A stretch of DNA of 64,000 bases from Octopus vulgaris (Eukaryota), in contig OX597827.1 in the NCBI GenBank assembly GCA_951406725.2, positions 23,684,001 to 23,748,000 of the forward strand, in the 5' to 3' direction. The position numbers were made by a program, and so were the translations under genes. Every line of letters begins with the position of its first letter. The first letter of the stretch is position 1. Positions 1-64,000 of the stretch are shown piece after piece. Under the pieces are notes generated by a model. That model saw nothing but the letters and a program-made list of their open reading frames with translations, made no database searches and was not told the DNA's origin.

Positions 1-342
1 CTGTAATGACTATCAACCCAGTGCCAGTGCAGCCTTCTCTCTCCCCTTAGCTGTCACACTCTGGATGCTTTGTGAGTCGAAGGGTGGGAAAACCAAGAGG
101 GTGTTTGTGTTTACTTGAGACTCCACAGACACCTGAAAGAATTAGTGAAAGTACAGTACATGTTATTAAGCCATTATGTCCTCACAGGAGATTGATAACT
201 ATACTGAGCTTAGGTAATTGGAGGCTTTCAATCAGTTACATTGCATAACTTAAAGTGCCGGTAAAAAAAATGCCTGATTCTTAATATGAATTCATGTGTT
301 GAAACAAACCTTGTGTTTTGGTGGGGTCATTATGCCAATAAT

Positions 343-382
<40 letters not shown>

Positions 383-649
383 GTTCAATATCACTTCTTT
401 ATTGTTTGTCAATTGGTTAAATATCTAACCGACAAATTGATCGTTTGTTGAATGTGCCGGTTAAATGGTTATTACTGTTGTATTTCCTCGTCATATAGAT
501 GTCAGACGAGCGGCTAACTTCGCATTATAGCTTGTTACAATTTTGTACTTCCAGACAACAATATTATACTGGGTGTATTCTAATTTCTATATTTTAGAGA
601 TGAGGAATTCTGTACATTGGATGGATATGTCCTCATCTAGTTTGTTGTA

Positions 650-695
650 ACCACAACGTTTCGGCTGATTTACTCTCCAGCCTTCATCAGGTGTC
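650..695 (-). ncRNA. Minimal type I hammerhead ribozyme (Penelope-type)
   Basis: Minus strand: GACAC-CUGAUGA-A-GGCUG gagaguaaau CAGCC-GAAAC-GUU|GUGGU. Loopless palindromic stem III (ACGU). Decayed inverted copy at 1611-1657 (+). Confidence 0.75.
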
Positions 696-1348
696 CTGAG
701 GAAATTTTGAGCCCAACCCTGGGTTCTCATTCCCAAAGTAATTTTTTTTTTGCTGGTGTTATTATTATTATTATTATTATTGAGTGAGAGAGCAGTGCAT
801 ACCATCAAAATGACATTGGGGTAAAATATACGAAGCCCAGTATACCCATCATGACTACCCGTCTGATAAGGGTACACCAGGCACATGCATCACAACTAAA
901 TGTGTGCGACATGGTGATCTCATATCAAGATAAACAGCGCATGACCTTGCAGATGGGGCCCAGTTAGAATTTTCTTCTGGTCGGGTAACCCATCCCACTC
1001 AAAAGGTCCCTGCTTAAGGGTTGTTTAAGGATGTTGAATGAAACACCCGTGTTTCCAAAGGTGAATTATTCAAACCCCAAAGAATTCCTCTCAACACATG
1101 GCTATGATGCTCCCCCACTACTTCTGCTCATGATCAGAGATGCACATATCGTCAGCCACTAAGGGACATGGTCAACTGGTTAAGGTCAAACAACTGACAA
1201 GCAAATCTGTGGTGTTGAGCAGAATATTTGCTGTAGCCCATCTTTTATACCAAGGCAAAACAATGTACATGATATCACTTCCAATCAAAGATTAGAAGCC
1301 ATGAGTAGAAGCCATGAGAGCCACTGTCTGGTACTGCATCAAAGCATA

Positions 1349-1399
<51 letters not shown>

Positions 1400-2129
1400 C
1401 ATTATTATTATCATTATTATTATTATTATCATTATTATTATTATTTTTTCAAGGCACTGCCTGGAATTGAACTCAGAATCCTGTGGTTCAATTCCGAGTT
1501 CAATTCCAGGCAGTGCCTTAAATAAATAAATAATAATAATAATAACAATAACACCAGCAAAAAAATACCTTAGGAATGAGAACCCAGGGCTGGGTTCAAA
1601 ATTCCGCCATGACACCTGATGAAGGCTTGGAGAGTAAATCAGCCGAACCATTGTGATAACAACAAACAAGATGAGAACACATGTCCATTCATTGTAAATA
1701 ATGTAAATAATGTGTTCTCATTTATTTCCTAATTTTATTCTTAGGCTCCACCGATAGTCCATTGATTGATCAATCTCGGTATTTCTATCTTTATTCATCT
1801 TTATTCATTGTCATCACTCATACATGTACACTACTGGCACAAGATATTACATGGCCATGTTGGTGGTAACTAAAGTGACATCCCCTGCCAGGTTAGTCGG
1901 GTAAGGAGAGGTGCTTTGCAATTACTTGGTTTCAGGACTACTGCTGCCACATGGCCATACTGGGGCACCACCTTGAAGGGTTTCAGTCGAACAAATCAAC
2001 CCCAGCACTTACTTTTGTTTTAAGTCTGGTAGTTATTCTATTGGTCTCTATTGTTGAACTGCTAGGTTATGGAGATGTAAAGAAATTAATACGGGTGGCC
2101 AAGCAGTGGGGGTAGAGACAAACAAACAA

Positions 2130-2161
<32 letters not shown>

Positions 2162-3741
2162 ACACACACACATACTCATGTATGTGTGTGTGTGTATGAT
2201 GGGTGTCCACAGTTTCTGTCTACTAAATCCACCCATAAGGCATTTATTGCCCAAGGTGCCATGCAGTGGAACTGAACCTGGAACTATGTGGTCATGGAGC
2301 AAATTTCTTAACCACACAGTCGATTCTATGGTTATATATTCACACACACACACACAGACCATAACCAACGTTGTGGGTCTGAGTTTAACTGTGCTGTGAT
2401 TTAGAGAAACCCATCCAGTATTTAGTGTCAGACCAGAATATTCTTTGTGTATAGGATGTGGGGGTGGGGGACACCTGGTTCCAGGTGAATGGTATGCTCA
2501 GACTGTGACAATTCAATCATCACCATCACCTCCACTGCTACCATCACATCGCCATCATCGTCGCCATCATTATCATTATCACATTCATCACCACCACCAC
2601 CACCACCATCATACAACTACTTTTACTTCCATTACACTCCCACACACACACACACACTACCATCATCACTACCATTAATACCATCAGCAGCAGAACCATA
2701 ATTACCATCACCACCATTACCACCCATCATTACCTCTTCCGCCATGCATCAATTTATGAAGTGAATCCTTCCTTAAAAGCCAAATGCCACACTGATGACG
2801 CCATTAGTCAACCACACACACACACACTTATACATACATAAACACACTCATACTTACAGAGAACACATACACACACACAATCACAGACACACACACACAC
2901 ACACGTACTCAAACATACTTTACACTTTTATTTTCACACAAATATTTATAAACACATTACACATATCTTAATGTATGCACATAGACACACACTCACACAC
3001 ACACATGTACTCAAAACATGTTTTACACTTTTATTTTCCCATGAATAAACACATTACACATCTTAATACATGCACATAGACACACACACAAACACACACA
3101 CACACACACACGCACACATACAATATGTACACGCATTCTTTTATTCGTTTCAGTCATTTGATTGCGGCCATGCTGGAGCACTGCTTTTTAATCTAATAAA
3201 TCAACCCCAGGATTTATTCTTTGTAAGCCTAGTACTTATTCTGTCTGTCTCTTTTGTCAAACCACTAAGTTACGGGAGTTTAAGCACACCAATATCAGTT
3301 GTCAAGTAATGGTGGGGGGACAAACACAGACACACAAATACATACATACGTACATTTATATATCACCACCACCACCACCACCATGACTGACCAGGCTGTC
3401 AGATGTTGCTACACATCGCTGGTCACAATGCGCTTCGCATTGTTTTAGCCTTCAAATGATGCCACCCTGCTGGCTAAGCAAGCAGGCCAACAGAAGAAAG
3501 ATGAGAGAAAGTTGTGGCAAAAGAGTACAGCAGGGATCTCCACCATCCCCTATCAGAGCCTCATGGAGCTTTAGGTGTTTCGCTCAATAAACACTCACAA
3601 CGCCCGGTCTGGGAATCGAAATTACGATCCTACGACCCTATATATATATATATATATATATTTATAAGCGGATTATAAGTGGATAAATCAGTGTATTGGC
3701 TTTAGAATAACCCTCTTTAGCCCTTAATTATATGATATATA

Positions 3742-3794
<53 letters not shown>

Positions 3795-4317
3795 ATCACT
3801 AGACATAAGTTTCATAAACTACAAAATATAAATAACTACATTACCACACCTGAAACGTACCTGTTATAAAACTTCATCTCGACTTGAAGGAATCTGAAGG
3901 TATTTAGAATGTGCAAACCTATTTCTGCAAATGTACTAAGCACTGATGCTGATCAATAAGCGTAGGAGCAAGGTAAATGCAGTAAAAATAGTGGGGGTCA
4001 GTGGGGCCTTATTTAAGTTGGTCTTCAGAAATTGAACCTTCTTACGATACTCCCTGGGAGTTCATGGTATGAAATTCGTTGCCATTGCTCCGACTTGGTC
4101 ACCAATGCCATGTATTTAGTTTAAAATGCAGTAAAAATAGGGTTGGGGTCAGTGGGGCCCTAATTAAGCGGCCTTTAAAAAACAGACCCCCTTAGGACAT
4201 TCCCTGGGATTAGGGGAGTTAGTGGTTTGAGTTTCGTTGTCCTTGCACCAATGGTCTAGAAGTTAATGAACATAAAATCGTAACAGACAGAGAAACATCA
4301 CACAGATTTATAATAGG

Positions 4318-4402
<85 letters not shown>

Positions 4403-5325
4403 TTGGTAAAAACGGTAAGATAACAAAAGAAAGAAAGAGACCTCAATATTATGTAAATAGAGGAATTTATCTGTAAATATATGTGATAATTGTCACATAT
4501 TATATTTACATATATATATATATATATATATACATACCAGCCCTCAGTCAAACTGTCTAACCCATGCCGGCATGGAAAGTGGATGTTAAACGATGACGAT
4601 GATAATGATGATGATGATGATAACATATATATGTGTGTGTGTGCATATATATATATATATACAATGAGCTTCTTTCAGTTACCGTCAACCAAATCCACTC
4701 ACAAGGCTTTGGTTAGTCGAAGGCTATAATAGAAGACAGTTGCTCAAGGTGCCACCACGCAGTGGGACTGAACCCCAAACCATGTGGTTGGGAAGCAAGC
4801 TTCTTACCACACAGCCACTTTTGCACCTTTACAATACTTTCATACACATACAACACTTACCCCACACATACCTTAGATATATGCTACATGGATACGCATA
4901 CTGTACACATACTGTGCACACACGTACCACATGCGCAACACACACACAACAATATATACACCTCCCCCACACCTATACATACAAACATGTCGAATACATG
5001 TGATAGCTTGTACCACAAACACCACCAACTCAACGATTCCAATGCTGACACCACACCACAATTTCCACTACCATCACCACCGCACCAACCCCATGTCAAG
5101 CCACCACCACATCACCGCTCCACAATTCTACTATCATCAAAACCATTAGCTTTGACTGTTATTTCTAGCATCCAAAGTGACTCATGTAGAAGCCACCATC
5201 TATTATTCATGGGCAAAGTGATAGTGGGGGAGGAAACAAAAATCACTTTGATAACAGCATTTATTTTTATTTCTTCAACTGATAAATTGATAAATTATTT
5301 CTATTTCTAGGTCATCGGTTTTTCA

Positions 5326-5399
<74 letters not shown>

Positions 5400-5770
5400 T
5401 GTGTGTTTGTGAGTGTGTGTGTTTGTGTGTGTGTATTTGTGTGTTTGTGTGTGTATTTGTATGTGTGTGTACATTGTTAAAATATGCGTATAATACATAC
5501 CTCAATTAATGACTTTCAATAACGTTGGTTTTTACGACCAACATATTCCTGCAGACATTGACCTCCAGGTGTTCAAAGTTGATTGTTATATGCAAAGATC
5601 TCGGCTCTCACCAGTCTGCAGGCGGGACATTAGGGAAGCTGTTCCTTCTCCACCATCACCAACAACACTGCCACCACCACCACCATCTTCTTCTTGGTAG
5701 TCTCTTGGATCTGAGAAAAAGGATTCCACAATTTCTTGCTGAACAACCAGCTTAGATGATTGTAAATCAT

Positions 5771-5815
<45 letters not shown>

Positions 5816-6916
5816 TTCATCATTTAATGTCTGCTTTCCTTGCTGGCATGGGTTAGACAGTTTGACTGAAAACTGGTAAGCCAGGGAGCTGCACCAGGTT
5901 CCAGTCTGATTTAGCTTCGTTTCTACAGCTCGATACCCTTCCTAATGCCAACCACTCTGAGAGTGTATCAGATGCTTTTTATGTGCCATGAACACAGGTG
6001 CTTTTATGTGCCACCATCATGGGTGCCAGTTATGTGACACCAGCATCAGCCACAACTATGATTTCACAATTCTTCTCAAGCACAGCATATTGCCAAAGGT
6101 CACGGTCACTTGTCATCACCTCGTTGAGGCCCAACATTCGAAGAACATGCTTCACCACTTCATACCATGTCTTCCTGGGTCTACCTCTTCCACAAAAAAT
6201 ATATATTAGCTACACAGGCAGTCTTAATACCGAGACGTAATATTTATCCCCACTTAAACGCAAATGTTCTGTTAGAACAGCCTATACTGTGGTAGAATAG
6301 CATGAGTGATGCTCTCTCATATTAGCTTTTGGTGCAAAATGCATTCTTATTTATATTGTTAGTGGGAAGAGATAAGTCCTCACTATCCCCAGCCCCAAGA
6401 CCACCAGATCACTTGATTTTGACCTTCCTTAGTCCTGTCAATGATGGCTGCTTGACCAAAGCTAATATGAGAGTTTCTCTTGTGGCATCTACTGCAGTAT
6501 AGTTTGTTCCTACAGAACATCCATGCTTTATATTATTTACATTATTTACATTTGATGGATATTTGTCCTCATCTTGTTTGTTGTTAACACTTGTTTGTTG
6601 TGTTAACAACAAACAAGATGAGGAGAAATATCCATCATGTAAATAATATAAATAATTCCTCATCTCTTAAATATAGAACTGTATCCATGTTTTAGCAGGG
6701 ATAAATATTATCTCATTTGTTCAAATGGTGATCAAATGTTTGTGTTGTACGTTATCTCCCTCCTGCCATCAAATCGGTGTTGTCTGATTGGTTCATGGTA
6801 TGCCACTTGTCACATGTCAAAGTGAAATGTTTTTTTTAAGAACACAAAGCACTGCTCAGTCTTGGAATGGAAACCATGACCTTAGAATCATGAGTGCAAC
6901 ATCCCAACCACCAGAC

Positions 6917-7186
6917 CAGTAGTTCTCAACCATTTTCTTTTTGCCTATGGAACCATTTGATACCTATTTTACTCTCCTGTACATTCATACACATTCAATG
7001 TATATACAAAAAAAAATCCCATTGTATTTTTAGAATTAAATATTTTTAGGAATTGTATTAAAAAAATTGTTAAAATATTTTGCATATTGTTGAAATAAAA
7101 GTAATTTATTGCACATAAATTTTAACAACAAAATCTTATATGAATCCCCACCCAAGGGTCGTATGGACTCCAGTTGAGAACAACTG
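6917..7186. mobile_element. hAT (Charlie-type) MITE
   Basis: TIR CAGTAGTTCTCAAC / GTTGAGAACAACTG; degenerate 8-bp TSD CACCAGAC/CACTAGGC. Confidence 0.7.
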
Positions 7187-7425
7187 CACTAGGCCAACAT
7201 TCCTCACCACCACCACTGATGAGCCTATTATAAATATATATATTAGACTCTGTTGGCAACAAAGACCTGCCAAAATAAAGCATATATATATATGTCAGGC
7301 ATGGCTGTATGGTAAGAAGCTTGCTTTCCAACCACATGGTTCCAGGTTCAGTCTCTTCTCTTATAGCCTCAGGCCAACCAAAGCCTTGTAAGTAGATCTG
7401 GTAGATGGAAACTGAATGAAGCTCA

Positions 7426-7542
<117 letters not shown>

Positions 7543-7939
7543 GTATGTATATATGTATATGGTTGTGTGTCTGTGTTTGTCTCACCACAATCACTTGACA
7601 ACTGATGTTGGTGTGTTTACATCCCTGTAACTTTGCGGTTTGGCAAAAGAGACAGATAGAATAAGTACTAGACTTACAAATAGTAAGTCCTTGGGTCGAT
7701 TTGTTTAACCAAAGGCAGTACTCCAGCATGGCCACGGTCAAAATGACTGAAATGAATAAAAGAACAAAAGGCTATCACTATGTATGACAGTTGGCAGTGA
7801 GACATTGGATGTGAGGGAGTTGTGGAGGCTGGAAGTATGGTTTGAGGATAGGTTCTTGCCTGAAGAGGAGACTGATGAGTCATACATGTGGTATGACACA
7901 TGCATGAAGTGTGGTGCTACATGGTTGTGTGTGACTTAA

Positions 7940-8714
7940 CCCTTTCATTACCAGCCTGGCTGAAACCATCTCTGGCACTGAGTACAAATGTCTTGTTTTC
8001 ATAAGTTTTGAATTAAAATCTTCCACCAAACCTTAGTCACAATTTATGTTCCTAACATCAGCTGGATGATAACTAAGTTATTTTACTAAATTCTTTGTTA
8101 TCTTTAAAGTAATTGAAAGAAACACAGAGCATCATCATCATCATTGTTTAACGTCCGCTTTCCATGCTAGCATGGGTTGGACGTATGACTGAGGCTGACG
8201 AACCAGATGGCTGCACCAGGCTCCAATCTTGATCTGGCAGAGTTTCTACAGCTGGATGCCCTTCCTAACGCCAACCACTCTGAGAGTGTAGTGGGTGCTT
8301 TTACGTGCCAGTTAGGTGGCACTGGCAATGACCAGTCAGGCAGCACTGGCAACAACCTAGTCAGGTGGCACTGGCAACGGCCTAGTCAGGCGGCACTGGC
8401 AACGACCTAGTCAGGCAGCACTGGCAACGACCTAGTCAGGCAGCACTAGCAACAACCTAGTCAGGTGGCACTGGCAATGACCTAGTCAGGCGGCACTGGC
8501 AACGACCTAGTCAGGCAGCACTGGCAATGACCTAGTCAGGTGGCACTGGCAACGACCTAGTCAGGCAGCACTAGCAACAACCTAGTCAGGCGGCACTGGC
8601 AATGACCTAGTCAGGTGGCACTGGCAACGACCTAGTCAGGCAGCACTGACAACGACCTAGTCAGGCAGCACTGGCAACGACCTCAGTCTCAAAATAAATG
8701 CAGTAACGAAAGGG
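7940..8714. mobile_element. TTAA-flanked (piggyBac-like) MITE interrupted by a SINE; second copy at ~52008-52212
   Basis: TTAA|CCCTTTC...GAAAGGG|TTAA. Confidence 0.7.
8318..8683. repeat. 24-bp minisatellite, about 15 copies
   Basis: Unit GGCACTGGCAACGACCTAGTCAGG(C/T) with few substitutions and no spacers. Confidence 0.95.
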
Positions 8715-9007
8715 TTAAGGTGTTGGATGTGAAAGAAGCAAGTGGTGAGAAGCAAGTCTGATGGATGTATGAACTGAAGGAAAGAGAGAGTTTGGTTGGA
8801 CGTTCACAAATCTTCCTGTAATTCTTGGAAGAGAAGATTGTTGTGATAAGGACAGGTGATGGGAATGGATGGTGAATGGTTGGTGCTGTCAACGGAAGGT
8901 ACATGTGGCAGAGGAAGACATGGATGTGCTTACTGCAAGGTTTCATAAAAAGAGAGAATGAGACATCATTTCTGATAAGCTACCCAACATCCTAGACTAC
9001 CCTTTAA

Positions 9008-9210
9008 CACATTGAGTGTCAAAGGGAAATGTGTAAATCGGTCCCGTGTGTCACATGTGGTTTTTTTCAAATTCATATAGTATTTCAGTTGTATACAATA
9101 GCTGTATAAAGTTCATTTTTCAATGAGAAAACGTATACAATATACATATATGCAGCACATTTGTAAAGTACCATGTGTATACATATACTGTATACATGGC
9201 ACTCAATGTG
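9008..9210. mobile_element. TTAA-flanked MITE
   Basis: TTAA|CACATTGAGTGTCA ... TGGCACTCAATGTG|TTAA. Confidence 0.75.
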
Positions 9211-9289
9211 TTAAAGAAAGGCAACTTAAATGATTGCCTTGAAGTCCCTCAACAATACACTCCAGCATTTTGTCTATACATATTTTATA

Positions 9290-9369
<80 letters not shown>

Positions 9370-9459
9370 GACACTTGCCCAAGGTGCCACGCAGTGGGAC
9401 TGAACCTGGAACGATGTGGTTCGTAAGCAAGCTACTTACTACACAGCCGCTACTACGCC

Positions 9460-9529
<70 letters not shown>

Positions 9530-9595
9530 GGAGGTACCAAAATCTTTTAAGTGCTTAGGGCCTCTATAGGTCTTAATCCAGCCCTGCTCTCTCTG

Positions 9596-9659
<64 letters not shown>

Positions 9660-9914
9660 ACTATCTATCTCTGTCCATAGGTTGGCCTCATTCTACACCC
9701 ATCAACTCAACCACTCCTTACTAACGGGTCTTTCCGTTTCTTGTTAACAAATATTGTATGCATCACCCCTGACCATGCACACCCTGTCACCAACCAGTCC
9801 TTCTGCCCCACAAAACGTCAACCTTCTGGAATTCCTGCTTTGCCGATGTTTTTTCCTGCATCAACTAGTTTGTAACTCCAGTTGGCCTGTGAAGACTTGG
9901 GGCCCCGAGTCCCT

Positions 9915-9951
<37 letters not shown>

Positions 9952-10404
9952 GTCTGATAGAAAGTGTGTTAGTAAGGGACAAAGAGAGGTAGGGGAAAGT
10001 AAGGCATATTTAATGCGACAAGGCAGATAGGAGGAGAGACATTAGCAACCTAGTGTGAAATTAGGTTCAAAGTGACTGTCTGCACCGCCTCCATCACACA
10101 CACACCACACATAAACCTCCCTCTTTCTTTCTCTCTCACACACACTCCCTATCTCCCTCTCTTACTAATCTGTTTATTACACCCTCACTCTATAAACCTA
10201 CTCTTTTTCCTGATACTCCTGCTCTCCCTTCTCTATGTCAAACACCATCCCAACACTACCGCCACCACTACCACCTCTGCCATTGCATATATTGTTATGT
10301 CAAAACTTACAACTGAGTTTTTGATTCTGTTCTAGAAATCTGTTGTGTGTACATCTAGACACGCACACACTTTGTGTGTGTGTGTCTATATTACAGCATG
10401 ATAC

Positions 10405-10443
<39 letters not shown>

Positions 10444-10598
10444 CGCATGTGTATCTATCTATCTATTTGATAAAAATGGTGAGACAAAAAAAGAAAGAGA
10501 CCCCGATATTATGTAAATAGAGGAACTTATCTGTAAATGTAATATGTGACAATTATTTTATCATGGCTACCGAATAATTGTCATATTACATTTACAGA

Positions 10599-10655
<57 letters not shown>

Positions 10656-10742
10656 CAATAATAATTCTCTACATCGACGTCACCAGACAGGCCCGACACC
10701 GTCACGGTGTCCTTAACCTGCAAAGGGAGGTAATTCCCCGAC

Positions 10743-10816
10743 GAAGCGGAAACCACACACGGACCATGGTTTCAAGGTGTATTGCCTATCGTCGGCGTGT
10801 GGTAGGCTTCCGCTTC
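10743..10816 (-). ncRNA. Type I hammerhead ribozyme, U4C core variant, long stem I
   Basis: Minus strand: GAAGCGGAA gccu ACCACACG-CCGACGA-UAGG caauaca CCUU-GAAAC-CAUG-GUC|CGUGUGUGGUUUCCGCUUC. Stem III palindrome ACCAUGGU. Confidence 0.75.
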
Positions 10817-11134
10817 CTCGACGAATCCTCACTCTGCAGGATATTCATATATAGATTTTCAAGCAAAATACATTTGCTGATTTTGAAAATCTGTTCGAAA
10901 GCAATAATAATTCTGTAAAAGAGATATAGACAGTAACTGCTCGATAACATAAGGGACTAAAGCCATCTGAATATGGCTAGGGACAGGGCAGGGTGGTGGG
11001 GGTGTTACTGTTGCATTTAGCCCCAGGCGAACATTCCGTGTGTGGTTTCCGCTTCATCGGGGAATTACCTCCCTTTGCAGGTTAAGGACACCGTGACGGT
11101 GTCGGGCCTTTCTATCTATCTATCTATCTATCTA

Positions 11135-11189
<55 letters not shown>

Positions 11190-11734
11190 TTTTACTCTTT
11201 TACTTGTTTCGGTCATTTGACTGTGGCCATGCTGAAGCACCGCCTTTATTTGAACAAATCGACCCCCAGAACTTACTCTTTGTAAACCTAGTACTTATTC
11301 TCTCGGTCTCTTTTGCCAAACCGCTAGGTTAAAGGGATGTAAACACACCAGCATCGGTTGTCAAGCGATGATGGGGACACACACAAACACGCAAACATAT
11401 TCATACGATGGGCTTCTTTAAGTTTATGTCTACCAAATCCACTCACAAGGCTTTGGTCGGCCTCAGGCTATTGTAGAAGACACTTGCCCAAGGTGCCACA
11501 CAGTGGGACTGAACCTAGAACCATATGGTTGGGAAGTGAGCTTCTTACCACACAGCCATGCCTAAAAGATTTGAGGAGTTTTCGTCAGAGTGACTCAAAC
11601 TGTTAGGTGTACAATCTGAGTGCTCAAATTGGTATGGCACTAAAATTCCAGTTTGAACTGCAGTTGAACATATGATTTTGTGACTGCCTTTCTAAAGCAC
11701 CTAGAAGTCGCTCCTCCTTGAGCCGGTAGGTATA

Positions 11735-12148
11735 GATTAAAACAGATATGAAAAGGCAAATATGGTTGGACAAGGCTTGACAAGAATATTTAATTTAGCT
11801 ATTTTATTTTTATGGAGATTTACTTGCATAGCAAGTGACCTGATCTGAGATCATGTGCTGGAACGAAAACAACTGCAGCGTGGAAGGTGTTTATAAGCCA
11901 TTTAAGAAACATGCAAAAACCGTTAGATTCACTTCAACATTTAAATTTAATTTGCCAAAATATTTTTGTTCCTTTCAGACCGCAACCTGTTCACTGACAA
12001 AATTCAGAATTTTGTCAGTGAACAGGTTTTTGTGTGTTTCTTAAATGGCTTATAAACACCTTCCATGCTGCAGCTATTTTATTATATAGTTAAATTAAAT
12101 GTTGTCAAGTCTTGCCAAACCATTTGCTTTTTCATTTCTGATTTAATC
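11735..12148. mobile_element. Nested foldback element
   Basis: Three nested inverted pairs: 11735-11802 / 12086-12148, 11873-11920 / 12026-12073, and 11985-12004 / 12008-12028. Confidence 0.65.
11951..12001 (-). ncRNA. Hammerhead-like motif with G3:C8 swap (this copy G12A)
   Basis: Minus strand: UUUGUCA-GUGAACA-G-GUUGC ggucugaaa GGAAC-AAAAAUAUUU|UGGCAAA. 7-bp stem I; stem III palindrome AAUAUU. Confidence 0.5.
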
Positions 12149-12746
12149 CCCCCCACACACACACAATTATCTGTGTGTGTGTGTGTGTTCATAAATATAT
12201 ATCTTTTACTCTCATTTCATTCCTTTGACTACAACCATATTGGGGTCCAGTACTGAAGGATGCAGTTGACCAAATCGACCCCAGTTTTTATTTTTTAGTC
12301 TGGCACTAATTCCTACTACCAAACCACAGAATTATGAGAATATAAACAAACCATCACCAATTGTCAAGCAGTGAGACTCCTACATATATGCACACAAAAC
12401 ACACACACACATTTGAATATATATATATATATTATTTTTATTGTAGTTTGTATTTATATTCGTGTAACATTGTCTGTTTTCCGTCCTTGTTTTCGTATAC
12501 ATTCAATGCTTTCTTCCAAGGAATCTAATGCTCTTAGCTTAGTTTTTCCTTGGGGCTGGCCAGATTGGAGCAATCTCAAGATTAATCAGCCGAAATTACG
12601 AGGATGATCCTGTTCTTGACTGAGGATAGAAAGCTTTGAATGACCCGTCCTTGTTTTTTTGTATCGTCTATCTGGATGTTTTGTTGTCCCTTTTTGTATC
12701 ATCTAGTTGTCCAGATGTTTTGGGCTCTTGTCCCATTTTGTATTTT

Positions 12747-12803
<57 letters not shown>

Positions 12804-12993
12804 AATTAGTAAATAAATGGCACAACTAAGTACCGATATTTACTGGAAATAGCGAACGTAAAAATACGACGCTAATGTGTAGCTTCACCGCGTATGTATT
12901 AGCAAAAATGCGTGTGTGCAACAAAATAGAGAAAAAAAACCGTCTTACCTCCAGGGAGAACATCTGAAAGATGAAACACCCGGAAAATGGATA

Positions 12994-13071
12994 ATGTGGT
13001 ACCTGCAGGTTTCAGGTTTTGCAAGATATGTCTCTCACTCATATTTTGCTTTACCTTCTTCAGCCAAACAT
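12994..13071 (-). ncRNA. Type I hammerhead ribozyme, canonical core
   Basis: Minus strand: AUGUUUGG-CUGAAGA-AGGU aaa GCAAaAUAUG...CAUAUcUUGC aaa ACCU-GAAAC-CUGCAG-GUA|CCACAU. Stem III palindrome ACCUGCAGGU. Confidence 0.8.
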
Positions 13072-13305
13072 ATACCAAGACGAAATCTACGATGTTACCA
13101 CATTAATACTAACACACTCGACTGAAATACGGAACGCTAACAGTAATGGCTGTGTAGTAAGAAGGTTGCTTCACAATCACATGGTTCTGGGTTCAGTCCC
13201 ACTGTGTGGCACCTTGGACAAGTATCTTCTACTATAGCCTTGGGCTGACCAAAGCCTTGTGAGTGGATTTGGTTCATGGAAACTGAATGAAACCCATTGT
13301 ATGTA

Positions 13306-13368
<63 letters not shown>

Positions 13369-13489
13369 GTATGTATGTTTTTGAATGTCTGTTTTTGTTC
13401 CCCCCCCACCACCACCACCAACATTGCTTAGCAACTGATGTTGGTGTGTTTATGTCTCTGTAACTTAGCGGTTTGGCACAATGCACTTC

Positions 13490-14075
13490 CATTTCTGTCT
13501 TGATTTCACCATTCTTTTCCCTCTTGACCTAAAGTACTTGACTAGATCATCTTCCCATCATTGTGAAGGCCTTCCAAATGGTCTATTCCGATCTGTTGGG
13601 TACCATTTGGCAACTGCATGGATCCACCCGATGTCTGTGAACCATGTCACATATCCCGCTCAGCGATACTTGTGCTCTCAGTACTCTGCGATAAAATTGT
13701 TCGCTCTGCTCCATTCTCGAATTATCTCATTCCAAATGTGCTCTCTTGGTGATATTCCTTGCATGGATCCTTCCATAGCCCTTTGCATCATAGCCAATCA
13801 ATGTTCAGTCCTCTTCAGAGTGGCCCACTTTCCACTTGCATATAACAGCACTGTTAGGACAGTGTTACTGAAGAATCTGACACATATGGCATTGTCTACC
13901 TTGGCCTTGAGCCCATCCTTTATTCAGTTAAATGTCTTCTTCCATTCTGCCCTTGATCTCTTTAAGATTTCAGCATCCATATCTTGGCGCATATTCATTG
14001 TGTGTCCTAGCCAGAAGTACTCCTTTACCTCCTCAGTTTCATTGTTTCTCACCTCTATTTGACCTTATACTCTGT
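13490..14075 (-). mobile_element. RTE LINE ORF2 C-terminal fragment
   Basis: Minus strand EEVKEYFWLG.. and R*AGYVTWFTD..WYPTDRNRPFGRPSQ*WEDDL. Confidence 0.8.
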
Positions 14076-14847
14076 CTTCCAGTTGCATATATTTTAAAAG
14101 ATACCCTTTGCCTGAAGAGTAACCGGCTGTATACATCTTGCTTGGATATTTGTCACTTCTGATGTTCCGCTCGCTATGAAACATACATCACCCAAATCTT
14201 TCCTATGCCATTTCGTAACTCTTGTACTCTTATTCACACACTTGGTAACCCTGGTCACCTACTGTGAAATATAAAAATAACTTTTTCAGTTTATCGTAGT
14301 CCGATATGAAAAAGATTCACAACCTTCCATCTCAATAAACTACAATTATCCTAAATGCTGTTTTTTTTTATATTTACTACAGACTGCTTGAAGCTAACTT
14401 CCTTTCTGTTTCTTGTTCCTTGGATTTTACATTTTTACATACAAGAGAGAAGACCTACTTTTGCCTGTCCCTTGTCACAGCTCCTTTCTCCAGCGTTCAC
14501 CATTTCACCTCGTTATGGCTTAACAGCCTTCACCATTTGTTTTTACTGTTTTGTTCTTAATGTCCTGATTTTGTTACCCCTTTAACCCTCTACAAAAATC
14601 CCAAATTTTATTTAATTTGCTTCGCGTGAATGACTGCTTTAACGAAATCGAGTCTTCTCCCTACCTTCGAAACACGGAATAGATAAGACAGGGAACAACT
14701 GATGAAGGGATTGTTCTTTATATTGCCTGTCTCCTTTCTCTATTTGTTTCTTTTGTTGTCCAAAAATAAGTTGGTTTTTTCATGTTTTTGTTTTTTTATG
14801 TTCTCATTTTCATTTTGTTCATGTACCCTGAGTGGCTGTGTATAGGT

Positions 14848-15225
14848 GTAGGAGTGGCTGTGTGGTAAGTAGCTTGCTTACCAACCACATGGTTCCAGGT
14901 TCAGTCCCACTATGTTGCACCTTGGGCAAGTGTCTTCTACGATAGCCTGAGGCCGACCAAAGCCCTGTGAGTGGATTTGGTAGACGGAAACTGAAAAGAA
15001 GCCCATCGTATATACGTATATAATGTTTGTGTGTCTGTGTTTGTCCCCACAACATCGCTTGACAACCGATGCTGGTGTGTTTACGTCCCCTTAACTTAGC
15101 GGTTCAGCAAAAGAAACCGATAGAATAAGTACTAGGCTTGCAAAGAATAAGTTTTGGGGTCGATTTGCTCGACTAAAAGCAGTGCTCCAGCATGGCCACA
15201 GTCAAATGACTGAAACAAGTAAAAG
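14848..15225 (+). mobile_element. tRNA-derived SINE family A (representative; many copies, e.g. 7298-7762 +, 11185-11565 -, 39783-40090 -, 35190-35575 -, 53395-53770 -)
   Basis: A/B boxes (TGGCTGTGTGGT..GGTTCAGTCCC), internal microsatellite, tail ..GACTGAAACAAGTAAAAGA. Confidence 0.85.
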
Positions 15226-15298
15226 AGTATATATGTATGTATATATACATATATATGTAGATATGTACATATATGTATGTATATATGCACATATATAT

Positions 15299-15338
<40 letters not shown>

Positions 15339-15379
15339 CATTTTTATGATTATTATATATATATATATATATATATATA

Positions 15380-16060
15380 AAGGCAAAAGAAAAAGTATTT
15401 TCTATACCAATGTGCTGAAAAATAGACTTTAGATCATCTAGCCACAAACAACGTGGAGGCACACGGCCTAGTGGTTAGAGCAGTGGACTCGCAGTCGAGG
15501 GATCGCGGATTCGAATCTCAGACCGGGCGATGTGTGTGTTTATGAGCGAAACACCTAAGCTCCATGCAGCTCCAGCAGAAGGTAATGGCGAAACTTCTGC
15601 TGACTCTTTCGCCACAACTTTCTCTCACTCTTTCCGCTTGCAGCTCACCTGCGATGGACTGGCGTCCCATTTAGGTGGGGAACCTATATGCCAAGAAACC
15701 GGGAAACCGGCCCTTATGAGCCAGGCATGGCTCGAGAAGGAACAAAACAACCACAAACATTACTTTCCTTTATAAATACACTGCATGATGAAATGTGGAA
15801 AGCAAGCTAACAGAAATTATTTAAAATTCCGTTAAAATTTCTGTTAGCTTGCTTTCCTCATTTCATCATGCTGTGTATTATAGACAAAAATATTGTATGT
15901 GGTTAGATGATCTAAAGTCTAGTTTTCAGCACATTGGTATAGAAAATACTTTTTCTTTTGTCCCTATTTATAATTGTTTATAATTTTCACCTTAAAAGCT
16001 ATTTTAATATGCTGGCCACTGATAGGAATTTTTTGAAGAATTTCATCTTTATATTAGAAG
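15380..16060. mobile_element. Foldback element interrupted by a tRNA-derived SINE
   Basis: Arms 15380-15450 / 15893-15965 and 15775-15816 / 15835-15880. SINE at 15452-15750 is flanked by the duplication CCACAAACA. Confidence 0.7.
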
Positions 16061-16439
16061 TATATATATATATAATATATATATATAATCCTCTTCATCA
16101 GACTCTGAATTCATCCTTTACATTGCTAGAACCACATCACAAACACTGGCTCTTCTCTGCAGGGTTAGAAAATAGTTCAGCATCCAACAGTTCCTGGTAC
16201 TCTACAAGGCTCAAATTTATGGCCCATGATAGAGCACTATTACTACATCTGGAATGGAACCACTATCAGAATGTACAGCTTCCTCACCTTACACTCAGAT
16301 GAGCATGTGATTAGTGAGAACACAGCTTATCTGCGGATTTTCCATATCTCTGTTTTACTTTGTGTTACCATTTTTTTATCCATGCCATCTTACACACACA
16401 CACACACACACGTACATACAATGTATGTACCTGTGTGTC

Positions 16440-16483
<44 letters not shown>

Positions 16484-17326
16484 CAAGAGATAGCTAGTAA
16501 TATGATGTTGTGGTATGACATATTTTGACCCCGAGCAGCACAGATGTAAAGGGCCAGTCTGCTTAATGACAAAAGAGGTTATGGATAACAAGGAACTAGA
16601 AAGGGGGTGGGTGGGGGGAGGGAGGGAACAAGAGAGTAGAGTCTGTCTGTGTGTCTGTCACCTAGTTAGGTTATATTATAAGACAATTGAATTGTCAGTC
16701 AGTGGGATTATGTACCCCATGACATCCTGGTAACTGAGGTTGAGGTGTAAGGGTGCTATTGGGATTTGTCTGCAATTGTTTCATAATATGAGAGGACCAA
16801 GGTGAACCTTCGCCCACATCTGTTACCACCCATGCATACTTGACTCTGCAAACTCCATCCAACCCATGCCAGCATGGAAAAGTGGCTGTTATGATGATGA
16901 TGATATACTTACACACACACACACACACACACATCAACAACAACAGCACTGGTGAGTGAGGCTGACAAACTGATGTAGATTCTCTGCTGTATTATAGTAA
17001 ACACACCATGTATTGGTGTGTCTCTATAAATGATCCTTTATATATACATGTGTGCGAAACATGCATGCATACATCCATCCATACATACATACATACATAT
17101 ATACATACATACATACATACATACATACAAACAAATACACATATACATATAGACACATAATATACATACACACATGCGTGCACACACACACACACATATA
17201 TTTATGAATTTATACAACTTTAAATCCTGTTGTAACACTTATGCCATTACTTTCTATTATTACAATATTCACATATGTGGCGTTAATGATAATAGATGTA
17301 TGTGTGTGTGTATATATGGTTGTATA

Positions 17327-17386
<60 letters not shown>

Positions 17387-18399
17387 CACACATATACATA
17401 TATATATAATGTATAATATGTCTGCGCTGTCTGGAATTACACTCCATGAGCAATCTGTGTTGCAACCAATTTAGGAGAGATGGGAATAGTGGAGACGTCT
17501 TTCTTATAGAATAACACACACACACACACACGTATTATGTAATGCCCACATATACACAATACCCTATATTTAAGACCACACAGATTAATGTTTGTCTGTC
17601 TCATTCAAACTCTGCTTACCATTGAGAGCCTCAAGAGACTCTTTGTCTTGTTATTCATTCACAGACTCCTTCTTGAAATGTGAGAGTTCAGTTCTCTTCA
17701 TCTTTCCTATTTCTTTGTTTGTTGCTATTGTTATTTAGCCCCAGGCCAGCTTTGATCATGCAGGCCCATGATCAGAAGTGCTCCATCTGCAATTACATTT
17801 TACCCATAATGCCTTCCTATTTGAAGACATTAAGTTGTGGTTTGAGAGACATTTGGTTACTATTTCTGACAGGTCAACTGACCACTTAGAGGGATTTTTT
17901 TTATTCTTGGAGTGCTCTAAGATCATGTTAGAATTAAAACTGGAGTTCTTCTTATTGACCTATTTCAACTCTTCTGGTTTGAGAATATGCCTAACCTAGA
18001 GTCATGTTGAAGCCAACACAGACCTCCTTGTCTGAGGTGTGTTGAGTCATACACAGACTGACACACTTCTGAGGTGTGTGAGTATATTTTGCTACTGCAG
18101 CTTTGCAAAGCACTTGAAGGTTGCTGGTGTTGTATCTACAAGATATATTCAACACATATTGTAAATGTATTGTAAGGCACATTCTTTGTTCACATAATTG
18201 TTAAAGAGGTACCAGATTCCAGGGGAAGTTATCAGTGAAGGACTACTGTCTCTTCCAGGATGATATTTAACTCTCATCTATGGGAAACAAGGGAATCCAA
18301 ATGCACTAGTTTTGTTGAGAATGCTTGTAAAACTGATGTCTGAGGAAAAGAGGGAAGAGCAGTGTTGATTCACTTAGGGTACCCATTTACAGGAGTGAA

Positions 18400-18695
18400 G
18401 TGAGCGTGATCATTACCAGCGTCGCCTTACTGGCACCTGTGCCAGTGACATGTGTAAAAGATTCGAGCAAGGTCATTGCCAGTACCGCCTGACTGGCCCC
18501 CGTGCCAGTGGCATGTAAAAAGCACCCACTACACTCTCGGAGTGGTTGGCGTCAGGAAGAGCATCCAACTGTAGAAACTCTGCCAGATCAAGATTGAAGC
18601 CTGGAGCAGCCATCTAGTTTGCCAGCCCTCAGTCAAAATTGTCCAACCCATGCTAGCATGGAAAGCGGACGTTAAACGATGATGATGATGATGAC
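18400..18695 (+). mobile_element. SINE/RTE-tail family C ending ..GGACGTTAAAC(GAT)n (others at 8130-8683, 24155-24450, 26132-26640, 28455-28800, 58840-59340, 59850-60295)
   Basis: Recurrent CCAACCCATGCTAGCATGGAAAGCGGACGTTAAACGATGATG 3' end with internally repeated units. Confidence 0.8.
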
Positions 18696-20599
18696 AAGTC
18701 TAACATATTGTGGGCTGCAGTATCCTAAATTCTTGATCCTTTCAAAAAGGACCTTGTCACTGTTTCAGACCCTTCTAGTGATAAACAAAACTAACAGTTT
18801 GACATCAGAATTCTGTGTATTTTTGTTTTATTTTGCTTATGTTTTTGTGGATGAAAGTTAAAGCTCATCCTGGAAGAGTTATAGTAAGATTGTCAGCTTG
18901 ATAGAGAGGTTTGGCAGATCAGAAGCTACAGATCTGTGCCTGGTACACAATCAACTACCAATGATGTTCTACTTCATCAACAACAACAATAACAGAAGCA
19001 ACAACAACAATATCTGTTATTCACTGTTATACTTCTTCTTTGTTCTGTACCACATTACTTGTGAACATTGACTCCAACTCAAGAATGCAGTATGTCTTTC
19101 ACTGGAGTTTCCGTGGCTATGGTCTCGGATCACTGATGTGATTTGCCAGCCAACTTACAGGGTATTTTTATGAATGGCTGTTGGCTTACATTGACTCCCC
19201 CTGTCCTTTCACAGGCCTTGTTTTTAGTTCTGCAAAGTGTCCACAACATCCTCCTCACCTGGTAGGCCAAGTGGGGGAGCCAGTTTAGTTGCTGACCACC
19301 CAATCATGAAAGAGGTAGTGCTGGGTCATATGGCACCAGCAGCAGGATTTTCCTGACCTGAGGTTACACAATAATACAGTATATCTTATGCATCAGACTC
19401 TGAGTTAATATGTCTTTCCAGACACCGTGCTAAGTCCTTGGACAAGACACTCCACTCTACCTCAGACTGTCTTGCAGTAAGCTGTTAAACTAAAGACAAT
19501 ATCTGCTCACAAAGATGATATGATATTTCTTGTGGTGAAAGAAAATGTCTATCTGGTGCTGGTGGTGGTGTGTTTAAAATTATATTGACTCACCAGATAT
19601 CACAGATTGTAGTTAGAACTGAAGTCTGATTCCAATGATAAGGTTAACTGAGACAACCTTATCATTGGAACCTTATATTCTTCCTTTTCCTCTTCTTTCT
19701 TCAGGTTTAAATTTCCATGTCACCTTTCACCCTCTTTCTCTTGCATATTTACATTAACTCCCTCTCTTATTCAGGCGCTCACATCTTAGAATCCTCTGCT
19801 CTATTCTCTGTCCATCTATCTATCTATCTCTTCATTGATTCCACTTCTTCCACCCCTCTCTTTTTTCTCTCCCTTTCTCTCTATCTCTCCATTCTCCATT
19901 ACCAACACCAGCATCACCACCAATGCCTCTGCTACCACCCCTACCAAAACTGTCTATGTATGGTATCTGAGTTACTTCCCTTAGTGTTATACAAAAGGCC
20001 AATGGGCAGATGGGAGCATACTAATATATAAGATAGTCTAGTGAACAAAAACTAATTTTCCTAAGTTCCAATGACTAGTCACTTCTACTTTGTGGTACCT
20101 ATTTACAGCAAAGTAAACTGGGCTTTATACGTGTATATATGTATTATGTAGATGACAAATCTTTAAAAGCATAGATATCAATTGATGATATTTCATCAGC
20201 ATAGCTGGATGGCACTGTTGTATCACATAATTTCACTGTCAGCCAAACACTAAATGCCAAACAAAAAAAAAAATCAACCTAAGTGTGGTACCTTGGGCAA
20301 ATGTCCTCTACTATAGCCCCAGGCCAACCAAAGGTTTGTGAGTGGATTTGGTAGACAGAAGCTGAAAGAAGAAAAAATCCCATCATGTGTGTGTTTGTGT
20401 GGGTGGGTCTTTGTGTCTGTGTTTGATAACTGGTGTTGGTGTGTTTATGTCCCCCCACAACTTCGTAGTTCAGCAAAACAGACCAAGAGAATAAGTACCA
20501 GGCCTAAAAGAATTAAGCATTAAATACCTCGATCAATTCATTTGACTAACAAGCAATTCTTCAAGGCAGTGCTCCAGCATGGCCACAGTCTAATGACTG

Positions 20600-21013
20600 A
20601 AGCAAGTAAATATATATATATAAATATATTTTATTTAATTTTATTTGTTAGGGAATAAAAATTCTGGCATAACAGGGGTTCAAATTATTCTCAATGAGGA
20701 AATATATATTTTCATTTCGAGATAGTAGGCCCCTTCATCCCACCATATAAAAGGATTTTAATTTAAATACTTACTACTTATATCTTGGCTACACATGTTT
20801 CTTGAGATACATTTCCTGGTTCCTTAACTACGCCGTGTTTTGCTGGAACCCTTCTTAATGATTGGGATTATATTTTAAGAATGGTTCCAGCAAAACATGG
20901 CGTGGTTAAGGAACTGGGAAATGTACCTCAAGAAACACGTGTAGCCAAGATATAAGTAGTAAGTATTTAAATTAAAATCCTTTTATATGGTGGGATGAAG
21001 GGGCCTACTATCT
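20600..21013. mobile_element. Foldback element with ~135-bp inverted arms
   Basis: 20720-20858 versus ~20875-21013, plus an extra tail to the left, next to TA-rich tracts. Confidence 0.7.
20858..20950 (+). ncRNA. 5'-truncated hammerhead at the centre of a foldback
   Basis: (..)AUGA-UUGGGAUUAUAUUU...AAAUGUACCUCAA-GAAAC-ACGU-GUA|GCC. Stem III palindrome ACACGUGU. CUG and the 5' strand of stem I are lost at the inversion junction. Confidence 0.55.
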
Positions 21014-21669
21014 GTTAATGAAAGAAAATATATATAGATATGTATATATAAAAGTTTTTGTCAGTACTTTACATTCGGAAACGAAATTGTGCTTACAGGG
21101 ATTTATAAGACTTGGATGGAGTACAAATTCAAATAATAATAAAAAAAATAAAAAATAAAATATATAATAAAAATAATAAGATATCAAATGTAGGTGAACT
21201 AATATATAATAACATGAAAACCGTCCATGTGTGTGTAGATACATGTAGATACTTTTATTACTCCTTAACTCATAAACAAGCAAAAGAGCAGTTGTACTAT
21301 ATACAGAGTATTGTCTCCATTAAACACTCCCTTGTGTATATGTGTGTGTGTGTGTGTGTGTACATACATGATTAACCCAGGAAATTTAGTTGCCCTTGGA
21401 AATTGAACCTAAACTGTGGCCTTTGAACTTTCTAACTTTTCAAGCTTAAATCCCTGTTGACTGAGTCAGGATTAGTACAGACTGTAATCTTTCTTTGTCC
21501 AGGGAACAGGGGGGGGGAGCGCTCGGTAATAATTACTTCCATTTGATGTTGTGGCTGTGATTCCAGATGACTTCAACTATTCCACAGTGAACTTCTTGAA
21601 TGCCTTCCCCCTACCCCACCCTTACTGCCCCTATCATCGCATTCTGATAGATTTAATAGGATCGTGTGT

Positions 21670-21710
<41 letters not shown>

Positions 21711-21820
21711 TGAGCATGTATTTGAGTGTTTGTGACTGAATGCATAGTGTGTGGATTTATGTGTATATTTGCATGTGTGTGTATGTGTGTCATTACACGT
21801 ATAAGTTCCTCATATATGAA

Positions 21821-21903
<83 letters not shown>

Positions 21904-22084
21904 TATATATATATATATATATAAACATGTATATATATATATATACACATATATATATAAACATATGTACCGCAGAATCCTTTGCGTCCTGTTTTTCTTT
22001 TGATACATACATACATATATATATATATATACACATATATATATACATATACATACATATACATAAATATATATATATATATAT

Positions 22085-22155
<71 letters not shown>

Positions 22156-23569
22156 TAGATATATATGTATGTATGTATGTATGTATATGTATATAAGCTC
22201 ATTGAATGTGTCTGTGGGAGTGTGTGCTGTATATATGTCTGTATGTATATATGCATGTGTGTGTGTATTTGTGTGTGTGTGTGTATGTGTTTGTGGTGAA
22301 TGTAAATCTCATTTAACCCCATGGGGCAGTTTAGGAACAGTTTGCGTTTAATGTTGAGAAAATATTATTGCAGTCTTTTGTTCTCTTCAATGTATAAAAA
22401 GTGTTTGTAATTAAGGGCAGATAACTCGCTCTCTTCATTGAGAAAAATTACTTAAAACATTTCATCATTTCCTTTATTTATTTATAAAAAACAAAACAAA
22501 AAATGATGCCAGAATCTTATGAAATTAGTGATGGTGTATTGTATTTCAGTGTTGGAAATATTGCAAAGGGAATCGTGTGTATGCTGTGTGGTGAGTTGTA
22601 ATTTGAAGAATTCCTTATCAACTTGGTACAAAGACTTAGCTTATTCAGTGTTCACTATACTGTGTGTGTGTGCGTGTGAGAGAGAGAGCTTATCATTCTG
22701 TTTGTTTTTTATGTAATCCCTATTACACGGAACTCTTTACTTGTAAACCTTATCACTCTATTTTCTATGTGAACCCTATGTGATCATTCTTGTCCCTGTA
22801 TGTGAACAATTCTGTGACATTATGACATATCGTTCCCTCTCCATGACCCCTATTATGCTCTGTTCCCTCTGTATGGACCCTATTACACTCCATTCACTAT
22901 GTGGCCTCTCTTATTCTCAGTGGACCCATTTTCATTGTATGAATTCCTCCCCTAATATACAGCTCATAAGTGTACTGCTAGTTTGACTACTGCCACTACC
23001 ACCACCACTACTATACCTCCTCATACCACCAATACTACTATTACTATAACACTATTGATATTATTGGTACTACTACTACTGGTTTAGATTTAGGGCTAGA
23101 ATAAACACTTAGGATTAGCAATTAGGGACCAGTTTAAATGCCACCTTCTCAATTACACATTATGAGTGAAAACCCCACCTCAACCCCCATCCCCAGAAAA
23201 CAGCTTCACTTTTCCATTCAGGAAAAATGAGGCAGAAATGTAAATATCTTCAGTTTTTTAATTTTTGTCCTCCAATTGTGGCCTCTACCATAATATATAT
23301 CAAAACAGGAGATTGGAAAAACTTGCTGAATTTTTAATTCCATGTTACATATGTTTCATTACAAGATAAGAGTTAACAAAGGTATACATTATCATCATCA
23401 TCGTTTAAAGTCTGTTTTCCATGCTGGCATGGATTGGACAATTTGATAAGAGCCCAAGCTCCATTTCTCTTTTAGCATGGTTTCTACAGCTAGAGGCCCT
23501 TCCTAATGCCAACCACTTTACAGAGTGTACTGGGTTCATTTACACGGCACCAGTGGCCATTCAAGAATT

Positions 23570-23760
23570 TGGACCTGCAGATCTCCGCTTCCAGCGACTT
23601 CGAGGGCCACCTCCCAGTGGTGTCAGGCGTCAACGAAGAGCCCTCAACTACAACAAGATGACTAAAGTTTTTTTTTTCCAAGGTCTGGGGTCTCCTGATC
23701 CTAAGCCCTAGACCATCACCTAATCACCCTTACCCGTCTTGTTGCTTAACAACAACGACA
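23570..23760. repeat. Dispersed ~190-bp repeat, second copy at 50285-50490
   Basis: Shared AGATCTCC..CAGCGACTTCGAGGGCCACCTCCCAGTGG..CCCTTACCCGTCTTGTT followed by (AAC)n. Confidence 0.85.
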
Positions 23761-24543
23761 CCAGCACAGATACATTTGAGTGGCACCAGCGCAGGTGCTT
23801 TTCACATGGCACCAGCACTCCTGAGCCCACAAGATTAGGACTGCTCAGCTGGAAAGGAATGCCGAGGACAACCATGGTTTCACTTAGCTTGATGCATCTA
23901 TCTAGAAAAAACATGTATAGAATCTCCTGTCTGTAATTCTTCAGACAAAGATTAAAACATAACTCCTGACTTATAATTAAGTACATGTAACATGTAATTA
24001 CTCTGCAAGTTGAATTCATAAAAAATTTCAGTCACTGCGTATAACACATTTAAAATAAAACATCTATGTACATACGCAGGCTTACTGTGAACATGCAGAT
24101 GTACTTCACAAAGATACAGCTTGGATTATATATATATATATATATAGAATGCATCATCATCATCACTTAGCTTCCACTTTCCATGCTGGCATGGGTTGGA
24201 TGGTTTGACAGAACTGGCAAGACAGGAGGCTGCACCAGGTTCCAATCTGATTTGGCAAGGTTTTTAAGCTGGATACTCTTCCTAATACCAACCACTCCAA
24301 GAGTATTAGTGTGTGCTTTTACGTGCCACCAGCATGGGAGCCAGCCAGGCAGCACTGGCATCAGTCATGCTTGAATGGTGTTTTTACATGCCACTGGTAC
24401 AGGTGCCAGTCAGGTGGCACTGGCATCAGCCATGACTATGATCTCACTTGGTTCAGCAGGTCTTACGAGTACAGCATATTGCCCAATGATTTAAGGGTGC
24501 TTTTAAACAGCCAGATATGCAACATATATATATATATATATAT

Positions 24544-24822
24544 AATTATAATTTAGGGTATCTAAGAGATACTACCACGCTGGAAATAGCAGCCCAAACT
24601 TGATTCTAAAACCACATTAAATGTTCATATAGCACATTCTTCTCTCCTGGTGCTGTATCAACATTTAATGTGTTTTTAGAGTCAAGTTTTGGCTGCTATT
24701 TCCAGCGTGGTAGTATCTCTTAGATACCCTAAATTATAATTTTAATAATAATTAACTTTGAAGGTTTTTATTCCCATGCTGACCACCTGATAAGTTTGGT
24801 ATTTAAATAATGATCTTATTCT

Positions 24823-24825
<3 letters not shown>
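24544..24825. mobile_element. Foldback element with ~90-bp arms and 3' tail
   Basis: 24544-24634 versus 24649-24741, flanked by (TA)n. Confidence 0.7.
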
Positions 24826-24879
<54 letters not shown>

Positions 24880-24885
<6 letters not shown>

Positions 24886-26091
24886 CATCCCATAAATAAT
24901 GCACTTTTTTTACTTTTTATTTTTAAGTCTAAAAATATACTCTCCTTCATTTTCTACAATGTTCTTCCATTTATCTGGTAGACTTTGACTTTCAAGGCCT
25001 CTCTTCCAAAATTCACTTGTCCTTGATGAAAAATACTCTCCCAGTACTGTTCTGACCTTGTCTACAGAATTCATATTTTTTCTGTCCAAATGATTTTGAA
25101 GACTGCGGAATAAAAGATAATCAGATGGGGCAGTGTCCGGTAAATATGGTGGGTAGGGCATCGTTTCCCATTCACACTGCTCCAGCTTTTGGAATGTTAT
25201 CTTCGCTGTATGTGACCAAGCAATCCTGATGGAAGAAAACTATTCGTCTTGATACCAAAGATGGACGTTTTTCTTCTAGCACTGACCTGAGCTGCTCAAG
25301 CTCCTTTGTTATCATTTGATTTGGGTTTAAAAGTTCAAAGTGGACTAAACCTTTCATATCCCACCAAACAGATAACAACACCTTACATGGGTGAAGACTT
25401 TCTCTGGCCTGGGGTGCCGGTGTTTCTCTTTTCCTAACCCATTGTCTTCAGTGCTTTCACATTTTTATAGAGAACTCATATTTGATCCAAAAAAGGTTCA
25501 TTTGTGAGACATGACTGCAAAGAAAAGCACACATTCACTCTTTGCATGTGATTAGACTTAGAAAGTTTATGAGGAAGCCATTGACTCAATTTGCTGACTT
25601 TTCCGATGTCAATGAATGGCTGAATGACCAAATCCACACTTCTCTGCTAGTTCCTCAACAGTTACAATGGAATTTTTTTTTTCCACCAGGGTTTGCAGGA
25701 TGTCCTCATTGAGTTCTACAGATCTTCCAGGATGAGGCTCGTCTTCTAGGCTGTAGTTTCCGGCTTGAAATTTCTGGAACTACCATTGACACTGGCTTAC
25801 ACTTATTGTCCGATCCCCATATACTACATTAATATTCCTCACAATTTCCGTTGCATTGTTGCCTTTATTGAACTCCTAAAGCAAAATATGCCAAATATAC
25901 TCCTTTGTCACTTCCATTATAGCTTTGGAAAAATAACAGTTAAAATTGGACTGCACTCTTCAAAACTTGCACTAAGAATAAGTACAAGGTAAAATTACTA
26001 CCTGCTTTTATAGCAAGTTGATACAGGTAGTTTATCCCATCCCCCTCTGTTTATGCAATCGAAGAAACAAAATTATTTATGGGATGACCCA

Positions 26092-26092
<1 letters not shown>
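24880..26092 (-). mobile_element. Mariner transposon, near full length, transposase pseudogenised
   Basis: TIR GGGTCATCCCATAAATAAT at both ends in TA context. ORF pieces LLSVWWDMKG and PYPPYLPDTAPSDYLLF (YSPDLAP-D motif). Confidence 0.9.
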
Positions 26093-26135
<43 letters not shown>

Positions 26136-27399
26136 TCATCATCATCATTTAGCGTCTGCTTTCCATGCTAGCATGGGTTGGACGGTTCAACTGGGGTCTG
26201 TGAAGCCAGTAGGCTGCACCAGGCCTAGTCTGATCTGGCAGTGTTTCTATGGCTGGATGCCTTTCCTAGCGCCAACCACTCCGTGAGTGTAGTGGGTGCT
26301 TTTTACATGCCACCGGCACAGGGCCAGGCGAGGCTGGCAACGGCCACGAACGGATGGTGCTTTTTACGTGCCACCGGCACGAGGCCAGTCGGGGCAGCGC
26401 TGTTAATGGCCACGAACGGATGGTGGTGTCAGACGAGTCTGGCAAATGGCCACAAACGGATGGTGCTTTTTTTACGTGCCACCGGCACGGGGGCCAGGAG
26501 AGGCTGGCAATGGCCACAAACGGATGGTGCTTTTTACGTGCCACCGGCACGAGGCCAGTCTGAGCAGCGCTGGCAACGGCCACATTCAGATGGCTCTCTT
26601 ACGTGCCACCGGCACTGGTAACTCAGCTGCAATTTCCATTAATCGATTTCGATTCTGATTTCCACTTGCCTCAACAGGTCTTCACAAGTAGAGTTTTGTG
26701 TCCCAAGAAGGGAAGGTATGCATAAGTGGGCTGGCTACATCCCATGTAGAAGGCCATGGGTTATGGTCTCACTTGTCCTGCATGAATGTATATATATATA
26801 TATGATACAATATATATTTCATATGATGTAATACAATATGTAATCTAGACACACACTACAGTACTGGGGTTAATGAAAGATATGAACCACTAACCCTCTC
26901 AGATGGTTGTTTGCTGCCCCTTCTGCCCTATTGTTTCTGTAACCTACTAACGAGGACCTGGTTCAGTTTACCACCCATACTTTTTTTAGTGTACATGAGT
27001 GTATATGTATATATATATATATATATATATACATGTGTGTGTGTCTTATGTGGAGTGGGTCATGGGTCCATATGTGTTTTATTTACATGCATGTGCTTGT
27101 ATCTGAACATGTGTGTATGTTTGTGTACACACACACACACATGCATGCAAGCATACACATACACACTTACATACCTGTGTGTGTGTTTACACACACATAT
27201 AAGTTTGGTGCTACAAATCACAACCTAACCTTTTGCACCATTTGTAAAGAGACCATTTATAACTAATAAAGAAATATATATGTACACGCACACATATACA
27301 TATATACATACATACATACATGCCTACATACATACATACATACATACATACATGTGCGTGTATACATATATACACACACACACGCACACACATACACAT

Positions 27400-28088
27400 A
27401 TCCTATTATAAATTTGAGTAATGTTTCTCTGTCTGTTACATTTTTATGTTCCTTAATTCTTCTTAGACCATTGGTGCAAAGACAATGAAACTCAAACTAC
27501 TAACTCCCTTAACCCCAGAGAATGTCCTAAGGAGGTCTTTTTTTAAGGGCTACCTAATTGGGGCTCCAATGACCCCCCCACACACACACACACACATTTT
27601 TACTGCATTTTAAACTAGATACATGGCATTGGTGACCAAGTCGGAGCAATGGCAATGAATTTCATACCATGAACACCCAGGGAGTATCATAAGAAGGTTC
27701 AATTTCTGAAGACCCACTTAAATAAGGCCCCACTGACCCCCACTATTTTTACTGCATTTACCTTGCTCCTACGCTTATTAATCAGCATCAGTGCTTAGCA
27801 CATTTGCAGAAATAGGTTTGCGCATTCTAAATACCTTCAGATTCCTTCAAATCAAGATGAAGTTTTATAACAGGTACGTTTCAGGTGTGGTAATGTGGTT
27901 ATTTATATTTTGTAGTTTATGAAACTTACGTCTAGTGATTATATATTTACATTGGATCAGTTTCCCATGTAAAGACCAATTCCAGTGTTATCACTAAACA
28001 AATGATTCCTCCTATACGAAGGAACATATATTTGTAAAGAGATATGGATGAAGACGATAGGCATTTCTTCCACAGTTGCCCAACCCTA

Positions 28089-28089
<1 letters not shown>
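27400..28089 (+). mobile_element. Helitron-like element; ~520-bp homologue at 3795-4320 (-)
   Basis: 5' TCCTATTATAAAT..CTCTGTCTGT; CTAG at 27932 and at 28086. High similarity to the reverse complement of 3795-4320. Confidence 0.65.
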
Positions 28090-28119
<30 letters not shown>

Positions 28120-28122
<3 letters not shown>

Positions 28123-28415
28123 TTATATATAAAAGAGAGGTTGTGTGTCTGTCTCCTATGATTTAGATTCCTAACTACTCCCACATTTTGCGGTGCAGTT
28201 TAACCAAAACCGGGTATCTTATAGTCGTGATTCATATCGAGCCCTTCTGGGTATTAGCGCGCATCTACGATGAGTCTACGATTTTAAAAAAAATTTACCA
28301 TCATTTTTTTCCATTTTAATGCATTTTTTTCGCTATTTTTTGGCTATAACTCTCTAAAAATGCTTATATAGTTATTTCCCTTACAAACCCGAGCAACGCC
28401 GGGCGATACTGCTAG
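28120..28415 (+). mobile_element. Non-autonomous Helitron
   Basis: Starts A|TCTTTATATATAAAA..GTGTCTGTC; 3' hairpin CCCGAGCAACGCCGGG followed by CTAG|T. Confidence 0.8.
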
Positions 28416-28447
<32 letters not shown>

Positions 28448-30631
28448 TTATCATTATCATCATCATTTAACGTCCATTTTCCATGCTGTCATGGGTTGGA
28501 CAGTTCGACTGGGGTCTGGGAAGCCAGGAGGCTGCACCAGGCTCCTGTCTGATTTGGCAGTGTTTCTACAGCTGGATGCTCTTCCTAATGCCAACCACTC
28601 TGAGAGTGTAGTGGGTGCTTTTTTTACTTGTCACTGGCACAGGGGCCAGAGGAGGCTGCATCGACCACAACCGGATGATGCTTTTTATGTGCCACTGGCA
28701 TGGAAGCCAGTCTAGGCGGTGCTGGCATCGGCCACATTCAGATGGTTCTTTTTATGTGCCATCGGCACAGGGATCACAACTACAATTTCCATTTCATTGT
28801 GATTTGATTTGATTTATATATATATATATATATATATACATATACCAGTGCCACGCAAAATGCACTTTTCCATGTGAAAAGCAACCAGTACTCTCTGGAA
28901 AGTTGTTGGCTTTAGTAAGAACATCTCAGCTATTGAAACCATGCCAATGAGTTAATGAAACCTGAAGCAGCTCCTGCCAAACCATCCAACCCATGTGAGT
29001 ATGGAAAACAGACATTAATTGATGAAAAAGAAACAGATGTAACTTGACTATTTGAATAATATATGTGGATACCTTTATCATCATTTTGACGGCAGTTTTT
29101 CCATGTGTGTAGCTCTGATGGAATATGTTGGGGCAGATTCTCTACAGGTAGACACTCTCTCTGTCACCAACCTTCATCTGTTTTACAAGCAAGGTAATAT
29201 TTGTATACGTTGGGGGAGAGAGTGAGAGGTTTTATTGTGTGTGCGCGCGCGCGCGTGAACGTGTGTGTGTGTGTGTGTTTGTGTGTATGTGTGAATGTGT
29301 AATGCTTGTGTGTAACCCCCACCTTGTAACATCAAAAGAAACTTACACGATGATAATGAAGGTTATGAAGGGGGGGTGTCATGGTAGGAAGGGTGATGAG
29401 TTGATGGTAGTTATGTTTTGGTGTCCCAGATGATTGTCATGATACTAGTTGTGGTGATGATGATTATGATGGTGGTGGTGGTGGTGGTGGTGGTGATGAT
29501 GATGATGGTGATGATGATGATGAAAGTGAGGCTTCTTTGTGTGGGAGTTGAAAGGGTACAGGACAACCCACACCAGCGCATACACTTCTGACATTTATGA
29601 CACTGACATTATCAGACAAACACTGTTGACCTTTGACATACACCACCACCACCACCATCACCAACAACAACTCAAGAAGTATCTACTTGGTTGCTCGACC
29701 TGCTAGACATAGCAGCTAAATCACTCTCATATTATGCACTACCATTTATCCTTAAATATACATTGGATGGTGTAGTTCTTGACATATTAAATCTGAATGA
29801 ATGACAGGATGGGCATGATTGGAATGCCCTTGATCATGAATCTATCATTATCAATCTGAGCCTACCTGAGTCTGCACAACAACATAACCTCCACCATGAC
29901 AACTACTAACAATAGCACCTCTGTGCGGTTACTTGATTTGCTACAAATAACAGCTAAGTCTACCTCTAACCACACTCTAGTACCTAAACAATGGATATGT
30001 CAGCTTGGGTGGTACAGGTTGGATTGTTTGTTAACAAAATAATGGGATGATCTTGGTTGGAATGCATCATTAGTCATAAGTCTGCTTGCTGGTTCAGAAC
30101 TAACTCAGGGTTAAACAACAACCTCTAGATGTCCGTCTTGCAGTGTAAACAAATAATCTGATCGTCAAGTCAAACTTAATATAAAAAAATTAATTGTTTC
30201 CTTCTTGGGCCAGACTCATAAGGACCAATTTCCTGGTTTCCATGGCATATAAATTCCCTCACCTGGACAGGATGCCAATCCGTCACAGCATTACTCATAT
30301 TTGCCAGCTGAGTGGACTGGATTAATGTGGAATGAAGTGTTTTGCTCAAAAAAACAACACATCGCCTGGTTCAGGAATTGAAACCACAATCTTATGATCA
30401 TCAGTCCAACACCCTAACCACTAAGCCACATGCCTCCACAAACTTAATATAATTGTGTGCAAAAAGAATGGCACTTTTCCCTGGGGTTCTGTGAGTTTTA
30501 CAATATTGTACTACTGTTGTGCCATTGTAATATTGTGTTACTACAATCCAGATTCTGTAAAATGTTGCTCTTCTGGTGTCCACCTTCAGGGTGCCAAACT
30601 CAATTCCTTATAAATTGATATATAATTGATA

Positions 30632-31068
30632 GGATCTTTTCAGTTTGAACGGCAGTTTTTTCTAGCGGTGTCATATGAAATTGTCACCCATAATTATGAC
30701 CCTAGTATCGATCTATTGCATTTCAATCTGTTTTAGGGTTACGGTTAGTTAGGGTTGGTTAGGGTTAGGGGTGGGGGGAAGGGTATCTTTTTTTCTTCAC
30801 AAATGTAAATAAACCCAATCTGTTTCTTAAACGAGGGACATATCCATATGGCACAGAATGTTTTCACTTCAATGGACGTCATTGATTGGTTGAAATTGCA
30901 GAAATTGAAGAAATAAAAACAACATATATCTTACAAACTATAGAATTTTCTCAATAAAGCCAAGAGAAAAAGATCTTTTATAAACACATTCTACCAGTAT
31001 ACGAAGTTTAAAATTTTTTAGTTACCTAGAAATTATGTTAAAAACTGCCATTCAAACCGAAAAGATCC
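30632..31068. mobile_element. MITE with 29-bp TIR, 8-bp TSD and internal TTAGGG-like repeats
   Basis: TIR GGATCTTTTC(A/G)GTTTGAA(C/T)GGCAGTTTTT; TSD AATTGATA on both sides. Confidence 0.9.
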
Positions 31069-31295
31069 AATTGATATGGAGCAAAGCCATAGAGATGACA
31101 TCATTGACCTTGTATTTTTTTTTTAATTCTTCAGCATGTCAGTCATTATTATTCGTTGAAATTAATTTAAGACTGTTTCGAGTCACTGACTGAGGCCAAA
31201 CTAGCAGACCATGTTATATATGGTGTTTTTGATTGTTACGCTGGTCTGTAACATAACAGCTTTGATGGGATGTTTTTACAATATATACATAAGAA

Positions 31296-31347
<52 letters not shown>

Positions 31348-31510
31348 TCATTTTGAACTGTTAATTCCTACACATTTTTTTCTCTCTCCATTTTTTCCTA
31401 TTCAATCCTTTCTGTTGAAGAGTGTAGGGCTCAGAATGTCAAAAGACTTTTCCATTCTTCCCCAAGCACCAAACTAATACACCTGCTTGTTCTTCCCTCA
31501 CCTGTCTTTC

Positions 31511-31810
31511 ATCATCATCATCATCATCCAGTGTTTTAAATCTGAGTTTGTCCCTGTTAACGGGGGTGGCTGGATCTACCTCAATGCCATAGCAACTGCC
31601 CTCACACCATCTCGCCATCTTGCCCGTTTCCGGCATCCTCTTTTTCAAACCAACCCTCCCAACCACCTCCACCTATCCCCTCCACCTTTTCCTTGGTCTA
31701 TCTGGTTTTTGCGCTCCATTTACCTCAAATGCAATCACCCTCCTCAGAACATGCTCTTCATCCCTCCCCAACACATTCCCATACCACCTCATTCCATGTG
31801 CCCTTGCCAG
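31511..31810 (-). mobile_element. RTE LINE 3' end
   Basis: MRWYGNVLGRDEEHVLRR..DRPRKRW followed by a (GAT)n tail. Confidence 0.75.
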
Positions 31811-31854
31811 TCTTTTGTTTTCTGTAAATTTGAACTTATATATACATGTATGTA

Positions 31855-31897
<43 letters not shown>

Positions 31898-32535
31898 CTC
31901 AGAGGGAGGCGAAAATTGACCTGGCAGAAGCAAGTAGGAACACCAGATGCATTTCTGCCTTACTGGGAGATTTCTATAGCAAGTGTAGACAGCTGCACAC
32001 TGCAGTGAAGTTTGTCACATCACATCCATGATTTTAACTTGTCATGAGAAATTCACTGGCCAACTAACTTTTCCACCAACCTGTACATCCTTTAGCGAAC
32101 CTTAAAGCACAAGATAAACAAATTTCTATACTAAAAGCACCTAAATAAAGCTGACACACCTAAATAAACATACTTAACCTCAAATGTTTGGTTGAACTCT
32201 GAACAATTAGCTTCCACCTACAAATAAAGAAATCTGCTGACCATCTAACCTTTTCACTTACTTATATACCCCACCTCACCCGAACTCTTAAAATACTTCA
32301 TGGCCAAAAGTTGGCACACCTAAATAATAACTGCTGATTATAAGGTTCTACATGCATGATTGAATTCTAAGCAATAACACAACTCCAATTTTAATCAATA
32401 AAAATCTTGCATAATATCTTTCCCTCAGAATCTACCCTGCAACCAACATAATTACAATTCAGGGTGTGCTCCACCTGCCCCAGAAAAATTAAACTTACCA
32501 GAGACTATATAGAGCCAAAATATACCACACGCACG

Positions 32536-32588
<53 letters not shown>

Positions 32589-32746
32589 GTATGTATGTAT
32601 GTATATAAATATACACACACATTTATATCCATACAAACAAACATATATTTGTGAATTTATATATAAACATATGTATACATACATATATACAGGCAAGCAC
32701 ACATGCACATACATATGTCTGTATACATTTAAGAAAATCAATCACA

Positions 32747-32789
<43 letters not shown>

Positions 32790-32815
32790 TTTCTGTGTTT
32801 TTCTCTCTCTGTGTA

Positions 32816-32853
32816 TCTTTCTGTTGAAGAGCGTAGGCTCGAAACGTTAAAGA
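32816..32853 (+). ncRNA. Minimal hammerhead-like motif, A6U variant (family copies at 31407-31446 and 52437-52475)
   Basis: UCUUU-CUGUUGA-A-GAGC guag GCUC-GAAAC-GUU|AAAGA. Stem II GAGC/GCUC is kept with a different loop (uuuu) in the 52.4 kb copy. Confidence 0.6.
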
Positions 32854-33280
32854 CTTGTTTTATTTATATTTCCTGAGCGCCATACTAATACAATTGTTCG
32901 TTTGTTTTCCACCTGCCTTCGTCTTTAGTTTATTTTCATAAAGCTTCCCGTTATATATATATATATATCTTCTATACTGGGATCCATTCCATCTCCCACT
33001 GATACAATATTGTGTTTTTAAACCCAGCCTCTCCATAGGAAATATTAATTCCAAATAAATACTGCAGTAAATTTTATCTATTACAGTGTATTTACATTAA
33101 ACATGATACATAAATAGCTATTTTAGTCTAATATTGCTTCTGCTTCATATAACGGATATAGGTCAGTGTTGGAGGTGAAGAGTAGCAGTGTTTCTGTTGA
33201 TGATGATGATGATGGTAATGGTAATGATGGTTATGATAATAATAATGATGAGTATGTTGAAGATGATTATGATGATGATA

Positions 33281-33497
33281 CACATGAGGGGATGCCGGAA
33301 AGTTCCTGGTTTGGGGTAAAAGAAAATATGGGAGAATCGTTAATTAGGATTTTATCCAACATATTCCCCTCTCAGATTCACACACATATTACTGTGGTCC
33401 TTCGCTTTTTCTAAGCCCTCTAAAAGAACTCAGAAGGTTGGGCCTCCAACCAGGCCTTTCGTGATGCCCCTAAAGCCAGGAACTTTTCAGCAACCCC

Positions 33498-33502
<5 letters not shown>
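33281..33502. mobile_element. Mariner-type MITE
   Basis: Imperfect ~30-bp TIR CATGAGGGGATGCCGGAAAGTTCCTGGTTT / AAGCCAGGAACTTTTCAGCAACCCCTTG. Confidence 0.65.
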
Positions 33503-33578
<76 letters not shown>

Positions 33579-34237
33579 TGTGTGTATGTGTGTGTGAGCT
33601 CACATGTACTTATCTGTGTGTATGCTTGTATGCATATGTATATGTGTGTATGTATGACCATATATTTACATATTTATATAATAGTATGTATATTTTTACG
33701 TATGTATTTGTTTTTTCATGAGCTTATGTATGTATATATTTATTTGTCCCTATGTGTGTATGTATATGTGTGTGTGTGTATGTGTGGGTGGGTGTGCACG
33801 CATGTGTATGTGTGCATGAATATTTACGTATATATGTGTTTGTGTATATGTCTACGTGTCACCATCATGTCAGCCTGTCCCCTCTCTCCTCATCTTCCCC
33901 CCTTACAATACACCCATTTGACACTCCTCCTTTGCCTGTTAGCAATTAAACCAATTAGACCAAATTACTTCCCCCACCTCATTCTCTACCCATCATGCCT
34001 TATGACAGGGGAGTGGGTGGGAATAACCCCCTCCTGCCCATTCCCTCCTTTACTGGCAATAGAGTGGTAGCGGCAGCGAGGCAGAAGCTGCTGATGCAGT
34101 GCTAACTGTATGGTAAAGATATTAGAGAGATGTATAGTCCATGCATACATACATACATATGTATGTATGTATGTATGTATATATATATATAGATATATAT
34201 ATATATATATATATATACATATGTACGTGCGTGTGTG

Positions 34238-34278
<41 letters not shown>

Positions 34279-34352
34279 ATGTATGTATATATATATATAT
34301 GTATGTATATGTACGTATATAAATATATATATATATATGTATATGTACTATA

Positions 34353-34399
<47 letters not shown>

Positions 34400-34646
34400 A
34401 TGTACGTATATGTACGTATATATATATATATCGTATATATGTATATATATATGTGTATGTTTGTGTGTTGTATTTGTCCCCCTCTCCCAACATCGCTTGA
34501 CAACCGATGCTGGTGTGTTTACGTCCCCGTAACTTAGTGGTTCAGCAAAAGAGATCGATAGAATAAGTCCTGGGGTCGATTTCCTCGACTAAAGGCAGTG
34601 TTCCAGCATGGCCACAGTCAAATGACTGAAGCAAGTAAATGAGTAA

Positions 34647-34683
<37 letters not shown>

Positions 34684-37600
34684 TGCACACATATTTGCCT
34701 CTTAATAATTCATGACAATGGAACAATTTTATATCCCCCCCCCCCCGGAGAAGGAGAGGAGTATAATTTATTTCTTTATTGCCCATGGGGGAGGGGTTAA
34801 ACATAGAGAGGGACAATCAAAGACAGACAAAGGGATTGAGTTGATTACATCGACCCCAGAAGGATGAAAAACAAAGTTGACCTCGGCGGAATTTGAACTC
34901 AGAATGTAAAGATTAGACAAAAATCCGCTAAGCATTTTGCCTGCCATGCTAACCATTCTGCCAGCTCACCACCTTAACGAGAGAAATATAATTGATACTG
35001 TTATGTAGTCTGGTTAAAGCATGTTGTTGGTGTTGCTTAGCCCTCGGTCAGCTTTGATTGAGCAGGCCTGTGAGCATTGGGGTCACAGACATGACCACAC
35101 CAACATTTTACACACGTTTCTGTTTATTTATTTATTGGTTTGTCCTTCACGATCTGTTCCAGAATGGTGATATTGGTAGCTTTATCTTTTGTCTTTCACC
35201 TGTTTCATTGATTAGACTGTGGCCATTCTGGGGCACCACCTTGAAAAATTTTAGTTAAACAAATCTACCCCAGTACTTTGTTCTCCTTAAATCTTGGTAC
35301 TTATTCTATTGGTCTTTTTTGATGAACTACTAAGTTACGGGGATGTAAATGCACCAACACTGGTTGTCAAGCAGTGGTGGGGAACAACTACACACACACC
35401 CACACACACACAAAGCACACACACACACAAACATGCACATACACACACACACATTTATATATATGACAAGCTTGTTTCAGTTTCCGTCTACCAAATCCAC
35501 TCACAAGGCTTTGGTGGGACTGAACCTGGAACCATGTGGTTGAGAAGCAAACTGGTAACCACACAGCCAGGCCTGTTCCTATGGCGGATATGGGAACCGT
35601 TTAAGGCAGCAAACTGGCAGAAACATTAGCATGCTGGGCAAAATGCTTAGCAATAGTTCGTCTATCTTTATGTTCTGAGTTCAAATTCCGCCAAGGTCAG
35701 CTTTGCTTTTCATCCTTTCAGGGTTGATAAATTAAATACCAGTTACGTACTAGGGTTGATCTAATCAACTGGCCCTCTCCCCCAAAATTTTGGGCCTTGT
35801 ACCTAGAGTAGAGAAGGATATGGGAACCGTTTCTGTAGTACAGATATATGATGGCAGCAATAGGTAAAAACATGGCTGGGAGGGGGGTGGAATTGTAGAG
35901 GAATGGTATTCTGTGGAAGCTAGATTGGATGCAGTGGTTAGTGTGATACCTGGGACAGAGAGGAGAGAATATGAGTTGTGGTGAGAGGGGAGAGAAGAGA
36001 TTCAGGAGTGTCTGAGTGGAAATGACTCAAAACTAACCAGTTTCAAGCAGATGCCATAGTTGTAGCAGTAGAAAGAATCAGAGGGAGCGGACATAGTTTG
36101 GTGTGTGTTGGTGAGTGATTTCATGCCAATTAGTCAGTTGATCTTGCTTTGGAAGGTAGCAGAGTGGGATTTGCGGGAGATTAGGTTACTATTTCTAGCA
36201 TGTTCAGCAACCACCTAGTGGTGCATTTGTTGGCTCTGCATGAAACATGTCATTGGCGTTGGCTGGATGTGAACTTGGAACATAAGAGACTCGTGCAAGG
36301 TACCACAACACATGTAACTGTACCAGTTTGTCCAGTCCATGATAATGACTCTTTTACTTGTTTTAATCATTTGACTGTGGCCATGCTGGAGCACCACCTT
36401 TAGTCGAGCAAATCACCCCAGGACTTAATCATCATCATCATCATCATCATCATCATATCATCATCATCACCATTCTTTAACATCCATCTTCAATGCTGGC
36501 ATAGGATGGATAGTATGACGGGAGCTGGCAAGCGGAAAGCTGCACCAAGCTCCATTGTCTGATATGGCGTGGTTTCTAGGGGTGGATGCCCTTCCTAATG
36601 CCAACCACTTTACAGTGCGTGGACTGGGTGCTTTTTACATGGTGCCATAGGTGTGTGGAATGAAGGGAACATTACAAAGACATGCTACAAAAAGTTGGTG
36701 ATGACCTGGAAATTGAATGAAAAAGATTTTTAAAAAACAATGCAATAAAAGGTATATATAGTACAGCAATAACTGATGATATGGGAGCTCCAGCTGGGGC
36801 CAGTCATGGTGGTGTGTTGTGAGCTTGAGCAAGTTGCTTTATTTCTCATTGCTCCAGTATATTCAGCTGGCAAAAATAAGTAGTATTTGTAATTCAATGA
36901 ACCATCCTTGTGACAATGTGTCCCACACTGTATCATCATCATCATCATTTAACATCCGTTGTCCATTCTGGCATGGTTGGACAGTTTGACCAGAGCTGGC
37001 GTGCTGGGGAAGCTGTACCTCACTCTAGTCTGACTCAACATGGTTTCTATGGCTGGATGACCTTCCTAACGCCTACCACTTTACAGAGTGTACCAGGTGC
37101 TTTTCTCCCTGAGAACTACGTTAAGGGCACATGTGTCTGTGGAGTACTCAGCCACTTGCACGTTAATCTCACAAGAAAGCCATTCTGTTGGTCAGATCAA
37201 CTCAAACCCTGGTCATTGCAAACCAATGGAGTGCCAGTTTTTTTTTTATAATTAATAATAATGATTATTCCTTTTGTCATTAGGATAATGGACAGGCGGG
37301 GGGGGGGGTTAAAATTATAAAACCATTTGTGATAAGGTTACAAAGTTTGATGTATGGACAATGGCATATTTGGGGAAAAACCAGATGTGAAATATATACA
37401 TTGTATAAATGTGTCCCAACAGAAGGGCCATCATCAGGGAACACTTTATTAATTTTCATACTACTAAGGCAGCAAGCTGGCAGAAACTTTAGCACACCAG
37501 GCGAAAGGCTTTGAGTATTTCGTCTGTCTTTACGTTCTGAGTTCAAATTCCGCCGAGGTCGACTTTGCCTGTCATCCTTTCGGAGTCGATTAAATAAGTA

Positions 37601-38559
37601 CCAGTTGTGTACTGGGGTTGATGTAATCGACTTAATCCCTTTGTCTGTCCCTGTTTGTCCCTCTCTATGTTTAACCCCGCTGCAAGCAATAAAGAAATAA
37701 ATATTTTAAGGCAGCAAGCTAGCAGAAACATTAGCATGCCAGGTGACAGGCTTAGAGTATTTCGTCTGTCTTTATGTTCTGAGTTCAAATTCCGCCGAGG
37801 TCAACTGTGCCTTTCAGCCTTTTAGGGGGAGGGCATAAATTAAGTACCAGTTGCATACTGGGGTCATTCTAATCGACTGGCCCCCTCCCCTAAAATTTTG
37901 GGCCTTGTGCCTAGAGTAGAAAAGAATCTTCATACTGCTTGGTCTACCAAACTACAAAATGTCCTTCACAAAATTCTTACCATGATCTACATACAGGACA
38001 ATGGTCAGCGACAATTCCATTTCTCTTTGACTCAAATTTCTGTTGGGTTTAAACCAGAATAATGTTTTCCTGTGTTTGTATGCATAAATGTGTGTGTGTA
38101 TATATATGTATATGTGTGGATGATCATGTGTGAACGTCTGTGTATATATCTATGCCTGTCTATGTGTGGGGGCGTGTATTTATGTGTCTGTTCTTGTATA
38201 TCTGAGTATGTGTATGTGATGGTACGTGCAAGCATGTGTGTGAGTGCAAGTATGTGTTGATGTCTGTGTGTGTGTGTTTATGGTTGGTGTGTGCATGCGT
38301 GAATGAGTTTATATATATCTGCAAAGTTTGATCATGTTACAAAAATGGACAGTGTGTGTGTGTGTGTGTGTGTGCGTGCGTTTGTATGTGTGTGTGTGTG
38401 TGCGTTTGTGTGTGTGTGCGTGCGTGTGTGTGTGTGTGTGTGTGTTGTGTGTGTGTGTTTATAAAATGTCTCTGGAGTAGAGGAGAGTGGAGGGGAGCGA
38501 GGGAGTGAATTAGAACAAATAATAAAAGAGATGGAAAGGAAAAGTTAAGCAAAGGAAAC

Positions 38560-38603
<44 letters not shown>

Positions 38604-39439
38604 AGGAAGAGAAAGTGACTGACTGACAGACAGACAGACAGACAGATAAATAACCCAGACTCTGCACTAACAGCCATACACGCAGACAGACAGACAGGCA
38701 GGCAGATAAATATACTGACAGCCAGACAGACAGATATAAACATAAACCAGTGTTTCTATATAAGTTGCCCACAAGGTTACAGATATTATAAATAAGACTT
38801 TTATATAAATACTAGCACAGTGATGTAGTGTTGTGCTGTAGTACGGTGGCGGCGGAGGTGGTGGTGGTGGAGAGGAGGATAGGACTTGTGGTGGTGGGTT
38901 TGTTATTGATGATGATGGTGATGGTGGCATATAGAGGCAAATTCACTGTATTATTTAAAGTATATTGTACCCCCACTTTATAACTGCACAACTGCAACAT
39001 CATGATGATGATGGTGATGGTGATGGTGAAGAGGAAGAGGGAGATGAGGCTTTTCCTTTTTTGCCACCAAGCTCCCATTCACACAAAGAACAGAAAAAAA
39101 ATGCAGACTTGTCACAACCTGGTCCCGCCTCAAATGGCTCTTACTGCCAAAAAGTTTGTCAGTTGGGGCACCAGTCTCATTGCTGTGGCTTCTTTACTGA
39201 TGGTGAGGCACAGTTCCAGAATTGCTCTGTAGTTTTCAGAAGCCATTGTGATTTGCAAGTGTCGACCATATGTTATTTCTTGTGATCTCTCTACTTACAG
39301 GCAACCCACATTTGCACTTCAAAGTTGTTAACAAGTCAAAAATCAACCTCCCTGCTAACACCTCACCCTGTTACCCTAGTAATGTGTGGGCCTATGAATT
39401 GTGGTATGATCTTATATGCAAATATCATGTGACTGATCA

Positions 39440-39712
39440 CGTGACAGACCAGCCCATCAGATGTTGCTACACATAGCTGGTCTCAATGCATTCGCATTGT
39501 TTTAGCCTTCGAATGACGCCACCTCGCTGGCTAAGCAAGCACGCCAACAGAAGAAAGTACAGCAGGGATCCCCCCCTCTCTGCCGGAGCCTCGTGGGGCT
39601 TTTAGGTGTTTTCGCTCAATAAACACTCACAACGCCCGGTCTGGGAATCGAAACCGTGATCCTACGACCGCGAGTCCGCTGCCCTAACCACTGGGACATT
39701 GCGCCTCCACAT
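39440..39712 (-). mobile_element. tRNA-derived SINE family D (also 3385-3637; shares its head with 15452-15750)
   Basis: Head GTGGAGGCGCAATG..AGTGGTTAGGGCAGCGGACTCGCGG..GGTTTCGATTCCC. Confidence 0.8.
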
Positions 39713-40110
39713 ATGCAAATATATGTTGCACTATATCTTCTTGGTATTTTACCTTGCCCTTGGTTTTTAATGTACTTCCTCTTTTACTCTTTTACTTGTT
39801 TCAGTCATTTGACTGTGGCCATGCTGGAACACTGCCTTTAGTTGAGTAAATCGACCCCAGGACTTATTCTTTGTAAGCCTAGTACTTATTCTATCGGTGT
39901 CTTTTGCCGAACTGCTAAGTTACAGGGACGTAAACACACCAGCATCGGTTGTCAAGCGATGTTTGGGGGACAAACACAGACACACAAGGCTATAGTAGAA
40001 GACACTTGCCCAAGGTGCCATGCAGTGGGACTGAACCCAGAACCATGTGGTTCGTAAGCAAGCTACTTACCACACAGCCACTCCTATGCCTATAAAAACG
40101 TATTTATCAC

Positions 40111-40181
40111 CTCCCCAGCGGGGAATCGAACCCCAGGCTCCCGTGTGACAGGCGGGATACTTACCACTATACTACCAAGGA
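40111..40181 (-). pseudogene. tRNA-Asp(GTC), probably a pseudogene
   Basis: Minus strand reads TCCTTGGTAGTATAGTGGTAAGTATCCCGCCTGTCACACGGGAGCCTGGGGTTCGATTCCCCGCTGGGGAG, close to metazoan tRNA-Asp. A and B boxes present, T5 terminator about 13 nt downstream. One C deleted and a C-A mismatch in the anticodon stem. Confidence 0.8.
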
Positions 40182-40987
40182 TATATTTCCATATAATTAT
40201 CCCTGTTTGGTGAACAACAAACAGGCCCTTACATCAACCAGAACTTCCATTAGTTTATCCTTTGAGGGCTCCCTGAAAACCAAACTTTCACTCTTTGTAA
40301 AACAGAAGTGTGGAACTTTTCTTTTTGCTTGTTCTTGGACAATTTCTTAGGGAAAGATGACAAAGCCTTTTGTAACACATCATTGCAAGGTTTCTTTCTC
40401 TGAATGGAACCTGATCATATCCAGACCTTTTCTTGGAAAACTAATATTTACACAACTGCTTCCAAAATCACTAACAATTATCCTCAGTAAAATTTATGTA
40501 TGCGACTGTTGTTTGCCTTTCCACTGCAAATTTAACCGTTCAACATTCGGATTACTCAGTCAAATGTTATGCTTACTTATTCACATTGTTTTAAATTAAT
40601 CATAAGGGTTGAACATGCTCAGAAAAGTGGTTTATTGAGGACAGTGAGGATTTTCAGAATGGTACTTGTGAGACCCTTTCCAACAGGTTCTTGTCTACTC
40701 TTACAGAATTAGCCAGACCAAGTGAAATTGAGAGCTCTGAGAAGTAAAACGATGATGATTAAAACAATTCTTTCTACTATGGGCACAAGTTTTGACTTTC
40801 AGGGAAGGTGGAGGGCCAATTTGTTACATCAACCCCAGTGCTGCTTAACTGGTCCCTTTTTTCATCAACCCTGAAAGGATGAAAGGCAAAATTGATTTTG
40901 GCTGAATTTGAACTCAGAACATAAAGCCAGGAGAAATACTGCTAAGCATTTCACCCGGCATGCTGACGATTCTACCAGCTCGCCACC

Positions 40988-41030
<43 letters not shown>

Positions 41031-41274
41031 TAATAATACTAATACTGATAGTAATTATTTCTAATTTTGTACAAGGCCAGCAACGTTAACGGGAGGCGAC
41101 AGTCAATTACATTGACCCCAGTGCTCAACTGGTACTTATTTTATCAATCCCAAAAGGATGAAAAGCAAAGTCAACTTTGGCAGAATTTGAACTCAAAATG
41201 TATGGTCATGCTACTAAGCATGCTAGCAATTCTGCCAGCTCACTGCCTTAATATTAATTATAATAATAATAATG

Positions 41275-41321
<47 letters not shown>

Positions 41322-41861
41322 ATCTATTTTAATAAAAGTGAACTTCTGTCTGTCTGTCTGGGACCCTTGTATCTCAGTCTATATTTACTCTACATAGACA
41401 TATTATACCTTTTTGGAATCAGGATGATCCTAAGACTGAAAATCTGCCCTTCATTTGGTTCTTGAACATCCAGCATTGAGATCTGATTTAAAAACATTTG
41501 GGTTGCTATTTCTAGCTTGGCAGATTCAGACCATCTTAGTTGGAATTTGTCAGATGACGTCAGAGATCATGAGGGGGATGAGTGACATTTGCTTTGTTAT
41601 TTTTATGTCGAGATAAGAACTTCGGAACAAATTGGCCAACAGTTGGAATTCAACTTGGGACTGGAATAATAGAAGGATTGCATTACAGGATTAATTCTTA
41701 TCTGTCCTTAACCTTCTGATCAAACACCATCAGGGCATATAGTCATTATAGATGTATTGTAGTCGTGCTATTTAGCTCTCTTTAGTTTTGGGTCACAGAC
41801 CCAATTAATCCTCCACAGGAGCTAGCTTAAAAGTCTGCTTAGAGTGTGGCTTTTAAGCTAG
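41322..41861 (+). mobile_element. Helitron-like element
   Basis: 5' TCTATTTTAATAAAAG..(CTGT)n; 3' hairpin GCTAGCTTAAAAGTC/GGCTTTTAAGCTAGT ending in CTAG. Confidence 0.55.
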
Positions 41862-43330
41862 TTAATAATAATAATAGGCCTGAAATTCAGTGGGAGGGGA
41901 CTAGTCTATTTCATTGACCCCAGTGTTTCACTGGTACTTAATTTATCAACCCCAAAAGAATGAAAGGCAAAGTTGACCTCGGCAGAATTTGAACCCAGAA
42001 TGTAGCGACAGGCGAAATACCCCTAAGCATTTCATCCAGTGTGCTAACAATTCTGCTTGCTCACCGCCTTTCTACCAGTTCAATAATAACAACAATATTT
42101 TGTAAGAAGAATTTTTGTAATGCTTCTTTCTTCTATTTCCAGGTCAGCATTTGGACCATAATCGCCATAAATGGTAACAAAGACGAAATCAGTTTTGTCA
42201 GCAGCAAAAAGTGAACATTTGTAATATGAATTCATCCACAACAACATCAGCATCAAGAAGACGTACTTACAACATGATCAGCCGATTTGTTCCCATTAAA
42301 TCCATTAACAAACATTAAATTCACAGTAACCTCACAAACATTTAAATAACCGTTATCAAGGTCACTCATGTTCTTGTTGCCAACAAACATTAAAGCAATT
42401 ACGAAAGCTAAAAGAATTACAGAAGACTCATATTTGTTGTCATTTTAAAAGCAGGGATGGATCACCAGCAGATATATCTAATTCGGTCATATTTTGGATC
42501 TCAGTTTTCTCCGTTTCCTTCTAAAATATTTTGATGTTCATATAATCAGAGATTAACAAGGATCAATGGAAGCTCCCATGTTCTTTTTTTAAAACTCAAT
42601 TACATTCTGTTCTGTTTTATGGTGCAATTATTTAAAGGAAAGATGTCATTGGTGACCGACATTGTGTGTAGCTATACTTATGGGCGCCAAACATTAACAC
42701 TCCCTTCACAAGGGAAAACAAAATCTATTTCTAACTCCATTTGCTAAAATAATGCAAAAAATGTTTTGATGTTTTTCATATATAAAGAACTAATATATAT
42801 TTATACTCATATATTTGTATAATATATATATACATATTATATACATATATATATATACACATCTTAATTTACGTACATACAGCCATATATATATTTATGT
42901 ATATGTGTATTTGTGTATTATATCATACAGATTCATGTAGTCACATGTATTTTTCCAAAACTTACTGTTTTATAAATTTGTCTCAATCTTTTCCTAAGAC
43001 TGACCAGTTTATGAGTTAAAAAACTAAAATTATAGCAAAGAAAAAAAACGAAATGATTGTTTTATACATTTGATATATTTTAATTTGTATTTTTTTCAAC
43101 AGAGCTGTATATTTGCTGGTTCAAATATATTTTATATACAGTTTGATAGCTCTATATATATATTTTGATATATTCTTTGGCATTTCTTGTACATTTTCAT
43201 TGAAATATCAAGATAAAGTATCATTGCTTCTCAAAAGTGAGTGATTGTATTAAATAACCTTTTATCCTATCTATAGACCCACTCACCCCCGGCATCTATT
43301 TTCTTATTTGTCTATCATTTATCTGACAAA

Positions 43331-43978
43331 ATGACTAGTCCAGCCCCAGAAAACATTCCTGTTGAGCCAAAATCTCCAGCCAGGTCCAGAACTGAGAGTC
43401 TGAACACTTCTTCAAGTGTTGGCAACCTCAGATTCATCAATGATGAACTACGATCGCATGTCACCAAGTTGCGTAACCAACTAGAAGCTGAGAAGGGCAA
43501 CCTGAAGCAAGCCCATCGGCAGAAAGTTCTTGACATTAAGAATGTACGGGAACTGGAACAGAAAAAAACATTGGCAACAATCATAGAACTGAAGAAGAAA
43601 TTCCACGAAGAGAAAATCAAAGAGATAGAGAGTTTACGTGAGACAATTAGTCAGAAACTAGAATTAGAGAAGAACAAATGCCTGAAAGTGAAAGACACAG
43701 AAATGACAAAACTACGACAGGAACTGGACGTGAAGGAGAAGATGCTGAACAAGCTGTTGTCTCAGACCAACCAGAAGACGAATAATGATCAAATTAATGT
43801 AAAACTCTTGGATGAACTTAGCGAATTAAGGAGTACGAAACGACAGCTGGAAGAGTCCCTGTCGCAGGCAACAGTCATTGAGAAGCACCACAGTGAAAAT
43901 CTGAAGAAACTGTGCAGCAGTTATGAATCAGAACTGGTGAGGGTTCGAAGAGAAGCCCACATGGAGATACGCCACATG
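43331..43978 (+). CDS. First coding exon of a long coiled-coil protein, JAKMIP (Janus kinase and microtubule-interacting protein)-like
   Basis: Only long complex ORF in the window (216 codons up to the donor). E/K/L-rich heptad pattern; LRFINDELRSHVTKLRNQLEAEK resembles the JAKMIP N-terminus as recalled. Ends at a strong phase-0 donor ATG|GTAAGT (43979). Candidate upstream acceptors: ttctatttccag at 42142 and ttttttcaacag at 43102. Confidence 0.8.
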
Positions 43979-44320
43979 GTAAGTAAAAATTTCACATGAT
44001 TTATTTCATATCTTTCAATGTTTTTGTCTAAGTTCAAATCATTGGAGCACTACAAAATGTTTTCCATACTGATCATCTCTGGATCTCATCAGTTGACCAT
44101 ATATACATATATATATATAAAATATAAATATAAATGATGATGATGAAATATATATATATATATATTTATATAGTAAAAGCAATTAAGATTCAAGTCAGTT
44201 CTAATGAATTCACTTGAATGCGGTACTTAACTTAGATGCACCAGAAAACTATATGGTATTAACCATACAATAATGTGGGGTGATTATAAACGAGAAAAAA
44301 GCAACAAGAATGGATTAGTT

Positions 44321-44411
44321 TTTTAGTACAATTGTTTCATACAAAGACAAGCTTTATTAAAAGCTGCAAATATTGCAGCAAATACAAGTGTCCCGTACTC
44401 ATCAGCTAAAA
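44321..44411 (-). ncRNA. Type I hammerhead ribozyme, inverted twin of 44626-44716
   Basis: Reverse complement of the + strand copy, no differences seen by eye. Confidence 0.85.
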
Positions 44412-44625
44412 CACATATGAGTTCTCCAAACATCCTAGTGGGTGAGGCTACACTCATGAAGTATCGGAGATAGTTCTATAAAAAGCAAATTTAGGTTGTA
44501 AGCGGACTTCCAAAGTTCTTTAATGATGATGCACAGTCTTATAACAAGTTGCTTTTTATAGAACTATCTCCGATACTTCATGAGTGTAGCCTCACCCACT
44601 AGGATGTTTGGAGAACTCATATGTG

Positions 44626-44716
44626 TTTTAGCTGATGAGTACGGGACACTTGTATTTGCTGCAATATTTGCAGCTTTTAATAAAGCTTGTCTTTGTATGA
44701 AACAATTGTACTAAAA
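44626..44716 (+). ncRNA. Type I hammerhead ribozyme, canonical core, branched stem II
   Basis: UUUUAG-CUGAUGA(44632-38)-GUACGGGACA...UGUCUUUGUAU-GAAAC(44699-703)-AAUU-GUA|CUAAAA. Stem I UUUUAG/CUAAAA; stem III palindrome ACAAUUGU. Confidence 0.85.
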
Positions 44717-45043
44717 AACTAATCCATTCTTGTTGCTTTTTTCTCGTTTATATTTATATATATATAGCTTTATCTGAGCTGTAATTCTCTGGATCATGCA
44801 CCTTTTGACATATTCTTACTCATTTTGTACATATTTTGTATGATGGCTGAGTTTGGTAAATGTTCAGTGAGGTGCCATTCTTTACATTTTCTTCAACCAC
44901 ACAAAATTATACAAGTTTTGTGTAATGTAGCACATGTAATTATTTATTTGTAATGTGGTTCAAAGTGGAGTGCTACTGAAACAATTGTCACCAACATTAA
45001 ACTTACGCTGCACTGATATATTCATTTTCATCTTCATTGTTGT

Positions 45044-45119
<76 letters not shown>

Positions 45120-45120
<1 letters not shown>

Positions 45121-45209
45121 ACCATAAATCCTCGAGTATAGTCTGCCCTTGAGTATAATACACAGGGGATTTTTAGGGGTCTGTACTTCTGAAAAACCTA
45201 AACCTTGTG

Positions 45210-45242
<33 letters not shown>

Positions 45243-45846
45243 TGTGTACAGTGCTCAGGTGCACTACAACTCATCTAAAGTGTATATATAATCAGGTGTA
45301 GTTTCGACGGATTTCGGGAAGCATGAGGGCCTTAAAGGATGCAGTGTCATGGCAGTCAACAACTGATGCAGGCAGTTTATTCCACGCTTCAGCAACCCTG
45401 AGCGTGAAAAAATGTTTCCGAAAGTCACGCACCCCTTCTCTAACTTGAGTCAAGGAGGTCTATATAACGTCCTTGGTTTGTAAAAATGTGTACGGTAACG
45501 TCCTTTATTATTATTGTATATATAACATAATGTAAACGCGTAGCTTTTTTGTGCATTTTGTTTGCAGAAAATAAAGAAATAACAGTAATAACGTTTAATA
45601 AATGTTGCTCACTGCAAGTTATGGATGATTCTTTTATGACTTCATTGCTTCCATGATTAGTTTAAGGTATTTTCGTGCCCGACATCACAAAATGCATCTG
45701 AATAAACATTGCCAGACAGCAAATAGAGACTCAGACATTGCTTAGAAAATATTTTTCATTTTTAACCTCGTATATAGTACGCACTAGGGATTTTGTCCTT
45801 TAAATTTTGGGGGAAAAATGCAGATTATACTCAACTATTTACGGTA
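45120..45846. mobile_element. Tc1/pogo-type MITE with nested CR1 3' end (45213-45428, -)
   Basis: TIR TACCATAAATCCTCGAGTATA / TATACTCAACTATTTACGGTA. Insert translates RKHFFTLRVAEAWNKLPASVV..SFK on the minus strand, followed by an (ATT)n tail. Confidence 0.7.
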
Positions 45847-45850
45847 TATA

Positions 45851-46788
45851 TTGGGTCATCCCATAAATATTGTTTTTTTTTATACTTCTTTTATTTTTCA
45901 AAATTAAGACAAAGTTCTTTTTTAATCTAAAATATTCTCTCCTTCATTTTCTACAATGCTCTTCCATCTATCTGGTAGACTTCCAAGGCCCCTCTTCCAA
46001 AATTTACTTGTCCATGATGAAAAATACTCCTCCAGTACTGTTCTGACCTTATCTACAGAATTCATATTTTTTCCATCAAAATGATTTTGAAAACTGTGGA
46101 ATAAATGAGGCCTTGTGCTTCCAGTAGGAAGGATTTTTATAGAGAACCCATTTCTCATCACCAGTCACTATTCAGTCCAAAAATGGTTCATTCAGCAAAG
46201 AAGAGTATACATTCACTCTGTACACAATTAGACTTGGATAGTTTATGAGGAACCCATTGACCCAATTTGCTGACGACTTTTCTGACGGCACATATGGGTC
46301 AATGAATGGTTAAATGACCAAATCCAAGCTCCTCTGCCAGTTCCTCAACAATTACAATGGGATTTTGTTCCACCAGGGTTTGTAGAACATCCTCATCGAA
46401 CTCTACAGATCTTCCAGGATGAGGTTCTTCTTCTAGGCTGTAGTTTCCGGCTTGAAATTTCTGGAACTACCATTGACACTGGCTTACACTTATTGTCCAA
46501 TCCCCATATACTACATTAATATTCCTCACACTTTCCATTGCGTTGTTGCCTTTATTGAACTCATAAAGCAAAATATGCCGAATATGCTCCTTTGTCACTT
46601 CTATTATAGCTTTGAAAAAATAACAGTTAAAATCAAACTGCACTCTTCAAAACTTGCACTAAGAATAAGTACAAGGTAAAATTACTACCTGCTTTTATAG
46701 CAAGTTGATGCAGGTAGTATATTCAGCCCACATCTGACTTTTAGTTCATGCAATCGAAGAAAACCACATTATTTATGGGATGACCCAA
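45851..46788 (-). mobile_element. Second copy of the same mariner, internally deleted
   Basis: TTGGGTCATCCCATAAATA TIRs. Colinear with 24880-26092 except for a deletion near 46108. Confidence 0.9.
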
Positions 46789-47619
46789 TTTATATAATCT
46801 TTGTCTTCTATCTACCTTCCTATCTCTCTTACTGTACATATGTGTGTGTGTGTGTTTATAAACTTGTTACCAATTCAAATATGCTTCAGGCATATTTGAA
46901 CCCATAGGGAAACCATTCAATGTATTTTGTGATGGAGAAAATTTCTTGCTGTAGACAAATAGATGTTAAATACAGTGAGTCACTTCAGAATGGCCCCTGA
47001 CAAGACTGTGGGATTCATACATTCCAGAGGTTATCTCCTCTTTAGCCACAGAGAGCGGAAAGACAAATGCTGCAAACTGACATGAGAGACTGACTCCTCT
47101 TCTAATATTCCTGTCATCGTTCAATGACTGGCTGCACCATTCAGTGACACACCACAAAAAAGACACAAGGTAGCAGCACTTAGCAATGATGCATTTAGAT
47201 ACAAACTTGTAACAAGTTCAAATACATATTCACACACACATGTTAGTGGTGGAGGTCTGAAGAGTACTCTGTACTGAGGGTTAGAGTATAAATAATCCTT
47301 TATCCTGTAATAGTATGTTCTCATCTCAATATTCTGGGTTCTACTGACATCGTTCCAGTTGTGGAAAGCTTTGACTTGAAGCCAAGATAAAGAAATGATA
47401 AACATAGATATGTTTATCTAGGTTTATTTTTATACACACACACATGCACATGCATACACATTCATCTATATACATAAATACATGTACATACTTATACATA
47501 CACACACACACACACACACACTAATATATGTATGTATTTGCATTAGCTGTGTTTGTTTGATTCCAGAATGTATAGTATAAACCTTAAAATTTCAGCCAAA
47601 ATCTGAAGGTCTTCTGAAG

Positions 47620-47965
47620 TACATTACATACATACTTACATACATACATATATACATACATGCATACATGCATATATACATACACACATACATACACACA
47701 CATACATACATATATACATACATACATGCATACATATATACATACATGCATACATACATAGACACATACATACATACACACTCACATACATACATACATA
47801 CATACATACATACATACACACACACACATACATACATACATACATACATACATACATACATACATACATACATACATACATACATAGACACATACATACA
47901 TACATACTTACATACATGCACACATTCATACATACATACATACATGTACACACAGACACACACAC
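47620..47965. repeat. (TACA)n microsatellite; representative of the very many (TA)n, (CA)n, (ATT)n, (CAT)n, (GATA)n and (CT)n tracts
   Basis: Directly visible. Confidence 0.98.
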
Positions 47966-49231
47966 TTACTTGTTTAAAGTTGATTCATTCCATCACTACT
48001 CCAAATGTGAATGAACGAAAAAACTCTGAATCATCACCACTGAACCAATATATATACTCTGCTACATGTATTGAGTACTTTTTCTTCGTTAGTGCACCCA
48101 AAGTGATACTAAAGCTGATTAATGAAAGCTGTGGTGGTTCTAGAAATGTCTTTGATATGGAGTTAAACAACAACATCATCATCATATCTTCCTCGCTTTC
48201 ACTCTCCTACCCTTGTGTCATAAACCTATAATTCTCCGATGTCATTATTACAGAAAATCACCAGCCGATTGACTGGAATGATTTGTGACATTTCTTCAAA
48301 CACTTTACTTTGAGTTGAAATTCAAGCCAAGGTTGACTTTGTCTTTCATCCTTTCAGGATCACTGAAATAATTACCATTTGAGCACAGGGCTCAATGTAA
48401 TTAGCTAACTTCCTCCCACTCAAGTGTACTGGCCTTGCGCCAGATTTTTAAAAAATTATTGCAAATGTCTCTGTATGTCTGTTTTACCTGTCCTCATCTC
48501 TTCTTTCATCCCCTGCTTTCTCAGGTATTTTGTATTAAGTGTAATTTCTGCTATCATATATGGATACATCACCTGGGTATTATATTATATATACACATAT
48601 CACTTGGCTATTTTCTGTATCATTATGTCTACATGTTATTGTTGTTGTTGTTGGTGGTGGTGGTGGTGATGGTTTTTATGGTGTTTAGACTGTTTAACCC
48701 GGTGATTCTCAACTGTTTTAAAATCCAGGCCACATCTAAAACTTTTTTTAGGGGCCCAGACCCCAAAAAGTAAAACACAAGTCGATTAAAGAAAAATTTA
48801 TTATATTTATAGAGGGAAAATTGTCAAGGGCTGCCAGAAGTATGCTTGAGGGCCACAGTAGAACTGCTGGTTTAGAGTGTGAACAATGACTGAATGTTGA
48901 ACGCATTCACTTTTGAATCAGAACATCCTGGATTTTAACCCTTTTTGTTTCCCGTTGGGGAAGTGTTTTCTACCATAACCTCAGATCCATGTACGACCTT
49001 TGAAAAAAACTGGGTTGGCAGAAGCCGTATGGAAGCTGGTCAGATGAACCATACCTATAAATTAAACAAGCCAGTTACATCACACGGTTTCTTTCTAAGA
49101 ATTACAGTAAGGGTATATGAGTCTGTGGAATACTCAGTCACTTACTAAAATGCAATGAATCATTGCATTTTATGAAATAACTAGAATACTCAATGCTGGA
49201 AGTTCTGTGGCTCCATTTAGAGTTGTTCAAG

Positions 49232-49290
<59 letters not shown>

Positions 49291-49576
49291 TGTGCGTGTG
49301 TGTGTGTGCATGTGTGTTTGAATTGAAACAGTGTCTTATCACCCTTAATGTGAATTTAGATCCCCACTGAAGGTTTCATAATTCTTTATTGCCCACAAGA
49401 GGCTAAACATAGAGGGGACAAACAAGGATAGACAAACAGATTAAGTCGATTATATCGACCCCAGTGTGTCACTGGTACTTAATTTATCGACCCCGAAAGG
49501 ATGAAAGGCAAAGTCGACCTCGGCGGAATTTGAACTCTGAACGTAACGGCAGACGAAATACCGCTAAGCATTTCCC

Positions 49577-49986
49577 GGATCTTTTCGGTTTGAACGGCAG
49601 TTTTTAACATAATTTCTAGGTAACTAAAAAATTTTAAACTTCGTATACTGGTAGAATGTGTTTATAAAACATCTTTTTCTCTTGGCTTTATTGAGAAAAT
49701 TCTATAGTTTGTAAGATATTTGTTGTTTTTTTCTTCAATTTCTGCAATTTCAACCAATCACTGACGCCTATTGAGGTAAACAACATTCTGTGCAGTATGA
49801 ATATCTCCGTCGTTTAAGAAACAGATTTAGTTTATTTACATTTGTGAAGAAAAAAAGTTACCCTTCCCCCCACCCCTAACCCTAAACGAGATTGAAATGC
49901 AATAGATCGATACTAGAGTCATAATTATGGGTATTAATTTCATATGACACTGCTAGAAAAAACTGCCGTTCAAACCGAAAAGATCC
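49577..49986. mobile_element. Same MITE, opposite orientation
   Basis: Same TIR; TSD CATTTCCC on both sides. Confidence 0.9.
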
Positions 49987-50564
49987 CATTTCCCCACTAA
50001 AGGTTTCAGCTTCACCTTTTAATCAAGATTTCAACTTGGTAGGTAGGGAAAAACGCTTGCCCAAGTTCTATAACTCTTCCTGCCCGAATCTTATTGTCTG
50101 TCACTAGTTATCTTCTCTTACTTCACTCACCCGCAATATTCACTAAGAGAAATCGACGACAGATATTTACAAAGAAAGTCGTTAACTACAGTTTCCGTCT
50201 GCCAAATTTCACGCTGTATCGGCCAACCCATGGCTAAAGCACAAAATACTCAATGGACTGCAAAGGAGCGCAACAGCAGCAGCAGCCATTCAAGAATCTC
50301 TACCTGGAGATCTCCATTTCCAGCGACTTCGAGGGCCACCTCCCAGTGGTATCGGACGTCAATGAAGAGCCCTCGACTACAAGACGACTAAAGTTTTTTT
50401 TTTTTTCCAAGGTCTGGGGTCTCCCGCTCCTAAGCCCTAGACCATTACCTAATCACCCTTACCCGTCTTGTTCCTTAACAACAACAACAACAGCAGCAGC
50501 AGCAGTAGTAGTAGTAGTAGCAGCAGCAGTAGTAGTGGTGGTGGTGGTGGTGGTGGCGGCGGCG

Positions 50565-50595
<31 letters not shown>

Positions 50596-52926
50596 TAGTA
50601 GTACGTGTTTTAAAATATACGTTTTCAAGTTTTTGCGTATTAACAACTGAACAGTACAAGGGAGACAATTTGCTAACGACTTTTAAAAAATTGTGTTTCT
50701 CTGGTTGGCATAAAATTATCATTTCCTCCGCCATCATGCAACCCTCGGGCAACACTAGTGATGGACAGGTTTAAGTATTAAGATAACATACATTCATGCA
50801 TAAATACGTACATATATACATACACACGTCTGCATACCCTCACTAGATACATGCTAAAACCATTGAGCATGAAATCTAGATTTAGATGCATCATGTCTCA
50901 CCCAGAAGACTGCATCTTTATTGTGAAGGATCAGAGGATGATTGTTCCTAAATATTTCTTCAATGAAAGAGATAAGGATACCTCTTAGCCTCAAGTTGGT
51001 GATACAAAATAACTCTTGATTGTACCAGTCTGATTGACATTACCAACATCTTCGGCAGCTGTCCAGAAACGCCTTTGCAGTATTCCATTCTTGTGAAACT
51101 TAATATTAATAAATACCTATTTTTTTTCTTTCAATGGCCATACCAAAGTCGTGACAGAACCTAAATATAATCGCATGCTTAAAAATGAGGAATACTGGTT
51201 GGATATTCCTTTCAAAAATCAGCAAAGCTGGTGAAAACACAATATGGCCTCACATTCTGTTGGACGGAAAAAATTGTTTTGAGAGTCATTATCATCCAAA
51301 CAATGTCCAATTTCCTATTAAAACATGCCTGGTCATGTGGAAATATTACCTTACTTTGAAACTGGTGAGGGTTGATGACAGGAGAGGCATCGAGCTAAGA
51401 AACTCTTTCCAACCTTTGCAAGCATGGAATGGAATTGTGGACAGTTGATGGATAATGATGATGATACTTGTATATATGGGGGAAAGCCTCTCCTTTAGAC
51501 ATTATGCATTGAAAATCAGACCATTTTCTAGTTTCATTTTATTTACAAATTTTATTTTCTCCATATTTTTGTATGGGTTCTTTAAGTGTGTTTGGAACTG
51601 TAAAGTTCGGGCAGAGCTAATGCAACTGGGTTAGACATTACTACTGTATTCCCCCAACACACACACACAGCTAAAGACCATCATACCAGGATGAAACCAT
51701 TAATCAATATGAAGACAGCAAACAGGCAGAATCGTTGCACGCCAGACAAAATGCTTAGAGGCATTACATCTAACTTTACGCTACGAGTTCAAATACCACC
51801 AAGGTCGACTTTGCCTTTCATCCTTTCAAAGTTAATAAAATAAATACCAGCTGTGTACTGGGGTCCGTGTAATCCACTAAGCTCGTCCCCCGAAAAGCTG
51901 GCTTTGTGCCAAAACTTGAAACCAGTATGAGATAGTGAATCTGCCCAATATCAAGCATTATAAACTTTTACTCTACAAACGAACTGTTTTGAGTTTGCAC
52001 TCATCAATCCTTTTCATACCAACCTGGCTGAAACCTGCTCTGGCTCCATAGTACAAATGTTTTCTTTTCATAAGTTTTGAATTAAAATCTTCCACCAAAC
52101 CTTGGTCACAGTTTATGTTCCTTACACTAGCTGAATGATAACGAAGTTGTTTTACTAAATTCTTTGTTATATTTAAAATTAATTGAATAAATATGGTAAC
52201 AAAAGGGTTAATGAAATTATCGTTGCTGTTTAAAAGACACTTTCTCAGCACTGTTGATGGCAAATACATACATACGTATGTATGTACGTATGTGTTTGCC
52301 ATCAGTAGTTCTGAGAAAGTATTTTTTAAACAGCAAAAGTAATTTCATTGGATGCAGACGTACATACTCACACACACACACATTTTTTTTTCTTTCTCTG
52401 TTTTCTTCGATCTCTCTCAGTTTTTTTCCTCTCAACCCTTTCTGTTTATGAGCTTTTGCTCAAAACATCAAAGACTTTCCCATTCTTCCTGAGCATTAAA
52501 CTAACACACCTGCTTGTTGTTCTTCCACCTGTCTTCGTCTTTTGTTTTCTGTAAACTTGAACTATATATAACTGTGAGTGTGTGTGTGTGTGTGTGTGTG
52601 TATACATATTCTGTAAATAATAATATTTTATAAGCTTAAAGCTTACAGCGATCACCGCGCAATGACTAAAGAAAATAGTCCAATAATGGGACATATAAGC
52701 CCTCAGCAGAAAAAAGCGGGTTTTCCCATACGTGTGGGACTCGAACTCACACTGCTACTATTTAGGCAACCAAGTGTGCTACACTAGCAAACCAACCTAC
52801 TTATATATATATATATATAATGGGGGTGAGAAATTGAATATTAATTTAATTAACATCAATTTAAAACCAGTAGCCTAGCATAAAGAAAAATCTGAAAATT
52901 CAGAAAAATTGTAATACACATACGCA

Positions 52927-53017
<91 letters not shown>

Positions 53018-53019
53018 AT

Positions 53020-53275
53020 ATGGTAGGAAAATTAGAGAAATTTTTCTACCAGTGGCTAGCATGCATAAAATAATTAATAAACAGCATATTTTTCATATAA
53101 AATCAGTGTACATTTATACACAAAAGAGGTGACCCTAAACAGGACACCTTACATGCTAAAAGGAACAGTCAAAGCCCAAACCACGGTTTAGAGAAATTTC
53201 GAAATTACTTTTAACCGTGATTTGGGTTTTGATTGTTTAGGGTCACCTCTTTTGTGTATAAATGTACACTGATTT

Positions 53276-53281
<6 letters not shown>
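53020..53281. mobile_element. Foldback element with tail
   Basis: Arms 53094-53141 / 53234-53281 and 53168-53190 / 53211-53233. Confidence 0.65.
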
Positions 53282-53307
<26 letters not shown>

Positions 53308-53347
53308 TGTATGTATGTATGTATGTATGTATGTATGTATGTATGTA

Positions 53348-53392
<45 letters not shown>

Positions 53393-53544
53393 TGCTTTTA
53401 CTTGTATCGGAATAAGTCCATCACTTGTCCTGTTGGTGCCTTTTGGCAAACTGCTAAGTTACAGGGATGTAAACAAACCAATAGCAGCAGTTATCAAACG
53501 ATAAGAGGGGACAAACGTCAGACAGACACACACCTACATATTAC

Positions 53545-53628
<84 letters not shown>

Positions 53629-54268
53629 TTCCGGAGTTTCGTCTTCTAGTTTCAGTAACAAAGCTTTGGTTGGCCTTGGGCTTATAATAGAAGACAATCA
53701 AGATGCCAGGAAGTGGGACTGAACCCAAAGCTACTTGGTTGCAAAGTGAGCTTTTTAACCGCATTGTTTCCTGGTTAGATTCCTTGTTTTTCTCGCCACC
53801 CGTCCATTCTTGGTTTGGCTTGCTGCTCTGACCGTTCAACGCTTGAAGAAAGTAGTCAAGGAGTTATCTCCCCTCTTACATTAACACATTTCTCAGTCTT
53901 GCGTCGTATATTAGATAATTGCGTGTGATGGATTATTGTTGTTGTGACTGCGGCGGCGGTGGTGGTAGTGGTGGTGTGGGGGGTAATTCTTGGACTTGTT
54001 GTTTAGCTTACAGGTTAACGCACATCAAGTAAACTCACGATCATGGCATTCCAATCATGACCGTCACATCTTTTCGCAAAGATCACATTATTCAACATGT
54101 GCTTCTTAAAAACAATAACACGTGATCTGAGAGGCAACTATTTCTAGCATGGCTAACAACCACGTAAAGGCTTCCTCATTAGTTGCAATTCTTCATGTTG
54201 TTGTTTTTGTAGTTACCTGAGACAGTTCATTTCGTCATTCCTACTGAACTAGCAAAATGGTGGCATGC

Positions 54269-54490
54269 ATGTAGGGATGACCAACAGTTATACCATCTCC
54301 ACATGTTTGTAGGGACTAACAGCTATACCTGTGCCACATGTTATAGAGACACTAATAGTTATACATATGTGTCACATTAATAGGGACCACTGATAACTTT
54401 ACTTACTCCACATGTTAAAAGGGACAACTAACAGCTATACTTGTGGTACATGTTTGTAGGGACGACGATTGACGGTTACACCTTCTCCAC
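54269..54490. repeat. Degenerate 34-41-bp tandem repeat, about 6 copies
   Basis: ATGT..TAGGGAC..CTAACAGCTATAC....CAC units. Confidence 0.7.
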
Positions 54491-54615
54491 AGCAACATCA
54501 TCATCATCATCGTTTAACGTCCGTTTTCCATGCTGGCATGGGTTGGACGGTAAGATATCGACAATACCTTACCATATTGGGTGAATTATCACCACAATGG
54601 GATGGACCAGCAAAG

Positions 54616-54792
54616 AATCTTTTCGGTTTGAACGGCAGTTTTTAACATAATTTCTAGGTAACTAAAAATTTGAAACTAACCCTAACCCTAAAATGGATTG
54701 AAATGCAATAGATTGATACTAGGGTCATAATTATGGGTGACAATTTCATATAACACCGCTAGAAAAAACTGCCGTTCAAACTGAAAAGATCC
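54616..54792. mobile_element. Same MITE, internally deleted copy
   Basis: Both TIRs retained, about 250 bp of interior missing; CTAACCCTAACCCTAA kept. Confidence 0.8.
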
Positions 54793-54959
54793 GATATCTC
54801 TTATAATAGTCTCAGGAAAGATTGCTGAATATGAAATTCAAGTAGTGACCAAAACATCAGTTTACACACACACACACGGCAGTTAAATGATGGGTTTCAT
54901 GCAGAAGCAACATGCTGTCATTGAATTGTTGATGAGCAAGTGGTATGGATTGTGGATCA

Positions 54960-55350
54960 AGGCGGCAAGCTGGCAGAACCGTTAGCACGCCGGGCGAAAT
55001 GCATAGCCGTATTTCGTCTGCCGTTACGTTCTGAGCTCAAATTCCACCGAGGTCGACTTTGCCTTTCATCCTTTCGGGGTCGATAAATCAAGTACCAGTT
55101 ACACACTGGGTCGATGTAATTGACTTAATCCGTGTATCTGTCCTTGTTTGTCCCCTCTGTGTTTAGCCCCTTGTGGGTAGTAAAGAAATAGGTATTTCGT
55201 CTGCCGTTACGTTCTGAGTTCAAATTCCGCCAAGGTTGACTTTGCCTTTCATCCTTTCGGGGTCGATAAATTAAGTACCAGCAACGCACTGGGGTCGATG
55301 TAATTGACTTAATTCGTGTATCTGTCCTTGTTTGTCCTCTCTGTGTTTAA
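54960..55350 (+). mobile_element. tRNA-derived SINE family B, tandem partial duplication (others at 37468-37925, 35600-35820, 34780-34975, 40780-41250, 41875-42070, 49380-49576)
   Basis: GGCGGCAAGCTGGCAGAA..GAGTTCAAATTCC..GCCTTTCATCCTTTCGGGGTCGATAAA. Confidence 0.85.
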
Positions 55351-55679
55351 CAAAGATATTTCACAAAAGCAATGTGCACTGGTAGACGAAGAAGAGGAAA
55401 GCAGCATTGAAGACTAATTATACTGTAAGCAACCATTCACTGCAACCACTGACACGAACCACTGGTCAGTGGATGAACTGATTCACAACCACTTTGTAGA
55501 AGTGGTGGACATTAGGAAGGGCATCCAGCCATAGAAACCCTGCCAAAACAGACAATTGGAGCCTGGGGTAGCTCTCTGGCTTGTAAGCTTCTGCCAAACC
55601 ATCCAACTTATACCAGCATGGGAAACAGAGTTAAATGATGATGATGATGAAGACGACGACAATGATAATGATGAAGGTA

Positions 55680-55950
55680 ATTTTTTTTCAAAACTAGTGA
55701 CAGGGAATGAAATGAGGCCTTAACTTTATGAACCAAATCAGTCTCAATCCATGGAACAGTTTAACATTTCTTCTTCAAAACCTAAGTAATTCAAGAGCTT
55801 GCAATCAGCACCAAAAGTTATGATGACTATATTTTGGAATGACAAGGCCATCATTTTCCTTGATCTTCTGGAACCTGGCTCTACCATGAAGAATGAGTGG
55901 TACTCAAAGATATTCTAAAAGCTTAGAGAAACTATTAAGAAGAGACAGAG
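55680..55950 (+). mobile_element. Mariner transposase fragment
   Basis: Translates to ..KLVTGNE..YEP..SAPKVMMTIFWNDKAIIFLDLLEPGSTM..LRETIKKR with stops. Confidence 0.75.
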
Positions 55951-57539
55951 CAAGGATCTGGAAATGATCTGCTTTTCAGTGCAAAGAAGGACAGTCTTTG
56001 AGGAAAACAATTTGATGAAAGAGGCTGAGAAGAAATGGGTACAGCAGTGTGCAAGTAAATTTTTTCAAAGAGGATTTTCAGGAGTTGGGTTCAGCAGTCG
56101 TGCGAGTGGATCAACTGAGACGGAGTCAATGGTTGAGGCTGTGGAGAGGAAGAGTTACTCTGCCATTGTGTATAGTTTGGACAACAAAGGAAAAGCATGG
56201 TCTGTCTCAGACTGTGCACACAGAAAGGTCTTTGGGATTCACCTTCTCAATCGTAGCAGATATACATTTTCATTTTTAATTGACAGAAAGTTACAGATTG
56301 ATAAATGCTTTCAACAAAACTCTCAACTGATAAGTCATTTTGTAACTTACTGTTGATTAATAAATAAAGAAAGTGTGTGTGTGTGTGTGAATGAGAGAGG
56401 GGGAGAGACAGACAGAGAGTAGAGAGGGGGGAGTGACAGAGAGACAGACAGACAGATAGAGAGGAAAGAGAAAGAGAGGGGGAGAGAGAGAGACAGACAG
56501 ATAGAGAAGAGAGAGAGAGAGGGAGAGACAGACAGAGAGGAGAGAGGGGGAGAGTGAGATAGCCTTCTGACACTGCAAGTATAATAATATCAGCCACTAA
56601 ATTCAAATGGGTAGGAGGTACCAGAGTCACATTATGTGTTTTATTCTCCTAACCCCCACCGTAATCCAGAGTTGGCTAAACTTCTCTTTGTGAAGACCAT
56701 AAGAACATGTCATAAGGTTTCTTTCTAGGGAGCTGCATTTGGCAACAAACTAAACATACTCAATAAGAATTGTCATTCTTACACAAAAACATAATTACCA
56801 TTCTTGTCCTGGAATTATTTGGAACTGAAAGTGATGTTGTGTCTTAAATGTTACTGAATAATTCCTCTAGTACGTAAATGAGGTTTATGTAACTATGCCC
56901 AATCCTTTCAAGTAATTTTCTGGTCAGGATTTGGCATTGCCAAAGTTATACGCCAGGCAGCATGCACATCTAAGTCTGTTAGAAGTTAGCTGTTCTTCAG
57001 TTAAATTTCTCTTTACAAATATATGTTGGGTACAAAGAATACACACATTTTCTTTGCAGGCTGTTTCTATTTACCAAACTTTTCTGCATTGATTCCTATA
57101 CAGAATAAAGTCAGGTGCATATTCTTAAAAATATTCCTGCAGAGTATTGTCTATGCTGAGATCATTAGACTCTGTTTCTTAAGGGGAAAAAAATGCAGCA
57201 AATTTATCAGTAAGCCGCCTTGCAGATGTATTTTTTTAAGACAGGTACCTGCTGGTTGTAGTTCTCTAAACAGGAATGTGTAACAGTTTGTATGTCTCTA
57301 AGAAGAAGGAGAAGACGGAGGAGGAGGAAGAGTTGTGTTTAGTTGTTTGGGAATGTGGGAAAATTTCACTTGAAATGATTACATTTCCAGGACTTTGGTA
57401 TCATCATGTTCATGATCATCATCGCTGTCATCATCATCATCATCGTCATCCTCATCGTTGTCGTCATCATCAGTCATCATCATCATCATCATCATCATCA
57501 TATTGGTCATTGTCATAATGATGACAGTGGCAGCGGCAA

Positions 57540-58680
57540 TAGGGCCAATACCTTGTAATTTAATCTTTTGCCAAAAATGTGAACTGTGAACACCGAATCA
57601 CGCAACCATTCTGTCTAAATGTTCTCATCTCATGTTCTTCATTTCAAAGAAGAACAGTTTCTTCTCTCAGATTCCGTGCTTTTCTCAGAACATTTCTCAT
57701 TCTTAACCAATGAACATTGCTATGATGCAGTTACATCTAAATATACATATTCTGTAACATCCAACAAACTCCGTCTGTAATTTAAACACCCACCCTAGCT
57801 CTAATTAAATTAATAACATATATTACTCCAGAATCAATCATGTGTAAAATCCAGAACAGATTTTTGCAGACACCTTTCGTATGTTCTATGGTGGAATGGA
57901 AACTCTGTGTGAAATGGAAGCTCATATTTCTCTTCGTTTTTAAACTGCTTTAGAAGACTTGCTTGTTCTCCTTTAACGAAGGTGTACCATCTGTTGTAAT
58001 GTTTGCCAACTTGTTCCAAGATAAACTAGACTATCCAAGCAGACAGAAATCTTGGCATTGCAAAATTATCACCAATTCCTCAAATAAATACAAGCAGTTA
58101 CACTGTGTCTCATAATGTCAGCACTTTCATCAAGTGCCAGTGAGTAATACACCAATGACTTGCCAACCTCAAGTAGAATCTACAAAATGGCTTCAATGTG
58201 GCAAACTGCAGTCCTCCTTGACAAAAACTTGGCTTCAGTTTCTGCTTTTAATCCGAGGCAAACAATATCAACTACATCAGACTTACAGTCATTGAAAAAT
58301 TCTGCTAGAATTGAATTCTGTTTGGCAATTTTATAACCAAGCACAAAGCTTGTCTTTGTGGTAGCTTTTTGCATGATTGTTTTACAATGAAAGTTTTTTC
58401 TTTTAAATTTCTCAATGTCGCTGGTATTTTCACCATAGTTCCACTCTCTGATAAATTACCTGCAAAGTTACTGTGTTTTATCTAAAATTATATCTTCAAA
58501 TTATCGTATATTTTTTTTGCCTACAAGTTGAATTTTTCCCAACCAAAATTCAAAGCCAGGTTGACTTACACATCAAAATGATTTTGGAGAACCAAAAGTT
58601 CTTTGTGAATTGCAACAGGATTTGTAAAGATGTTAGAATGTTTACCCTACATTGACTTGTCTGCCAGAAAATATGGTATA
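57540..58680 (-). pseudogene. Decayed hAT (GTF2IRD2/Charlie-like) transposase
   Basis: Fragments SFVLGYKIAKQ..AEFFNDC..FLSRRTA and YYSLALDESAD on the minus strand, with many stops and frameshifts. Confidence 0.65.
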
Positions 58681-59569
58681 CACCTTAAAAATATCAACAC
58701 TGTCATGGTATTTAAGGAATATTGCTTTATTTCTAATATCTATAAATGAATGTCTATTCATCCATGCTTTATTATCTATATACAACATTCAATTTTTGTA
58801 ATTTTCATAGCAGTCATTGTTAGAATAAATTTAAAATCAATCATCATCATCATCACTGTTTAACGTCCGCTTTCCATGCTAGCATGGGTTGGACGATTTT
58901 GACTGAGGGCTGGCGAGCCAGATGGCTGCACCAAGCTCCAATCTTGATCTGGCAGAATTTCTACAGCTGGATGCCCTTCCTAATGCCAACCACTCCAAGA
59001 GTGTAGTGGGTGCATTTTACATGCCACCGGCACGGGGGCCACTCAGGCGGCACTGGCAATGACCTTGCTCGAATCTTTTTACACATGCCACCAGCACAGG
59101 TGCCAGTGAAGCAATGTTGATAACGATCACACTCGAATGGTGCCCTTTTACGTGCCATGGGTACGGAAGCCAGTTGGCTGCTCTGGCAACGATCACGTTC
59201 GGATGGTGTTCTTGGCACCCTACTAGCACAGGCATAAGTGCCAGTAAGGTGACGCTGGTAACAATCATACTCGAATAGCCGCTCTGTCAACGATCACACT
59301 CATATGGTGCACTTTGCACCCCACTTGCACGAATGCCAGTCATATATTTTGAAATTATTAAACATATGTTGAACACTTTGCAGTTCTCGTTTCAAAATAG
59401 TCACTTTTAACTGTAATCTTATTAAACTCTTTGTGCACACAATAAAAATGTATGTAAGAAATTTGGTGAGAATGTCTGCTGGTTGCATGCAGCCAGCTGC
59501 CAGTCATAATTTTCCCACCTCTGCCCTACATTATCAATTGGCCACTCAACATAATAGGATCATCTAACA

Positions 59570-60470
59570 TCTTACCATGGTAACCAGTGTTACTCATTGT
59601 TATTATGTGGTGTGGAGGACTGAGAGATCTTCATGAATCATCAGTGAATGTGTGCGGGAATTACCATGGATAAAGTTTGTGTTGGTGGGTCACCTTCAAC
59701 ACTCACCCTTCCCCTCCTAAATTCAGCTGCCCACTTTTGCACTGTTGATAAAGCTGGAGCATCATCCCCTAATGTAGCAACCATGTCAGCTTGAACGTCC
59801 CTGGGAGCTAAGCCCTTTTTTCTGCAGGTACTTTATAATAATTGGCATGCGTGCCAGTGAAACGTTAAAAGCACATCCGAGTGTGATGGTTGCCAGGGCC
59901 ACGGATTGGCTCCCATTTGCCGGTGGAACATAAAAAGCACCATTCAAGCGTGATCGTTGCCAGCGTCACCTTACCAGCACGTGAAAAACAACATTCGAGC
60001 GTGGTCATTGCCAGTGCCACCGGACTGGCTCCCATGCAGGTAGCACATAAAAAACACCTTTTGAACATGGTTGTTGCCAGAACTGCCTGACTGGCCCTCG
60101 GGACAGTGACATGTAAAAGCATTCACTACACTCTCAGAGTGGTTGGCATTAAGAAGGGTATCCAGCTGTAGAAACTTTGCCAGATCAGATTGAGCCTGGT
60201 GCAGCCTTCTGGCTCACCAGTCCTCCATCAAACCGTCCAACCCATGCCAGCATGGAAAGCAGATGTTAAATGACGATGATGATGATGATGATGACAACTC
60301 CAAATTTTGTCCGTTTTCAAGTGAAGTCCCTACTAGTTACATTTGAAGTTTTCTTTGAACAATCAGATATTAGTTTACTTGGAAAGAAATAATGAAGTGA
60401 AATGAATACATGCAAGATTTCACAGCTGTGGCATCTAGTTGGCCTATCAACTTTCCAGCCCACCCTCATA
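59570..60470 (-). mobile_element. Mariner 5' part (HTH region and TIR) interrupted by a SINE at ~59850-60295
   Basis: Minus strand IKYLQKKGLAPRDVQADMVATLGDDAPALSTVQKWAAEFRRGRVSVE; TIR-like TATGAGGGTGGGCTGGAAAGTT at 60449-60470. Confidence 0.75.
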
Positions 60471-62339
60471 GCTCCAGAAGACATGCCCACCTCAGTGAAA
60501 CCGAGTTCTGGAAGCACTGTACATGTGTGTACAACAATGAGCACTTTGCCCAGTCTCCTCAGCAAATCACCTCAACCCATCCACCCATCATCTCTCCCTC
60601 TCCTGCTCTCTTGATGCTGTTGTATTTTTCTTGCTACCCTACCAGAACCATTTCCTTTGTAATCCATTCTTCATCCATTCTCTCCACCCACACTTTATAT
60701 CGATCAAAACCCCACTCCACCTCCACACACACTGAACTACCCAACCAAATATCTCTCCTCATGCATGGTGCTTGCCTTTCTCCTCCCCCCCTCCAACTCC
60801 TTGGGCCTGCTCTAACCACATGTCATTTCTCTCTCATCGTCCATCCCCACCCCTGGTGACTGTATCATCATTACTACCCTGCATCCCTCTACCTTCTCCA
60901 ACTCCTGCATCATTCGTCATCTCCCACCCCTTATCCACCCTTCAACCCTACCCAGTCATAACAATTGTTCCCTCCCTCCTTTCCTCTCTTTCCCAGCCTC
61001 TCATCGCTTGTTCCTCCCCCTCCCCACCACCACCACCACATACTCACGCAAACCACCCAACTCTCTTCGTTCCTCTATCCTCATTCACTTCTCCTCACTT
61101 CGTCGTGCCATAAAGGCTCACCTGGACACTTCATCACCAATATCTATTGCTTTGCAGCTCCTCTTCTCCCTCTTTTTCACCGTGTAAAGCCATGTAGCCC
61201 TTCTACAAGAATCTGCTCAGCCTTTTTCTAGCATTCCTTATGGGGTTTACGGTCTTGCGAGCTGCATGGCAACCTCACAAGTGCTAGTGGCACAAAAAAA
61301 AAGGGGTCCATGTTGCAAAGATCGGGTATCATAGCATCTATGCTATATTAGAAATGGTAGCATAGAAACCGTGCCAAAGCAGAGCCTGTGTGCTTATATG
61401 TTTATCACACACACACACACATACACACACAGACGTTTCTCGGTATATCAAATTGAAAATTACTGTAGTCTTCAGCTTCCAATAGACATACTAAATAATT
61501 TGTTCTTCTTCAGTATTGTATACTCTTCGTTTTCCCTCCTTGTTCTCACAGAACTGTTCGTGTGTGTGTGTGAGCGCGCGAGTGCGTGATTGTACGTGCG
61601 TGCGCGTGCTTGTGTGGGCGCGCGAGTGCGTACGTATACGTGTGTGTGTGTGTGTGTCCATATCTCATTCTGACAATAAACTCTTCTCTTCATCTTCCTT
61701 TCTCTCTCTCTCCTTTCCCTCCCTCTCTCTCAATTCTCATTTCATCCTTAAATTCTCACAATATTTCTGTACTTGATCCCACATCCCTTAATCTTCTCCA
61801 CTCATTTCCCCTGTTGTTAAAATAAGTACCAGTTATGTATTAGGGTTGTTGTCGTCAAGTAACCCTGTCGCCGTGTAGTTCTGTGTCCGTCCGTCCCCCT
61901 CCATCTCCGACCATTATTTCTATCTTTCCCCATTTATCCTCCCCATCTCATTCTTCTCTCTCTGTTTCCCTTTTTTGTTAACGTCTGCCAACAACAGCAA
62001 CCTTCTACTTTTCTCTTCTCTCACTTTCCCCCCATACCTTTCTCCCTCTTCTTAATCTTTTCTCTCTTTTATCTTTACCCTTTATTCCTCTCTCTCTCCC
62101 TTTTCCTAATATATCGTCTGTCTTTTTTCTTTACTTCTCACTCATCCATCAAATCCTCATCTTTTACCCTTTCTCTCTTTCCCCTCCTCCTCTCTCTCCC
62201 ACATCACACCATTTCTTTCTCTTCCTATTTCCCTCCTCTCCCTTTTTACCCTATCTCCTACTTCTCCTCGTCCTCCACCCAAACATTCTTCCCTCCCTCT
62301 CTTTCTGAGTGTTGTTTACCAATTTTTCACTCTCTCTAA

Positions 62340-62420
62340 TTGTCTGTCAGTTCGACTGATTGCCTGTTCATTATAAAACCATTCTGCGACCGCCGTTCCT
62401 TGCTCAGTAGTGCTGCTGTT
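62340..62420 (+). promoter_or_regulatory. Possible core promoter
   Basis: TATAAAA at 62372-62378 and Inr-like TCAGT at 62404-62408, downstream of a ~650-bp polypyrimidine tract and upstream of CpG-rich unique sequence. Confidence 0.3.
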
Positions 62421-63052
62421 GTCCTCTTTGCTAGTCGAGCTGTAGTGGTATATATATATAAATGTATGTATATAGACATCTAAGGAGATAGATATATATG
62501 TATGTGTGTATATATAATATCTTGGAGAACGAGTTATTTATTTAGCGGTGAATTGTCAGCCGTCCGGCCATTCAGTTTTATTTAATTTACAAAACAGAAG
62601 AAATTGAAACAAAAATTGCTAAACGCGAAAACTATTCGCGAAAAAAATTGGACATTACTTAAAACCTACCAAATACCTGATTAAGGAAGCAGGTATTCGA
62701 GTCTGGGAGAAATAATCCCACATTTAACAAGGCCACTGACCCTCTCCGTTAATTAATTGTAATTGACGCTGTTAAACTAATATTTATTATTATTATTATT
62801 GTCACTGGGCAAAATAAAGAAGGCGGGAAAACAATTCGAAAATTAAATGATTATAATCGATAAATTGATTAAAAATCAAACGAACATGTTGATTTACGAA
62901 ATTATCTCGAGTTTATCGAATTTTACGTGATTAATGACGAGAAGGAAAATTCGCCAAAAATATGGAGAATAAATAAATAGACATTGTTAATATGTCTTAA
63001 ATAAATAATCGAACTGAGATATTTAATAATTCGTCAACGTGAAGCAGAAACC

Positions 63053-63208
63053 ATGAATATTGGAGAAAGGAGCAGCTTCTGTGCAATGGAATCAATCCGG
63101 CCTGATCTTTCCTTGCACCTCTGGCCAATTCTGCAAGCACCCCCTTCACCTTTTCGTAATGATGGTTGCATCACCATCTACTCCACCCTGGGACACCTCA
63201 TACATGTC
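63053..63208 (+). CDS. Candidate alternative first coding exon (52 codons, phase-0 donor)
   Basis: AAACC-ATG context, non-repetitive ORF MNIGERSS...GHLIHV, then GTAAGT at 63209. Preceded by about 700 bp of repeat-poor, CpG-retaining sequence. Confidence 0.45.
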
Positions 63209-64000
63209 GTAAGTTGCAATTTCTTTCGGACCACCTCACATTTTGTGTGCAAGTGTGTGCGTGTATGCACGTGTGTATGTGTGTGTGTGTGCATATGCGC
63301 ACTTACGTTCTTTTCTTTGTTTAATTCTTCATTGCTACGGCAACACTGGAGCATCACAGACACATATGCATATATATATATATATATATAAATTCACCTT
63401 ATTGTGAAGTTGTACGGTTAATACCGCACTAATTTTTGGTGCTTCCACCTAAGTACCTAATTCATCTGAATCTCAATTATTTTGCTATATATATATTGAC
63501 AACTATAAATGAATTAGGCTTATCATTGTATGCGCACACACGCGCGCGTCATATACACGCATATACAATTCTGTATACATGAATAATGCATGCGAACACA
63601 TCTACAATATAGATATGTATATATGTATATATTTGCTTGCTTGCGCGCACGTATATATAATGTGTATATATGTTTTGCGTGTATATGTGTATTTGATAAA
63701 TGCAATGCGTGTTTATGATATTGAAAATGCTAATAGGAGGAAAAGGCTATTTTGTACTCCTAATTTGTGTGTGTGTGTGTTGGAAACGGATTGAATGTAT
63801 ACATCTAGCAACTGGATATCTGTGTGTGTGTATATATATATGTATCTATATGTACTTCTGTGCGTGTGTATTTATAACCTTCCAACTTATACCAATATGG
63901 AAAAACGAAAGTTAAAACTGACACTAAATGCCACGCTCCTCCCTCCTAGCATCATCGTCATCATCACCACCATCATCATCATCGTCGTCTATGGATGCTG

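Follow-up and report, generated by a model that had tools for sequence, protein, structure and literature searches.

Non-LTR retrozymes of metazoans, in the published sections cited here, are short non-coding tandem units with one type I hammerhead, a GC content below 50% and a highly self-paired RNA; they also occur as dispersed monomers, and a Penelope helper has been proposed for them (PMC7229834; bioRxiv 10.64898/2026.07.22.740005). The cited parts of these papers report that retrozymes accumulate as circles in other animals (PMC7229834), already argue for a link between retrozymes and Penelope elements, and record that 8 of 9 Xenopus retrozyme dimers failed to cleave (bioRxiv 10.64898/2026.07.22.740005). 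The element described below has the same organization and is alike in composition, self-pairing, dispersal as a monomer and proposed helper.

A typical Penelope insertion, as far as the cited sections describe it, has three parts: an inverted copy placed head to head, a one-sided tail of 31 bp and a duplicated target (PMC3846280, PMC8557442). One preferred target is (TA)n, and the inverted junctions often contain palindromes (PMC3846280). Reverse transcription of the PAc Penelope element starts internally, 111-118 nt into the ORF, with the cut at 26; in the parts of the same report cited here, uncut RNA is the main template of the purified system, there are no RNA reads starting or ending at the cut, and cleavage mutants insert normally, making cleavage dispensable in vitro (PMC11167929). 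The role of the hammerhead in endonuclease-positive (EN+) Penelope elements is described as unclear (PMC8557442, in the part cited). For R2 elements with HDV-like ribozymes, the cited part of the literature shows that the cut site predicts 5' junctions, often with untemplated bases (PMC3774820).

The window, the whole 64-kb stretch of DNA that was analysed, is repeat-rich eukaryotic DNA, in all likelihood from an animal, with microsatellites, SINE-like repeats, a transposase fragment and an exon-like frame. The transposase fragment, at 25175-25447 on the minus strand, is of mariner type (Pfam Transposase_1, E 1.4e-17). The exon-like open frame at 43277-43999 on the plus strand has 240 codons, is coiled-coil-like and gave no Pfam or PDB match; in Atlas it resembles coiled-coil proteins of eukaryotes, at 0.89-0.92, but these belong to several families and are indecisive. 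Long palindromic MITE-like elements occur at 44285-44752, 20702-21035, 24541-24744 and 11866-12080, and a tRNA-like sequence at 40111-40181 (minus strand) is the sole Rfam match at gathering score in the window. The retrozyme insert sits in a microsatellite at the edge of a SINE-like repeat (11188-11564) to the right of the TA tract; this SINE-like repeat has many related copies in the window, for example 14849-15285 and 39780-39987. Directly left of the target tract is an AT-rich imperfect palindrome (10528-10600) with only sub-threshold miRNA-like Rfam matches. The parts of the insert are as follows; unit positions are counted from +1 = 10761, the first base 3' of the predicted cut.

10609..10654, plus strand: target tract on the left side, (TCTA)4(TA)15, probably the left one of two copies of a long target-site duplication
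10654..10684, minus strand: 31-nt one-sided tail, sense copy beyond the outer end of the arm (30 nt if 10654 belongs to the target)
10654..10670, minus strand: 17-nt terminal piece that forms the 3' end when read in RNA sense and is a copy of 10900-10916 in the same unit
10671..11030, minus strand: one complete 360-nt retrozyme unit, non-coding, 47% GC, delimited by head-to-tail joints in sequence runs
10695..10711, minus strand: 7-bp hairpin GACACCG-UGA-CGGUGUC, repeated in the inverted arm
10714..10761, minus strand: stem I, 3' strand
10761..10764, minus strand: GUC triplet and the cut between 10762 and 10761, predicted from sequence
10763..10773, minus strand: GAAA (10773-10770) together with palindromic helix III ACCAUGGU, 2 bp plus tetraloop in the monomer
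10770-10763, minus strand: palindrome ACCATGGT, followed by N17 = C at 10762
10788-10774, minus strand: helix II, with a U10.1-U11.1 mismatch, 3 bp and a 7-nt loop
10795-10789, minus strand: hammerhead catalytic core C3 C4 G5 A6 C7 G8 A9 (CCGACGA, a U4C variant), from sequence and family alleles
10796..10843, minus strand: stem I, 5' strand, with 6 bp, an internal loop and a long extension
11031..11034, minus strand: 4-nt terminal redundancy (ACAT on the plus strand, as at 10671-10674); 5' end of the sense copy, at +88 of the preceding unit
11035..11113, plus strand: inverted head-to-head arm, unit positions -2 to +77, matching 10763-10685 at 77/79 nt
11111..11186, plus strand: right target tract (TCTA)7(TA)24

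The stretch with the insert, whole or in part, is present in 20 of the 24 sequence runs listed (11 studies), with no RNA run listed among them. Four runs were examined, all assembled contigs: X1 and X6 from organism A, X12 from organism C and X20, a single contig, from organism D. X6 is possibly RNA and is not taken as evidence of transcription. For family alleles only contigs at least 80% alike were counted, and contig depth is not read as copy number. A joint leading from 11030 to 10671 is present in X1, X20 and X6 (3 of the 4 runs), and loose ends in X1 and X12 agree with it, which makes the element a head-to-tail repeat with a unit of 360 nt, present in DNA as a tandem. Because distinct family contigs number 1352 in X1 and 606 in X12, the family is multi-copy. 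Non-LTR retrozymes are recognized as multi-copy head-to-tail units, 150-450 bp long, that each contain a single type I hammerhead; all of these features are found here, and mussel retrozyme units, in the cited part of PMC7229834, are of similar size at 350-390 bp. The GC content of 47.2% is below the 50% used for retrozymes, yet above the 45% of the source paper's figure legend. With one hammerhead, this locus is a solo monomer, whereas active copies in the sense of Li et al. have at least two consecutive units. The sole frame of at least 120 codons that overlaps the unit runs through the TA repeat.

Folded as a circle, the unit is predicted to reach -125.7 kcal/mol with 63% of it paired (z -6.6, 0 of 60 shuffles as stable). 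Family variants at 10710, 10808, 10876 and 10884 preserve predicted pairs, and 10714/10843 is a possible compensatory pair, in which an A-U pair changes to its mirror pair (unphased); variants at 10688, 10834, 10899, 10948 and 10973 break pairs of the window's fold. Loose ends before 10743 in X1 and X12 belong to divergent subfamilies with other sequence beyond +19 of the cut. When metagenome, viral and prokaryote collections were scanned for the pattern, 2, 0 and 1 loci, respectively, were found; only 16-17 nt matched, and these were set aside as chance. We consider the element to be, very probably, a unit of an animal non-LTR retrozyme. It differs from the metazoan retrozymes of the cited sections in a stem I that extends to 39 bp and in its core, C3-C4 in organism A and U3-U4 in organism C as against C3-U4. 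Its inverted arm and tail were not seen in those descriptions.

Read in the RNA sense, the insert passes from the flank into the reversed arm (+77 to -2), then runs from +88 through the hammerhead to +91, skips, and ends with 17 nt before the other flank. The sense copy is 364 nt long with ACAT at both ends, which is the unit length plus 4 nt. The arm joins the sense copy bluntly and has TCT microhomology with the right (TCTA)n flank. It had originally been placed at 11035-11109; the start was right, and the end fell 4 nt short, since family letters extend the arm to 11113. The tail, measured from the sense end at +108 to the arm end at +77, is composite, with 14 contiguous nt and 17 nt from 113 nt further on; the 113 nt that separate the 17-nt piece from the unit end in a tandem are skipped. 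At the position of internal 10915, where the unit has G, the 17-nt piece has C, the family letter (99.98% of X1 depth). An intron does not account for the skip, as the stretch lacks a GT start and AG end in register that would yield the window's junction. For a shorter, 247-nt subfamily as the source of the tail, no joint was among those listed and bin 10654-10669 was uncovered, which is uninformative either way. CAT microhomology as the maker of the inner junction was rejected, as it would retain two G that are absent here.

The flanks share 48 nt, but this is microsatellite; retrozyme target duplications, when present, exceed 4 bp. Compound (TCTA)n(TA)n tracts number 3 in the window, and two of them flank this insert. 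At 10710, where 97% of X1 depth has the other letter, a minor allele is found in arm and sense copy alike, so that the two derive from the same or sibling templates. They differ at 10688 and 10742, and the arm bears the family letter at both; it was therefore not duplicated from the sense part at a later time, unless the two changes are more recent still.

This anatomy resembles EN+ Penelope insertion units, as described in the cited sections (PMC3846280, PMC8557442, PMC11167929, PMC4209133), in its adjacent inverted 5'-truncated copy, its one-sided tail (31 nt, composite, compared with a range of 30-40 nt) and its (TA)n target. The two also have in common 3' ends behind the hammerhead cut, by 77-91 nt here, and a palindromic helix III (PMC11167929, PMC4209133, in part). 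Subtraction of the figures cited for PAc places its start 85-92 nt behind the cut (PMC11167929, in part), compared with ends at +77 and +91 here. Unlike the Penelope units of those sections, the element has no ORF, a long stem I rather than the minimal hammerhead form, and a composite tail. No reverse transcriptase or GIY-YIG domain, which EN+ Penelope elements encode between pseudo-LTRs, was found among the 117 complex ORFs of at least 75 codons in the window. Insertion of the unit by a Penelope-type process is likely. In LINE-1 twin or dual priming, according to the cited part of PMC2837659, a single RNA gives rise to two fragments in opposite orientation with a small deletion between them, microhomology where the second priming occurs and a target duplication. 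The geometry of the present insert would fit this; it differs in having no poly(A), a microsatellite target and priming internal to the RNA.

The hammerhead agrees with the type I core consensus (C3 U4 G5 A6 N7 G8 A9, G12 A13 A14, A15.1-U16.1, H17) at every position save U4, and it has the three helices of the type (stem I, helix II and helix III) with stem I open. The original prediction, a minus-strand hammerhead with core CCGACGA and a GUC triplet, is borne out, with the predicted cut between 10762 and 10761, and the perfect hairpin GACACCG-TGA-CGGTGTC that it named is present at 10711-10695 and 11087-11103. Its stem I of more than 15 bp is found in the hammerhead-constrained fold, where stem I has 39 bp, but just 6 bp are contiguous with the core. 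It had overlooked the U10.1-U11.1 mismatch, the palindromic helix III, the 360-nt unit, the displaced 17-nt terminal piece and the duplicated target. Axolotl HHR_Amex2, as given in the cited part of PMC7229834, has the same U-U at helix II and the same 2-bp helix III. The 130-nt hammerhead hairpin has a z of -8.1. The monomer's hammerhead fold lies 8.8 kcal/mol above its minimum-energy fold, and two copies are predicted to form an 8-bp helix III duplex at -11.2 kcal/mol; a dimer-type design is likewise described for animal hammerheads (PMC4209133, in part), which the palindromic helix III fits. A G-U replaces one A-U pair of the 7-bp hairpin in the common allele of organism A, so that the variant at 10710 keeps pairing.

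A descriptor with a core-adjacent stem I of at least 6 bp had this hammerhead as its sole match in the 64-kb window and matched 0 of 200 dinucleotide shuffles of the window. The window has 4 further relaxed hammerhead-like matches and 10 further core-plus-helix-II matches. Rfam hammerhead families gave no match to this site, whether at gathering score or at E up to 10, and 18 weak Rfam matches that fell short of the gathering score were set aside. Standard descriptors built on C3-U4 would overlook the whole family, so that retrozyme counts may be underestimates.

Whether U4C was family-wide or a mutation private to this copy had been left undecided. Family alleles exclude a private mutation and show the change to be family-wide in organism A: C4 makes up 97.6% of contig depth in X1, with U4 in 5 contigs (2.4%), and U4 is absent from X6 (organism A) and from the one contig of X20 (organism D). 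Organism C is different, with U4 in 94% and U3 in 94% of X12 depth. The U3 and U4 rows of X1 have equal depth, 3096.5, which suggests that U3 and U4 are on the same contigs. The family would thus have C3-C4 and U3-U4 as its two cores, both a single change away from the canonical C3-U4, with phasing deduced from depth. At 10794-10795 X12 has U3-U4 and no G8 change is listed, which gives a U3-G8 wobble in place of the C3-G8 pair. According to the cited part of Perreault et al. 2011 (PMC3088659), U4C lowers hammerhead activity considerably in vitro, and a natural viroid hammerhead with U4C, cited there, is much slower in vitro and sufficient in vivo. The core change is the same in both cases, but it is a rare variant in the viroid and the dominant allele of a multi-copy genomic family here.

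The original prediction spoke of a second, unrelated family with the same boundary set by the cleavage site. We find it in the window as a minimal hammerhead at minus 690 and a pair of head-to-head arms at 6532-6678.

585..781, minus strand: copy A, with a minimal hammerhead of the Penelope type whose core runs from 690, and with a cut predicted between 655 and 654
1420-1551: fold-back palindrome at the 5' end of copy B, adjoining an (ATT)n tract
1529..1711, plus strand: copy B, core from 1616, damaged GAAA, cut equivalent between 1652 and 1653
6532..6590, minus strand: left arm of the head-to-head pair, starting exactly at +1 (6590)
6591..6599, plus strand: 9-nt filler re-copying arm positions +9 to +17, ending in GTT, which is -3 to -1 of copy A
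6600..6678, plus strand: right arm, starting at +1 (6600) or -3, with about 20 nt of extra tail

The copy A hammerhead has an extra A after A9, a G10.1-C11.1 pair and a palindromic 15.2-16.2. Its 5' end lies 127 nt upstream of the cut, and the fold-back junction of copy B about 165 nt upstream of its cut; this fold-back palindrome resembles the palindromic inverted junctions of Penelope elements (PMC3846280, in the part cited). The 6532-6678 pair may be bordered by a target duplication of 11 nt, ATCCATG and 4 further nt on either side, in which one position differs. Stem I of this family is about 3 bp, which is unlikely to stall an enzyme.

As originally predicted, the retrozyme arm starts within 2 nt of the predicted cut: its inner end is at -2, and it includes TC, the two bases 5' of the cut. 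Because these bases are absent from a cleaved RNA, either they are filler added without a template, which would give TC by chance in 1 case in 16, or the RNA that was copied had not been cut or had been religated; at the retrozyme locus alone the evidence on the boundary is about even. Family boundary statistics cover the window and 4 of the 24 runs, in which contig joints are a very sparse census of inversion junctions, with only 3 joints listed overall. The retrozyme family has two inversion-type joints in the runs, one beginning at +14 (X1) and the other at +27 (X12). Against the look-alike 5' strand of stem I, just 17/28 and 14/22 of their letters match, ungapped; given this poor match, they are counted as inversions, with doubt. 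The boundary statistics that had been proposed as a check are divided: 2 of 5 inversion events fall within 3 nt of the cut (uniform-null probability 0.004-0.007, for a tiny post-hoc sample with both cases picked for fit), and 3 of 5 fall elsewhere, at +14 (X1), +27 (X12) and about -165 (copy B). The proposal of a boundary set by the cleavage site is plausible, and is opposed by the two bases 5' of the cut and by these three events. The arms of the second family lend it support, since both sit at +1 with a re-copied filler and a stem I of only about 3 bp, as does the R2 precedent, in which ribozyme cuts set 5' junctions with untemplated additions (PMC3774820, in part). It is weakened by uncut RNA as the main Penelope template in vitro (PMC11167929, in part), by the 8 of 9 uncleaved Xenopus dimers (bioRxiv 10.64898/2026.07.22.740005, in part), by the 8.8 kcal/mol that the hammerhead fold costs in the monomer and by the low activity of U4C in vitro (PMC3088659, in part). 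R2, in the cited part, has another ribozyme and belongs to another element class, and its case is built on assays and many junctions, compared with inference from 2 events here. On these junction positions, we judge it reasonably probable that the arm end is defined by the cut.

Under the mechanism we propose, transcripts of the tandem loci would be cut slowly by their hammerhead, which is weak (C4, a basal U-U in helix II, a palindromic helix III of 2 bp) and would act mainly as a dimer; the resulting RNAs would be longer than one unit, start at a cut and retain a further, intact hammerhead. A reverse transcriptase/endonuclease of the Penelope type, provided in trans, would nick both strands of (TCTA)n(TA)n about 45 nt apart. 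Priming on the 3' side at the first nick would copy 17 nt, skip to +91 and then copy a full unit back to +88; at the other nick, priming at +77 through the TCT microhomology would be followed by extension to the RNA 5' end, the hammerhead cut. Head-to-head joining of the two cDNAs would lose 10 nt, with TC presumably added as filler. A single RNA that starts at the cut and includes the following hammerhead accommodates all the pieces in colinear order; 10 nt are missing where the orientation changes, which resembles twin priming (PMC2837659, in part). On such an RNA, with the outer end of the arm (+77) adjacent to the 5' end of the sense copy (+88) as in twin priming, the inner end of the arm is the RNA 5' end. 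This geometry and its TCT microhomology are equally compatible with two RNAs or a circle, and twin and dual priming are indistinguishable at this locus. The mechanism is weakened by the lack of a Penelope protein gene among the 117 ORFs of the window, and by the sense copy, which comes to within 4 nt of where it itself started, a feature for which one lap of a circle is an equally good explanation. For the whole chain, from retrozyme unit through Penelope-type insertion to an arm end at a ribozyme-made RNA 5' end, we put the chances slightly above even.

That lap of a circle is the core of the most serious alternative, which keeps the retrozyme and the Penelope-type insertion and changes the template to uncut or circular RNA. 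The sense cDNA would be one lap of the 360-nt circle, stopping at its own start, and the arm a 5'-truncated second copy that crosses an intact or religated cut by 2 nt, stopping at the ACCAUGGU palindrome or by chance. TC would then be templated without an extra assumption, and the alternative fits a sense copy of unit length plus 4 nt and the other joints of the retrozyme family that begin at +14 and +27. The cited sections of the literature add that palindromes are common at Penelope inverted junctions (PMC3846280), that uncut RNA is the main template in vitro (PMC11167929) and that retrozyme circles accumulate in other animals (PMC7229834). However, the alternative leaves the second-family arms at +1 (6590, 6600) as a separate coincidence, and among the 3 joints listed in the four runs none is a strand-change joint upstream of the cut. 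We regard it as a real possibility, short of probable.

An origin at the DNA level is improbable. The element would then be a satellite with a dead hammerhead remnant, and its arm would have arisen after insertion, independently of any RNA end, through a template switch or fold-back repair at the long hairpin or palindrome. The non-canonical core, the unstable microsatellite flanks and the strong self-complementarity of the region on both strands (z -8.1 and -5.4) agree with this. Yet the family letters of the arm at 10688 and 10742 do not allow it to be a later copy of the sense part unless both changes followed, the 271-nt spacer is long for a fold-back, and the tail, the duplicated target and the pair-keeping variants (10710, 10808, 10876, 10884 and possibly 10714/10843) fit an RNA-based mobile element. 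A high-copy repeat between microsatellites could also be misassembled, so that the inverted arm would be an artefact. Among the listed contig pieces none spans the whole stretch or bridges 11034/11035, a kind of gap that is uninformative; but the differences between arm and sense copy, at 2/79 sites, make phylogenetic sense, the two have a rare allele in common, the anatomy is that of described Penelope inserts and the second family has the same layout. We consider such an artefact very improbable.

Our literature search, with subscription papers mostly outside it, returned nothing on this family, on a fixed C4 retrozyme core or on inverted arms ending at a hammerhead cut; C4 cores may already appear in work on Penelope hammerhead variants. 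What is new, within the literature searched, is this family, the fixation of non-canonical cores in it and the reading of cleavage from head-to-head junctions; the retrozyme kind itself is known.

Returning to an arm end set by cleavage, a broader and still tentative proposal is that hammerhead cleavage in vivo sets the 5' end of RNAs copied by Penelope-type enzymes, with head-to-head junctions in two unrelated families as a countable DNA record of the cuts. The retrozyme cores C3-C4 and U3-U4, almost never C3-U4, might then be fixed in related organisms because they are tuned so that the first hammerhead is cut and the next survives to reverse transcription; we hold this to be possible rather than probable. 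If the boundary is a matter of chance, the remaining result is a new retrozyme family with a fixed variant core. The anatomy of the locus supports Penelope enzymes as the movers of retrozymes. If arm ends peak at the cut genome-wide, the role of Penelope hammerheads would be testable from assemblies alone, and even a U4C ribozyme would be seen to cut in the germ line.

Follow-up and report, generated by a model that had tools for sequence, protein, structure and literature searches.

The window, a 64,000-nt stretch of Octopus vulgaris contig OX597827.1 (positions 23,684,001 to 23,748,000), contains a coding exon of a probably JAKMIP-like gene and, shortly 3′ of it, a folded-back repeat insertion. 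The features are collected in Table 1, numbered as in the window. The exon is a 216-codon open frame closed by a putative splice donor GT at 43979; in three relatives that are 71-74% identical to it the conserved part stops at the same donor and continues as VSSK. Across the genome JAKMIP_CC3 is matched nowhere but 87 and 92 kb downstream, on the exon's own strand, with 33.1 bits for the match at 87 kb against a cut-off of 30.2. It is this downstream domain that carries the family assignment; a Pfam search of the exon alone gave no match, and its atlas lead is only 0.89. A search for a full-length host protein found none, and a crude scan over 40 kb for the next exon gave no result. JAKMIP-like appears a reasonable label for the host gene, and its placement on the plus strand in the initial annotation agrees with a conserved exon running to the donor and with the strand of the JAKMIP_CC3 matches. 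Of the sampled words of 43300-45000, a fraction of 0.44-0.53 occurs in runs that are guessed to be RNA. Compared with public DNA runs, the window shows single-base differences at 43846 (G>A, in the exon; X1 and X2) and at 44802 (C>T, in the flank; X3 and X4).

The initial annotation described perfectly complementary arms of about 204 bp around a 60-nt spacer, some 300 nt after the donor. Direct comparison of 44285-44488 with 44549-44752 bears out the arms, which are exact reverse complements (204/204), and the distance, the left arm beginning 306 nt 3′ of the donor GT. Accepting a single mismatch (44489/44548) widens the arms to 207 nt (44285-44491 and 44546-44752). When folded computationally, the 501-nt region gives one long hairpin at -376.7 kcal/mol (z = -52 versus 100 shuffles). 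The arms are indeed separated, but not by unique DNA: genome search finds 44492-44545 contiguous with the arm in most other copies, and this so-called spacer is further sequence of the left element copy. Element sequence also extends ~115 nt to the left of the arm pair, to about 44170. Judged by these alignments, the insertion is a 266-nt minus-strand copy with a tail of ~115 nt, placed head to head with a 207-nt plus-strand copy inside (TA)n.

Table 1. Features of the exon and of the insertion downstream of it, in window coordinates
Feature	Position	Strand	Basis
Coding exon of JAKMIP-like gene, 216 codons, predicted coiled coil	43331..43978	+	Open frame; three relatives; JAKMIP_CC3 downstream
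TA-rich microsatellite, left half of putative insertion target	44099..44171		Tandem repeat 44099-44172; family copies end in (TA)n
Element tail, about 113-120 nt, with TA obscuring the left edge	44172..44284	-	Bases 1-120 past the 5′ pseudo-LTR in near-full copy L055, 97%
Long arm, last 266 nt of Hydra-clade element, including spacer 44492-44545	44285..44550	-	95% to positions 3934-4198 of L055 unit
Predicted hammerhead fold of long arm, antisense in host transcript	44321..44411	-	Mirror of 44626-44716; core at 44327-44405
Head-to-head junction, imperfect 5-nt overlap of arms	44546..44550		0-13 nt overlap in 16/19 other inverted insertions
Short arm, last 207 nt of element, 5′-truncated, without tail	44546..44752	+	96% to 3993-4198 of L055 unit; 97-99% to best other genomic copies
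Predicted type I hammerhead fold, sense in host transcript	44626..44716	+	Motif layout and folding
TA microsatellite, right half of putative target	44753..44766		Sequence

A genome search with 44492-44752 yielded 1,659 candidates; the 40 that were scored are for the most part 95-99% identical over the arm. An exact 21-nt core pattern had 626 genome matches (none for the reversed control). Upstream of this sequence, long copies have a 3′ UTR of ~1 kb, then a GIY-YIG nuclease and then a reverse transcriptase (RT); the RT motifs FDI, PMGS and YRDD are followed by VIY..Y(I/L)G, placing RT together with GIY-YIG, the latter C-terminal, in a single ORF. The Pfam match to GIY-YIG (E = 5e-4, 20.8 bits) is just below the 22.6 cut-off, and every element copy that was read has stops or frameshifts. 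The near-full copy L055 has a unit of 4,198 nt; a partial pseudo-LTR is followed in it by the tail, then the ORF, then another pseudo-LTR. In this tandem arrangement the tail follows the pseudo-LTR and precedes the ORF, which starts some 40-50 nt past the tail.

For the clade we used the Hydra motif list in section 11 of PMC8557442 (RWK, DKT, CxCX5C, no CCHH, CxxC, CxH and (TA)n). RRIRWKTY and ADKTG (RWK; DKG changed to DKT) occur in four of the six copies checked (L055, L063, L072 and L076), the other two starting further in. Copy L033 shows the linker CNCRIRSKC (CxCX5C), VIYKCTITTENNKFFYIG, CQLCSMETYE, LNN and CIH, with no CCHH and with CxxC and CxH, around conserved E and N, near the end; the GIY-YIG core of the element has one Cys only. 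Nearly all flanks of the 20 inverted insertions considered below are TA runs, and the family shows the pseudo-LTR tandem, the inverted 5′ copy and the one-sided tail. At 4,198 nt, the L055 unit is longer than the <3 kb that PMC8557442 gives as a tendency of the Hydra clade, not a criterion. The arms, spacer and tail, with the clade placed by motifs, are 3′-end (pseudo-LTR) pieces of a high-copy Hydra-clade Penelope-like element. The family adds to a known clade, and its arrangement has been reported before; the supplement of PMC8557442 has Hydra-1_Obim in Octopus bimaculoides. The Neptune clade was ruled out, the CCHH motif and the CX2-5CxxC linker being absent. A second Penelope-like family, with a 516-codon open frame containing RT and GIY-YIG and with a CSC-X5-C linker, was seen at L031:4198-5745 (minus strand), ~0.7 kb from a copy of the present one.

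Each arm contains the hammerhead motifs CUGAUGA (44632-44638), GAAA (44699-44702) and a GUA site, mirrored on the minus strand in the long arm. The core layout predicts cleavage at 44710|44711, the cut site given initially. In the predicted sense fold, helix I pairs 44626-31 with 44711-16, the core occupies 44632-38, helix II starts from G44639.U44698, and helix III lies at 44702-09. One fold of this kind per arm, with the core CUGAnGA, GAAA and UH and with helices I-III, is what a type I hammerhead has, and to this extent the two canonical hammerheads of the initial annotation stand. The word canonical does not: pair 10.1-11.1 is G.U in place of G-C, helix II is not short but encloses ~50 nt, helix III is the palindrome ACAAUUGU, and an Rfam search returned no hammerhead match at the gathering score or at E <= 10. 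Across 37 copies the core letters are near-invariant, 96% of helix cells are paired (39-54% in slid controls), and pair 10.1-11.1 is G.U in 33, A-U in three and G-C in one. These copies are 92% identical, and covariation among them comprises 0 two-sided changes and 11 further pair types, with a score not above shuffles; motif logic and one-sided changes are what argue for the fold.

Folding gives helix III +1.4 kcal/mol as a monomer and -8.4 kcal/mol as an 8-bp dimer helix. The active fold, in predictions that leave out tertiary contacts and magnesium, has a share of 2e-3 for 44620-44722, 7e-6 for 44600-44740 and 4e-8 for the whole short arm, and nil once the antisense arm is present. The active fold would cost about 128 kcal/mol in the full hairpin, so that the sense ribozyme is predicted to be sequestered, as had been proposed. 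A scan of 144 kb of the locus with a descriptor that is not exhaustive found one intact sense-strand hammerhead, the one inside the hairpin. With one sense motif per transcript the inverted pair cannot dimerise in cis, and cutting by the ribozyme likely depends on another copy on the same strand or on the element's protein. Comparable single motifs are described as inactive in vitro in PMC4209133. The hammerhead is best seen as a passenger of the pseudo-LTR, predicted to be near-silent here with or without the hairpin.

Other repeats were noted at the locus. In the same gene span, a small repeat with a short hammerhead-like core, in spaced inverted pairs whose sense arms have altered cores, occurs at window positions 655-690 (minus) and, with the window's numbering continued beyond its end, at 91791-92200 and 121435-121865 (L084 and L087). 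Beside a TA run 23 kb downstream, a LINE-like fragment is enclosed by a perfect inverted pair of 116 nt (L059, 67528-68100 in the continued numbering), and a tRNA-like match of 37.5 bits at 40111-40181 (minus) is probably a tRNA-derived repeat.

Inverted pairs are common in the family. Among 20 loci selected by their ORF (20 of 40 ORF matches, chosen towards the more diverged), 12 have an inverted 3′-end copy abutting the 5′ end. Eight of 28 other loci selected by the arm have such a copy joined head to head, two of the eight being one duplicated event, and several more arm-selected loci have partial inversions. On the two largest contigs, C1 and C2, 98 exact matches fall into 77 clusters, comprising 18 head-to-head pairs, one tail-to-tail pair and one direct pair where 0.11 pairs are expected randomly; the 18 are a lower bound, as an exact match was needed in both arms. 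Arm lengths run from 93 to 4,135 nt across the family. The 20 inverted insertions, the present one among them, never have the tail on both sides: a script puts it on exactly one side in 17, a reading of the printed flanks in 19. Their arms overlap by 0-13 nt in 17. The other 17 pairs have 51 mismatches in 4,200 nt (1.2%), 14 of them in one pair and probably from a misaligned end. At this rate the probability of 0 mismatches in 192 is about 0.10, and the pair at L021 is also perfect. Perfect arm identity falls within the family range, at its young, most identical end, although the right junction occurs in runs under three organism labels, a weak observation. Together these could also mean homogenisation of the arms. 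The inverted pair is a routine footprint of the family, not a locus-specific device. An inverted 5′-truncated copy with a one-sided tail is typical of such elements according to PMC8557442, a head-to-head inverted pseudo-LTR with a 15-bp overlap is described for Adineta Penelope insertions in PMC3846280, and PMC4209133 describes hammerhead motifs 100-700 bp apart on opposite strands.

Some family loci depart from the usual build. One inverted insertion is present three times at ~3.1-kb spacing in a local tandem duplication (G000:C8:61481721-61488541). The intervals C1:196081321-196081639 and C2:147499218-147499378 comprise a single tail-to-tail pair and a single cluster in which three cores are spaced by 60-80 nt; two of these cores are on the same strand and could form a dimeric ribozyme. 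At L013:1762-1919 an inverted arm has a ~140-nt internal deletion whose downstream edge is <=2 nt from the predicted cut site; this is one case with short microhomology and possibly chance.

The locus is very probably a 5′-truncated, two-armed Hydra-clade Penelope-like insertion in a TA microsatellite just 3′ of the JAKMIP-like exon, the hairpin being a likely by-product of insertion with no selected host role. The insertion steps proposed here are borrowed from a Poseidon element, of another clade, studied in vitro. The element nuclease would cut both strands of the AT-rich target, a step inferred from the element of PMC11167929. On uncleaved element RNA, each free target end would then prime reverse transcription at either of two fixed start sites; the two sites would be the tail end and the tail-less end, giving a tail on one arm. 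Both copies would stop early, and their truncated 5′ ends would be joined via a few bases of overlap. For the anole element in vitro, PMC11167929 describes cutting of both target strands at AT-rich DNA and their extension, two internal RT start sites that define the tail, and uncleaved RNA as the main template. Both arms here span the cut site, continuing 42 nt or ~160 nt past it, so their template would have been uncut at the ribozyme (or religated). PMC3846280 offers an alternative, self-priming on an antisense template, and the present data do not separate this from two-end priming.

An assembly or amplification fold-back would account for arms identical at 204/204 positions, and no contig bridged the inner junction 44546-44550 in four runs (X1, X3, X6 and X8), contigs breaking in repeats. 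Such a fold-back would mirror the flank, however, while here the tail is on one arm only and the flanks differ. Dozens of family loci have the same build with slightly diverged arms, and in all four DNA runs there are contigs with the element's terminal 19-30 nt joined to the unique right flank, though under a 31-letter bridge rule this is weak. The arm asymmetry and the family pattern make an artefact unlikely, and we put its probability close to negligible. We give equally little credence to a separate small element, be it a retrozyme, a MITE-like palindrome or a microRNA precursor, in place of a truncated autonomous retroelement. The insertion is non-coding, ~580 nt long and hairpin-shaped, with hammerheads, all of which would suit a small element. 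Yet its inner ends differ from copy to copy and its outer ends are fixed at two family termini, in long copies its sequence runs on without a break into the 3′ UTR and ORF, and Rfam microRNA matches are far below the gathering score. The non-LTR retrozyme was rejected on that continuity with a coding element and on the lack of head-to-tail tandem units at the locus.

A different role for the hairpin was proposed initially: the fold-back would be retained because it masks a harmful sense ribozyme, and ADAR editing or unwinding would gate cleavage or steer editing of the adjacent exon. With the host on the plus strand, the minus arm precedes the plus arm and the antisense copy would be transcribed first, as that proposal has it. 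The hairpin dominates the fold, 134 adenosines are inside the duplex, and PMC5625713 describes very high hyper-editing in octopus and heavy editing of lizard Penelope repeats. That the scan of 144 kb found no intact sense hammerhead other than the paired one is also what tolerance predicts (n = 1), and the tolerance model is favoured by a preprint (10.64898/2026.07.22.740005) describing retrozymes as depleted in Xenopus introns. However, the order of the arms is automatic, because any head-to-head insertion gives it on either strand, and the geometry is routine and strand-symmetric. Little needs masking, because a lone motif adopts the active shape with a predicted frequency of only 2e-3 to 4e-8, and similar monomers remained uncleaved in vitro (PMC4209133). 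With the motif predicted to be almost silent even without the antisense arm, the hairpin does not seem to explain why the insertion is tolerated. Modelled editing does not free the ribozyme: with all adenosine pairing in the antisense arm removed the hairpin still leads by ~31 kcal/mol, and editing at random would affect five adenosines of the core as well, so gating of cleavage is unlikely by folding energy. Nor is promotion of editing in the adjacent exon favoured, the longest perfect complementarity between exon and element being at most 9 nt. The duplex is not special, for the same gene span contains a 112-nt palindrome and three further inverted pairs, spaced and 116-160 nt long. In the literature searched, with most subscription papers outside the search, we found no account of a host gene regulated by a hammerhead fold-back. 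We consider this role very improbable. A broader proposal also strikes us as highly unlikely, namely that paired insertions self-mask their ribozyme and make an ADAR substrate, that selection keeps pairs in sense introns, and that they serve as self-muting editing hubs, the present copy tuning cleavage or editing of the JAKMIP-like pre-mRNA. On the favoured reading, the 204-bp duplex would probably undergo ADAR editing, as other repeat hairpins do, if the intron is transcribed, and the protein would be unaffected.

The present insertion is one of hundreds of copies and has little significance alone. It warns that, in such genomes, a pair of inverted hammerheads is an insertion footprint. The family is a clean data set on Penelope-like insertion, with two fixed ends, one tail and short overlaps, and also informs the origin of long editable intronic duplexes. 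If paired copies were enriched in sense introns, the finding would gain in weight, as retroelement insertion geometry would be tied to RNA editing.

The element resembles the Hydra clade as described in PMC8557442 in its RT followed by GIY-YIG, in RWK, DKT, CxCX5C, CxxC and CxH with no CCHH, in its (TA)n targets, in the hammerhead within the pseudo-LTR, and in being 5′-truncated, next to an inverted copy, with the tail on one side. It differs in its unit of ~4.2 kb, the clade being generally under 3 kb and Hydra-1_Obim 2,507 bp (compared by description, not sequence), in long Asn-rich stretches in the ORF and a 3′ UTR of ~1 kb, and in a hammerhead with a G.U closing pair and a long helix II. 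Its tail of ~115-120 nt compares with the 30-40 bp given for Penelope-like elements. With the metazoan pseudo-LTR hammerheads of PMC4209133 it shares the type I fold, a longer helix II, a weak palindromic helix III suited to dimers, and opposite-strand pairs a few hundred bases apart; unlike them, it has G.U for G10.1-C11.1 in 33/37 copies and an inner hairpin in helix II, and its helix III could give the 8-bp dimer helix of -8.4 kcal/mol. PAc, the Poseidon element of the green anole (PMC11167929), and the Adineta Penelope insertions (PMC3846280) are alike in having two fixed 3′ ends separated by a tail, an AT-rich target, an inverted pseudo-LTR placed head to head with an overlap of a few bases, and copies that span the ribozyme, consistent with an uncleaved template; they belong to a different clade, and in the present element the ORF begins past the tail and not within the ribozyme. 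The ADAR hyper-edited repeat hairpins of PMC5625713 are, like this one, long near-perfect self-folding duplexes of repeat origin, a likeness drawn here from sequence.
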